Shown here: in pieces, positions 1 to 64,000 of the stretch
Numbering within the stretch: the first letter of the stretch is position 1
How the letters are laid out: every line of letters starts with the position of its first letter
Origin: Naegleria gruberi
Taxonomy: Eukaryota
Strand: one strand, 5' to 3'
Length of the DNA stretch: 64,000 nt
Assembly (NCBI GenBank): GCA_000004985.1
Contig: GG738847.1
Program-made: the position numbers and the translations under genes
The notes under the pieces: model-generated
Told to the model about the DNA's origin: nothing
Seen by the model: the letters and a program-made list of their open reading frames with translations, nothing else
Database searches by the model: none

Positions 1-327
1 CAAACCCAAACCCAAACCCAAACCCAAACCCAAACCCAAACCCAACCCAAACCCAAACCCAACCCAAACCCAAACCCAAACCCAAACCCAAACCCAAACC
101 CAAACCCAAACCCAAACCCAAACCCAAACCCAAACCCAAACCCAAACCCAAACCCAAACCCAAACCCAACCCAAACCCAAACCCAAACCCAAACCCAAAC
201 CCAAACCCAAACCCAAACCCAAACCCAAACCCAAACCCAAACCCAAACCCAAACCCAACCCAAACCCAAACCCAAACCCAAACCCAACAAACCCAAACCC
301 AAACCCAACAAACCCAAACCCAAACCT
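1..327. repeat. Telomere: about 54 tandem CCCAAA units on the + strand, with occasional CCCAA variants. This is the C-rich strand of a left chromosome end (G-strand TTTGGG).
   Basis: A perfect 6-nt periodic repeat begins at base 1. The C-rich strand reading 5'->3' into the chromosome is the orientation expected at a left telomere. Confidence 0.9.
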
Positions 328-395
328 AAAAACCTAAAAACCCAAACCTAAAAACCCAAACCTAAAAATCTAAACCTTTGAACCTAAAGTTGAAA
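328..395. repeat. Degenerate telomere-associated repeats (CCTAAAAA, CCCAAACCTAAAAA) forming the telomere to subtelomere transition.
   Basis: The CCCAAA unit decays into aacctaaaaacc-type variants and then loses periodicity. Confidence 0.7.
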
Positions 396-1039
396 TACCA
401 GACCCAATGTTTCAAAGTTCAAACCCTAGCCCAAATTATTGAATATTATATCATTCGATTGTAAATGATGAGTAGAACAATGTATTATATTTAGTTTTTC
501 AATTTATAAAATATTAACTTTGTAAATAATGTCAGATTAAAAATTATAAAATGAAACCATAGGAAGAATGATAATTTCAAAATCCTTTAATGAGATTATA
601 TAGTATATATCTTCACTAACAACATTCATAATCACTCTCATATGAAATTTCTAAACTTCATGTCGGTAGGTATAAAAGTATCAAGTGAAAAGGGAAGATG
701 TGAGGTAAAAGAGGTCAACTATAACTTTTGAGTTTCTCATCAAAACATATTGAATCCAGACATGAAAATGTTCCATTTGATTAGTAAACATCGAATATCA
801 AATTTATTTTAACTTTCATATTTAAAGATTTCTTCCCTCAACCACACATGGTCAACTATGATGAAAAGGTGGAAATCTTGATAAAGGACCACCTATTGAA
901 ACTTTACCAAAATGATTTATATGATCTATAGTGATATAGAATTCAATTTCATATCATAAGAATTAGAAATGGTACCATGGGAATGTAAATGTTGATTTTA
1001 CAAAGTTGACTGANAGGAAAGACAAGTCAGATCAAGTCT

Positions 1040-1507
1040 NNNNNNNNNNNNNNNNNNNNNNNNNNNNNNNNNNNNNNNNNNNNNNNNNNNNNNNNNNNNN
1101 NNNNNNNNNNNNNNNNNNNNNNNNNNNNNNNNNNNNNNNNNNNNNNNNNNNNNNNNNNNNNNNNNNNNNNNNNNNNNNNNNNNNNNNNNNNNNNNNNNNN
1201 NNNNNNNNNNNNNNNNNNNNNNNNNNNNNNNNNNNNNNNNNNNNNNNNNNNNNNNNNNNNNNNNNNNNNNNNNNNNNNNNNNNNNNNNNNNNNNNNNNNN
1301 NNNNNNNNNNNNNNNNNNNNNNNNNNNNNNNNNNNNNNNNNNNNNNNNNNNNNNNNNNNNNNNNNNNNNNNNNNNNNNNNNNNNNNNNNNNNNNNNNNNN
1401 NNNNNNNNNNNNNNNNNNNNNNNNNNNNNNNNNNNNNNNNNNNNNNNNNNNNNNNNNNNNNNNNNNNNNNNNNNNNNNNNNNNNNNNNNNNNNNNNNNNN
1501 NNNNNNN
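1040..1507. other. Assembly gap (run of N). A single n also occurs at 1014.
   Basis: 468 consecutive n characters. Both flanks carry a related 36-nt motif (aagttgactga.aggaaagacaagtcagatcaagtct and aaggttgacttgggaggatcaggaggaagtcttga), so the gap probably sits in a collapsed minisatellite. Confidence 0.95.
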
Positions 1508-2617
1508 TTGGTAATATCCATAATTCAGTAAGGTAAAGAGTGATTTATCAAGGTTGACTTGGGAGGATCAGGAGGAAGTCTTGAATATAGAGAACCAAAT
1601 CCTCAATCAACAAAATACATATCAATCGATTGGAAATCAATAGTACATCTCGAAAATATCATTTATTTTATGTTTTGAAATCTCTCCTTGACCTAATTTG
1701 GTCAATTAAGACAATAAAGGATTACACTATAGGGAAAGTTACCAATATCAAAATAAATGATACTATCATGTTTAACATCTCAAATAAAGTGGACTTTCTT
1801 CAAATTATATATTTTCATTTCAAGAAATACATCCGGTAGATAGTACATGGTGATATTTCAAGTGAATGGATGGAAATCTGAAAGGTACAGAAACAACTCC
1901 ATTTTCACTGAAATTGATATCATGATATGTAGACACTCTAATTAGCATATGGTATCAATTTTATAAATATTGGTTCAGTAAATGTCCTGTTGTCAACTCT
2001 ATCACTTTATTATGGACTTTTGACATGATATCATAGATTATACTCCAAATCACTCAATTTACATGCAATAAATCAAAAATTGATATCACATAATCTAGAC
2101 ATCATTTAAGTATATATAAACAAGTTTAGAAACAATTCATGATACTTTCATTCAACCAATCGGTTCATGTTCAATGTCAACAGTATTAATATCCTAGTGA
2201 ACTCTCTATCTCAATGAAAGTAGGTTCAATCAATATATAACTTTACCATATATATTAAATCACTTTATTAATTATATGGTATCATTTACAGTCTGTTAGA
2301 ATTATATTCAGTATGATAATAATATCATTCTTCCAAAAAGTCAGCTTTCATCACAAAGATCACACTCCATCCCATTCATTTTGCAAAATATCATATTAGT
2401 GTAAAATATGAATACACTCCTCTTTATGTGGATAACAATCTGGAACAGTTTCATATTCATAGTTCAATATCTTAAAGTTGCAACCAATCCATAACACAAT
2501 ATTTTAACGTAGATAAAATCGATTTACTTTGAAAAGTAATCTTAAAAATTATACGCCAAAATAGAGCAGCTTTCTTACTTGTCTTTCTTGTAGTGTTAAA
2601 TTTATTTGTCCGAAAAC

Positions 2618-2790
2618 CCAAGAATCTAAACCTAAAAACCTAAAGCTAATTGAATATTCAATCTCATACCGGAAAAGATTCTTATTTGCGGAAAAAGATT
2701 CGAATCTTAGCGAATCTTCAATCAATTTCGAATGGAAACCGAATCTAAGAATCCAATAATATCGAAATCTTTACCACTTTCCAAATAACA
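2618..2790. repeat. Interstitial telomere-like remnant (aaacctaaaaacctaaag) followed by a cluster of about 6 GAATCT / CGAATCT motifs.
   Basis: Visible by inspection. It matches the degenerate CCTAAAAA units at 330-390 and lies 2.3 kb internal to the true telomere. Confidence 0.5.
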
Positions 2791-5504
2791 ACGCAAACAA
2801 CAAATACACCAAATCTCGATATCTAGATAGAAAGTATATACTTTTTTTAAAACTTTACTGAAAAACCTTTCCAAAAGCCCAAGATTCACTTAAAGACTCT
2901 ATATTAGATCATAAAGACCATGGTGCCACCGAAGTAACAAATCAAAACAACTCTAATCCAAACCCAAATATTACCTATCTAGATGATATAATGATGATTC
3001 TCCATAGTTACATGCATGTGTAATTGAATGTTGACACTTTTCATCTTGTTATATTTATAGAGTTGGTATCCAACAGAGTCAGTTCACAATATTAAATATT
3101 GAAACTCATTCTATATGACATGTTTGATGTATGGAACGGGTTTTTATTGATTGTAATCAGTTTGAAATAATTTGATGAAATTGACACTGTCTAGTCACCA
3201 TTACATAACAAATAGACCATAGTTTACATTCCATCTCAGTCATTTCAACGAGTTATTGATTTATTCCACCACCATTATGTTTCTCATACATTTTAGTGCA
3301 GTTTATATTTCAAGTGTGATTTCTGTGTAGATTATTATAATCGTAATACCTTGCAATACCAATAAAACTCAATAGAAGAGTTAATTCTTCTCATTTTCAA
3401 ATAGATTATTCAATATAGAACACATCTAGATAGTTTCCATATCATAAAAGTCAAGCTACTATATATGGTCTTTGATTAAATAAATAGACTGCCGTTAATT
3501 ACTGGAATATTAATTCAATGCTTGTTGATCAAGCTATTGATTGAAATCAAACCGATTATTGAATATTGATCATTGAATTGGTGAATAATCACTCTTGATA
3601 ATGTTACTTATTCATATTGCATGCAAATCAACCTGATTCAATCTACAAAGGTTGGTAGTTGCACCACTTCGTGGCGAAACTACCCATCCACGATCAATCA
3701 ACATGTGATTCACTTCCATTCAACTCAATTTGACCGTTATAATCAATAAATCAATGAAATGTTCCTTTATTAGCAATACCTATTCAATCTAATGAGTAGA
3801 TTCACGTCCCAAACATTTGACTTCTAAAAGTCCATAATTCAAAAGTTGATACTGACCTGACCTTTATATATCTATCAATATAAGAAATGAAACCATCAAA
3901 TTTACATCATTAATAGATGATAAGAAATATAATCAATGATATGAATCTTCACTAAGTAATCTCTTAAATAACCCAAATAAATCAACTCTGAATCCTAATA
4001 AACTTTTATTAGTACTATTGTAGATGTACCATATCAATTATTTCGTCTTGTTTCGTTGAAACCATGAAGATTTTGATTTTTCTGTTTTTAATTAAATTTC
4101 ACATCACCTACATTGTCTCCTATGATGAAAAGTATATAGGAAGGATGTAAGCAATACATAGTTGATACTCTATTCATTGTTTGCTGTTTTATGGTGTATT
4201 CGAGATTTTGAAATTTTGAGAAATATCCAGAGGTAATTCACCAAATAATTATAATTCCTCTTTAAATGAAATGAGGAGGGATTCATGCTATGATTATTTG
4301 GAAGAGCCACATAGATTTTGGACACTATCTGAACGGAAATGAGGTAGAAAGAGTACAATCTTCAAGACCAAACAATTTAGGTCCTATTCATGTTGGATTT
4401 CTGATGGTTAGGTTCTAAGGGCAATCCTAAAGTCACCTTTCCACACAATAAAAGTAGCAGATGATAACATTTCTAAACTTTGTTTATTGGTATAAATTTG
4501 GAATGACACTACGGTGCGACTTTTATGGAAAGGAATAAAATTGGCACAGCTCATCGTGCGATAATTATGGCACACAACAACTGGAAAGAAACTCTAATTT
4601 TATTTGGGAGAACTTGATTAGTTACCTAACTACCATCAATTCTGAAAACATTAAAACATCACTAAATTCATCCTTGCTGAATATATCGACCGAGTCATCA
4701 GTTTCCGACTGTGACCTTAGTAGAGTTTCACGCTATCCATTTTGGAGGAAAATTTGTTAACTGTAAGAATTGCTTAAAGCACATTAAGGATCCAAATGAC
4801 GAACCATTCCAAGGTTTGCCTCAAGAATGGGATTTTTGTTCATATTGTCAAAATGGAATAGAACCTTCTAAAATAGTATACAATTACTCTGTGTCTGTCC
4901 ATCATCCATTCAAACAGGTTTACAAAAATATTAATATTAATATTAATTTTACCAGACTGTTCGGAATGGTCAATAGTAGGAGAACTTTCTCTGATCCATT
5001 TTGATCAAGTTATGATAGGGATCATGAAATATTTCTGCGAATTTTGAAAGTACTTGGACCATAACTCAACATGCACTTCACCAACTTGAATCATGTCTTT
5101 TAGTACTACTATTTAAATAGATAATAATAAACATCATATTTATTATCAGATTTTTGTCATGTTGTCAATTTACCAAGTTTCTATATTTGCATGCAATCGG
5201 GCTCAAATCAAACAACAATAAAACAACAATTCATAATGTTTATTATATTAATAATTTCGAGTCTTGTAGCATAATTTGTGAAAATCATGGTGATGTTGAA
5301 ACATCACGAATAGCATGTCATTCATCCATTAACCCTCTGTTCCTATTGGATACTTTACTTTTAATGTTTGTGATACTTTACTATTATATTCCTTTAAATT
5401 AATGGAGATAGAAGGTATTACATCAGCTCATAAAAAATAGCAAGCCAAATATATTTCCTCTTCCTTTCAACGACACAAACAGTTTGTGAAAGCAGGATGA
5501 AAAA

Positions 5505-6567
5505 ATGAGTCAAATTGAAACAACAGAAAATCACTCAGTTGCAAATAAGGATCATCAAAAAAAAGCTAAGGAAAAACGTAGTAAGGAGGAGGAAGGAAAA
5601 TGTCTTCCTATCACGACAATTATCAAGTTAATAATTACCATATTTTTCTGGTTATTGTGTATTGGTATTTTCATTTGGTACGTGGTAGACAGTGTGGAAG
5701 TTTATTTGGTTGCCTTACCGGTAACTTCCATGTCGTACCAGAAGTATGAAAGTATTCCCTATCCAGCCGTAACAGTGTGTAACTTTAATGCTCTAATCGA
5801 TTGTACAACATGTGGTCTTTCCCTTCACAAAACTTATTCAGTGAATGCATCAACCGGAACACCAGAGGAGGCTACCATTCCAAACAAGTATGTGGAAATT
5901 GATGCTGGTGTTGGAGGATTATTCAGATGCATTACTTTCAACAATAATTCGGCACTTCATGCTGCTGAAGAAATTGGTTATTCGGGCTCATATTCTTTGT
6001 ATTTTCACGTTCCAAAGATGGCTACCGATAGAAATAATAGATACGGACTTCAAGTATCATTCCATGAACCAGGAACAACTCCTGATGTTTTTGCAGAGAC
6101 AAACTTTTGTTTGGAAGAGGCTGACAATAGCTTTGTTCTTAGTAAGGTTAGAACTCAGAGAGTGAAAGCCACAAAAGAAGAACCAAATTTAGAAAGTGTT
6201 AGATGGGTAAGTTGTTTCAAATAATTCAATAGCTTATAATTATAATAGTCATTTCAAAGATCTTCCATTGCCCTAGCAAAGAAAGTTGAAGGGCTCATTG
6301 TTATTTCCTTCTCTTATGGAACTTTGAATGAATCTAAAAATAAGGAAGTTAGAACTGCAACCATTGAAAAGATTCTGGGTGAAATCAGTGCTATCTTGGT
6401 AGCCTTAATGGTAAGTTTCAATTTTGAAATATTAAATATTAATGAATGAACATCTTTAGGGTATTGATGGTTTAAAGTTCTTCAATGCTGTCATTGAACT
6501 TGGATATTCATTTAAAAAGAAGACTTTGATGAATGTTTGGAAGATTTTCAACAAGGGAAGGTGGTAA
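5505..6567 (+). CDS. Compact DEG/ENaC/ASIC-like membrane protein, paralog A (about 323 aa). It has 3 exons at 5505..6206, 6249..6410 and 6460..6567, with introns of 42 and 49 nt.
   Basis: The ORF track gives exon 1, which ends ...VRW followed by gtaagt. Exons 2 and 3 were recovered by homology to paralog B (SSIALAKKVEGLIVISFSYGTL... and GIDGLKFFNAVIELGY...). TM1 (IIKLIITIFFWLLCIGIFIWYVV) is followed by YPAVTVCNFNA. The ectodomain carries YGLQVSFHEPGTTPDVFAETNF. A C-terminal hydrophobic segment LGEISAILVALMGIDGL follows. Confidence 0.75.
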
Positions 6568-6614
6568 AGGAACGAAGTAAATGGTTTAAAATATTATAAA
6601 TTGAAACTACTTTA

Positions 6615-7805
6615 TTAATTGAAAACCTCCCAAATTGGTCTCAATGATTTGTAAGGAATTGCAAATGGAATTTCAATGAAACCTCTAATAATCTTCATTA
6701 CATCCAATCCAGCCAACACACCAATAATTGCTCCAATTTCACCCAATACTGTTTCTATATTTGTTGATGACATTTCTTCAATTTCGTATTGGTTCAGAGT
6801 TGCATAAGCAAATGAGACAACAATGATATCTTCCTCTTGTTCAGTCAATCCAATCGAGGCCATGGATGCTTTCTAAATATGTTTCACAAAAATATTGAAT
6901 TATATGATTGGTAGTGAAAATAAACTTACCCATCTCATTTCTTCACCTTTTGATGTACTACTACTGCTTGAACTATCTCCCCCTGACGATTCTGCTGATC
7001 GAATTGAGTGCGTAGTTGTTGCTGATCCACTTTCACTTGAACTGCTTGATTCATGAGTATCTAAATATTTGGTGTGATACTTGGTAAGGATGAAGAAATT
7101 GTCCACTCCTGCCATGGCAAAATTAGTCTCCGAAAGAACATCAGGAACTGTGCCCTGTTTGTGAAAGGATATTTGTAATCCATACCTAGAGTAAGTGTTG
7201 GAAGGCATCTTTGGCACTTTAAAAAAGAGAGAATAGGAAGCTCCATATCCAGTTAGAGTAGCTTCTGGAATTGGATGATGAGTATCATTATTAATGACAA
7301 TGCAATGGAAATCACCAATCACAGTTGATTCATAATGAGTCTCATAATCAACAATGGATCCATTGTCTAATACTCTAGTTGCATGTTCCAAAGTGAGGCC
7401 ACAAGTATCGCAGTGTTTTAAGGCATTATAATTACAAACAGTAATGGCAGGAAAAGCCATCGGAATGTGTTCTACTAGAGAGAGTGCAGTTATTGGATTG
7501 TGTAAGGCATGAAGGTAATGATTCACCACATCATAAATAAACCATATTGTGAAACCAATAGCAGCAATCCAACACAGGAATATAATAATTTCCTTATATT
7601 TAATTCCAAGAGGTAATTTAGGAAATCCAAATCCATTCTTATCCCATTTCTTTCCTTCCTTTTTGACGGTATTGGTAGATGAAGGGACAACTTTGGTACT
7701 CGTCGATGATGACTTTACAGCATCCGTACTCTCTTGCAGGCTTGGAGGTAGAGAACTACCACCTTGTTGTTGATTCTCTTCCACCCTAGGAGAATCTAGA
7801 TTCAT
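6615..7805 (-). CDS. Compact DEG/ENaC/ASIC-like membrane protein, paralog B (about 377 aa). It has 2 exons at 7805..6930 and 6872..6615, with a 57-nt intron.
   Basis: ORFs 6900..7805 and 6615..6863 join through gtaagt...atttag. Key motifs are FPAITVCNYNALKHCDTCGLTL, YGLQISFHKQGTVPDVLSETNF, and a C-terminal LGEIGAIIGVLAGLDVMKII that resembles ASIC pre-TM2/TM2 LGDIGGQMGLFIGAS. Confidence 0.8.
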
Positions 7806-7941
7806 TTTTCTCTCAGCCTGTAAAAATTTTTTGATGATGCATCATTGAGGTGTGTAACGAACAACGTACTTGCTTGACATGGTGGGCCTTTGGATTTCTA
7901 CCTTATTGACGATAAAGAGGTCTCAAATTGAAGGAAAAAAA

Positions 7942-9000
7942 ATGTCGGCCAGCGTGGAGTTGAACGATGTTAATACATCGAATATTAAGCAAGAGAAAAA
8001 GAAGATCGAGGAACATCATGAGGTTACGAATCATCCTGTAGAGGGAGAACGAGGTGGTAATCATCATGGAGAAGATGAAGAATCGGAAGCTGATTGCTTA
8101 CACTCTAAGATTGGATACTCTATTAAGGATTTAATTCTTCTATGCCTTTGGTTCATTCTGGTAGGATTATATATTTGGTATCTTGTTGAATTGGCGATAA
8201 CAATTGATGAGGAATTAAACCATCCAACAACATCAGTCTCCTACGTTGAAAAGATTCCTAAGGATTTACCTCAAGTCACTGTGTGTAATTGGAATTCATA
8301 TTATGCTTGTGGTGAGAGATGTAATGTAACTCTAGTTGATTGTTCGGAAGTGGATTCTGAGGGAACTCCAATACCTTGTGTACATCATCCTCGGTTCATT
8401 CAATATGAAAAGAATGGTAACACTTTTCATTGTTATCAATATAATTATGATGAGCATCATCCTATTCAAGTTTCTAGGACTGGTTATGCGGGAAGTGTCT
8501 CATTGTACCTAAATTTCCCAACCATGCCTGAAACTGAGACCAATAGAAATGGCCTTCAGGTGACATTTAACAAAATTGGAGAGGAACCAAATGTTTTGGA
8601 TGAAACTAATTATGCCTATGAGAATGTAGATAATTTCTATGTCATGACACACGTTGTTGTGGAAACCTTGGCTAAGAATGATAATCATCAACCTGAATAT
8701 TGGGATTTATCCTATTCCAGAATTGGAACTGCTTCAATGGGTAATGTTACTGTAGTTTCATTCTGTTATGCTAGTTTGAATATCAATGATATTAAGGAAG
8801 TTCAAACTGTCACCAATATTGAAATTTTTGCCAAAGTTTGTGAAATGTTATTAATTCTCGTGGTAGGTTTTTAATTTATTATCAATAATACTTATAATTT
8901 GAAGGGTATCGACTTTATCAAGGTAATTAGAGGAATATTGCTCATTCCAGAAGCAATCAAATACAATGAATTCAAGGAAATTTTTGAAACTTTCATATAA
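7942..9000 (+). CDS. Compact DEG/ENaC/ASIC-like membrane protein, paralog C (about 338 aa). It has 2 exons at 7942..8862 and 8905..9000, with a 42-nt intron. An alternative upstream ATG lies at 7870.
   Basis: The ORF track gives 7870..8874. The start at 7942 is preferred because of its aaaaaaaATG context. The C-terminal exon GIDFIKVIRGILLIPEAIKYNEFKEIFETFI was found by paralog homology. Motifs are LPQVTVCNWNSYYACGERCNVTL and NGLQVTFNKIGEEPNVLDETNY. Confidence 0.7.
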
Positions 9001-9200
9001 TTTGTAATGTTACTCTTTCTGATCCAGTTGACTTAACAACAGTTTAAACTACCTGGTTTTTTTAATGTTGGTGAATCTGTGTGGATTCAAGAATCCTTCA
9101 ACCACTTCTAGAAACCTTTAATTTTGTAAAGTCAGCTCATCAAAAGTTCCTGTTTCATCTTATTTTATTTAAAATATAATAAAAAATCTTCACATTTGCA

Positions 9201-10457
9201 ATGATGGAGAATGTTGCCGCTGTTGATGAAGATGGAATAACAACACTAGATTTTCCAATATCTTGGTATTCTTGTTATAGACACGATTTGATACCAGATG
9301 ACAGTTATCATCCAGTTTTACTCGGAGCAGAAAATGTACTCACTCATTGCCCTACTATATTCCTGTTCGGAGGTTTGTTTTGTTTTAATAGAATATTATT
9401 TGATTAATAATGATGATCAAATAATATTTATTAATATATTTACAAAATTGATTAATTAATATTGAAAATTAATTTGGGAATGATAGGATCTCTCTCACAA
9501 ACAAAACGTTTTAATACAATTTGGATTTTAACGGTATCACACAATATGGTTTCATCTCATAGCTCAACGAAAGATTATGAACAAGTTAAATGGGAAATTG
9601 TCAGTCCAAGCACTGAACATATTCCATGTGCCAGAGAATTTCCCTGTATTTCCTATGATAAGGGCAATCAGTGTGTCTATTTGTTTGGAGGATTTGGAGA
9701 TGGGCAGAGAGGTGGCTATTTGAATGATTTTTGGAAATTTGATTTGAAATCAAGGGAATGGATAAATATAGAAACAACTGGAAGTATTCCTTCAGCAAGA
9801 TGTGGATGTTCTGGAAGTTATGCAGCATCTAGAGAAAAGTTCTTTGTTTTTGGAGGGTATCACGGTGATTATTTGAATGATTTTTATGAATTGGATTTGA
9901 AAACTAGGGAATGGAAAGCACTCAATTATACACACGATATTCCATCCTTGACAGTTCTAACTCTGAATAATGACATATCTGACAATTATTTAACAATATT
10001 TGGCGGATTCAATTCACGTCTTTATACAACCAATATGTATCATTACAATCTTGATACCCAACAGTGGAAAACTGCAGCAACTGAGCTGATAAATATAAAG
10101 GGAGAAGGTTCTTCACATTCGAGGTGCCTTACATTGAGAGGAAAATACAAGAATAACATTCCAAATAGGAATAATTTCCTCATACTTTTTCATGACGCTG
10201 GTGCAAATATATTCGAATATGACGAGGAAGAATCCCAGCTCATTAAATACCAACCAACACAAGAATTACAAGAAATATTCAGAACATTAGAGGCCAAGTT
10301 TATTGCTGAAATCAATGAAAATACTCTTCTAATATTGGGAAAATCAACACTATCCCTTATTGAAAGTAGAAAATTCCAACCAACCAAAAGTTTGGACTAT
10401 TTTACTCAAAATTTGAAAGAAAGAACCAAATACTTCTCTGATATAGTATTCCTCTAG
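9201..10457 (+). CDS. Kelch-repeat protein (about 380 aa). It has 2 exons at 9201..9372 and 9487..10457, with a 114-nt intron.
   Basis: Repeated kelch signatures (IFLFGG, VYLFGGFGDG..YLNDFWKFDL, FFVFGGYHGDYLNDFYELDL, LTIFGGFNS). ORFs 9201..9407 and 9462..10457 join in frame through GGAG followed by gtttgt...gatag followed by GATCT. Confidence 0.75.
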
Positions 10458-10600
10458 CTGCTTTATAAAAATCCAATCAGTTTTACCCTATTATACATTG
10501 TAATCTTTGATATCTCCATCCCGCCCATTTTTTTGACTAATCATTATTCATATCGCAATGCAAATCAAGGGCGGTTAAGGTGAACTTTAAACTAAAAAAA

Positions 10601-11389
10601 ATGGGCAATCAACAAGCTTCATCCACAAACAACAAGAATAGAACTCCTGAGGAATCTCCTTATCCAACCAATCGAGCAAGCGCTGTTAATTCAGAACATT
10701 TTGAACAGGTTTATAATAGTGTGAGTGGTGTATCGAGTGAATTTAAGGCAAACGATCCCGAAGTATTGAATGCATTGGTTGAAAGTTATCGGGATTCATT
10801 TGCTAAATATATGAAAAAGATGGAAAAGAAGTTGAAAAAGTTACCTCTGAATTTGGATCAAATGGTTTCGATTGATAAGAACAAGTTGATGGATTTACAT
10901 TTAAAGTTACCAACTAGTTTCTATAAGGCCAGAGTTAGTGCAAGTTTTAAATTTACCGAAAAGGGAATTTATAAGGTTTTCAATGAATTGATTAAAAGTG
11001 GAAGAATCCACAGCGATAATTATCTTTCCATTTCAATGAAGAAGTGTATTCATAGAAATGATTTGGTTCCATTCATTGAAAAATTCACAGAAGAACCATT
11101 AGATTTGCAAGATTATATTTGGAGCTTTTTGTCATTTAGAATTGATGAGGAAACTAAGGATTTCTCAATTACTGAAACCATTGATGATACTTCCACACGT
11201 TTTGGTCAAGCTGCTCTATTCTGTACAACTCTATTGAGTCCTTTTGCTCCAGCAGCTGTTGAAGGAAACAAGACATACACATCAGTTTCATTGGATTTGG
11301 GAGAAGATTTCACATGTTCAGATTTTAAAGTTGAATTCATTCAAGAACCACCACACAAAACACAAAATACAATCACTCACCATAATTAA
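10601..11389 (+). CDS. Hypothetical protein (about 262 aa) beginning MGNQQAS, a possible N-myristoylation site. No recognised domain.
   Basis: ORF track 10580..11389. The ATG at 10601 in an aaaaaaaATGGGC context is preferred. Single exon. Confidence 0.5.
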   Translation: MGNQQASSTNNKNRTPEESPYPTNRASAVNSEHFEQVYNSVSGVSSEFKANDPEVLNALVESYRDSFAKYMKKMEKKLKKLPLNLDQMVSIDKNKLMDLHLKLPTSFYKARVSASFKFTEKGIYKVFNELIKSGRIHSDNYLSISMKKCIHRNDLVPFIEKFTEEPLDLQDYIWSFLSFRIDEETKDFSITETIDDTSTRFGQAALFCTTLLSPFAPAAVEGNKTYTSVSLDLGEDFTCSDFKVEFIQEPPHKTQNTITHHN

Positions 11390-11666
11390 ATATATTTTAA
11401 TCATTTATAATTAGAAGTTGGAACTTGTTTGTAAATTCAATTTGGAGCAGACAGTTGATGATTTTGAAAGATTGGTCGTCTTGCAACCAATAGAAAACAT
11501 TCATTTGATGGATAAGCGCAATATTACAATCATTTGTCTCTAATTGAATTTCAAATAAAACCCTTCTGTTAGCAGCTGCTTTCTATGCAAATATACAATT
11601 CATTAAAAAAACAAACCACCACATCCTAACGGTATATGCTACTTCTCTTAATAATTCTTTCAAACA

Positions 11667-22741: not shown

Positions 22742-25351
22742 ATGCCGAAATTATCATCTTCATCTAAACGGAAAAAGGCTTGTGAATATTGTCATCAGAA
22801 GAAGAGGAAGTGTGAAGGATTTGATGGGTTATCTTGTGATAGATGTAAAAAAGCAAATACACAATGCTCATTAACAACAAGTTCAACAAGTAGTGGCTAC
22901 AAACGAAAAAGAGAAATCACACAAGAATATATTACTGAATGTCTTGAATCTTATTCTCAAGATATACAGTTTAATCCGAAGATTGTGAAAAGGAAGACAG
23001 CTTGTTTAGAATGTCGTAAAGTACATAAAAGTTGTGTATCTTCATCTACTTCAACTTTATCTTGTGATCGGTGTAATAGTACTAGTAAAATATGTTCTTA
23101 TAATACTGATGTTATTATTCCTAATGATAATACAATGGAAACAACAGTAATAATCTTCGAAAAAGTTATTCCAAAACTTTTAGAACCTATAACATCAAAT
23201 TGGATTCAATTATTCATCAAATATTTAAAAAATACAACAAAAGGAAATGATCAATTATTACAAATTATTAATTCACTTTCATCCCAAAAAAGAATTGAAT
23301 TTGGATTACACGATTTAAAAAAATTACCTGTAGTGGATGTATATAGAGCTATTTTAAAAGCAAAAATTCCAGTAGGAGTTTTAGATGATTTTGTAAAGGA
23401 TTTAGAAGAAAAAAATATTTATATATTCCCCCAAAAACAATCTATTTATAATTTTTCTTCTATATTAAATGGAGAATTGGAAGCTAAAACATATGGTTGG
23501 GGAATTGAAAAAAAATATTATGATCTAACTTGTAATAATATTCAAAAGAAATATATAGTATATTCTTTAGCTGAAGCAAAAGTTTTCTTAATTAAGTATT
23601 TAAAATATTTAAAAAGGAAAGATGAAAATATTATTGAATATTTAAAAAAGTATGGTTGGTTGTGGAATATTGTAGGTGATGGTAGACCAATTAAGGGAGC
23701 TCCAACACATTTCTTAATACGAGAAATTAGAAATGATATTAATATTCAATCACATAAGAATAATATTACAATTCTAGTAACAGATATTCCAGAAAAATTA
23801 CTTTCAGCATTACCATCAACAGCTTTTGAATTTATAATTGAATTTTTAAATATTGATTTTATTGAATTTGAAGGAGATAATATTAAATTATTGAAAATAT
23901 TTAATCCAGATTTAGGGTTTATTTATAAAATTATTGATAATTCAAATGTTAAACATGAAATAATTAATAATTTTAAAATAGTTCAATTATATGTTTTATT
24001 ATATTTAATTTATTCAATCGCAAATGGAAACGATCAAGAATTACATTATAATTATATTTATGAAATTTCAAATATGGAAAAAATTGAAATTTTTCAAATT
24101 GGTTTGGATATTAATAATGAACTTCCAAATATTCCTGAAATTCCAAAAAATACAATAGAATTATTTAATTATTTTGGTATTAATGAAAACCACTTTATTT
24201 TAATTGAAAATAGTTTAAAAATGAATAATGATTATAATGGAAAAAATTTAAATAGATGTGGATGTTGTTATATTCATTCTAATATTATTAAATTTGCATT
24301 ATTGTTTCCAGAATTAGATTGTTTCAAATGGCAACGAATTGATAAACATTTCAATAATCCAATGGGATTTTCAGTTTCTCAATGGTCATATTGTTCAAGT
24401 CATGCTTTAGTTTGTACTGTACAATTAATGGTTGATAATTTATTAGGCCAATCGGAAGAATTAAGAAATGAATTTATTAGTATATTCATAAATGATGCAA
24501 ATATTATTAATAAGAATAATTTAATTACTAATATTTCTAATTTTTCTGGTTTTAATTTTATTACAAAATTTATTAATGATAATAAGAAACATTTAGATCA
24601 AAATATTATAAATAATGCTTTCAAAATAGAAAAAAATAATAATGAAATAATGAATAATTGTAAAGATAAAATAATTAAAAAAATTGAAAAATCGGATGAG
24701 TGGAATAAATTTAATATTGAGTATGAAAAGGAAAAAGATGATGAAAAAGATGTAGATGAAAGAAAATATGAGTCTTTTAATTTTAAAAGATTTTTATTTC
24801 GCCAAAGTTATCAAATATTATTTAGTTGTTATATATGGTTACCTAAAATAGTAAAAAAATTAATTTCTATATTAGATAAAAATAATAATTCAACAACTTC
24901 AGGAACTCGGAATAGATTAAATCAAATAGAATCTAATATTACAAGTTTAAGTATACTAAATGATTTAATTAATATTCATAAATTATGGACATTATTTATA
25001 CAACGCGAATTAATATTAACAAGTTCAACTGAAACATTAGAATCCATGTTTACACAATTAAATCATTATGAAAAACAGTTATTTGATTTTACTAAATTAT
25101 TTGCAACAATTTACAATAATTATTCAATTTATTTCCACATTGAAAACAATTTATTTAATTTTTATACTAAATTTAAAGTTAGTTCAGAAATGATAAAACA
25201 AGTGGGAACGGAAGTACAAAATAAACAAGACAGAAAAATGATTAATAATATTTCTTGTCATAATGGATTAAATAATTCAGATATGCAATTATTAATTTAT
25301 GGCAGATCCAAACTGTTATTATTAACTTTAGAAGATACAAATAAAAATTAA
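22742..25351 (+). CDS. Transcription-factor-like protein (869 aa) with two tandem Zn(II)2Cys6 binuclear-cluster motifs at the N-terminus and a long Asn/Ile/Lys-rich remainder.
   Basis: First motif: CEYCHQKKRKCEGFDGLSCDRCKKANTQC. Second motif: CLECRKVHKSCVSSSTSTLSCDRCNSTSKIC. Both have the CX2CX6CX8-10CX2CX6-7C spacing of GAL4-type clusters. Single exon. Confidence 0.75.
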   Translation: MPKLSSSSKRKKACEYCHQKKRKCEGFDGLSCDRCKKANTQCSLTTSSTSSGYKRKREITQEYITECLESYSQDIQFNPKIVKRKTACLECRKVHKSCVSSSTSTLSCDRCNSTSKICSYNTDVIIPNDNTMETTVIIFEKVIPKLLEPITSNWIQLFIKYLKNTTKGNDQLLQIINSLSSQKRIEFGLHDLKKLPVVDVYRAILKAKIPVGVLDDFVKDLEEKNIYIFPQKQSIYNFSSILNGELEAKTYGWGIEKKYYDLTCNNIQKKYIVYSLAEAKVFLIKYLKYLKRKDENIIEYLKKYGWLWNIVGDGRPIKGAPTHFLIREIRNDINIQSHKNNITILVTDIPEKLLSALPSTAFEFIIEFLNIDFIEFEGDNIKLLKIFNPDLGFIYKIIDNSNVKHEIINNFKIVQLYVLLYLIYSIANGNDQELHYNYIYEISNMEKIEIFQIGLDINNELPNIPEIPKNTIELFNYFGINENHFILIENSLKMNNDYNGKNLNRCGCCYIHSNIIKFALLFPELDCFKWQRIDKHFNNPMGFSVSQWSYCSSHALVCTVQLMVDNLLGQSEELRNEFISIFINDANIINKNNLITNISNFSGFNFITKFINDNKKHLDQNIINNAFKIEKNNNEIMNNCKDKIIKKIEKSDEWNKFNIEYEKEKDDEKDVDERKYESFNFKRFLFRQSYQILFSCYIWLPKIVKKLISILDKNNNSTTSGTRNRLNQIESNITSLSILNDLINIHKLWTLFIQRELILTSSTETLESMFTQLNHYEKQLFDFTKLFATIYNNYSIYFHIENNLFNFYTKFKVSSEMIKQVGTEVQNKQDRKMINNISCHNGLNNSDMQLLIYGRSKLLLLTLEDTNKN

Positions 25352-25585
25352 AATTTTATCACTAATCAAGAATCGAACCAACGTCTCTGCGTTGATGCTA
25401 CCAGATTCATACCACTGCACTATCCATGCATTTATATTTACTAGAAACTCGGATGCAATAAGAACCATACACTTGTCGGAGGACCTTACTTTTGCTATGG
25501 CGGCGGCGGCGAAAATTTCCGGGAAGCTAGTGATCCACTGACAATTATTTATTATTGGAACAAGTTTGTGGAATGAAGAAGTGAT

Positions 25586-26579
25586 TTACTTCAACCAATT
25601 CTTTATTGTCATTCTAATTGGAAAATGATCACTCACAGCTTCAGCCAATGCCTGAGTCAACCCATATTCTTCCTTAAAATTCACCACTTGAACCTTTTCA
25701 TAATCAATTGAACCAGCAATGACAAATCTATCATATGGACATTTGGTTTTTACCATTGTTCCTTGATCATCCTTAATCAACCATTTGAATGTCGAATCTG
25801 TTCTCAGACGAATCCCCTTCCAATCTGATTCCTTCACATAACTACATCCAGCATTGAAATCTCCACTCAACAACCATGGAATATTCGAGTTGATAATTCT
25901 ATTCTTTCTGTAATAATACTCATACACATCATAGAGTGCATCAATTTCTTGAACAGCAGCTTTTGGAGAAGTGTGAATTCCACTAACAAACAAGGCATTC
26001 TTTGAGGCAACATTTGGAAGAGAAATGGATCTAGTTGAATTGGATGGTAAAACCAACACAGAATATGGTGGGCGTTCAAATTGATCAAAATCTTCAGGAT
26101 ACTGATAAGTGGAATTAATATGGACCTTATCAGAGTCATAGATATATCCTGTATATTGATATTAACACACAAAAACATTGAAAATTTCACAACATACCAT
26201 ATTGTTCCTTACTACTTGTTCTTCCCAATCTCAAACTTAAAGATATTTGGAATTTTCTACCAGCACTGTTTTTGCTCTCATTCAATAGTTGAAGTAATTC
26301 CTTAATGGCTTCTCCAGATGCATCTCTAATTTCCATGATCAATGTCAGATCACATTGTGAGAGAATTTTCAATAGAACATCAACAACTTGATTATTTTGC
26401 ATCTTTTTCTGACCAAATACTTGGACATTGAAACTGCAGTATGTTAAATCGGTGCTTGATTGTTTGGCAGTTGACTTGTTGATAATGGAAAGGTTCAGGG
26501 TAAGAACTGGATACGAAAGAAGGGAAAGAATCAAGAGTAAAGAGGTGGTGAGTAAGAAGGTGCGACTAGTGGAGATCAT
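25586..26579 (-). CDS. Secreted DNase I-like endonuclease (about 314 aa). It has 2 exons at 26579..26198 and 26148..25586, with a 49-nt intron.
   Basis: Signal peptide, then CSFNVQVFGQKKM...VVDVLLKILSQCDLTLIMEIRD...SSKEQYG (cf. DNase I FNIRTFG...IVLIQEVRD...SYKERY). Exon 2 contains EIDALYDVY, GDFNAGCSYV and SDHFPI, which are DNase I hallmarks. Confidence 0.8.
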
Positions 26580-26764
26580 TGTTAGGCTGTTTTTTTAAAT
26601 TTGTGAAAATCATGCAGTACTGACATGCAGAAAAGATCTTTAGGTCTGGATTTTTTAATTACGAAACCAAGGTGGTAACGGAGTTATTTAGGGAAATAAT
26701 CAAAGTTTGGTAAATTGAGATGTAAACTTGAATAGAATCATCACCAGATAGGGTTTTTATTCAA

Positions 26765-29068
26765 TCAAGCAAAAATCATTCTTACTGCAATAACATCACC
26801 TGCTTCTGATTTCTTAAACAAACAAGCATAACAACCATCACCATAACCAGATGATGTAATAATTCCATAAGGAGCAGCCATTTTTGAAGGATAATGGAGC
26901 TTTTGCATTTCTTTGGACAAGTAATTAGACCATTCAGATCCGTATGAAAGTTTAAATGCTTTTTCCAATAGAGATTTCTGCTTGAATGGTAAACCAAATG
27001 CTTCCATATTGTTGTAATACTTTAAATCAAAAAAGCTTGCAACTCCAGCATCAACTCCAACACCAAACTTCATTAAATACCATCCATCTTCATTCACTGG
27101 ATCTGGGTAGTAATCTGTCTTTGTTGCTTCTCCTTCTAGTTCTCTATAAATGTCATCAGAGTATTTGAATAAATTTGGATTCTTTGTAATTTCATCATAA
27201 CAATCAGAATGAATGGCAATTATTTGTGCTGTCAAGTAATTGTCAATTCCTCCACCATCTACATAATTTTTTTCCTTATTGGTAGTAATCCATTTCCATG
27301 TACCAGGTCTAACATTCTCAATAATTACAGGATTTCCATCTGCAAGTGAATCATTGGCAATAATTGATGTACTTTCAACTTTGAATTCTTGATCATCAAA
27401 CAAGATTTCATATTCCTTTCTTGTATTATTTGTATCATTCATGATATCATTAGTGGAAGTACTTTCAGTTGTTGTCAATTCTTTACAACCAACAATGCCA
27501 ATAAATGCAGTAGATGTCAAATCAACACCTGAATTTGACATAAACCCACTACCAATACAGGCTACAGAAATTTGTTTTGAAGATTTTTTACAATCCTTCA
27601 TGTCCTTGATATGATTCTTATATTCCAATATATCACTCCAACTAGATTTGTACATTATTGGAGCTCCAAGATAATTTGCAAAATCTTCAGGTTCCAATTC
27701 AATATAATCTTTGGAAATAATTTCTCCCAACTTGTCCATGTGATCTCTACATCTCAATCCTGCAATAATTTCAAAGTCATTATATTTTTCTTCTTTGATT
27801 TGGTAAGCTTTGGTAATTCTGGCACCAACTACATTTACACATGACATGGAAGGAGTTACTAACTTTGGAACATATACATCAAATTCTGAATCCTTCTTCA
27901 ATTTTTCTAAATATTCTTCCTCATTGAATATTTCCTTAATCTTTTCACTTTTGACTTGTTCAATTTCACTAATGCTAGTCACCTTGTTATATTGATTGTT
28001 GTTGTCCTTTAAAATAATTGTTTTAGAAATTGGGGAATATAAATAGGTAAGAGAACCCTTGATTGGTAATTTTCTCAATTCACCTTCTCCTTTTGAATTT
28101 TGAATATTAAATAATTGTGGAGTATAGGCAAAACAATCAATTGTCTTATCTGCAGATGAGCTAACTAGTAAACCAAAATTATCCAATCTTACAATGGAAA
28201 GTATTTCACAAATCCAATCTAAATGCTTGACAAGTACAATTTGAGTACCTTCTTGATTCCAAACCAATTCGTATAAACATCTATTTTGATGAACAAAAAC
28301 TCTCAATCTATGACCCTCCAAGTATGGAATAATTTTGCAATTGTCATTAAATCCAGTTCCTGTAAATGAAAATGTCTTATCACATTCAGTTGAGCATGTA
28401 ATTGGATTTTCAACCTTAAATTTACCACTTTCCAAATCATATTGATAAAAAGTACCATTATAATATAATGCATTAATAGAGTATTTTCTATTGAGTACAT
28501 CTTCACATGGAAGAGTAATTAATAATGTAGTATTTCTCAATGGAAATTGAGGTCTAACATAGGGTGGAAGTTCACTACATTTTTCAACAGTAAATTCATT
28601 GTAATTACCTCTCTCAATAACTGGTTCGCCTCCACTGCACGATAAAATCATTGAACCACCAACAAATCCAATACCTTCTTCATTAATTCTTTCAAGAATA
28701 TTCACTTGTTCCTTCTCAAAGGTTTCAACATTGTTAAATTTGAACCAGGAACGATTAGAATGTATACAATTAGAACCAGTTCTGGACGATGTTGTTGCAT
28801 AGGCACGAATGGTAGGCTCATCATTATCACTTCTGACAGACAATTGATACATCAAATGACTTTCCCAATCCAATTTAATTTCGCTAACACATTCAAATAT
28901 ACGATTTTTATCAGAGGCCAATTTGACATCTTCAACGTGAGCAATTTTCTTCTTGATCACATGGTCATAATCAGACAAGTCCAAGAGGTAAAATTCATGA
29001 TCAGAGGTTACATAACCATCCAAACACTTTCCGAATGGTTGAGTAGTGAAGGTAGATTGGTTGAACAT
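26765..29068 (-). CDS. Hypothetical 767-aa protein with no recognised domain. The C-terminal third is Gly/Asp-rich (DGGGIDNY...GVGVDAGV...SSGYGDGCYAC).
   Basis: Long intact single ORF. Confidence 0.45.
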   Translation of the reverse strand: MFNQSTFTTQPFGKCLDGYVTSDHEFYLLDLSDYDHVIKKKIAHVEDVKLASDKNRIFECVSEIKLDWESHLMYQLSVRSDNDEPTIRAYATTSSRTGSNCIHSNRSWFKFNNVETFEKEQVNILERINEEGIGFVGGSMILSCSGGEPVIERGNYNEFTVEKCSELPPYVRPQFPLRNTTLLITLPCEDVLNRKYSINALYYNGTFYQYDLESGKFKVENPITCSTECDKTFSFTGTGFNDNCKIIPYLEGHRLRVFVHQNRCLYELVWNQEGTQIVLVKHLDWICEILSIVRLDNFGLLVSSSADKTIDCFAYTPQLFNIQNSKGEGELRKLPIKGSLTYLYSPISKTIILKDNNNQYNKVTSISEIEQVKSEKIKEIFNEEEYLEKLKKDSEFDVYVPKLVTPSMSCVNVVGARITKAYQIKEEKYNDFEIIAGLRCRDHMDKLGEIISKDYIELEPEDFANYLGAPIMYKSSWSDILEYKNHIKDMKDCKKSSKQISVACIGSGFMSNSGVDLTSTAFIGIVGCKELTTTESTSTNDIMNDTNNTRKEYEILFDDQEFKVESTSIIANDSLADGNPVIIENVRPGTWKWITTNKEKNYVDGGGIDNYLTAQIIAIHSDCYDEITKNPNLFKYSDDIYRELEGEATKTDYYPDPVNEDGWYLMKFGVGVDAGVASFFDLKYYNNMEAFGLPFKQKSLLEKAFKLSYGSEWSNYLSKEMQKLHYPSKMAAPYGIITSSGYGDGCYACLFKKSEAGDVIAVRMIFA

Positions 29069-29888
29069 TGCGCGTCTTTTTTTTAAAATTCGATTTTATC
29101 AATTCTTGGAAGGCGGGAAAAGGGGTTCAATATTTCCACCAAAAAGTGGTTTTCGGCCAAGTTCTGCGATTTACAAAATTGATTTGTAAAATTGCTTACA
29201 ATGGTAACATTTCTGAATTGTTTGTATACAACACAACATACAGTTGCGTTCAGCATTGGATGAAACAGACTGTAATTGAAAATGAAAAATGGTTAAACTA
29301 TTTTCAAATAAGTAATTACATCATAGCCTTATTTAAAGGCTATGGCCAATTCAAGGCGGGTGGAACGGCTAAGGCGGTTGAGTTCCTCGGCTAACAGGCA
29401 AAGGTTCATCTAACTGACCTCGTTGTAACGAAGTGCTTTGAAATCTTCCAGGACACACCAACTTGTTGTTGTAAACAATGGTCCAATTAAACAAATTAGC
29501 TTTATAAAAGAACTCACAGAGGGCGCCCGTTAAATGTACAATTTTGTTGAAAAAAAAAACCCTATCACCTCATCACCTCAGCAAATAAGCAACAAAAGCA
29601 TCTAAGGCTGGAGTTAATATTCGGCACATAATTTGATAACAGTACTACTAGGTCAAACATAAGAGCCTCGAGTTATCATTATTGTCCTGTGGACAATTTT
29701 CATCACGCTTAATATCTCTGCCAAAAAAGTCCCAAACACTCTCATATATCTCNCAAGTTGTTATTCAAGAACACTCTCCAATACATTATCATAATTAACA
29801 ACCAGACAGGTAGCAATTTTTAAACCTCAACCTTACCATAACAACAAAACAATAATCACAACAAGAACAACAACAAGAATACAACAAT

Positions 29889-32800
29889 ATGCAATCAATG
29901 CATCTCGTTGCCTCATCAAGGGATTTTGGTGATCAACAGTCTGCTGTGTCGGATGGTCACAGTGCCACATCAAGTACCACACATCATACAACAAATTCAA
30001 CATGGGTTAAGATACAATCCTCAATAGCAACCTTAACAGTTGCACTGCAGGATAAAAAGAGAAAGACCTCTTGGAAATACTTTGCTCTCATAGTAATAAT
30101 GAATATTTACCTCATGTGGACATCTATTTTTCTCCCAACTCTAGGTTCTGCATATAATTGGGGAGAATATGGTGATTGGGTCTTCAAGGTAGCAAACTAT
30201 CCAATTACGTTCTCACTAGACTTGATACCATACATAGCCATGGTAGTACTGGAAATTGTTTCAATAGTATACGTGCTGTTGTATCTGACTACATCATACC
30301 TAGCATTTCAAGCAGTCAATAATTCATCCAAACAATCTGTAAGGATAAAGAGAATGTCCATCATTCTAAGCTGGCTGACAGTTTTCCTAACACCAGTCAT
30401 GTCCTTCATCTTTACCAGCTTTATTGATTGTAACCTATCCTCATTGGTAACAATAAGTGGATATGATGAACAGAAGTACACTCTTCAAAGATTTCCAACA
30501 CAGGCATGTTATTCAGTGGAGAATATTGCATTCATAGTAATAGGATTTGTGGGGCACTTTCTACTGGTAGGGTCGGTGTTTTATGCACATTTGGCCATTG
30601 CCAACATGCATCCTCACAACATGGCACCACTAAGAATGGAATCAAGTTTTTCCATCTCTTGCTTGATGTCATTTAATAGCTTTGAACTTTTGTGCATGTA
30701 TGTGATACCACCTCAATATGCATACATCAGATCCATAACTCATCTTATTATTTCCATAGGTTGGATTATTATCTTCTTTAATCAACTTCCATTCTTCAAG
30801 AGAGTTGAAAATTCAATCTATTTGGGTGTTGGAGGAGCAAAGATTGGAGCATCAACAGGTTCCCTCATTTCAGCAGCTGCTAATTCGACAAATAGTTGGC
30901 CATTTGGATTAGGAATGATGGGTATGACTCTAGCCCTTATAACAATTGGATTTTTGGTTGGATTGATTGTGGGAGAATTATATACAAGGATTGTTTTGAG
31001 AATGGTTGAAAAGCTCATTCACAATATTATTCTGGAAAAGCAAAGCTCAGAGACTGTAAATATATCACTGGATAGAGCTATTGAGAGGGATGCCCTCACA
31101 ATCTACCAAGAAATGGATGAGAGCAACCTGCTGCGTCAGTTAGGCCTGTTTTTAAGATTTTCAATTGTTAACACCAAGACCAATTCTATCAATCCAGAAA
31201 TTAATATGCCTCTCTCCTTTGTTAAAGGCATTGCAAATCAGAAATCCTTCTCAGAGAGTGGTCTCTTGATTAGTTCCGCTCTTATAATTGCCTACGATTG
31301 GAATGATGAAAATTCATTAATATTTGCAACCTTATTATTGAAAAAGGCTGCCAAACATGCTAATATTCTTCAAAAGGTGGTTGTTTCGGAGAGAATTACA
31401 GAAATTGAAATTGATGCGACAGAATCAAAGAATGGAAAGAATATGGTTGAAGTAAAGCACATTCTTGAAAGAATGACTAGATATCAGGAGGAGTTAAAGG
31501 CTCTCCATAGATTATTTTGGAAAGAGTTAATGAATGAAATTCCAAACATGCAAAAAGTCGAACAAACCAATAGAAGAATAGCCTACCTCACTGATATCTG
31601 TCATGTAACCTACTTGAATGTCATGTCAAACTATAGTAAGGAAAAGACTGTATTGAGATCGTATGCCTCATTCCTTGATGCCTATCTATTTGATAAGGAA
31701 CTTGCCCAGGAATTATTCCAAGAAGCAACTAGTATTGAAGAGGATGAATCAAATAAGAGAAACCGATCTAAAAATCACTATCTCAGAAATGTATCAAAAT
31801 TCAAGTTTCTTAGTAAGGGGAGTATTCACCCTTCACATATCGGTGATGACTTTGTAAGAAATAGCTTTGATTCTGCCGGCAATAGGGATATAGACATGGA
31901 GAAGGATGATGGTATGTCCTTTAGTGGTATTGAAGGAAAAGAAGTTTCCAAGAAGGAAACTATTTTCAAATCGGCTCTCAGAGTGCCTCCCTCACACAAA
32001 TTTCAAATGTTCTCTCTATATATTGTCATTTTCCTCTCTCTGTTGGCTACTGTTGTAGGATCGGTTCTTGCCTACTTCCTCTCGTTCAATATTGCTGGTG
32101 AAATACCAATGCAGTTCGATACTTGTAGAAGTACCATGTCAACCGCTGGTATTTTACGTCAACTAAGAATGCATCAATCCTCTTTACAAGTTTACAATTC
32201 TAGTTACAAAACCACTTCGACACTTGATATGTTTCACAATGACTTTATGGATAATCATGATATCAGACTGGAGAATTACATCAACATGTTGAAGAGAATA
32301 CCTTACTATGCTCAAGCTGCACTCTATACACCAGCCATGTACGAATTCTACACCAAGGATAATATTTCCGTGGTGGTACCATTCATTCCAGAAACATCAA
32401 CTGTACAAAATTTCATTTCAAGCTTTAAGAGAAATGCCTCAATGGAAGAAATTAACAATATCATTATTAGAATCTCTGAGAATATTCTTAATAATTGGCA
32501 AGACAAAGATTACAATACTCCACTTTCTAACTTCGAATTCATGTACATGTGGCAAAATAAGATTCCTTTAGGAGGTTTCTACACTACCTTTTGTGAAAGT
32601 TTGATTAATGCCAACTATAGTGATAGTAGTTCAAAACTTCAAGCCATGATGATTTGTTTGCTGAGTATTTGCTTTACCTATTTTGCTCTCTTCGTTGTAT
32701 TTTGTGGGCTGTCAAGATTGGAACTTACTTCCACTGAGAGAATTCTCAAACTCTATGAAAAAGTTTTAAATAAGAACGTCATTGGTAAGGCCTATCATGA

Positions 32801-35148
32801 TTTGGGAAGCAATGATGATGCAACTATCCACCTCTCAAAGAATATCTTTCTCATTCCAAAGAATTTCATCCCACTATTCGGATTTGTTTGTGTTGTTCTA
32901 GTATTTTTGAGTTTTGGTATGATGTACTATGAAACCAGTGTCAATGTTAACAATACTCATGTTTCTGGCTCAGCCATCAAGGATGGTACTGCACTTATCA
33001 GAGTTGTTCACAGAATGGTCTATAGAGTGAGTGAATACTTTACCTATTTCAGTTTGCCTTCAGGTCTTCCAAATAATGATCCACTATTAACCACTCAGAC
33101 AGAATTGATTGGTTATAGAGCTAACGTAAAGGCATATCTTACTGAATTGAACAACCGATTCAATATGCTTGTCTATGGTTATGGTGGTAAACAAGAAGTT
33201 GTTGGAACCTATGAAAAAGTAGATCAACTTTTGAAAGGAGTTGCAAATTGCTCTCATTCTTACCCAAATGCGACATTCATTGAAGAGTTCCAACACTGCT
33301 ACGGTATTGAGAAGATGATTTCCATATTTGCCTCTGATACAGCTCAATTGAACGAAAGATTTTGGAATGCTGGATTCTACAATCGAACCATTGAGGCCTA
33401 TACTCTGTTGTTCAAGCTCTTTGCTATGGGTGATAAACTCTCAGACCAGATGAACATATTCATGACAACATTTGTCCAATATGCCTCCACACCAAGTGTA
33501 ACTATTATTTCAGTCTTTACCATATTTAGTCTACTTTCCTTACTATTGCTCAATTATCAATTGTACTTATCAATGGTGTCTCACTTTAGCCACGTTCAAT
33601 CTTTAAGATCAATGCTAAATTATATCCCTCTCAATATTCTTGATAGTAATGAGCATTTGAGAAACTTTATCTTGTATAATTCTGTACCAAATGGATTGGT
33701 TGAACTCTTCCAAAGAAAGAACAAGAAACAAAATAGTGGCGACTCATCTAATGTGAGAAGTATTCTTAATGCCTCTGTAGATGGTTCCATCTTGTGTAAT
33801 GAATCTGGTTTGATTGACTTGATAAATCCTGCAGCCCAAAGAATGTTTGGTTATAAACAATCTGATATTGTAGGTGCTCAAGTATTCACAATGTTCGAAA
33901 AGAAGGATAGAGAATTACTGGAAAAGACTGTTGCCGATCTCAAAGCACAAGCCAAAGGAAATGGAGAAGCCAATGCTGGTGAGTCCTTAGAATTGGAATG
34001 TGTAAGAAGAAATCAAACAACCTTTCCATCCTCTGTGAACATCTTTGTGGCTCTCTTTGATGGTATTCCAGTTTTGGCATTCATCATTAAGGATGTAACA
34101 CAAGAAAAGAAGCACAATGCATTATTGGCTGAAGAAAAATCCAAATCCGAACATTTGTTGAGAAACATCTTACCTGAAGCTGTTGCAGCCAAGTTGAAAG
34201 CAGGAGAGACATTCATTGCCGAAAAGTTTGGAGACATTACATGTTTCTTCTCCGACATGGTGGGATTTACAAGTTTGAGTTCAGATATGAATCCTACTGA
34301 ACTGGTAGGCATGTTGAATAATATTGTTAATGGATTTGATGCCTTGACTGATAAATATCATTTGGAGAAGATTAAGACCATTGGTGACGCATATTTTGTA
34401 AGTAATTTTCACATTTCTTAACCATTCAAACATTTTTCTTCCTGTATTATGCAAAAATCTTTAAAAGGCTGTTGGTGGACTGCACGCAAATGCTACTTCT
34501 GACCATCCGGAAAGAACTCTTCGATTTGCAATAGACACTTTCACTGTTATTCATGATTACAATATTACAGCCATGAACCCAATTTCTAAACAAATTAATA
34601 TTCGTATTGGTCTCAATACTGGTGGTGTGAGTAAGTAGCAGTATTAATTATTTAGTCATCCTAATAATATATTTCCTAAATTCTTAAATTGAATTGCATT
34701 TTCACACACGTGAATTAATTTGTTTTCAACAGTTGCTGGTGTCATTGGTACGAAGAAATTTGCCTATGATTTGTGGGGAGATACCATTAATACAGCCTCT
34801 AGAATGGAATCTACTTCAAAACCAGGTCGTATTCAAGTCAGTCGATCCACCTATGAAAGAGTTTACGATTTAGGATTTGATTTTGAAGAAAGAAAAGTAG
34901 AAGTGAAAGGAAAGGGATTATGCAATACCTATCTACTCAATTCAAGACATCACACGAATGCAGTGATTGAAAATGATGAACCATCAAATATACAAATATT
35001 AGAATTTAAATCTCATGAATCCCATGATCACTATCAATCAAAAGTAAAAACAGCCCACTCCATAGCTACAATTGAAGAAATCAAGACAAAACCTCCAACA
35101 CCAACTACAGAAGATTTGAAAAGAGCTTCATCAGTACAACAAATGTAA
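29889..35148 (+). CDS. Membrane adenylyl cyclase (about 1695 aa) with two clusters of transmembrane segments, a PAS domain and one class III cyclase catalytic domain. It has 3 exons at 29889..34397, 34468..34630 and 34733..35148, with introns of 70 and 102 nt.
   Basis: Cyclase motifs are split across the exons: FSDMVGFTSL...EKIKTIGDAYF, then AVGGLHANA...RIGLNTGGVI, then AGVIGTKKFAYDLWGDTINTASRMES. The substrate-specifying Lys (EKIKTIGD) and Asp (YDLWG) indicate ATP rather than GTP. The PAS-like region is ILCNESGLIDLINPAAQRMFGYKQSDIVGAQVFTMF. Confidence 0.8.
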
Positions 35149-35652
35149 AACTTCTTGGTTCATATTGAACAAAGCCAATAATGAGCATACTGGCTCGGTT
35201 TATCATGGTGGATTTCATTGTGGTTTTTTTTGGTTGAAGATTAGCATTTTGAGTTAGGCACTCCCATTAAATGTCAAACATCTTCTAATCATGAAATAAG
35301 CGATGGCTCTTCAGTAAATTCTACTCGCAACTTGCCCCACCATTGAATACTGTGAAAAAAAAACAAATCAAAAGATCAATAGTTGACTGGCTAATATAAA
35401 TACAATACACCCTTCAAATTCTTCAGACTCACCACTAATTAAATTGCATCAACAAGGAACAATTTGTTCTAAGATTCCCAACAAGTTGTTACCTGCCAAG
35501 AATATTTTTATCAACCAAACAACTGCCAAACATCAACAATCAAAAAAGAAAGCGGCCAACCAACCTTTCTTCTCATCATCTTTTTGTCATCCAACTCAAC
35601 TGCTCCACCATCAAATCAAACTCCACCATCAATATAACACTTCTCATCAAGA

Positions 35653-38409
35653 ATGGTCAAGAAACTCTTTGGCATCTCCTCCAACACTTCCAGCCACCAA
35701 CAAAACGTTCATCAACCGGCCACCACCTTCATGGTCGTTGATGATCCCTCCGTTTTGCAAGGTTTCTACAATGAACAACAACAAAATCAACAACACCACA
35801 ACGCCCTCCTCAATAATAGTACAAACAATGCCGCCTTTTTTAATACCACAGGACTCTCACAGCAACAACAACAGCAATTTCTTATTAATCAGTTCGCATC
35901 TGCTGCGTCATCAGTATCTTCTTCTTCTTCTGTTGGTGGTGGTGGAGGAGTTGGAGGAGGCTTCTCATCAAGCCTTCCGAATAATAATAACATGATGAAT
36001 ACAAGTAATAATACAAATAATAATAACTTTTCATCATTTGGTATTGGCAATAACGGTAACATTTTCATCACTAGTAATAATAATAATAATATGAATAATA
36101 ATATGAATAATAACATGATGATTAGCAATATGAATAATAATATGAATAACAATAATAATAACGTCAATAACTTTATGATGCAAACATCGTCATCATACAA
36201 TACTAATAATAATAACAATATCTTTCGTTTAGATGACAATAACAATTCACGTGCGTTCCTATTCGGCCAAGGTTCTTCATCCACTTCAACTTCCAATAAT
36301 AATAATGGTTTTATTGTAAATAATGTTAATACTAACAATAATAATACAAATATAAATACAAATACAAATACTACTACTCAACAATCACAACAACAACCAC
36401 CACAACAACTTGTAAATATCGTTCTAAATAATAATGGTGTATCTAAATATGCTCCGGTTATCAAGTGGTCAGTGGCTCCTAGTACAGCTTATTCATTTTC
36501 CAATAATCAATCAACTGCCAATATGATTAGTAATGAAGCTGACAATATCATGAGTCAAACATTGATTGATCCAGTATTTGGACCAGATGACTGCAAAATT
36601 TCTAAAGGAAACTTCTTAACTAATACGAAACTGTTTTGTCTATCTGAACAAACTTTGAGAGATTTTCAATATTTGAGACCAAGTGTTCAAACTGATAACT
36701 TGTATCACTTGGCAGAGATGGAAAATGAGAGTTCTTGGCTTCCAAATGATAGAATTGCACCAAAGAAAACTACTCATAATTGTCTAGTTAATGATTGGTT
36801 GGTTTTCTGTAGTCAAGATCCTCAATTATTGAAATTAGTTGGAAGATACATCAATGGAGCATCTAATACTGATGTTCAATTGTTTGCTGACTTTGTTCTA
36901 GTCACTAGTAATAATCACGATGAGGATAGTAGAGAATCTTTATTTGGAAAACAAAGATTCAAGGGAGGAATTCCATTACAAATGAAATTGGTCAGAAATT
37001 CTGCAAATAATGCAAATATGACACCACTCTTGTATTTTGAAAAGAGGATTAACAGAGAATCAGTTAATAATAAGGATGCACCAAGTGCAAGTGGAATGGG
37101 AGGCAAACGTGTTGCCCAACTTCGTATCTATTTGAAAGATAGTAATCAAGAGATTTGTTTGGTGCACTCTGAAGGTTTTTGGGTGAGAACCAAGAGCAGA
37201 GAGGAGATTCATAGAACTAGTCCAAGAGAACTTCAAGTTCAAGCTCCACCACAAGAAACAACTCAAAAGAAGAAGAGACATGCATTCTATGGCCTCTTCC
37301 AAGGTAATGGTGGCAGAGGAGTGAAGAGAGAGCAAAATGCAATTGTTGTCGAGACTCCTACTAGAGTTTTCATGGATCACCAAGGTAATTTCACCCAAGG
37401 TCTTACTGAAATTGTTTCAGCTCAACAATTCCAACAACAAGATTTGAGTCAAATGAGCAATAGTGCTAGCAGTTACGGATCCAACTCTTACTTGAGCAAT
37501 AGTGGTGGCTTTGTACTTCAAGGAGTTTCACCAATTTCCAATCAAATCCAAATGCAAAATAATGGAAATGAATCTGAAGTCTCCTCATTGAGTTCAACAC
37601 CAAATAATGCCAGTAACTTGTCCGTATCTCAACACAGTTTATCAACCAATGATATTGCAGAAATTTTAAGAGGATTGTCAATTTCCCTTCCAAACAATCA
37701 AGGAGGAGGTGGAGGAGGCCATCATTCTCGTAATTCTTCCTTCACATCACCAAACGGATTGGCAAGCAGTTGTAGTTCAACATCCAGCACTTCATATCTT
37801 CAAATCAATAACAATAATAATTCATCTGATATGGGACTAAATTTCCAATCACTTATTGAACCACAAGGGAGTGAATCTATTGACACTACCATTAACAAGT
37901 TGGATGCAGCCATTAACTTCTTCTCAACCATGAAAGATGCTTATATGAAGCTTAAGAATAATCAAACTTCGGATATGCCAAACATGGGAGAATTGTATGC
38001 TCAATTCAGCTCTTCATTACAAGATAAGAGAAAAGACAAGGGATTCAAGAGAGTGAGACAAGGAAATGAATCAGGAGCTGTTTCTCCACAATCCAATCAC
38101 TCTGGAAAGAGTTTGACGGTTCCTTTCAGAACAACATCAACCTCAGCTCCTAACACTTCCGCTCTTAACATGAATGGTTCAAGTCCACTAGTCAACAATG
38201 TCATTTCAAATGTTGGCTATAACCCAAGCGCCTCTTTCAGTGGTAATGGTAATAACAATAATGTTATTAATATGCCATTCCAAAATACTACCTTCATCGC
38301 CCATCCTTCAATCAACAACTTGCCAATGAAGAATTTTGATGGAGATTTGCCACATACACTGTTCAACAGTGCTGATACAGATGCCACCCAAGATATTTTC
38401 AACATGTAA
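35653..38409 (+). CDS. Asn/Gln/Ser/Gly-rich low-complexity protein (918 aa) with a central ordered region of about 300 aa of unknown family.
   Basis: Single ORF with polyQ, polyN and polyG runs. The central segment (about aa 260-560, ...NDWLVFCSQDPQLLKLVGRYINGASNTDVQLFADFVLVTS...) is not low complexity. Confidence 0.55.
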   Translation: MVKKLFGISSNTSSHQQNVHQPATTFMVVDDPSVLQGFYNEQQQNQQHHNALLNNSTNNAAFFNTTGLSQQQQQQFLINQFASAASSVSSSSSVGGGGGVGGGFSSSLPNNNNMMNTSNNTNNNNFSSFGIGNNGNIFITSNNNNNMNNNMNNNMMISNMNNNMNNNNNNVNNFMMQTSSSYNTNNNNNIFRLDDNNNSRAFLFGQGSSSTSTSNNNNGFIVNNVNTNNNNTNINTNTNTTTQQSQQQPPQQLVNIVLNNNGVSKYAPVIKWSVAPSTAYSFSNNQSTANMISNEADNIMSQTLIDPVFGPDDCKISKGNFLTNTKLFCLSEQTLRDFQYLRPSVQTDNLYHLAEMENESSWLPNDRIAPKKTTHNCLVNDWLVFCSQDPQLLKLVGRYINGASNTDVQLFADFVLVTSNNHDEDSRESLFGKQRFKGGIPLQMKLVRNSANNANMTPLLYFEKRINRESVNNKDAPSASGMGGKRVAQLRIYLKDSNQEICLVHSEGFWVRTKSREEIHRTSPRELQVQAPPQETTQKKKRHAFYGLFQGNGGRGVKREQNAIVVETPTRVFMDHQGNFTQGLTEIVSAQQFQQQDLSQMSNSASSYGSNSYLSNSGGFVLQGVSPISNQIQMQNNGNESEVSSLSSTPNNASNLSVSQHSLSTNDIAEILRGLSISLPNNQGGGGGGHHSRNSSFTSPNGLASSCSSTSSTSYLQINNNNNSSDMGLNFQSLIEPQGSESIDTTINKLDAAINFFSTMKDAYMKLKNNQTSDMPNMGELYAQFSSSLQDKRKDKGFKRVRQGNESGAVSPQSNHSGKSLTVPFRTTSTSAPNTSALNMNGSSPLVNNVISNVGYNPSASFSGNGNNNNVINMPFQNTTFIAHPSINNLPMKNFDGDLPHTLFNSADTDATQDIFNM

Positions 38410-38465
38410 TTTTGAAAATATTTCATAATTACCTAAGATTTTATACAACTAAATAAATTTATTTA

Positions 38466-39015
38466 TTATACACTAAACCAATTGAGGCACATTATGAATT
38501 CTCTAAAGTTGATCTTTGCATCCCCATCTTTATCTAAGCTCTTGATTAATTCTTCAAATGGATCAAGATCTTCGTATTTAGTGCAGAGTTTTTCATGGAA
38601 TACTTTGAATTCGTCCAAACTTAGCTTTTTGCTGTTATCCTTATCGAATGTTTTGAATAATTTACAAGCAGTCACAAGAAGTTTGAGATTCTCTCCTCTG
38701 AGAATTGATTTTCTTGTTGCAAGTGCTTCCCAACAATGTAAAAACTCATCAAAACCAATTGTCAAACTTCCATCATTATCCAAGTAGAGATAGATTGCTT
38801 CCAATTCTTCGTTATTGAAATTAAAACCAAGATCTGTAAATAAATTGGATGCTTCCTTCAAATCAATTTCATTATTTCCATTCTGTTTATACAATGAATA
38901 TCTTGTATTAGGTTCCAAGTTAAACAACTAAACCTACCGAATCGTATTTACTGAATAGACTCTTTATTACGTCCTTTTCCTCATCAGAGATGCTTCTTGC
39001 TTCTGTTGTAGTCAT
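38466..39015 (-). CDS. Small EF-hand calcium-binding protein, paralog 1 (about 164 aa). It has 2 exons at 39015..38938 and 38882..38466, with a 55-nt intron.
   Basis: Exon 1 MTTTEARSISDEEKDVIKSLFSKYDS is followed by gtaggt...aaacag. Exon 2 is NGNNEIDLKEASNLFTDLGFNF... and contains EF loops DNDGSLTIGFDEF and DKDGDAKINFREF. Confidence 0.7.
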
Positions 39016-39150
39016 TGTAGTTGTAATTTTTCTTAGTTTTGAAATGTTTTGAAAGTAGGTAAGATACGAGAGAAATATGAAATCCCAACAAATCTCCATC
39101 ATTTTCAATACTTTTCATTGTAAATTATTGTAATAGAAACCATGAAAGAT

Positions 39151-41055
39151 TCAATAACCTGTAAGATGTATCTTGAATTTGTGAAGCACTTCTGGATCAA
39201 CTCCAAGTTCATTCAATTCCGTCAATATACTCTCACTATCGAGTTTTTTCAACTTGATTTGTTCCTTCAAATAAACTAGTGTTTGTCTTTCCCATTCAGC
39301 TTTTAGCTTTGCACTTCCAATGACGTGAGCTAGTTTGTACAATTGATACATATCGGCATCCTCTTGTGAGACATTGTATGAAATAAAGTTCTCACATATT
39401 CTGGCAAGTTTTTGCAGATTGAACAAGTGAGAAATACTCCACAAATCAATGACATTCTGCTTTGTTGGTTGAATGGATTCAGAATAGAGATAACGAACAA
39501 CCTGCTCAAATATTTCCAGATTGTTGCATTGCTCAATGGTAATTAGAGGAATTTCATTGTTTGCTTCCTGCTTTCTAAATTCTTGCCCATCAGAAAATTC
39601 ACAATTTACAATCACATCAAAGAAGATGCTTCTATCCATCAAAAATTGCTTATTACAAAGATACCTTGGAGTTGTTTCTGTTGGATTTTCTGACTTGAAA
39701 GTGATAGCCATATTGAAGGTAAGTTTCTTTAGAGAATTCAAAGAGGATTCCTTCTCATTGTTAGGATCTTTACAAAGTGGAAGAGGATTGAACTCTTCTT
39801 TGATTTGATCATTCATAATTTTAAAAAACTCTTGTTCCATAGTTTTTATAACTTGGCAAGGGAATTTAGTGCCTTGTGGAGCAAAACTAAGGAATGTATT
39901 CTTGATATGCTCTGCCAAAGTTCTTATTCGTAGAGAGTGAGCAACTTGTGCCAATTCGTTAATGCAAGTGACAAAATTCTCTTCAAGGAAAAAGATTTTG
40001 GAATTCTTTTGCTGCATATTAACCATCTTTCCACAATACAACCATACAAGTACAATTTCAAACATTCTTCTCTCAAATGGTACGAGACCAAAATCAATAA
40101 TGGTGAAAAATTCCTTATTAAATTGCTCTAGATTTTTTTCCTTTGCCAATTCTTGATCCACCTCTTGTGTTGTTGGAATTGTGGAATATTTGAATTTTTC
40201 CTTTACATCTTTCTGTTCAATTTTCAAACGAGGTACCTTTTTTCCATATCTTGATGAGTTCTTATTTTTACTGAGTGTATCCAACTCTGTGGCTGTCAAA
40301 TTAAAAGGATATAAATCCATGTCAGAGTGTGTTAATGATTTCTTTAACTCTTCTGTAATTAGACTTGTTCTTTTCTTATTCTGACCTGCCTTTTGTTGCA
40401 ATCCAAACAATACTAATTGAGGCCACCTTGAAAGGAGTATCCACTTTGAACACTTGTACTCTGCAACAGATTTACTACCCTTAAAAGTCATTCTCAATAG
40501 AATGTCATCTTTAGGATTTTCTGTTTCTTGAAGGAAAGATTCCAAAGTAACAAGTGAACTTTCCTCTTCCAATCTCTTTTTAAACGAAGTCTCTTGTTCC
40601 GCAATACTCTTCATGGCATACGACTTCATCAAGTACTCCAAATCATCGTCATGATCTACCTCATCAGAGCCACCACCTGTTGATCGATGAGATTTGTAAT
40701 TATTGTACAATTTTAACATTCTTCTAACTTCCAATGACAAGGCATTCAGGAAACATCTTCCAAACCTATCATCACGATGACCCAAATCACTCAAATATCT
40801 GACCACATTCAATTGGCCACACAAACAAGCATAATACAACATTGAATTTCCATGGCTATCCATAAAATTCTTAGGATCACGAATTGTCGGCAGCAAAGTC
40901 TTGATTCTATTCAAATTTCCAACTTTACACATTGAGAATATTTCATGATTTTGCGAGTGATTATTGGTTGATTTGCGTTCCTTTGGCAAGAGATTTAATA
41001 TTTCTTCATCTTCATCTTTTCCCGAAGTTTGTTCTTGTTGTTGTGATGGAATCAT
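39151..41055 (-). CDS. Ankyrin-repeat protein with two BTB/POZ-like domains (634 aa).
   Basis: The ankyrin region is DSHGNSMLYYACLCGQLNVVRYLSDLGH. The BTB-like blocks are around ILLRMTFKGSKSVAEYKCSKWILLSRWPQL and FFDVIVNCEFSDGQEFRKQEANNEIPLITIEQC...FEQVVRYLYS. Confidence 0.6.
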   Translation of the reverse strand: MIPSQQQEQTSGKDEDEEILNLLPKERKSTNNHSQNHEIFSMCKVGNLNRIKTLLPTIRDPKNFMDSHGNSMLYYACLCGQLNVVRYLSDLGHRDDRFGRCFLNALSLEVRRMLKLYNNYKSHRSTGGGSDEVDHDDDLEYLMKSYAMKSIAEQETSFKKRLEEESSLVTLESFLQETENPKDDILLRMTFKGSKSVAEYKCSKWILLSRWPQLVLFGLQQKAGQNKKRTSLITEELKKSLTHSDMDLYPFNLTATELDTLSKNKNSSRYGKKVPRLKIEQKDVKEKFKYSTIPTTQEVDQELAKEKNLEQFNKEFFTIIDFGLVPFERRMFEIVLVWLYCGKMVNMQQKNSKIFFLEENFVTCINELAQVAHSLRIRTLAEHIKNTFLSFAPQGTKFPCQVIKTMEQEFFKIMNDQIKEEFNPLPLCKDPNNEKESSLNSLKKLTFNMAITFKSENPTETTPRYLCNKQFLMDRSIFFDVIVNCEFSDGQEFRKQEANNEIPLITIEQCNNLEIFEQVVRYLYSESIQPTKQNVIDLWSISHLFNLQKLARICENFISYNVSQEDADMYQLYKLAHVIGSAKLKAEWERQTLVYLKEQIKLKKLDSESILTELNELGVDPEVLHKFKIHLTGY

Positions 41056-41332
41056 TTTTTATGATGATTTATTATTATTAAATAACTCGATTTTGATATC
41101 AAACTAGCCGTAGAGTTCATCCTTGTTCATGTTCTTTCCTCATCTTCAGAATTGATTTGTGAGGTTAAAATTTTAATTTGTAAATTGAATATTTTTTTTT
41201 AAAATTAAAAATTGAAATAAAATTTGGGCGGGAAAATTTTAATATCTCTAAAAAGTTCATTGGTTAAATAAGAGAAAACGTAAACGAATATTCTAATTTG
41301 ATGCCAAATGTCAAACAATCAAAAAAAATAAC

Positions 41333-41956
41333 ATGACATCTATCGTAAAATGTACTGATACTATGGTTATCAAGAGTTTATTTCAAAAGTATGACAAGGT
41401 GAGTTTCGAATATTTATTAAATATTAAATACAAGATATTGTATCAAAAATATACATTCTCCGATCATTAATTTTCATCCTTTAATACTCTAATGACAAAA
41501 TGACATTATTCGAAACTAAACTAAATACAAAAGAATGGGAATGGTCAAATGGGAACTGATGAATTAGGTGATATCCTTCGTGATTTGGGTTTTGATTTTT
41601 CTACTGTTGAAGTTGAAGCTTTACAAATGTATTTGGATAAGAATAATGACGGAGTTTTATCATTTGAAGAATTTTACGAATATTGGGTAAAGATTGCATC
41701 AACAAATGAACTTTCCATGATCCAAAAGAGAGTTGACTTGTTAACTGAAGCTGCAAGTTCATTTAAAGTATACGATACTAATGGAAATCATGTTTTATGT
41801 TTGGATGAATTTGAGAAATTCTACAGAGCACTTTATACTCAACGTGCTGGTGCATCCATGGCAGAAATTGAACAATGTTTGAAGAGTTTGGATTTGGATA
41901 CTAATGGTGTGATTAGTTTCCAAGAATTTATTATTTGGTTGAATTGGCTTCAATAA
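41333..41956 (+). CDS. Small EF-hand calcium-binding protein, paralog 2 (162 aa). It has 2 exons at 41333..41398 and 41534..41956, with a 135-nt intron.
   Basis: Exon 1 MTSIVKCTDTMVIKSLFQKYDK is followed by gtgagt...caaaag. Exon 2 is NGNGQMGTDELGDILRDLGFDF... with EF loops DKNNDGVLSFEEF, DTNGNHVLCLDEF and DLDTNGVISFQEF. It has the same exon-intron structure as paralog 1. Confidence 0.75.
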
Positions 41957-42051
41957 ATATTAATGAAATTTATTGCCCTATTTCACAATGCAATTGACCA
42001 ATCCAATAGTGAATCATTTGGCTTATTTTCTGCTTGATAAATGAATTCGGG

Positions 42052-44448
42052 TTACAATCTGTCAGCTAGTTCAGAATAGGTTGGGGCTGTTTCAGAGAGA
42101 CCCTTTCGAATACGAATCTTGTTAACTAATTCTGTAAATCTATCGGTGGAGCCAATAATTGGTTGCCAATAATCAAAGATAAATTGAGAAAATATTCCAT
42201 TACCAATCAATATATCATGAATTCCAAAATATTCCGATATTGGTACATATCCTTTGACTTGTATGTCTGAATGCCATTCAGTTTGTTCAAAGATTATTCC
42301 CCTTCTTCTATTTAATGTTGAATAGAGTGTTCCCAAATCCGATTCCTTACATTTAAATTCTCCTAACAAGATTGGTTCCAATAATGTTGGTTCAGAATCC
42401 AGAATACATGCATGGCAACATCGTCTCACTGTTGGAATTATCTGACCTGCTCCTCTGTGAATAGAGTCCGAGTTCATGCATACATCCTTGAGATTGATTC
42501 GTACGCCTCTGACACTTTCTCCACAGACTGGTCCTTCACTCATTGCAAATTTAAATGCACTAATTGAATTGTCCTTCATTTCATTAAGGTTCATGACACC
42601 CTTCGTTTGATTTACTAATACATTTGGACTATTTGCGTCTGGTCCGAAAGTCCAAATCTTTCCTGCATCCTCCAAACTCCAACCAAATTGATCACTCAAG
42701 TATCTAGCTCTATTATTCTCAGGTACTAATCCTCTCTCAATTTCATTTGAAAGTTCCTCTTGAAGTGGTTCCGCCTTCATAAAGAACCTATTATGTTTGT
42801 TAGGTGATTTTGCAAGTGTTTCCCTGTGTGATTCAACTGTGATACTTTCTAGCAAACGAACAATAGGTTCTTCAACTTGGATTTCAATTGAAGGATGAAT
42901 TTGTTTGAATTGACTGAGAATGGAGTGTAAATGAACTTCACTTACGACAGAAAGTACTTTCTCACCAGTATATTCATCTAAAGAAAATTTCATTAAAGGA
43001 TCACATTTGCAAATCAATTCCATTCCTTTGATAAGTTGTGGAAGATTGGCTTGTTTCTCCGGCTCTACAGAATAGCTGATCATTGAATGAGGTAATTTCA
43101 ATTCGGCAAATGATTCAGCTTCCAGATTTGAGCTTTCACTTATGGTAGCTCCACTACATGTTAGGAACTTTTCAATTCCAATTAATCCAACAATGGATCC
43201 ACAAGTTGCTTCTTCAATTGGCTCAACAATTGAACCATTGATTTTCACAATTCCAGTTACTGTCTTTTCTTCAAATACATTCTTTGGTCCTAATATTCTA
43301 ATTGGTGTCTCAATGTTTAGTTTTCCTGAAAATATTCTGCCTACAGAATAAACTATTCCATCAATAATTTCAGATTTAGTAATATGCATCATTAAGGGAC
43401 CATCGGGATCACAATCCTTGATTGCAGTTCCAAAAGTATCTGTGAGAGTACCAGTGTAGATATTTTCAACTCTGCGTGGTTGAGCCTTTTCTGGAGAAGG
43501 CAACTGCTGATAAATCATATTGAGTATAGTTTTTGAGGCAGGAAGCCACCGTTTCATAACTGATTCTGTTAATTCCAATTCATTTTCTTCTGAGGAAATA
43601 CTAATACCGAAAGGGTTTAACAATTCTTCCAGTGTTGGACTTGCATTTTCGTACAATGTTTGCAAAACTTTTTGAATAGGTTTCAAAACAAACTGGCAGA
43701 AACCTCTTTCCAAACTGTCTTGCTTTGAGTCTTTCAACCATTTACCACTCTCAGCATCAAAGTAATTATCTCCCCACAATTTTTCTGCCACAACATTCAC
43801 ATCCATTCCAAACTTTTTCGAATAAAACTTGGCAAAATCATGCAAATTAAAAGCCCAACCTCCCAATGCAGATCCAAAAGCAACATGACCATTCTGTGGA
43901 TAAATCTGTTCTGGTTGCTCAGCATAGGTACAAATCACAACATTGACAGATTCAATAATTCTCAACATGCACTGATAAATTTCCTCCAATGAAAATTCAT
44001 TCCTCAATAACAAAACTTCCAACTTGTTAATCATGAGAATGAATCCAAGTTTCTCAGTGATAGCCTGTCTCAATACCATCTCTGAATGATAACCCAAAGA
44101 ATTGTATCCCTCCAAATTGACCACCAACAAACAACCATCACTCAATCTAAGGCTTGTATTCACTTCGGAAGTTAATTCCAATCTTCCAGGACAATCCAAT
44201 ATATTGATAGTACTGTTACATTCCGAATTATTCGTCTTGGCAATGAATTTCTTGTAATGAATTTGTGTTTTAAATATTGTTCTTGTTGCTATTGTTGTAT
44301 TTTCTTCATCTTTATTCCGATGATCAACAACATCATCATTAGAATGATTGATCAATAATTTGGTGAGTGTTGATTTTCCAGATGAATACTCTCCACAAAT
44401 TGATACATTTCTAATCAGTGATCGATCCAAGAGTTGATGTTGAGACAT
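42052..44448 (-). CDS. Protein in the EF-G/EF-2 family of GTPases (EFL1/Ria1-like) with degenerate G motifs (798 aa).
   Basis: The P-loop position reads ICGEYSSGKSTL instead of G/AHVDHGKT. The G3 motif reads DCPGRLE instead of DTPGH. Domain order and length fit EF-2-like factors. Single exon. Confidence 0.55.
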   Translation of the reverse strand: MSQHQLLDRSLIRNVSICGEYSSGKSTLTKLLINHSNDDVVDHRNKDEENTTIATRTIFKTQIHYKKFIAKTNNSECNSTINILDCPGRLELTSEVNTSLRLSDGCLLVVNLEGYNSLGYHSEMVLRQAITEKLGFILMINKLEVLLLRNEFSLEEIYQCMLRIIESVNVVICTYAEQPEQIYPQNGHVAFGSALGGWAFNLHDFAKFYSKKFGMDVNVVAEKLWGDNYFDAESGKWLKDSKQDSLERGFCQFVLKPIQKVLQTLYENASPTLEELLNPFGISISSEENELELTESVMKRWLPASKTILNMIYQQLPSPEKAQPRRVENIYTGTLTDTFGTAIKDCDPDGPLMMHITKSEIIDGIVYSVGRIFSGKLNIETPIRILGPKNVFEEKTVTGIVKINGSIVEPIEEATCGSIVGLIGIEKFLTCSGATISESSNLEAESFAELKLPHSMISYSVEPEKQANLPQLIKGMELICKCDPLMKFSLDEYTGEKVLSVVSEVHLHSILSQFKQIHPSIEIQVEEPIVRLLESITVESHRETLAKSPNKHNRFFMKAEPLQEELSNEIERGLVPENNRARYLSDQFGWSLEDAGKIWTFGPDANSPNVLVNQTKGVMNLNEMKDNSISAFKFAMSEGPVCGESVRGVRINLKDVCMNSDSIHRGAGQIIPTVRRCCHACILDSEPTLLEPILLGEFKCKESDLGTLYSTLNRRRGIIFEQTEWHSDIQVKGYVPISEYFGIHDILIGNGIFSQFIFDYWQPIIGSTDRFTELVNKIRIRKGLSETAPTYSELADRL

Positions 44449-44751
44449 TTTTTTAATAATTTAATAATTTTTAAATTATTAATTATTGGAAATATTCATT
44501 TCTAGAATGAACATTCATTCACAATCATAATACTTTCAATTTAACAGACTGAAAGATAATTCAATAGTTTCTAATTTCCTTAAATGAGATTATTATAAAG
44601 CTATTCGAAACAAATGTCCTTAATATCTTTAATTTGATTTCAATCCCAATATTTCTCATTATTATTATTCAATTATCATAATCAAACATTCACACGATTA
44701 TTATCAAATTTCCTGTCAACTGCCATTTTTCATCTAAAAAAAAACGTCAAA

Positions 44752-45930
44752 ATGCACAAAAAGACTCTCATCTTGGGCGTTGCTTTATTGCTCTTCGCCT
44801 TGTTCGCTGTTGTAGCAAGAGCTGCCGAAGAACCAGAATTCGAAATGACAGATGCCCTCGACAGATTAACTTCTGGCATGGATTGTGCCAATGAAGAAGA
44901 AGCTTTGGCTGATTCCTTGGTTGAATCTTTCATCAGATCATCAGGTGGTAGAAGCAGTGGTGGTTCCAGAGGTGGTTCCAGAGGTGGTTCTAGAGGAAGC
45001 TCCAGAGGATCATCAAGAGGAGGTTCCAGAGGTGGTTCCAGAGGATCATCATCTAGAGGATCATCAAGAGGTGGTGGTAGAAGAGGATCATCTTCTTCAT
45101 CAAGAGGTAATGGAAGAAGAGGTGCTTCTTCATCATCAAGAGGTAATGGTAGAAGATCCAATGCTAATTCTGGTGGTGGAAGAAGAGGTGGAAACACTAG
45201 AGGAGGAAACAGAAGAGGAGGAAATACTAGAGGTGGAAACAGAGGTGGAAACAGAAGAGGTGGAAATACTAGAGGAGGTAATAGAAGAGGTGGAAATACT
45301 AGAGGACCATCTAGAACTAGACCATCTACTAGACCAACCAGACCATCAACCAGACCAACTACAAGACCAACAACTAGACCAACTACTAGACCAACTGCTC
45401 CAGTAGCTGCTAGACCAACTGTCAATACTCCTGCTGGTCCAGTCGGTTCAAAGATTGCTGCTGCCATTTCTTCTAGATATGGAAATGTTGCCAAGCCAGG
45501 TGGTTATTGTGCTAGAGCTGTCAGAACTGCTGTTGAAGGTAAGTGAATTGTTGGAGTTTTTGGAGTTTTAATTCTCTATTAATATTCGAATAATTCTAGC
45601 TGCTACTGGCAAGACCATTCAAAGAACTACCAGTGCTAAGGATTATGGTCCAAGTCTTGAAAAGGCTGGATTCAAGAAGGTTTCTGGTCCACCAAAGGTT
45701 GGTGATGTTGCCATCTTTGGATCTGTTCCTGGACATCCTCACGGAGTAAGTAGTTATGAAATATTTCACACCAACTAATCTTATTAATTATGCTAATGAT
45801 GTTTCTTATATAGCATATGCAAGTATACACTGAAAAGGGATGGGTCAGTGATTTCAAACAAAGAGATCAATTCCCAGGTCAAGCTTACAGAAGTAGAAAT
45901 GCTCAAATGACAACTTACAGATCTGAATAA
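44752..45930 (+). CDS. Secreted CHAP/NlpC-P60-type cysteine amidase or peptidase with a long Gly/Arg/Ser-rich and Pro/Thr-rich linker (about 349 aa). It has 3 exons at 44752..45538, 45600..45745 and 45814..45930, with introns of 61 and 68 nt.
   Basis: Signal peptide MHKKTLILGVALLLFALFAVVARA, then SRGG, RRGGNTRGGN and TRPTTRP repeats. The catalytic region is split by two GTAAGT introns: GGYCARAVRTAVEG, then AATGKTIQ...GDVAIFGSVPGHPHG, then HMQVYTEKGWVSDF. A Cys...His pair with the GDV.IF and GH..V pattern is typical of CHAP domains. Confidence 0.7.
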
Positions 45931-46046
45931 ATTTTTTGTCATTTTGTCCAACAAATTCTCATAATTTATTGTAAAAACAATTCAATTATGAGGACTACAG
46001 TTTAATATTTACAACGGTCGAATATTTACTTTGAAGTTTGGTGGAA

Positions 46047-47241
46047 TCAAATCTTTTTACCTTTTTGAGATGTTTCAATAATCTCAAATTCGGATATCAT
46101 TTGAGAAATCATTGAATCAAATGTTTTGGAATTATGTTTCGTTTGTTCATGAGATAACAGTTCAGTCTTGACAGCATCAAGCTTTGCTTCCACTTCTTTC
46201 CATTCCTTTGAAAATATTGAGGTAACAGAGGTCTTGTAGCTTTCGGCAATTGCTTTGGCAAGCTGCTCCACCAAATCATCATTGGTCATGAGATCTTTCC
46301 TTACATCCATTGGTATTTCAAGTTGCAAACCTGGCATTCCCAATAAGATAGATTGATGACTAATTGTTGTTACAGTATTATCTCCCCTAATTGATAATTT
46401 CATTAATATTCGATTGTGCAAGTTTCAGTAACTTACCAATAACCACTAAGATAAGGATCTCTATCAATGGTCAACTTGAATCCAGAATATTTCTTTTTAC
46501 AAGTGCTAACTGCCTTTTGCATTCGATCACAAAAATCCTTCTTTACCTTTTCAGCAAGTTTTTGATCCTTCCACAAAGCCATCATTGGAGCTATTCCAAT
46601 ATCAATATTTCTATCGGCCTTTCTATTGATTTTACCATGAATATCAACATGAAGAGTTGGAAATCCATCGTACTGTTTCTTGAGTTTATGAAGGAAACGA
46701 TGGAATGGTGAGCTCATAAATTGTGAAGCAACCAGATAGTTTGGATCCAAATTACTTTTATCCTAATCTCGTGAATTGCTAAATATTCCACACAACAAAT
46801 ATGAAAACAAACCTTTGGTTTTGCTGTCTTTGGATTCCAAATCACAAAACTTGCCTCAATTCCCAAATACTTTTTAATCTTTAATGAGAGAAGGAGACAA
46901 ATCTCATTCGTGTACAATTCCTTGGAATGAACTCGTTCGGAATCTTGTGATTCCTCTCCTCCTCTATAAACCTGCAAGCCATGAGGTGCAGAAAACAAGA
47001 TAGGACCAGCCAAATGTTCAATATGAGAAACATAAGATCCATTTCCAGATGATTCTGATTGGATACTATACAAATCTTCTTCTGGTGTTGTGAGCTTGCC
47101 TGTCTTTGATTTAGTTTCTAATGTTGTTGATTGTTTCCCCAAAGTAGTAGTAGTAGTAGATGAAGAAGATGAAGAGGTTTTATTTACATGATCATGATGA
47201 TGATGATGAGATTTTTGGTTTTGATACAATCTTAGTAGCAT
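46047..47241 (-). CDS. N-formylglutamate amidohydrolase (FGase)-like hydrolase (about 364 aa). It has 3 exons at 47241..46813, 46762..46437 and 46386..46047, with introns of 50 and 50 nt.
   Basis: Three ORF-track segments join through GT..AG introns (AAG then gtttgt...gattag, and TATTG then gtaagt...aattag). Motifs are ILFSAPHGL (cf. PHAG), TLHVDIHG (D.H), and LSGYWGDNTVTTISHQ (cf. GRFKGGHITRH). Confidence 0.5.
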
Positions 47242-47503
47242 CCGATACGGATGATGAATCTGAATTTAATGCTGTGGTTTTTTTAATACTACTAATTCCC
47301 GTTGTTGTTTTCTTAATGGATCCGATTGAAGATGTTGTACTCTTTGTTTTTCCCTCTGATGATGAAGCACAACTTTTGAGTGTTGGCCTTAATACGGTTG
47401 ATTTTTTCATTTTTTAAAAAAGATCGTAAACTTAAAGTTCATCATCACCCGATCATTCATCATCATATTCAAACACTTTTATAAAGAGATTTATAACTAA
47501 TAA

Positions 47504-48838
47504 TTAACAATCATCTTCATCATCGGGAGAAATGGAATTCCAGCAAGCATTACCATAAAAATCTCTCTTCTCAATATAAAGAGATTGTTGACTCACCTCT
47601 GCTAGTCTTGAATAGATTTCAGATAAGGCAAAACAAAGAACCATTCTACTTTCTTGTTCACCTATATGATTGAGTAAGTGTTCAATTTTTGAGGCATAGA
47701 TTGAAAACACAACCAAAATCCTCTCATCACTCTCCAAGCCCGTCGCTGTATTGTTAATAACAGCTGTAATAATATTTGAGAGTGAATGTGGATAGGTCAG
47801 AATATTTGATAGGGAGCTAATAATTGGTCTAATCATTTCAAATGCAAACAGTTTCAATGTATCACAAATTATCTTCTCTTCCTTACTATCTTGAGCAGTC
47901 ATTTCGCTAATGTACTGAATAAGATTTGAAAGGCAATAGATTTTATCTTCCCTGTCACTAATTCTTCCATTGACCAATATTGAAATTTTCAATACATCAC
48001 ATCTTTCCTTTCCAAATATCAAACCATTAATATAATCATCAAGATCCATTGGAGTTTGGGGTGTATTTAGCACGTTTAAAACATGTCTTAAAGTTTGGAG
48101 CCTTTCTTGTTTGTAATAATAGGACCTCATGATTTCCTTTTCAACAAGGTCAATAACAAATTCTAATTTAATGTTATTCATGAGAAGAGATGCAACAAAT
48201 GGCTCTATTTCATCATTAGGAATAACTTTCACAAAATCTGTAATGAACGAGAAGTATGTTTGGTCATTTGGGCAAATAGTAGAGTAAAACGAAAGATTTT
48301 TCATTGATTCCATAACAAGTTCCTCTCTACACAGTATCGTTTTTGCAAAATAAGAGAGATAGAGTTGAGATAAACCATCAATCCAGTACTTTTCATTTTC
48401 AAAGTATTCGACATCGAGTTGCTTTGAATTATAAGCAACTTCAACACCCCCAATATTTCTAAAAGTATTATAAACGCTCTTCAGTTCATTCCAAATATTG
48501 TCATTCTTTGGACTATTCTCCAATATTGTTGAATAGATTTCGTAATTGTGCATTATTTGTTTGTTTCGTTCTCCCTTAATGTTCTTGATGGACATTGAAA
48601 AAAACACCAAAGCAAGAGCTTCCCTTAGTCTTTGTTTTTGAAATAATGCAAATGATTGTTCATTCACTCTCTGTTCAAATGTTACACTGCCCTGAAGAAA
48701 CTCTGTATGTAATGCGAGAGTAGGATGTTCAATAATGCACTGACATATTATTAAGGCAGTTTGATCATCTGTGTTATCAACGGCATTTTCGGCCTGTACA
48801 GAGTAATCCTTAATATGTAATGATACTCTTTCTGACAT
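47504..48838 (-). CDS. Hypothetical protein (444 aa).
   Basis: Intact single ORF. No recognised motif. Confidence 0.4.
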   Translation of the reverse strand: MSERVSLHIKDYSVQAENAVDNTDDQTALIICQCIIEHPTLALHTEFLQGSVTFEQRVNEQSFALFQKQRLREALALVFFSMSIKNIKGERNKQIMHNYEIYSTILENSPKNDNIWNELKSVYNTFRNIGGVEVAYNSKQLDVEYFENEKYWIDGLSQLYLSYFAKTILCREELVMESMKNLSFYSTICPNDQTYFSFITDFVKVIPNDEIEPFVASLLMNNIKLEFVIDLVEKEIMRSYYYKQERLQTLRHVLNVLNTPQTPMDLDDYINGLIFGKERCDVLKISILVNGRISDREDKIYCLSNLIQYISEMTAQDSKEEKIICDTLKLFAFEMIRPIISSLSNILTYPHSLSNIITAVINNTATGLESDERILVVFSIYASKIEHLLNHIGEQESRMVLCFALSEIYSRLAEVSQQSLYIEKRDFYGNACWNSISPDDEDDC

Positions 48839-49238
48839 TTTTTTTGTTGCAATTGTATTAATTTCTCAGAAATGAGTAGTAGCCTCCTAAGAGATGATTT
48901 CAGTCCTCTCACATATACTTTATACTATCCAGAGTTTCATCTACTCACCAGTCCTCAATTTTCTATTACACAGAAATTGTTAAGAGTTTAATAAGTAAAT
49001 GTTTTGGTATAGAAAACCTTCCATCAATATCAAGACTACAATGATCACCACTCGTAGAACCTTAGGAAGTTCAATTCTATTAAGGAGTGATATAATTTGT
49101 GTGTCCAGAATCCATGGTGTTTGGAGGTTTGGATCAATTTCTAAATTTACTACTTTCTAAAAATATTACACAACTTGTGAATTAATTTTCAATCAATCTG
49201 AAACAAATTCAAAAATACTAAAAAAAAACAAACAATAT

Positions 49239-50366
49239 ATGAATAGTTTCGATAATTTATTGTTGACAGATGATCTCTTGAGAGGAATATATGGCTATGG
49301 TTTTGAAACCATGAGTTCTATCCAACAAGAAATATTAAATCCACAACAACAACAAACACAACCATCACAACAACAACCATCAAACAGTTCAATGATCGTT
49401 CAAGGTCGATCAGGAGAGGGCAAAACCATTGGATTAATTATTAAAGTATTGAAAACAGTTGATTTTCAAAAGGATGATGATGATAATGGTGTAGAATTGC
49501 AAGGTTTAATTCTTGTTCCGAATGAATATTTAGGAAAACAAATAACCAAAGCCATGATTTACTTGGGTGAATATATTAGAAATGCAACAATTTCTGATAA
49601 TGTGAATGAAAATCCGAGAATTCTCATAACCACTCCATCAATAGTCATTGAAAAGAAGATTAATGTATCCAAATTGAAAATTCTAGCATGTGATGAAATG
49701 AATGTCATGTTACAAATTGGATCACCAACTAGAAGATGTATTAAGAGAATTTTACAACAAATTCCAAACGAAACTGAAATTATTTGTGTTGGTTCAAGTA
49801 AATTGCCACCAGAATGTTATATACATGATCAGCATTTGAAACATTCACGTATCATTCAACAAGATAGTGAATTGGGAAGAAATATTTCTGAAAGTTTTGT
49901 TTATTGTCCAAAATTGGAGCAAAAACTTGCAACATTGAAGGAACGTGTCAACACTACTTTTCCATCCAATGTAATATTTTGTAATAATTCTAAAAACAAG
50001 GAGAAATTAGAAGAGATTTTAACACAAAGTGACATACTTCCCTCCATTACAATAACACCAATGGATAGATTATTTCCATACTTTGATACCGTTGTTGGAA
50101 TTCATGATGATTGGTATGGAATTGATATGCATTCATGTGAATTTATTGTTCATTTTGATGTGATTTGTGATGCAGCACTGAGTAGAATAAGAACTGGAAG
50201 AAGTGGAAGATTTGGTAGAGTAGGAAAAGGTCTGTATCTTCCTTCAACATTGGATGAGCTTGATTTTGTGTGTGAATTATTGCTTGGATCTGCCAAATGT
50301 AAATATCAGAGAATAATGATGAAAAATTTACATTATTCAGATATTATGATCCATTGTGATAATTAA
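49239..50366 (+). CDS. eIF4A-like DEAD-box helicase paralog with degenerate catalytic motifs (375 aa).
   Basis: The Q-motif region LLRGIYGYGFETMSSIQQ matches eIF4A LLRGIYAYGFEKPSAIQQ. Motif I is GRSGEGKT (vs AQSGTGKT). Motif II is CDEMN (vs DEAD). Motif III is GSS (vs SAT). Motif VI is SRIRTGRSGRFGRVG. A PolyQ insert sits between the Q-motif and motif I (GRSGEGKT). Confidence 0.6.
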   Translation: MNSFDNLLLTDDLLRGIYGYGFETMSSIQQEILNPQQQQTQPSQQQPSNSSMIVQGRSGEGKTIGLIIKVLKTVDFQKDDDDNGVELQGLILVPNEYLGKQITKAMIYLGEYIRNATISDNVNENPRILITTPSIVIEKKINVSKLKILACDEMNVMLQIGSPTRRCIKRILQQIPNETEIICVGSSKLPPECYIHDQHLKHSRIIQQDSELGRNISESFVYCPKLEQKLATLKERVNTTFPSNVIFCNNSKNKEKLEEILTQSDILPSITITPMDRLFPYFDTVVGIHDDWYGIDMHSCEFIVHFDVICDAALSRIRTGRSGRFGRVGKGLYLPSTLDELDFVCELLLGSAKCKYQRIMMKNLHYSDIMIHCDN

Positions 50367-50501
50367 TTGACATTCAATGTTATGTATCCTTACAATTTTG
50401 ACTCGAAATAAATATGTACTGGATTGCAAAAAGTTTTGTTGTCTGTCAACTAAAAATAAACGTGGTAAAGAATCGAACGAATTTTCCAAACAACAAAAAA
50501 A

Positions 50502-51671
50502 ATGAAAGAACGCACTTCACACCAAGAGAATAAAAGAAAAAGAACCAATCCAGAGGATGATCATCAATATGAGAGTTGGCTTAACGGAAATTTTGATCAT
50601 TCCATTCGCTCGGAAATAATTGAAACTTATGAATTAGATGAGAACACTCTAGTGATTAACCATTTTGGAATTTCGAGAGAGGAAATAATGAAAAGGTTAT
50701 TACATCAACAAGTTGTCAAACCACTAAAGGTGAGGAAAATTCATTCCTCAGAATTATCTTCAGAGAAACAAGAAGAAAAAACTCAAGTGGAAGAAATATT
50801 AACAAAGTTGACTGACCTCAATAGTGATATATGGTTGGAAATTTACGCATTCATTGGTGTTGAGAATGTACTTGTGAATGAAATATTCCTACTTAATAAG
50901 GAAATGATGAGCAACCTATATTGGAATCCTTCATTTTGGTATTCGATTGTTGGAAGAATGTGGAATGGAAATTTGAATCAATTACCAATTCTATATGATT
51001 ATGAATTCGTGAGGAAGTATTGCATTTTCAAGTCGAAACGTTTCTTGGAGCAATTACAAAAGCAAACTTACTATACGAAAGGTCAAGTTTTTCATAGTGT
51101 AATTTCAGATCTACAATCAATTCCAATATTTTCTTCAGATATGAAGGATGTTTGTTTCGTTCAAAAAGTTCTCAATGGAAACTTGAACTATTTTCACGTA
51201 AGAACGGTCCGTGCAGATTTCGTCGCCAGTATTAATGTAATATTTGATATTTTCCTAAAAGAAAAGCTTTCACACCTCAGTTTGCATGTGATACTTAATG
51301 GATCTTGCCATGTTGAATCGACACTTGTGGCAATCTATAATGGTGAGCAAATTCCAATTATCAAAAAAGCAAAATGTGTAAAGAAGGGAATTAAAGAATT
51401 GGTAAGAGTGTTGGGGATTGATGAGAGCGAAATATTCTCACATCTGGGTTTTGAATCTCATAGGTTTGAAAGATTGAAATTTGGAGCATTGATGCAAGAT
51501 GAGTATTTCTTGTGGTTTTGTAATTCTATCCTTGAGTATGTTCCTATTCCAATAGAGCATGCTTATGGATTGGTTGATTATTCGAATGATCCAAACTATG
51601 GTGTTGATGATGAGAGAAATGAGAAAATTGAGGAATACTATCAATTGAAAAACTTTCTCTGTATTCAATAA
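50502..51671 (+). CDS. Hypothetical protein (389 aa).
   Basis: Intact single ORF. No recognised motif. Confidence 0.4.
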   Translation: MKERTSHQENKRKRTNPEDDHQYESWLNGNFDHSIRSEIIETYELDENTLVINHFGISREEIMKRLLHQQVVKPLKVRKIHSSELSSEKQEEKTQVEEILTKLTDLNSDIWLEIYAFIGVENVLVNEIFLLNKEMMSNLYWNPSFWYSIVGRMWNGNLNQLPILYDYEFVRKYCIFKSKRFLEQLQKQTYYTKGQVFHSVISDLQSIPIFSSDMKDVCFVQKVLNGNLNYFHVRTVRADFVASINVIFDIFLKEKLSHLSLHVILNGSCHVESTLVAIYNGEQIPIIKKAKCVKKGIKELVRVLGIDESEIFSHLGFESHRFERLKFGALMQDEYFLWFCNSILEYVPIPIEHAYGLVDYSNDPNYGVDDERNEKIEEYYQLKNFLCIQ

Positions 51672-51760
51672 TTGTGTGAAATAATTTCGTTACAAATATT
51701 CCAAATAATAATAATATACAATTTCTAAATATACAATGGTAACGATTTGATTTCTTCCTA

Positions 51761-52937
51761 TTAAACAGTTTTTTGATAAAAGTCATCCTTTCCATTATCA
51801 TTCTTATTCCATCCAATAACTGTCGATTTAGATTCGGTAGGTAGCACAAGTCCCTCAATGTTAGTATCGACTGGAACATCCAATCCAAGAATCTTTCTAG
51901 CTTGCTCTGCAGTTGCTACTGGTCTTTCGTTTTCCTCACATAATTGAGCTAAATGCTCAACGAGTTGTCTATTATTTTTGGCAATTACTCTTCTCTTGAT
52001 AAGGAAACTGTCCTCAAATCCTGTTCTTGGATGTCCTCCCAATTCCAATGTAATTTTCTGGAATTCAGTATGATTCCATCCTACACCAACACCACACCAC
52101 GTGTAATTTCCTGGTCCAAATAGGCTGTCACATTCTGAAATTAAAAACTTGATAAGAGAGGGTCTACCAGGCATGGCCATATAACCTCCAAATACGAACA
52201 TTAATCGGACTGGGCCTTGAATCCACCCAAGCTTGTACATCATGTGAGTTCTATACAGCATGGAGGCATCAAAGATGGCAACATCAGGTCTGACACCATT
52301 CTGCTTGAATACCTTAATAATTTGTTCAAGATCTTCATTAGTATTCCAATAAATGTCTGTACTCTTTCTAGAAGGTAACTATTTAAAACAAATAATACCA
52401 CCATTGATTAATAAACTCCAAAATAATTATTAAAAAACTTACAAAATTAACAGAACCAGGAGTCCAAGATCCCATCTCTGGTTTCTTATCCAAAGTGAAA
52501 CATTTCACTCTCTCCTCCAAGTTTGGCCAATAATTTCCAGTAGAAAATTGTAAAATCATATCAGGACAATCTCTCCTCACTCCTTCCAATACTCTTTCAT
52601 AATATTCAGCCTTACATGTTGGTTTTCCTTCATCATCCCTCACATGAACATGAATCATTCGAGCACCAGCCTCAAATACCTCACAAGCATCATGAACAAT
52701 CTCTTCAGGTGTAATCGGAACATTCATGTGTTTATTCTTTGTTGGTACATCACCCGTTAATGCTGCTGTAATCACTGCAGGAAGTTTGGAATAATTTCTT
52801 TTCAAATTCTTATCCAAATCATCATTAAGAGAAAATTTAATTGATGATGACGATGAAGATGACGGAATGGATAACAACCAATGAGAATTGATCTTTTTCA
52901 AAGGTGAGCAAATTACCCTCCTACTGATATTGATCAT
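51761..52937 (-). CDS. Beta-keto acid cleavage enzyme (BKACE/DUF849, 3-keto-5-aminohexanoate cleavage enzyme-like) with an N-terminal extension (about 370 aa). It has 2 exons at 52937..52443 and 52378..51761, with a 64-nt intron.
   Basis: PAVITAALTGDVPTK...VPITPEEIVHDACEVFEAGARMIHVHVRDDEGKP and C-terminal GGHPRTGFEDSFLIKRRVIAKNNRQLVEHLAQL...ERPVATAEQARKILGL align throughout with the bacterial Kce family. The exons join through AATTTT followed by gtaagt...aaatag followed by TTACCT. Confidence 0.8.
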
Positions 52938-53136
52938 TTTTTTTTGTATTTTTTTATTTTTAAAATCAATTTCGTGTTCTTCACAAGTTCATAGTTATAT
53001 TAAATAGTGTTACAATACTGCAAGATTATACAATTTAATAGAAAATTACGTGTCCAACTCCATCTTTATTGGTTCTAATAAGAATCTGATGACTTGCTAT
53101 CCTTTTGCTTTGTTTACAATTTTCTTCAGAAAAAAA

Positions 53137-54530
53137 TGAAAAGATTTGGAGGAGGGATTGTTGCAGCTGGCTTACTGAAGAGTAATACTCTCACCTCAGC
53201 TAGGAATTGTAGAATGAAGAGTTTCGGAAAAAAGTCAAATAATATTATTAACAATAATAATGAATTGATGATGATGGCGAATAATTTCCAAAGACAATCA
53301 TTTCATTCTTCATTGTCTCATCATTATGCTAATCAAATATCCGATCAAATCAATGATGATCAAATGATAAAGAAAAATGGAAAAATTAAAATGATGGCCG
53401 AGATGATGTTGAATAAGAAGGGACAATTGAATGAAATGCTGGGAGTTAAAATTACAAAATTGAATATGGTGTTGAAGGAGGATCGATCAAATATTGATGA
53501 ATTGTTTGTGGAAATGTCCATGAAATTGAGTGATGTTCATATGAATGCTATTGGATTGGTTCATGGAGGTTCATTTGCAACATTGTGTGATACTGCTATT
53601 GGAACTGGTGCCTTGATTTTTGCAACACAATATTTGAAGGGAAGTGGAATGGTTGTATTGGATAATTTTAATCAATTCTTGAAGAGTGCAAGTGTTGGTG
53701 ATGAGCTTGTGGTTGTGGCAAAGCCATTGCATTTGGGAAAGTCGACACAATCATGGGAAGCTACTGTTTATTTGGGAAGCCCACCGAATGGTAAAAAGAT
53801 TGCTCTTTCAAGATCTACAATTTTGAATAAGGTAACCAGTGAGAGTGCTCAACAAAGCGAGACAGCAACATCCAATAGCAATGCTTCCAAAAAGTTGACA
53901 CCTGAAAATTTAAACAAACTTGGAAAGAATTTCAATATTGAAACCATGAGCAAGCAAGAAATTGCTGCCAAGTTTGACAAACATAGTGAGCAGTGGGAAT
54001 TTCTTACCTCAGTCTCTGATTATCAAAAGAATATGATTAGTTGGGTTGTCAATGAGTTGAAGCAATATGCTGATCAACAATTATCTTCTCCTCAATTCGC
54101 GAATGAAACATTCAAAGTTCTTGATTTGGCAACAGGAAATGGTCTTATTGGAAGATCAATTAATAATATAATTAGTCCACGTGTAAAGAAATTGGAAATG
54201 ACTGGTCTCGATCTCTCACAAGGAATGCTTAAAAAAGCAAAGGAATGGAATATTTACTCAAATTTATTTGTTCATGATTTGGATCAACCAATTAACAATC
54301 TCTCAACCAATGAATCATTCGATTTTATCACTTGCTTTGCAGTTAGTGAAATGTTAACAGATGTTGATAAGGTATTGCTGAGTGAAGTATCACGTCTCTT
54401 ATCAAGGAAACCTCATGCTCAGTGCTGGATTTCCTTCCAACTCAAAGATGAAGATGCCATTGCAACCGATCACCAAGGAATGAGAACCTATAATCTCTCT
54501 CAATTAAGCTTCCATGCTACAACAAAATAA
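53137..54530 (+). CDS. Fusion protein with a hotdog-fold (PaaI/4HBT-type) thioesterase domain and a class I SAM-dependent methyltransferase domain (about 464 aa).
   Basis: The thioesterase motif is NAIGLVHGGSFATLCDTAIG. The methyltransferase motif I is FKVLDLATGNGLIGRSI, and motif II/post-I is FDFITCFAVSEML. ORF track 53094..54530. The first ATG, in an aaaaaaaATG context, is at 53137. Confidence 0.65.
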
Positions 54531-55136
54531 TTTGAAAATCCTCTCTCACTCAATCATTCCAAATGCATACTATCTTCCTTCGACAGATTCCAACATTAGC
54601 ACAGCTCAACGTGTTCCCTATATCATTGTAAAGTGTACTCACAATTAATATAATTTAATGTAAATATTTTATTCATTTTTTTGAACCAAAACCTAAAAGA
54701 ATTGTCTGTCATGATTGACCAATGCATGAACAATACTAACACAGCAAGTGGGATTACAACAAGTGACAAAACTTTCACGGAGATGTCCAATTCGTAGAGT
54801 AGAATTGGAGAGGCTTATGAACAGCTGATCTTGGTCCAAATCATACTCCTGATTAACTTGACATTATTCCCAGCATGATGTCCAAAATCGAGTTGAGTAA
54901 AATTTGACAACCAAAATCTCAACTTGTTGTAATTCTTTTTTCAAACCAACCAACCAAAAACCACACACCCTATTACAACTTCATGATGACCTTTCCAAGT
55001 TGACCCTTTTTAATCTCATTGTAAAATGCATTCCAATTATTGAATTGACACGTTTGACGAAAAAGTTCCAAAAGGCAACAATTTTCACCAAAAAAGTTCC
55101 AATCGTGCAACTTTCATAAAAATAAAAACAAAAAAA

Positions 55137-56240
55137 ATGCAACAACACATTTCAACTGCTGCCGTTTCCTCCTCATCACCAGCATCAGCAAATACATCTT
55201 CATTGAGTGGTGGTTTGAATCAGCTGCAGGGAGCCACCGGTGTTATGGGTGTTATGGGAAGGAGGCTATCTCTGAAAAGTTGTTCATCGGACTCGTCGAA
55301 TAATAGATTTTCGCAACAATTGGAGACGGAAGAAAAGGACAAGATTGAAAAATGGAAAGATAATTTGGAACACGAAAATCATATTTGTCCAATAAGTCAT
55401 ACATTGATGGTTGATCCTGTTGTTTTGGCTGATAGTGGAATTACGTATGAGAGAAGTTCGATTGAAAAGTGGTTGGAAAAGAGTAGAACTTGTCCGATTA
55501 GTAAGAAACGACTTGCTGGCAATGTGAATCAACTGATTCCTAATTATAGTACGAAGAATTTGATAGAGCAGGCTAAGGAAAAGTATTGTAACAAGTTGAT
55601 TGGCTTGTTGGAACAAAAGTTGGAGGACAAGAAAGGGATTGCTGATTGTCTTGATTTGATTGATAGTGATCTGTTGATTTATGTAGATAAGAATGAGAAG
55701 AGAACCATGTGGGAAAAGATCATGCTCATCAAGTTGAGAATGATGGTTCTGAAACGTGATTTGGAAATGTCGGGAAATCTTGATGAATGGTTCAACAAGT
55801 TGGAATATGAATTGTTGGAATCGACACATTTGATCATTAGAGAGGATTCATCAGCAATTTTTTCATTCGATAGTCATCAATTTAAATCTGTTAAACATAT
55901 GCTTGATCAATTAGAAACCAAATATGATACTACTCATGCACTGGCCTACCAACAAATTAAGAAACATCTCGATGAGGAGAATAAGAAACGAGAGGAATTT
56001 GAATACCGATACAGAATGAAACAATTCCAAAAAGCCAAACAAAAGGAGGAACGAAAAGTAAGGAGAGAAAGAGAGGCTGCCCTTCAAACAGCCAACAATG
56101 CTCAATCTGCCACAGAGGAACTTTCCACAACCCAATGGTTAGCTATGGGAGCAGGAATTTTAGGTGCTGGTGCTCTGATTGCTGTTGGATTATTCTCTGC
56201 ATTTAGCTCAGCATCTGGAAGAAATGATAGGAGAAAGTAG
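55137..56240 (+). CDS. U-box (PUB-type) E3 ubiquitin ligase-like protein with a coiled-coil region and a C-terminal transmembrane anchor (367 aa).
   Basis: The U-box is ICPISHTLMVDPVVLADSGITYERSSIEKWL...CPISKKRL. The C-terminal hydrophobic segment is WLAMGAGILGAGALIAVGLFSAF. Confidence 0.65.
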   Translation: MQQHISTAAVSSSSPASANTSSLSGGLNQLQGATGVMGVMGRRLSLKSCSSDSSNNRFSQQLETEEKDKIEKWKDNLEHENHICPISHTLMVDPVVLADSGITYERSSIEKWLEKSRTCPISKKRLAGNVNQLIPNYSTKNLIEQAKEKYCNKLIGLLEQKLEDKKGIADCLDLIDSDLLIYVDKNEKRTMWEKIMLIKLRMMVLKRDLEMSGNLDEWFNKLEYELLESTHLIIREDSSAIFSFDSHQFKSVKHMLDQLETKYDTTHALAYQQIKKHLDEENKKREEFEYRYRMKQFQKAKQKEERKVRREREAALQTANNAQSATEELSTTQWLAMGAGILGAGALIAVGLFSAFSSASGRNDRRK

Positions 56241-56470
56241 AGATTTTGTAAATAACAATTCATTGTAAATAATAGAAAAGGAAAATTGTAAATAATATAT
56301 TGATCTAACTTGAAAGTGTATAATAAAATACTATATTTTGGAAAGTTAAATCACATCCAAGATGAATTAATGTTAAGGAAAGCTTCAATCCTTAACATCA
56401 ATTTCAATTCACTTAATAATGGATTCTCTCATTCTGAATATTCTCCACATTCAAAATAATCCAATTAAAA

Positions 56471-57496
56471 TTATTTAAAGGAAATATCCACCAAAAAGCA
56501 ATTCCTAGCCAACTTGAATAACTTGTTACAAAACCATGATAAATACGCTCCAGAAGGAGGATATTTAAAGACGAGAATTCTCTCTTGTTCAGAGCAGTAC
56601 AATTCCCCTCTCTTACTATCATAATGAATAATTGATTTCACCTTATTATCAAAATGAATCAGTGATGAACTATTCATTGAGCTTGTGAACGTTCGTTCAA
56701 TTATATTGTATAGACTCCTATAAATAAATTTGTTCTTTTCCAATAACTCTGTAATGTGACTAATCCTGCAATGACATCCTCTAATATCCCATTCATCAAA
56801 AGTAGTAAAGATTTTCAATGAATTTTCAATTGTGAAAAATTGATTATCTTTTGGAAAGTTCTTGTGAAATGCTCTAATGTAGGTGTATCTTGCATTATCA
56901 GCAAAAGTAATATAGAAATAGTCCTTAGTGGCATAAAACGAAAAAATTCCAAATGATTGTGGAATGTTATTGAAATCGAACACACCCAACAATTTGCCAC
57001 TATCAAAATCAAACACACCCACCTGCCCTCTCGGTTTTCCATTAATATTAAACATGGAATAAACTCTTCCTTCTCCATCACACGAAAGAGAATGACTAAA
57101 CTCTACCGAAACACTCTGCTTTTCACTCACAACTCTCCAACTAGCCAATCGATATGAAGAATTTAAACTTCTTCCCAATGGAATTTTAGTCATAATTCTT
57201 TTCATTTGATATTCGAGGAGGAGAATGGCTTCATCAGGTCTCGTTTCATCCACAGCAATACTAATAGCTCGGAATTGTGAGGATGATTGATCAATGTATT
57301 CCATCCATACGGAAACAGAGAATCCAATCACATATTTGAGAGAGCACGATATCAAATCGTAAATGTTAATCTTGTTATTTGTTTGATCAATGATGATTAA
57401 TTCGTTCCGAGAGGAATTCACTTGAGCCTTCTCTGCGGAGCAATTTAATGTTTTGGAAAAGAAGAGTTGAAGTTGAAGTTGTTGTTGTTTGTACAT
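56471..57496 (-). CDS. Hypothetical protein (341 aa).
   Basis: Intact single ORF. No recognised motif. Confidence 0.4.
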   Translation of the reverse strand: MYKQQQLQLQLFFSKTLNCSAEKAQVNSSRNELIIIDQTNNKINIYDLISCSLKYVIGFSVSVWMEYIDQSSSQFRAISIAVDETRPDEAILLLEYQMKRIMTKIPLGRSLNSSYRLASWRVVSEKQSVSVEFSHSLSCDGEGRVYSMFNINGKPRGQVGVFDFDSGKLLGVFDFNNIPQSFGIFSFYATKDYFYITFADNARYTYIRAFHKNFPKDNQFFTIENSLKIFTTFDEWDIRGCHCRISHITELLEKNKFIYRSLYNIIERTFTSSMNSSSLIHFDNKVKSIIHYDSKRGELYCSEQERILVFKYPPSGAYLSWFCNKLFKLARNCFLVDISFK

Positions 57497-59809
57497 TTTT
57501 CTTAAAGAATTAATTATATTAATATTATAATAGTATTGAAGTTGTCGGTCTCTGTACTAGAAACATTTCTAAATACGTTTTTTAATCATAATAAAGTCTT
57601 TAAAGTTTCATCAGTTACTTCAGATTCATTTGCTGATTTACTTGCTTTGAAGTAAATCACCTTACTTGTTGGTATCCTACATTGACTGTTCTCTAATAAA
57701 TCCTAAATGTTCCAAATAATTATAATATGGTTAAGGTTCAAGAATAAAATATTGGGAAAGAGTTTGTGTTCTTGATTGTTATAACAATACAGATTGTGAA
57801 AATGTTGTGGTGGTGTTGAACTTTCTTATCCAAATAGTGGTCCATCGTATGTTAAATATACCAACCAGACGTCTTCCAATACCTTCCGTACTTATACCAG
57901 ATTGTTTAATCAATGATGATTGTATTGAAAGTGGTTTATCATCAGGTAGAAGTGAATGTATCAATCAAGTTTGTTCTGTTAAAACTTGTGCATCCAATAG
58001 TGATTGTTACAGCTGATTGTGGAACAAATTCTTCATTTTCTGAATAAATCAATTGATTTCCATATTCTCCCAAGTGGATATTAGTGTATAATATCTTTGT
58101 GGATGTTTCTAGAAATATGTTATCACATCCTAACAAGATCAAGAAGTCAGATAATGATGGAGGATATGAGGAAGTGTTTAACCTTAGCTTGAAGTGATGT
58201 GTCTTATAGTATTCGAATAGCAACTTGTAGAGTTGTTTGATTTCAATCTTAAAACTGTATTTCTGAATTTGACCAATAGCAGTTGCAAGTGGAACCAATT
58301 AAATAATTTCGTTCATCAGAGTCATGTATTTAGGATGATATTTGTCATATCTGTCCACAAAGAATTTGGTAACATTTCATTGGAAAATGAGGCAGCAATT
58401 CGAGAGTTACATGAAAGAATTTCAGAATAGAAGTTCACCTCTCTTTGTGATAGATTCCAAATTTTGATTAACCTTTTCAATATAAATATCTATCAAGAGA
58501 GCTAGCAAAACACAAAATGCCATGATATTGAGAATGAGAATAGTCACAACTAGACATTTAGTGTTGGACATAGAAACTGAACCACAACATGCATTCACCT
58601 CAATACCTCCAGTTCCATCACGAGATGCATTGAAACGTTTTCTAATAGTAATTGTTGTGGGATTCGAAGAATGAGCAGGTGAAAAGGATGATGCTTTGGA
58701 AATTCTTCTTAATATCCATAAAAAGGAGGATTATGATTCTGGCCTACACCAATAAAATTCGAACTGAAGTTGAGAAAGGATACTCAAACCAATGATAGCA
58801 AAACATTGGCTTGTTTGATTCTCATTTGTTGTGTTGTTTGATGGTCTTGCCAGTTGTTATTTCATTGGTGACCTCGTTCAGTAGAGAAAAGCAAGAACGT
58901 GGCAAATTAGAAGAGCTCCTCTGGAAAGAATTGCAGAATTTTTGCAATATTAGTATTGGAAAGAGAATGACATTTCACCAATTCCACTTAAAATGATATC
59001 TCCTGAGTACTGCTGCTTGATGTTGAAATGAAGCTTTAGTGTAATTCAGGTAGTTGAGCATATCTTAATCTTGCAACAATACCAGTACCTGGTTTATGTT
59101 AAATGTTGGTATAAAGGTAGAATTAATTGTTTTAGGATATGAACAATTATGTTTCAAGCTAACATCATTATTGGATTTGTGCAATAATTGTAGGTGATGA
59201 GGTTGAAACTTTTCCCAAACTACTCTTGATGGTTGGTGGAGTATTTTGTTGTTGGTAATTTAAATTTTTGTTAACAATATCAACAACAACAACCTTGAAA
59301 CAACAATCCAACAACAATTATTACGATTTTCACGAATAGATTCAAAAATGTTTAAACCTAGAGTGTCGAGTAATCACATATGGACTCTCACCAGTGAACT
59401 CTCATCATAATCTTCTTACAATAAATATAAGGTTTGGTGATGTTGTGCATGATGTTCCGTGTAGTTGTGTTGCTGTGGTTGGTCTCATCATATTTTTGAA
59501 AAAGAGGTATTTTTTATAAAATAATAAATAATTAAAATATGTGATGAAAACTGTAAATTACGATTTTATGAAAAAAATAACAAAATTAAAGCGTATTATC
59601 ATATTCATATGTAGAATTATTTCGGAATGGTGTTAGTGGTGTTAGTGGTGTTGTGGAACAACGAACAGTAATTGTTATCATTGATAGGATTGCTACCATC
59701 CTTTAGTATTAAAACGTGATAGAATGTGTTCTTCAGTGTGTTGGTCATGTAATACCATCACGTTTCAAAAAACAAAAACAAAAAAATTCCTTTAAACATT
59801 GTTTGAACA

Positions 59810-60892
59810 ATGCTTGCACCACAGAAACGAGTTAGTGATTTTGGAGATGGTGGACAAATAGATCAAGTTCAAGTTGAAGAAACCACACCAAATCTTATAA
59901 CTTCCATCATACGATTGAAACAATTTCGCATCAAAGGACGATCATTTGAATTTCAAGAAGTGTTCGAAAATCCAAAAAGTGATACTTTGGTTTGTAAATG
60001 TTTGGGTGATGATGGACATGAATACGTTGTTAAAATTATTAAACTAATTGATGGAATATTTCCAAGTAATGATCCAAATGATACTTATTCAGATGGTTAT
60101 CAAGTAGGAGAATGGAGATTTGCTGAAACTGTGAAACAGTTGTTCGATTCTAGTGTGGTAACTTATGAGGTTTCGGAACTAATTGGTGAAGAAATTGTAC
60201 TTGTATCAGAATACAGAGGAATGGATATGAAAAAATATGGAAAGAACAAATCAGGAAAATTGTTTTTATGTGAAGCGATTCAAATTTTAATTAGAATTGC
60301 TAATGCATTATGCCAACTCTATAAGCATAATATAATTCATAGTGATATCAAACCTGCAAATATCTTTATTACTTTTGAGCCAACCAGTTATTCATTTGAT
60401 GTCATTGATGCTACATTGGGTGATTTGGGAATAGCCAGAACTGTTTTATCAAAAGGTCAGCCAATTTATTCATCTAATATATTTTCTACTCCTGATACTG
60501 CACACACATACTTAACACAGCACGGAACATGTGGTTATATTGCACCAGAATGTTTTAAAGGAGAACAATGTTTATTAAGTGCTGTGAAAAAAAATGGCTT
60601 CGCATTTGAATTTGTTGATGAATTATTAAGAAAAGATAGAGAAATTGTATTGGAAGCAGTTAAACAAAATGGATATGCACTTGAATATGCTGATAGGTCA
60701 TTTAGAAAAGATAGAGAAATTGTACTGGAAGCAGTTAAACAAAATGGACGTGCACTTGAATTTGTTGATGAATCATTAAGAAAAGATAGAGATATTGTAT
60801 TGGAAGCAGTTAAACAAAATGTCTGGGCACTTGAATGTGCTGATGAATCATTAAGAAAAGATAGAGAAATTGTATTGGAAGTAGTTAAATGA
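59810..60892 (+). CDS. Protein kinase-domain protein with C-terminal DUF4116-like 24-aa repeats (360 aa as annotated). It ends at an in-frame TGA, and the same frame stays open for 5 more repeats to 61279.
   Basis: Kinase motifs are YVVKIIK (VAIK-like), IIHSDIKPANIF (catalytic loop), DLGIARTV (DFG-like) and GTCGYIAPECF (APE). The repeats read ...LRKDREIVLEAVKQNGxALE(Y/F)(A/V)DES... ORFs 59810..60892 and 60950..61279 share one frame and are separated by one TGA at 60890-60892. Confidence 0.65.
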   Translation: MLAPQKRVSDFGDGGQIDQVQVEETTPNLITSIIRLKQFRIKGRSFEFQEVFENPKSDTLVCKCLGDDGHEYVVKIIKLIDGIFPSNDPNDTYSDGYQVGEWRFAETVKQLFDSSVVTYEVSELIGEEIVLVSEYRGMDMKKYGKNKSGKLFLCEAIQILIRIANALCQLYKHNIIHSDIKPANIFITFEPTSYSFDVIDATLGDLGIARTVLSKGQPIYSSNIFSTPDTAHTYLTQHGTCGYIAPECFKGEQCLLSAVKKNGFAFEFVDELLRKDREIVLEAVKQNGYALEYADRSFRKDREIVLEAVKQNGRALEFVDESLRKDRDIVLEAVKQNVWALECADESLRKDREIVLEVVK

Positions 60893-61260
60893 GATGGACG
60901 CGAACTTTGCTATGTTGATAAGTTATTAAGAAAAGATAGAGAAATTGTATTGGAAGCAGTTAAACAAAATGGCTGGGCACTTGAACATGTTGATAAATCA
61001 TTAAGAAAAGATAGAGAATTTGTATTGGAAGCAGTTAAACAAAATGGACGTGCACTTGAATATGCTGATGAATCATTGAGAAAAGATAGAGAATTTGTAT
61101 TGGAAGCAGTTAAACAAAATGGACATGCATTTGAATATGTTGATAAATCATTAAGAAAAGATAGAGAATTTGTATTGAAAGCAGTTAAACAAAATGGATG
61201 TGTATTTGAATATGTTGATGAGTCATTAAGAGAAATTATATTAGAAGCTGTCGTTAATGC
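60570..61260 (+). repeat. Tandem array of about ten 72-bp coding repeats (24-aa DUF4116-like units), nearly identical to each other.
   Basis: The direct repeat ...gaaattgtattggaagcagttaaacaaaatgg.gcacttgaatatg.tgatgaatcattaagaaaagatagag... recurs with period 72. Confidence 0.8.
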
Positions 61261-61735
61261 TGAAACACAGAAATTATGAAGTGTATCATTCATAAATATC
61301 AATTCTGCATAAAGTAAGACCCATCTAAAGCAATTCGTCGCCCAATTCTTTCAATTCTCTGGAGTGGATTGTTGCAAATAATAAGAAAAGATAGCACTCA
61401 ATTTAAGTTCATCAACTGTTGTTAAACTGATATCAATTTCGAGTATTTTCAATAATATTCAAAGAAAGTTATCAACCATTTCGTTTGTTGAATAGAAATA
61501 GGAAGAAATAGTCTTTATCAAGTTGATGAATTTCTCAAATACAAGCATGCTAAATTAACAGAAACATGTCAATAATTCATCATTCGAAACAAAACTAATG
61601 AAATAAACAACCACTCGGAGATTTAAGAAATAAAATCTCATTGGCACTTTCAACTAAACCAACATGCACTTGTTTTTGCCTAAATTTGGAAATTTTAAAA
61701 GACAAATTTTTTAAAAAGAAAGCCAAGACGAAACT

Positions 61736-64000: not shown

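What the first reader, a model, noticed from the sequence alone, without database searches (positions are those of the whole stretch)
29889..35148. Adenylyl cyclase with an unusual multi-TM + PAS + single catalytic domain architecture
There are six or more N-terminal TM helices and a second TM cluster around aa 700-1230. A PAS-like domain follows, then one class III catalytic domain split by two introns. Specificity residues (Lys in EKIKTIGD, Asp in YDLWGDT) predict ATP as substrate. A single catalytic domain implies the enzyme is a homodimer. This differs from 12-TM two-domain ACs, single-TM receptor cyclases and soluble cyclases. It suggests a ligand-gated or light/redox-gated (PAS) cAMP source.
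Basis: partly seen in the sequence, partly recalled or inferred. Interest (0 to 1): 0.6.

Follow-up and report, generated by a model that had tools for sequence, protein, structure and literature searches.

The report
TmcB-like receptor adenylyl cyclase, Naegleria
This is a real three-exon Naegleria gruberi gene for a large membrane-bound adenylyl cyclase, in which a whole "TmcB-type" membrane protein with two bacterial-sensor-like outer domains is fused to a PAS domain and one complete catalytic domain. It belongs to an uncharacterised gene family found across the Heterolobosea, so it is an interesting variant rather than a new kind of enzyme.

Summary
Window 29889-35148 (+) holds one gene of three exons. 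It is identical to an N. gruberi "predicted protein" of 1695 aa.

Domain order:
- A cluster of 6-8 TM helices.
- A cytosolic TPR_TmcB repeat.
- Two TM-loop-TM modules, whose ~190-aa loops model as four-helix bundles. The best structural match is the NasR NIT domain, followed by periplasmic sensor bundles.
- A PAS domain.
- A coiled-coil/CTE linker.
- One class IIIa cyclase domain.

All six catalytic residues are present (D1456, D1500, K1496, D1570, N1577, R1581). The enzyme is therefore predicted to be ATP-specific and competent as a homodimer.

The PAS is closest to the heme PAS domains of FixL and DosP, but the proximal His is a Leu. No His or Cys is conserved there, so heme-type redox gating or LOV-type light gating through the PAS is not supported.

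The same architecture occurs in Naegleria (three species, at least 8 N. gruberi paralogs), Willaertia, Acrasis and Pharyngomonas. The N-terminal 1245 aa correspond to a complete dictyostelid TmcB-type protein. Dictyostelium tmcB is a reported regulator of cAMP signalling.

Best reading: a receptor-type homodimeric adenylyl cyclase. It is a new variant of a known kind, of moderate interest.

The parts
29889..35148 (+). Whole gene (ATG to TAA): 1695-aa TmcB-like/PAS/class III adenylyl cyclase
   Evidence: The spliced translation is identical to P0001, N. gruberi 'predicted protein'. An upstream in-frame stop lies at 29853.
29889..34397 (+). Exon 1 (aa 1-1503)
   Evidence: Single ORF. It ends in phase 0 before GTAAGT.
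34398..34467 (+). Intron 1 (70 nt, GTAAGT...AG), after ...GDAYF inside the cyclase domain
34468..34630 (+). Exon 2 (aa 1504-1557 plus 1 nt)
   Evidence: My first donor choice (34625) removed 2 residues relative to AC9 and was corrected.
34631..34732 (+). Intron 2 (102 nt, GTAAGT...CAG), within ...NTGGV|IAGVIG
34733..35148 (+). Exon 3 (to the stop codon TAA at 35146-35148)
30072..30971 (+). First TM cluster, aa 62-361: six strong hydropathy peaks, eight helices in the AF2 model. Outside loops carry the invariant WGEYG..W.F..NYP motif and the Cys181/Cys207 pair.
   Evidence: hhalign to the Heterostelium TmcB-type protein gives 98.3%.
30999..31808 (+). Cytosolic helical-repeat region, aa 371-640. 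The Pfam TPR_TmcB core is aa 518-622 (31440-31754).
   Evidence: 67.2 bits against a cut-off of 27. All-helical in AF2. hhalign to TmcB-type P0157.
31758..31958 (+). Poorly conserved, probably disordered linker, aa ~624-690
   Evidence: AF2 pLDDT below 50 at model residues 575-637.
32004..32711 (+). Module A, aa 706-941: TM7, a ~190-aa helical-bundle loop (Cys746/Cys902, conserved R760 and Q763, four NxS/T sites), then TM8
32712..32858 (+). Short cytosolic loop, aa 942-990, with conserved L.K..IGK.YH motif
32859..33557 (+). Module B, aa 991-1223: TM9, a ~190-aa helical-bundle loop (Cys1121/Cys1137, four NxS/T sites), then TM10
33558..33752 (+). Juxtamembrane segment, aa 1224-1288, with invariant R.M(L/F)NY motif and nearly constant length
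   Evidence: A similar motif ends the dictyostelid TmcB-type protein.
33753..34103 (+). PAS domain, aa 1289-1405, ending in a DVT.EKK motif (DIT in most family members). Leu1343 occupies the position of the FixL heme His.
34104..34217 (+). Helical linker plus cyclase-transducer-element-like segment, aa 1406-1443 (LLRNILPEAVAAKL, aa 1423-1436). Length is constant in the family.
   Evidence: It aligns with the segment preceding AC9 C2. No indels in 10 of 11 family members. CTE concept: PMC5995499.
34218..34935 (+). Class III cyclase catalytic domain, aa 1444-1625 (spans both introns): D1456, K1496, D1500, D1570, N1577, R1581
34936..35145 (+). Non-conserved C-terminal tail, aa 1626-1695
   Evidence: conservation ends after the ...KHH motif.

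Best explanation
The gene encodes a membrane-bound, receptor-type class IIIa adenylyl cyclase that works as a homodimer. The first ~1245 residues are a complete TmcB-type polytopic membrane protein. They comprise a 6-8-helix TM cluster, a cytosolic TPR-like repeat, and two TM-loop-TM modules. Each ~190-aa loop is predicted to be extracellular and to fold as a four-helix bundle continuous with its TM helices, like the periplasmic sensor bundles of NarX/NarQ, Tar and NIT-domain proteins.

The last TM helix leads through a conserved juxtamembrane segment into a PAS domain that shows no conserved heme or flavin-adduct ligand. Next come a fixed-length helical linker with a cyclase-transducer-like element, then one catalytic domain carrying both metal Asp, the ATP-specifying Lys/Asp pair and the transition-state Asn/Arg.

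Proposed mechanism: an extracellular signal bound by the helical bundles shifts TM10. The PAS and coiled-coil linker relay this shift to the dimeric catalytic core, which changes cAMP synthesis.

Shown here: the gene structure, the domain order, the catalytic residues, and the distribution of the family.

Inferred, not shown: topology, dimerisation, sensing by the bundles, and the direction of regulation.
For: - Gene model and identity.
- Domains.
- The catalytic hexad aligns to AC9 C1 and C2. It is invariant in 11 close relatives and intact in 30 of 35 family representatives. The specificity Asp is kept in 35 of 35 and the Lys in 34 of 35.
- The best PDB sequence matches are class IIIa enzymes: AC9, AC5, AC8 and mycobacterial Cya.
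- The PAS-to-cyclase linker has constant length and a CTE-like motif.
- The AF2 model of aa 695-1248 is confident (pLDDT 86.5, pTM 0.81).
- Each predicted outside loop holds a Cys pair that is invariant among seven family members, and the two large loops hold four NxS/T sites each.
- The architecture is conserved from Naegleria to Pharyngomonas.
Against: - There are no experimental data.
- No Pfam sensor family (4HB_MCP, NIT, PilJ) is detected by sequence.
- Topology rests on hydropathy, AF2 helices, Cys pairs and glycosylation sequons only. Sequons also occur in segments predicted to be cytosolic.
- The function of the first TM cluster and of the TPR region is unknown.
- The PAS could still bind a ligand that does not need His or Cys.
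- Some paralogs have degenerate catalytic residues, so heterodimers are possible in the family.
Confidence: 0.55

Rival explanations
1. The PAS domain is the primary sensor (O2/redox through heme, or light through flavin), and the membrane part is only an anchor.
For: The closest solved relatives of the PAS, by single sequence and by family profile, are the heme PAS O2 sensors FixL and DosP (E 1.5e-8; E ~1e-14). LOV proteins appear further down the list.
Against: The proximal His of FixL aligns with Leu1343, a hydrophobic position in the family profile. There is no NCRFL-type Cys. Across 16 diverse members the only invariant PAS residues are N, E, F, D, T and E, which look like scaffold or DIT-motif residues.
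Confidence: 0.1
2. The TmcB-like membrane region has its own activity as a transporter, channel or lipid-handling protein. The cyclase reports on or is coupled to that activity, as in ciliate and apicomplexan K+-channel adenylyl cyclases and P4-ATPase guanylyl cyclases.
For: The first cluster has conserved polar residues in or next to the membrane helices (R281, H285, N308/S309, N332, E363). Stand-alone TmcB-type proteins exist without any cyclase, so the module has a function of its own. Precedents for such fusions are established knowledge (for example PMC13466520).
Confidence: 0.2
3. Regulation comes from inside the cell. The cytosolic TPR_TmcB repeat is a docking site for a protein partner, and the membrane helices only localise and dimerise the enzyme.
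For: TPR/HAT-like repeats usually mediate protein-protein binding (established knowledge). The TPR region is the most strongly conserved link to dictyostelid TmcB.
Against: This does not explain the two conserved, Cys-paired, sensor-like loops on the other side of the membrane, nor the conserved TM10-PAS coupling.
Confidence: 0.12
4. It is a guanylyl cyclase or a catalytically dead pseudo-cyclase.
For: Public names include 'Guanylate cyclase domain-containing protein', which is generic Pfam naming. A few family members do have degenerate catalytic residues.
Against: This protein has the full D-K-D-D-N-R set with the Lys/Asp pair typical of adenylyl cyclases, aligned residue for residue with AC9.
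Confidence: 0.03

Closest known systems
Mycobacterial 6-TM class IIIa adenylyl cyclases (Rv1625c / M. intracellulare Cya; PDB 5O5K, 7YZ9, 1YK9)
   Same: One catalytic domain per chain with all six canonical residues. It acts as a homodimer, is anchored by a polytopic membrane domain, and has a helical/CTE segment before the catalytic core. Sequence match E ~1e-44 to 1e-46.
   Different: The membrane part here is 10-12 TM of TmcB type with a large cytosolic TPR region and two extracellular bundles. A PAS domain is inserted between the membrane and the CTE. The protein is about four times longer.
Mammalian membrane adenylyl cyclases (AC9, AC5, AC8)
   Same: Best PDB sequence matches (E 4e-58). 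The class IIIa catalytic fold, the CTE-like LLRNI(L/I)P..VA..LK segment, and the Lys/Asp/Asn/Arg residues of C2 and metal Asp residues of C1 all align.
   Different: The mammalian enzymes carry two complementary half-domains (C1, C2) in one chain and two 6-TM blocks. Here a single domain combines both sets of residues. There is no evidence of G-protein regulation.
Dictyostelid TmcB ('tiny macrocysts protein B') family, Pfam PF25474
   Same: The TPR_TmcB domain scores above the cut-off. hhalign gives 98.3% probability over TM4-TPR to a Heterostelium TmcB-type protein. The overall layout is the same: a TM cluster, TPR, then four TMs with two long loops and a similar motif after the last TM. Dictyostelium tmcB is described as a regulator of the cAMP pathway (Muramoto et al. 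2005, cited in PMC8516963 and PMC12750705).
   Different: The dictyostelid proteins stop just after the last TM and have no PAS or cyclase. Similarity of the loop modules was not detectable by sequence.
Bacterial periplasmic four-helix-bundle and NIT sensor domains (NasR NIT, NarX/NarQ, Tar/Tsr, PcaY, PilJ, TorS)
   Different: Sequence identity is 6-12% and there is no Pfam hit. Both bundles are in one chain. The host is eukaryotic and the ligand is unknown. Generic bundles score almost as well.
PAS-coiled coil-cyclase cassettes (soluble guanylyl cyclase; FixL/DosP-type PAS)
   Same: A PAS is followed by a fixed-length helix and a class III catalytic domain. The PAS is closest to FixL/DosP and ends in a DIT-type motif.
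   Different: No H-NOX domain. The heme His is absent. The specificity is for ATP and the protein is membrane-bound.

Membership tests
Class III nucleotidyl cyclase (Pfam PF00211), subclass IIIa adenylyl cyclase | Catalytic domain detected above the curated threshold | tested here: met
   170 bits against a cut-off of 21.9, aa 1444-1625, covering profile positions 3-182 of 183.
Class III nucleotidyl cyclase (Pfam PF00211), subclass IIIa adenylyl cyclase | Two metal-binding Asp | tested here: met
   D1456 and D1500 align with AC9 C1 D399 and the Asp of LGDCYY.
Class III nucleotidyl cyclase (Pfam PF00211), subclass IIIa adenylyl cyclase | Substrate-specifying Lys plus Asp (ATP), rather than Glu/Cys (GTP) or Lys/Thr (IIIb) | tested here: met
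   K1496 (EKIKTIGD) and D1570 (YDLWGD) align with the same residues of AC9 C2. They are conserved in 34 of 35 and 35 of 35 family representatives.
Class III nucleotidyl cyclase (Pfam PF00211), subclass IIIa adenylyl cyclase | Transition-state Asn and Arg | tested here: met
   N1577 and R1581 in DTINTASRMES.
Class III nucleotidyl cyclase (Pfam PF00211), subclass IIIa adenylyl cyclase | Cyclase transducer element / helical segment directly N-terminal to the catalytic core | tested here: met
   LLRNILPEAVAAKLK aligns with LLRNIIPYHVAEQLK of AC9. Its length is invariant in the family.
Class III nucleotidyl cyclase (Pfam PF00211), subclass IIIa adenylyl cyclase | Dimeric enzyme that converts ATP to cAMP | not testable with these tools
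   Needs an enzyme assay and oligomer analysis. Only monomer models could be made.
Mammalian-type 12-TM pseudo-heterodimeric adenylyl cyclase | Two catalytic half-domains (C1 and C2) in one chain | tested here: not met
   There is only one PF00211 stretch in 1695 aa.
TmcB family (Pfam PF25474 TPR_TmcB; Dictyostelium TmcB/TmcC) | TPR_TmcB domain above the curated threshold | tested here: met
   67.2 bits against a cut-off of 27, aa 518-622.
TmcB family (Pfam PF25474 TPR_TmcB; Dictyostelium TmcB/TmcC) | Homologous polytopic TM cluster N-terminal to the TPR | tested here: met
   hhalign of the family profile against Heterostelium P0157 (itself TPR_TmcB at E 1e-47): probability 98.3%, 416 columns covering TM4 through the TPR.
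TmcB family (Pfam PF25474 TPR_TmcB; Dictyostelium TmcB/TmcC) | C-terminal four TMs enclosing two long loops | tested here: inconclusive
   The hydropathy layout is the same in P0157 (646-664, 1109-1127, 1313-1331, 1500-1518), with a similar motif after the last TM. No significant sequence match was found for these modules.
TmcB family (Pfam PF25474 TPR_TmcB; Dictyostelium TmcB/TmcC) | Stand-alone membrane protein without an enzymatic output domain | tested here: not met
   Here PAS and a cyclase domain follow the last TM. P0157 has neither.
Heme-PAS O2 sensors (FixL / DosP) | PAS fold with closest similarity to this clade | tested here: met
   E 1.5e-8 with the single sequence and ~1e-14 with the family profile.
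Heme-PAS O2 sensors (FixL / DosP) | Proximal heme-ligating His in the F-alpha helix | tested here: not met
   The His of FixL (…DRSRHDSY…) aligns with Leu1343. The position is hydrophobic across the family.
LOV blue-light PAS | Flavin-adduct Cys in a GxNCRFLQ motif | tested here: not met
   The PAS has no such motif. No Cys is conserved in the E-alpha region of 16 members.
Four-helix-bundle / NIT extracytoplasmic sensor domains | Helical bundle located between two TM helices, with structural similarity to known sensor bundles | tested here: met
Four-helix-bundle / NIT extracytoplasmic sensor domains | Sequence-level membership (Pfam 4HB_MCP, NIT, PilJ, TarH) | tested here: not met
   No such family at E <= 0.1. 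The A1 profile found nothing among PDB sequences.
Four-helix-bundle / NIT extracytoplasmic sensor domains | Binds a ligand and modulates the output | not testable with these tools
   Needs binding and activity assays.

The most novel reading that the evidence does not exclude
The fusion acts as a 'Rosetta stone' for the whole TmcB family. On this reading, TmcB-type proteins (stand-alone in dictyostelids and reported in Carpediemonas) are cell-surface receptors with tandem bacterial-style four-helix-bundle sensors, whose normal output is direct control of an adenylyl cyclase. In Heterolobosea the receptor and the cyclase became one polypeptide, creating a previously undescribed class of eukaryotic receptor cyclase. 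That class expanded to at least 8 paralogs in N. gruberi, possibly with different ligands. This would explain why Dictyostelium tmcB mutants are affected in cAMP signalling during sexual development.
Probability: 0.3. Interest if true: 0.65.

Novelty: new variant of a known kind. Interest (0 to 1): 0.45.

Why it matters
Naegleria species carry a very large cyclase repertoire: at least 81 according to PMC9928731, and about 108 in the genome paper as I recall it. What those enzymes sense is essentially unknown. cAMP is suspected to control encystation in amoebae (PMC5055082).

This family offers a concrete, testable receptor-to-cAMP module that is conserved in the pathogen N. fowleri and has no human counterpart in its membrane part.

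It also gives a mechanistic hypothesis for the otherwise opaque TmcB family, namely direct coupling to an adenylyl cyclase. It is a further example of bacterial-type transmembrane signalling logic (helical-bundle sensor, PAS, signalling helix, output) in a eukaryote.

The value is moderate. The catalytic chemistry is conventional, and the gene is already deposited, though unnamed and unstudied.

Tried and rejected
1. My first splice model used the donor at 34625. It gave 1693 aa with a 2-residue gap against AC9 in GLNTG..VAGVIG. It was replaced by the GTAAGT donor at 34631, which reproduces the deposited protein exactly.
2. 'The N-terminal region is a separate gene' is rejected. A single 1503-codon ORF links it to the cyclase, and the full architecture recurs in at least six species.
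3. Internal duplication of the two TM-loop-TM modules: hhalign gave probability 0.8%, so there is no detectable sequence relation.
4. Foldseek of the whole N-terminal model against the PDB found nothing at E <= 0.001. A weak Tweety-homolog hit (E 0.86) was not pursued.
6. The afdb50 library was unavailable.
7. The word-indexed protein search timed out with profile A1. With the TPR profile A3 it returned one fragment. With the N-terminal sequence it found only Naegleria.
8. The N-terminal profile against PDB sequences gave 0 hits.
9. Literature searches for a description of this architecture found none. The original tmcB paper is not held.
10. Looking up the paralog locus P0004 failed: it is not on record.
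11. The last cluster look-up, on low-scoring fragments, gave only unnamed metagenomic pieces.


Full report
**What is there**

The window is AT-rich eukaryotic DNA. Coordinates 29889-35148 on the + strand hold one gene.
- A single ORF of 1503 codons (29889-34397) is followed by two short exons.
- Both introns have GTAAGT...AG boundaries: 34398-34467 (70 nt) and 34631-34732 (102 nt).
- My first choice of donor for intron 2 removed two residues relative to solved cyclases. The corrected model gives 1695 aa.
- That product is identical to a deposited Naegleria gruberi 'predicted protein' (P0001) on a 941-kb scaffold.
- An in-frame stop lies 12 codons upstream of the ATG.
- The N-terminal and catalytic parts are therefore one gene. 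The refutation condition 'separate gene' is not met.

**Domain anatomy**

Pfam finds three domains:
- Guanylate_cyc at aa 1444-1625 (E 5.5e-50).
- PAS_9/PAS at aa 1289-1405 (E 4e-14).

Hydropathy gives six strong TM segments between aa 64 and 361. Four more lie at 710-728, 921-939, 993-1011 and 1203-1221. A peak at 1382-1400 is PAS beta-sheet, not a TM segment.

An AlphaFold2 model of aa 50-1245 (7-sequence alignment, mean pLDDT 73) shows eight helices in the first cluster. It also shows an all-helical 371-640 region, a disordered 624-686 stretch, and long helices that run from the last four TM segments into the two ~190-aa loops.

Whether the first cluster has six or eight helices, the count is even. 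This places the N-terminus, the TPR region, the 942-990 loop and the PAS-cyclase part on one side of the membrane. The loops 85-114, 177-209, 731-918 and 1014-1202 fall on the other side.

Each of the three larger outside loops holds a Cys pair that is invariant among seven family members: C181/C207, C746/C902 and C1121/C1137. The two long loops hold four NxS/T sites each. This fits an extracellular or lumenal location. It is an inference, not a demonstration.

**The two long loops**

- Periplasmic four-helix-bundle sensor domains: Adeh_2942 kinase 13.2, PcaY 13.0, PilJ 12.9, TorS 12.0, McpN 12.0, NarQ and NarX 11.3, Tar 11.3, Tsr 11.2.

Three caveats apply.
- Sequence identity is 6-12%, and no Pfam sensor family is detected.
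- The two modules are not detectably related to each other by sequence.

The first TM cluster found no convincing structural relative. The N-terminal profile matches no solved sequence.

**Catalytic domain**

The best solved relatives are class IIIa enzymes: AC9 (E 4e-58), AC5, AC8 and mycobacterial Cya. The alignments give this mapping:

| Residue | Role | Aligns with |
|---|---|---|
| D1456, D1500 | metal binding | the two metal Asp of AC9 C1 |
| K1496, D1570 | ATP specificity | the corresponding residues of AC9 C2 |
| N1577, R1581 | transition state | the corresponding residues of AC9 C2 |

One chain therefore carries everything that the mammalian C1/C2 pair divides between two domains. All six residues are invariant in 11 close relatives and intact in 30 of 35 family representatives. 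The specificity Asp is kept in 35 of 35 and the Lys in 34 of 35.

The prediction of an ATP-specific enzyme able to act as a homodimer is well founded on established structure-function knowledge of class III cyclases. Activity and oligomeric state could not be tested.

The segment LLRNILPEAVAAKL (aa 1423-1436) aligns with the helix preceding AC9 C2. It corresponds to the cyclase transducer element described for class III cyclases (PMC5995499). The PAS-to-cyclase linker has the same length in 10 of 11 relatives.

**PAS domain**

The closest solved PAS domains are the heme O2 sensors FixL and DosP. This holds for the single sequence (E 1.5e-8) and for a 16-member family profile (E ~1e-14).
- The proximal His of FixL aligns with Leu1343, a hydrophobic position throughout the family.
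- There is no LOV-type Cys motif.
- The only invariant PAS residues are N, E, F, D, T and E. These include the C-terminal DIT-type motif (D-I/V-T..EKK) that joins PAS domains to signalling helices. The role of that motif is from my own knowledge.

I therefore read the PAS as a relay or dimerisation element rather than a heme-type redox sensor or LOV-type light sensor. An unconventional ligand cannot be excluded.

**Family and relatives**

An exhaustive profile search with the N-terminal 1196 aa found 435 proteins at E <= 1e-3 and 106 at E <= 1e-30.

Mapping six region-specific HMMs onto the 150 best hits showed about 30 representatives that carry all six modules, from the TM cluster through to the cyclase domain, and a further ~15 that lack only an N- or C-terminal part. 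The remaining hits are shorter fragments.

Named members come from these organisms:
- N. gruberi, with at least 8 paralogs.
- N. fowleri and N. lovaniensis.
- Willaertia magna.
- Acrasis kona, where the protein is annotated 'adenylate cyclase'.
- The deep-branching Pharyngomonas kirbyi.

The family is therefore as old as Heterolobosea.

The only named full-length hit without PAS or cyclase is a Heterostelium protein, P0157.
- It is a bona fide TmcB-family member (TPR_TmcB E 1e-47).
- It aligns with the Naegleria profile over TM4 through the TPR at 98.3% probability.
- It has the same hydropathy layout, including four C-terminal TMs with two long loops.
- It ends just after the last TM with a motif resembling the invariant R.MLNY.

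The first 1245 aa of the Naegleria protein thus correspond to a whole TmcB-type protein.

[quoted passage not shown] The source is Muramoto et al. 2005, Mech Dev 122:733, as cited in PMC8516963 and PMC12750705. The paper itself is not held. A physical fusion of this module to an adenylyl cyclase in another lineage is the kind of evidence that suggests a direct functional link. That link remains an inference.

**Mechanism and rivals**

The best-supported reading (confidence about 0.55 for the full chain of inference) is a receptor-type homodimeric adenylyl cyclase. The proposed path runs from the extracellular helical bundles through TM10, the juxtamembrane segment, the PAS and the fixed-length helix/CTE to the catalytic dimer.

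| Rival | Confidence | Main objection |
|---|---|---|
| PAS is the primary cofactor-based sensor | 0.10 | Contradicted by the missing ligand residues |
| Membrane region is a transporter or channel coupled to the cyclase | 0.20 | No fold support, though conserved polar intramembrane residues and stand-alone homologs keep it alive |
| Regulation from inside through the TPR region | 0.12 | Does not explain the conserved outside loops |
| Guanylyl cyclase or dead enzyme | 0.03 | Full D-K-D-D-N-R set with the Lys/Asp pair |

**Known or new**

The catalytic part is a textbook class IIIa domain. The gene is already in public databases with these Pfam domains precomputed. Naegleria is known for a very large cyclase repertoire (PMC9928731).

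I found no paper that describes or studies the TmcB-PAS-cyclase architecture, its helical-bundle loops, or its link to tmcB. The literature library is incomplete, so this is not proof of absence.

I rate it a new variant of a known kind (membrane-bound homodimeric class III cyclase with a novel receptor module), with interest 0.45. Its interpretation is partly supported. The adenylyl cyclase call, the single domain, the homodimer and the unusual architecture stand. Heme- or LOV-type light/redox gating via the PAS does not.

Noticed in passing
window 1-330 (and up to ~377): About 57 tandem copies of CAAACC sit at the very start of the window, with strong GC skew. A very AT-rich stretch and a 468-N gap (1040-1507) follow. 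This looks like a telomeric repeat (G-strand GGTTTG) at a scaffold end.
   Followed up: no
window 60587-61231, inside ORF 59810-60892 (+): A 75-nt unit repeated 8.6 times at 85% match, encoding a 25-aa protein repeat (…NGRALEYVDKSLRKDREIVLEAV…). The family was not identified.
   Followed up: no
window 44955-45396: Several overlapping short-period repeats encode Arg/Gly-rich low-complexity sequence, in a region with ORFs on both strands (44730-45546).
   Followed up: no
window 35653-38409 (+): Immediately downstream of the cyclase lies a 918-aa ORF, extremely rich in Asn/Gln/Ser runs, with no Pfam match.
   Followed up: partly
window 26765-29068 (-): The upstream neighbour is a 767-aa ORF whose C-terminal 200 aa match DUF4241 (E 2.6e-28). 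Other neighbours are a Zn2Cys6 protein, an Ank-BTB protein, an EF-G-like GTPase, a RhoGAP-WW protein and an EamA transporter. None has an obvious functional link to the cyclase.
   Followed up: partly
L001 3001-8233 (N. lovaniensis ortholog P0003) compared with window 34398-34732: The ortholog's annotated introns inside the cyclase domain lie at different positions (after CVGGL, after GTKK, after SRM) from the two N. gruberi introns (after GDAYF and within GGV|I). It also has two more introns upstream. Intron positions are therefore not conserved between the species, or some of the models are imperfect.
   Followed up: partly
family members P0031 (Willaertia), P0136 (Pharyngomonas), P0043, P0038, P0100 (Acrasis): Five of 35 family representatives have degenerate catalytic residues. 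Some defects are C1-like (transition-state Asn/Arg lost in P0031) and some C2-like (metal Asp lost in P0136). This hints that some paralogs work only as heterodimers or are regulatory.
   Followed up: partly
P0008 (N. lovaniensis, 2222 aa): This family member carries an extra ~530-aa N-terminal Mem_trans (PF03547, auxin-efflux-carrier-like) region. It is either a further fusion or two merged gene models.
   Followed up: no
window 32166-32177 (aa R760, Q763): An Arg and a Gln in the first extracellular helix after TM7 (LRxxRxxQ) are at least 90% conserved across 16 diverse members. They are candidate ligand-contact residues, reminiscent of the conserved Arg of nitrate-sensor bundles. That comparison is from memory and was not tested.
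   Followed up: no

What the first reader, a model, noticed from the sequence alone, without database searches (positions are those of the whole stretch)
60570..61279. In-frame TGA inside a near-perfect 72-bp coding repeat array downstream of a kinase domain
Ten 24-aa DUF4116-like repeats keep exact 72-nt periodicity and one reading frame from 60570 to 61279. The sixth unit reads VVK-TGA-DGRELCYVDKLL where the others read AVKQNGxALEYADESL, so the codon CAA has been replaced by TGA. That unit is the most diverged, with about 10 substitutions. Possible explanations are a recent nonsense mutation truncating the protein after five repeats, stop-codon readthrough or selenocysteine-like recoding, a sequencing error in a hard-to-assemble array, or a short intron. 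A 42-nt GTAGTT...GATAAG intron is possible in principle but would break repeat periodicity.
Basis: seen in the sequence. Interest (0 to 1): 0.55.

Follow-up and report, generated by a model that had tools for sequence, protein, structure and literature searches.

The report
Premature stop in Naegleria kinase-repeat gene
A real in-frame TGA interrupts a young 75-bp coding repeat array in a Naegleria gruberi kinase-like gene, and it is most likely an ordinary nonsense mutation in a decaying gene copy that the public annotation hides with an implausible 42-bp intron.

Summary
The window is Naegleria gruberi. The gene is NAEGRDRAFT_62160 / XP_002682207.1.

**Observation.** The TGA at 60890-60892 is real and in frame, where the other units have CAA. 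The details differ from the finding:
- The period is 75 nt (25 aa), not 72 nt.
- The stop lies in unit 5, not unit 6.
- That unit has 13 differences from the array consensus.

**Annotation.** The public 475-aa gene model equals the read-through ORF minus exactly 60881-60922.

**Why the intron looks like a gene-model artefact.**
- Its donor scores no better than a random exonic GT, and its acceptor is AAG.
- It is shorter than the nine ORF-joining introns picked in the window (49-139 nt), and more GC-rich than all but one of them.
- It breaks the predicted alpha-solenoid at the junction.

**Recoding.** I found no SECIS element, no leaky stop context and no downstream RNA structure. TGA is a normal stop in this window.

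**Gene state.** Compared with three N. gruberi kinase+DUF4116 paralogs, this gene has lost about 140 aa, covering kinase subdomains IX-XI and the linker.

**Verdict.** The best reading is a nonsense codon in a degenerating, lineage-specific paralog (confidence about 0.6). A true newly born intron stays possible at about 0.15. RNA-seq (PRJEB23822) would decide between them. Interest is low.

The parts
59810..60580 (+). Kinase-like N-terminal region (aa 1-257). It runs from the N-lobe through the activation segment to the APE motif, and subdomains IX-XI are missing.
   Evidence: Pfam Pkinase scores 48 bits (cut-off 31.7) but covers only profile positions 57-173 of 263. PDB kinase alignments end by query residue 222. 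Paralogs P0121, P0123 and P0135 continue with DIWSLGR...RPS plus a linker that is absent here.
60581..61276 (+). Tandem array of 75-nt / 25-aa DUF4116 repeats: eight full units, a ninth with a 9-nt deletion, and a vestigial tenth that runs into the terminal stop.
   Evidence: Tandem Repeats Finder gives period 75, 8.6 copies and 0 indels. Per-unit table. nhmmer hits. Pfam DUF4116 scores 309-434 bits.
60881..60955 (+). Unit 5, the most diverged full unit. It reads VVK*DGRELCYVDKLLRKDREIVLE.
   Evidence: 13 differences from the consensus, all within offsets 0-43, and none in the last 31 nt. It has the lowest repeat-HMM score among the full units, 40.8 against 48.8-59.0 bits.
60890..60892 (+). 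In-frame TGA, in a TGA-G context, at the codon that is CAA in seven of the other eight units (AAA in unit 1).
   Evidence: TGA ends 8 of 30 long open frames in the window, so it is an ordinary stop in this genome.
60881..60922 (+). The 42-nt segment that the public gene model XP_002682207.1 removes as an intron (GTAGTT...GATAAG). It is probably not a real intron.
   Evidence: P0001 equals the read-through translation minus these 14 codons. The donor sits at the 52nd percentile of exonic GTs and the acceptor at the 77th percentile of exonic AGs. GC is 0.38 against 0.19-0.32 for eight of the nine reference introns (the ninth, 1528-1590, is 0.40), and length is 42 nt against 49-139 nt.
60893..61276 (+). 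128 codons after the stop, still open and still good DUF4116 repeats. Under the favoured reading this stretch is untranslated.
   Evidence: The contrast between conserved and variable halves is significant upstream of the stop (p=0.002) but not downstream (p=0.6). The numbers are small.
61277..61279 (+). Terminal TGA of the ancestral full-length reading frame.

Best explanation
The locus is NAEGRDRAFT_62160. It is a lineage-specific Naegleria gruberi paralog of a 'protein kinase + DUF4116 alpha-solenoid repeat' family, and it is structurally degenerating.

It carries two lesions:
- An in-frame deletion of about 140 aa has removed kinase subdomains IX-XI and the linker.
- A nonsense codon (TGA, 60890-60892) now lies in the fifth unit of a young 75-bp repeat array.

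The simplest route to the stop is CAA to CGA (Gln to Arg, which the family tolerates at this position) and then CGA to TGA by a CpG transition.

Translation most likely ends there. The product would be 360 aa: a truncated kinase-like domain plus about four repeats. The remaining 128 codons would be an untranslated relic that has not yet decayed.

The 42-nt intron in the public gene model is most likely a device of the gene predictor to keep the reading frame open across the stop.

**Shown:** the stop, the repeat geometry, the identity of the gene model with the 'spliced' product, the weakness of the splice signals, and the kinase truncation relative to paralogs.

**Inferred:** that no splicing occurs, the mutational route to the stop, and that the downstream repeats are not translated.
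For: 1. **Gene model.** The public model P0001 (475 aa) equals the 489-codon read-through minus 60881-60922.
2. **Reference introns.** ORF-joining introns in this window have GTAAGT or GTATGT donors and TAG or CAG acceptors. They are 49-139 nt long with GC mostly 0.19-0.32.
3. **Candidate intron.** It has a GTAGTT donor, an AAG acceptor, 42 nt and GC 0.38. Its donor score equals the median of 1540 exonic GTs, and its acceptor is worse than 77% of exonic AGs. Seven of the nine reference donors score in the top 0.06-0.8% in leave-one-out tests. There are 28 alternative in-frame GT-AG bypasses, and none scores positively on either site.
4. **Protein consequence.** Splicing lowers the DUF4116 score from 434 to 309 bits. 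It leaves an 11-aa stump, and AlphaFold2 confidence falls below 50 at residues 359-361, right after the 357|358 junction, while neighbouring repeats score 74-94.
5. **Paralog structure.** The closest paralog for which genomic DNA was available (P0123/P0270) is one uninterrupted 850-codon ORF, so there is no family precedent for an intron in the repeats.
6. **Kinase truncation.** Only Pfam profile positions 57-173 of 263 are matched, and the repeats start 10 residues after APE. Paralogs P0121, P0123 and P0135 carry DIWSLGR...RPS plus a linker.
7. **Ordinary stop.** TGA is a normal stop in the window. The context is UGA-G, no downstream structure exists (z=+1.4), and no SECIS or other Rfam match appears at E<=10.
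8. **Position tolerance.** The homologous position in family repeats is Q, K, E, R, L or V and never Cys, so a Q to R to stop path is plausible.
Against: - **No direct data.** No transcript or read-level data could be examined, so splicing is not directly excluded.
- **Derived splice dinucleotides.** Both the GT (60882 C>T) and the AG (60922 A>G) are substitutions specific to unit 5.
- **Localised divergence.** Unit 5's excess divergence is confined to a 44-nt core that nearly coincides with the annotated intron. The flanks are perfectly conserved: 13/44 against 0/31, with about 3.4 changes expected in the conserved half (P=0.035). The post-stop core has 10/32 changes against 15/256 in the rest downstream, p=7e-5. 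Uniform decay after the stop does not explain this. A locally unconstrained segment would.
- **Neutral-looking changes.** Unit 5's substitutions cannot be told apart from random ones when scored with an independent repeat HMM (20% of simulations score at least as high).
- **Small reference set.** The reference intron set has nine members, was selected partly on donor similarity, and two members look doubtful.
- **Intact upstream ORF.** The 257-codon kinase part is still intact, so the gene is not an old pseudogene.
Confidence: 0.6

Rival explanations
1. The public annotation is right. 60881-60922 is a genuine, very short (42-nt) spliceosomal intron, newly born from coding repeat sequence ('intronization'). 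Point substitutions created the GT and the AG, splicing removes the stop, and a 475-aa protein with a shortened fifth repeat is made.
For: - The gene model P0001 uses exactly this intron.
- GT and AG are both unit-5-specific derived changes.
- Twelve of the 13 unit-5 differences lie inside the 42 nt, while both flanking conserved halves are identical to the consensus.
- The substitutions look random with respect to the repeat profile.
- The length is a multiple of three with an in-frame stop.
- The downstream frame is intact for 128 codons.
Against: - The donor GTAGTT lacks +4A and +5G and scores at the median of exonic GTs. The acceptor is AAG, whereas every reference intron has TAG or CAG.
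- It is shorter than every reference intron and more GC-rich than all but one (1528-1590, GC 0.40), which is itself one of the two doubtful reference members.
- The spliced product loses 125 bits of DUF4116 score, and the predicted solenoid is interrupted at the junction.
- The variable core is where all units vary: 31 of 39 differences in the other units fall there too. The localisation is therefore only partly informative.
- Neutral drift alone cannot give three times the divergence of the other, near-neutral cores unless the unit is also older.
- Predicted introns that skip stops are a familiar artefact of gene prediction (my own knowledge, not tested here).
Confidence: 0.15
2. The stop arrived by transfer rather than by point mutation in place. 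A short-tract gene conversion, or an unequal exchange, pasted about 44 nt of diverged core from another DUF4116 repeat or pseudogene elsewhere in the genome into unit 5. The TGA either came with the patch or arose soon after. The functional outcome (truncation) is the same as in the best explanation. Only the origin differs.
For: - There is a sharp mosaic: 13 differences in 44 nt, flanked on both sides by 31 nt identical to the array consensus.
- The core still reads as a recognisable DUF4116 half-repeat. VVKQDG and DKxL variants occur in other family members.
- N. gruberi has many DUF4116 genes that could act as donors.
Against: - No donor sequence was found. Nothing similar occurs in the 64-kb window, and the best protein-level matches to the core share only 9 of 15 residues.
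- The rest of the genome could not be searched.
Confidence: 0.12
3. The TGA is decoded rather than terminating, by programmed stop-codon readthrough or selenocysteine insertion, giving a 489-aa protein.
For: - The frame is open and repeat-like for 128 codons after the stop.
- With the stop replaced by Gln the protein scores best against DUF4116, at 434 bits.
- N. gruberi is reported to have selenocysteine machinery (my own knowledge, not checked here).
Against: - No SECIS or other cis-element appears in 59500-62000 at E<=10.
- There is no stable structure downstream of the stop (z=+1.4, and 190 of 200 shuffles fold at least as well).
- The context is UGA-G, not the leaky UGA-C / CUAG type (established knowledge).
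- The homologous position is Gln, Lys, Glu or Arg in relatives and never Cys.
- TGA terminates other long frames in the window, and this gene's own ancestral frame.
- The open frame downstream is inherited by repeat duplication, so it is not independent evidence.
Confidence: 0.03
4. The TGA is a sequencing or assembly error in a repeat array, and the true sequence is CAA or CGA.
For: Tandem arrays are prone to assembly errors, and no reads could be inspected.
Against: - Two adjacent bases would have to be wrong (CA to TG).
- The unit carries 11 other unique differences that make it easy to place.
- The units differ from each other at 5-17 of 75 positions, so collapse is unlikely.
- The public protein model was built on the same sequence.
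Confidence: 0.05

Closest known systems
N. gruberi kinase + DUF4116 paralogs NAEGRDRAFT_53795 (P0123), NAEGRDRAFT_68631 (P0121) and NAEGRDRAFT_75119 (P0135)
   Same: They share the same architecture and a divergent kinase subfamily. All have the VCKC...EYVVKI motif, no glycine loop, H-x-D-IKP-x-N, D-[FL]-G and APE, followed by C-terminal DUF4116 repeats. Identity over the kinase part is 36-46%.
   Different: - The paralogs keep kinase subdomains IX-XI (DIWSLGR...RPS) and a linker of about 50 aa. This gene lacks about 140 aa there.
- Their repeats are mutually diverged, whereas here they form a young, near-identical 75-nt tandem array.
- P0123/P0270 is one uninterrupted ORF with no internal stop.
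Predicted introns placed over an in-frame stop in a pseudogene or damaged gene (annotation artefact)
   Same: The model removes the minimum in-frame GT...AG segment that contains the stop. The splice signals are non-consensus, the length is unusually short, and the removed sequence is plainly homologous to neighbouring coding repeats.
   Different: This was not proven, because transcript evidence was unavailable. Which predictor built the model could not be checked.
Intronization of exonic sequence (creation of an intron from coding sequence after a nonsense or splice-site-creating mutation; known from the literature, recalled from memory)
   Same: The segment is 3n long, carries a premature stop, and has GT and AG created by point substitutions in formerly coding sequence. 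Sister repeat units preserve the ancestral state.
   Different: The splice sites are as weak as random GT/AG, and no junction evidence exists. Described cases rest on transcript data.
DUF4116 (PF13475) alpha-solenoid repeat proteins of bacteria and protists
   Same: The Pfam match is strong (309-434 bits). The repeat is 25 aa and helical. The family is predicted to be an alpha-solenoid (PMC8078820). The closest repeat sequences, at 60-69% identity, are in uncultured bacterial and metagenomic proteins.
   Different: Here the repeats are fused to a truncated kinase, and the array is interrupted by a stop.

Membership tests
DUF4116 (PF13475) repeat family | Pfam HMM match above the gathering score | tested here: met
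   309 bits for the public model and 434 bits for the read-through with Gln at the stop, against a cut-off of 24.9.
DUF4116 (PF13475) repeat family | Periodic helical repeat of about 25 aa (the Pfam model spans two units) | tested here: met
   Period 75 nt with no indels. The AlphaFold2 model shows regular helices per 25 aa, with pLDDT 74-94 away from the junction.
Eukaryotic protein kinase domain (PF00069) | HMM match above the gathering score, with the catalytic motifs (beta3 Lys, HxD, DFG, APE) | tested here: met
   48 bits against a cut-off of 31.7. VVKIIK, HSDIKPAN, DLG and APE can be read in the translation.
Eukaryotic protein kinase domain (PF00069) | Complete C-lobe (subdomains IX-XI, helices alphaF to alphaI) | tested here: not met
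   Only profile positions 57-173 of 263 are matched. The repeats start 10 residues after APE. The paralogs have DIWSLGR...RPS at this place.
Spliceosomal GT-AG intron of N. gruberi | GT...AG termini | tested here: met
   60881 GT and 60921-60922 AG.
Spliceosomal GT-AG intron of N. gruberi | Donor close to GTAAGT or GTATGT | tested here: not met
   The donor is GTAGTT. It scores -5.0 bits, at the 52nd percentile of 1540 exonic GTs. Seven of nine reference donors fall in the top 0.06-0.8%.
Spliceosomal GT-AG intron of N. gruberi | YAG acceptor in an AT-rich 3' end | tested here: not met
   The acceptor is GATAAG, and 77% of exonic AGs score at least as well. All nine reference introns end in TAG or CAG.
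Spliceosomal GT-AG intron of N. gruberi | Length and composition within the range of real introns | tested here: not met
   42 nt and GC 0.38, against 49-139 nt and GC mostly 0.19-0.32 in the window. One doubtful reference intron (1528-1590) has GC 0.40. The sample is small, and the published mean intron length is 203 bp (PMC8296547).
Spliceosomal GT-AG intron of N. gruberi | Spliced junction seen in transcripts | not testable with these tools
   No transcript data were reachable. Exact-product look-ups returned nothing.
Selenoprotein gene (UGA = Sec) | SECIS element in the 3' UTR | tested here: not met
   No SECIS family appears among the Rfam matches at E<=10 in 59500-62000. The Rfam models may be less sensitive for protist SECIS elements.
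Selenoprotein gene (UGA = Sec) | Cys or Sec at the homologous position in relatives | tested here: not met
   The sister units have Gln or Lys. Family repeats have Q, K, E, R, L or V.
Programmed stop-codon readthrough | Leaky stop context or a stimulatory downstream structure | tested here: not met
   The context is UGA-GAU. The 101 nt from the stop fold no better than shuffles (z=+1.4).
Pseudogene or decaying paralog | Disabling lesion(s) relative to intact paralogs | tested here: met
   There is a premature TGA and an in-frame loss of about 140 aa of the kinase C-lobe and linker.
Pseudogene or decaying paralog | Relaxed constraint on sequence downstream of the lesion | tested here: inconclusive
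   The contrast between conserved and variable halves is significant upstream (21/176 against 3/124, p=0.002) but not downstream (10/132 against 5/93, p=0.6). The numbers are small, and one downstream change is shared by three units.
Pseudogene or decaying paralog | Loss of expression or of full-length product | not testable with these tools
   No transcriptome or proteome data were available.

The most novel reading that the evidence does not exclude
The 42-nt segment is a bona fide intron caught just after birth. A coding repeat half-unit was turned into an intron by two point substitutions that created the GT and the AG, which rescued a nonsense mutation. Seven sister units in the same array preserve the pre-intron sequence as an internal control. 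If so, it would be an unusually clean example of intron gain by intronization in a heterolobosean. It would also show that the Naegleria spliceosome can use a GUAGUU donor and an AAG acceptor in a 42-nt intron.
Probability: 0.12. Interest if true: 0.55.

Novelty: new member of a known kind. Interest (0 to 1): 0.15.

Why it matters
The practical value is mainly for curation. XP_002682207.1 / D2V040 probably describes a protein that is never made, because its frame is kept open by an intron with no credible splice signals. It is also listed as a kinase although a third of the kinase fold is missing.

The locus illustrates how lineage-specific kinase+repeat paralogs in Naegleria are born and decay, through repeat amplification, internal deletion and nonsense mutation.

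If RNA-seq shows that the 42 nt are really spliced out, the locus becomes a neat natural example of intron birth from coding sequence. That outcome is unlikely on present evidence.

Tried and rejected
**Searches for another copy of the locus**
- An independent copy, strain or ortholog would have shown whether the TGA is polymorphic. Exact-product look-ups returned nothing for the public model, the 360-aa ORF and the 109-aa downstream ORF.
- Two metagenome DNA scans found nothing. One used the unit-5 core and the other a degenerate pattern for the kinase catalytic loop.
- A protein search with the 128 post-stop residues gave at best 69% identity.
- P0001 is alone in its 90% cluster.
- Paralog loci from the N. 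gruberi assembly are not in the positional index.

**Tool behaviour**
- A protein search with the kinase part alone returned no hit at all, not even P0001. This is a limitation of the word index, and the exhaustive search replaced it.

**Tests that were inconclusive**
- I asked whether unit 5's substitutions were filtered by protein-level selection. I built an independent 25-aa repeat HMM from 944 repeats and ran 5000 simulations. The observed score is 40.8 bits against 35.8 +/- 5.9, with 20% of simulations at least as high. I therefore withdrew the argument that unit 5 is 'still a good coding repeat', which the Pfam scores of 40-aa pieces had suggested.

**Leads that did not hold**
- A possible relic of a further repeat downstream at 61378-61394 is not significant (E=7.3).
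- A donor for a gene-conversion patch was not found in the window or in the fetched proteins.

**Literature**
- I found only the mean N. gruberi intron length (203 bp) and a 30-bp minimum setting used for N. fowleri mapping. The 2010 genome paper is not held.
- No paper mentions this gene's identifiers.
Full report
**Identity of the locus**

The window has about 33% GC. The ORF at 59810-60892 is 99% identical over its whole length to a 475-aa 'predicted protein [Naegleria gruberi]' (P0001). That protein is NAEGRDRAFT_62160 / XP_002682207.1 / UniProt D2V040. The organism is therefore N. gruberi NEG-M, a heterolobosean amoeboflagellate. Its published genome statistics are 33% GC, 1.7 exons per gene and a mean intron length of 203 bp (PMC8296547).

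**Checking the observation**

The in-frame TGA at 60890-60892 is real. It lies inside a tandem coding array.

- The array's period is 75 nt / 25 aa, not 72 nt / 24 aa. Tandem Repeats Finder reports period 75, 8.6 copies, 85% matches and no indels over 60587-61231. A 72-nt register drifts out of phase.
- In the register AVKQNGxALEYxDESLRKDREIVLE there are eight full units (60581-61180), a ninth with a 9-nt deletion, and a vestigial tenth that ends in the terminal TGA at 61277-61279.
- The stop is in unit 5 (60881-60955, VVK*DGRELCYVDKLLRKDREIVLE).
- Seven of the other eight units have CAA at that codon and unit 1 has AAA, so two substitutions are needed.
- Unit 5 has 13 differences from the array consensus, 11 of them non-synonymous.
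- The array is unique in the window.

**What the public annotation does**

The read-through translation has 489 sense codons, counting the TGA position. P0001 has 475 residues and is identical to it except that 'VVK*DGRELCYVDK' is missing. It reads ...RKDREIVLE|LLRKDREIVLEAVKQNGWALEH.... The question becomes whether that intron is real.

**Is the 42-nt intron credible?**

I collected introns in the same window that are required to join long open frames. One example is 61986-62062 in the neighbouring G-alpha-like gene, where splicing restores the conserved GKST P-loop.

- The nine reference introns I picked are 49-139 nt long, mostly 49-77 nt.
- Eight of them have GC 0.19-0.32. The ninth, 1528-1590, has GC 0.40.
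- They begin with GTAAGT or GTATGT (two have weaker variants) and all end in TAG or CAG.

The candidate is 42 nt long with GC 0.38, begins GTAGTT and ends AAG.

- Scored with position weight matrices built from the nine introns, its donor (-5.0 bits) lies at the 52nd percentile of all 1540 GT dinucleotides inside long ORFs of the window.
- Its acceptor is worse than 77% of exonic AGs.
- In leave-one-out tests, seven of the nine reference donors fall in the top 0.06-0.8%.
- There are 28 different in-frame, stop-free GT...AG bypasses of the TGA. None scores positively at either site.
- The closest paralog for which DNA could be obtained (P0270, a 99%-identical copy of P0123 on an ENA contig) is one uninterrupted 850-codon ORF.

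At the protein level, splicing lowers the DUF4116 score from 434 to 309 bits. In a single-sequence AlphaFold2 model of P0001 the repeats are confidently helical (pLDDT 74-94). Confidence collapses at residues 359-361, immediately after the 357|358 junction. DUF4116 is predicted to be an alpha-solenoid (PMC8078820). Deleting 14 of 25 residues breaks its register.

**Points in favour of the intron**

I do not want to hide these.

- The GT (60882 C>T) and the AG (60922 A>G) are both unit-5-specific substitutions.
- Unit 5's excess divergence is confined to its first 44 nt (13/44), while its last 31 nt and the preceding 31 nt are identical to the consensus.
- Compared with the other cores (31/308) the excess is significant, p=0.001.
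- Compared with the rest of the post-stop sequence (15/256), the post-stop part of the core (10/32) is seven-fold enriched, p=7e-5. Uniform decay after a nonsense mutation therefore does not explain the pattern.
- I built a 25-aa repeat HMM from 944 repeats of other proteins and simulated 11 random substitutions in the core. Unit 5 scores 40.8 bits against 35.8 +/- 5.9, and 20% of simulations score at least as high. Its changes cannot be distinguished from neutral ones.

A locally unconstrained segment would fit these facts. So would a short gene-conversion patch from a diverged DUF4116 repeat, or an older unit that escaped homogenisation.

Two considerations weaken the argument. First, 31 of the 39 differences in the other units also fall in this variable core. 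Second, those cores themselves look nearly neutral, so relaxed constraint alone cannot produce three times their divergence.

**Recoding**

- TGA closes 8 of 30 long open frames in the window, and this gene's own ancestral frame.
- The context is UGA-G.
- The 101 nt from the stop fold no better than shuffled sequence (z=+1.4).
- No SECIS or other relevant family appears at E<=10 in 59500-62000.
- The homologous position in sister units and relatives is Q, K, E, R, L or V and never Cys.

Readthrough and selenocysteine are therefore unsupported.

The presence of Arg at this position in relatives makes CAA to CGA to TGA a plausible route. The last step is a CpG transition. This route is an inference.

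**The gene is damaged in a second way**

- Pfam Pkinase matches only profile positions 57-173 of 263, and PDB kinase alignments stop by query residue 222.
- The repeats begin 10 residues after the APE motif.
- An exhaustive search with the kinase part found three N. gruberi paralogs (P0121, P0123, P0135; 36-46% identity) with the same unusual kinase subfamily followed by DUF4116 repeats.
- In all three, APE is followed by DIWSLGR...RPS (subdomains IX-XI) and a linker before the repeats. About 140 residues are missing here.
- The paralogs' repeats are mutually diverged, whereas this gene's units differ at only 5-17 of 75 nt. The array is therefore much younger than the gene.
- The kinase part is still an intact 257-codon ORF, so whatever happened is not ancient.

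**Conclusion**

The most likely account, at about 0.6, is as follows. This is a lineage-specific kinase+DUF4116 paralog that lost its kinase C-lobe, amplified a 75-bp repeat, and acquired a nonsense codon in unit 5. Translation stops after 360 residues. The four and a half downstream repeats are a young relic. The annotated intron is a gene-model artefact.

A genuine newborn intron remains possible at about 0.15, and so does a gene-conversion origin of the diverged patch at about 0.12. The second is compatible with truncation.

Readthrough or selenocysteine recoding (0.03) and sequencing error (0.05) are unlikely.

Transcript data for N. gruberi exist (PRJEB23822; PMC6142364) and would settle the matter in one mapping.

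**Novelty and interest**

A premature stop in a member of an expanded protist gene family, masked by a predicted intron, is ordinary. Its value is mainly as a curation flag. I score interest 0.15. The only reading that would raise it is real intronization, with probability about 0.12 and interest about 0.55 if true.

Noticed in passing
window 60540-60600 (aa 243-262 of the ORF): The kinase domain ends right after the APE motif and runs straight into the first DUF4116 repeat. About 140 aa that the three N. gruberi paralogs have (subdomains IX-XI, DIWSLGR...RPS, plus a linker) are missing. The annotated 'kinase' therefore cannot have a complete kinase fold.
   Followed up: yes
window 61736-64000 (+), intron 61986-62062: The neighbouring gene looks like a divergent G-protein alpha subunit. 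A 77-nt GTAAGT...TAATAG intron must be spliced to restore the GKST P-loop. The second exon is an open frame of more than 650 codons that runs off the end of the window and has a long low-complexity Ser/Asn-rich insert.
   Followed up: partly
L001 (ENA ERZ929261, run ERR1078381, PRJEB11402), 107-2659: A contig from a public 'metagenome' assembly encodes a protein 841/850 identical to the N. gruberi paralog NAEGRDRAFT_53795, as one uninterrupted ORF. That sample therefore holds a second N. gruberi-like strain, which could serve as a comparator for this locus.
   Followed up: partly
P0002, P0003 and at least 12 further hits; L002 (ENA ERZ25039523 contig_17084, 3.12 Mb): The repeats' nearest relatives (50-65% identity) are mostly unnamed metagenomic proteins. 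At least 14 lie on one 3.1-Mb contig. Two of these that I read have N-termini that look F-box-like, which I did not test. This suggests DUF4116 repeat proteins are shared between amoebae and possibly amoeba-associated bacteria.
   Followed up: no
window 61181-61276: Unit 9 carries an in-frame 9-nt deletion (loss of K-D-R). It is followed by a vestigial tenth unit (AVVNAETQKL*), so the 3' end of the array was already eroded or remodelled in the ancestral reading frame.
   Followed up: partly
window 60910-61302 (-): A 130-aa ORF lies on the opposite strand of the array. Its periodic sequence shows it to be a by-product of the repeat, not evidence of a gene.
   Followed up: no
window 59628-59656: A small tandem repeat (TGGTGTTAG x 3.3) lies about 150 nt upstream of the start codon, in a non-coding stretch.
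   Followed up: no
window 1-4000 and 20000-26000: GC falls to 0.23-0.29 here, against about 0.33-0.37 elsewhere, with strong AT skew at 1-2000 and 20000-22000. The long ORF 22742-25351 lies inside the second low-GC stretch.
   Followed up: no
(tool behaviour): The word-indexed protein search failed to return P0001 when queried with exact sub-sequences of it (the kinase part and the post-stop repeats). Negative results from that tool are therefore weak evidence. The exhaustive search did return it.
   Followed up: yes
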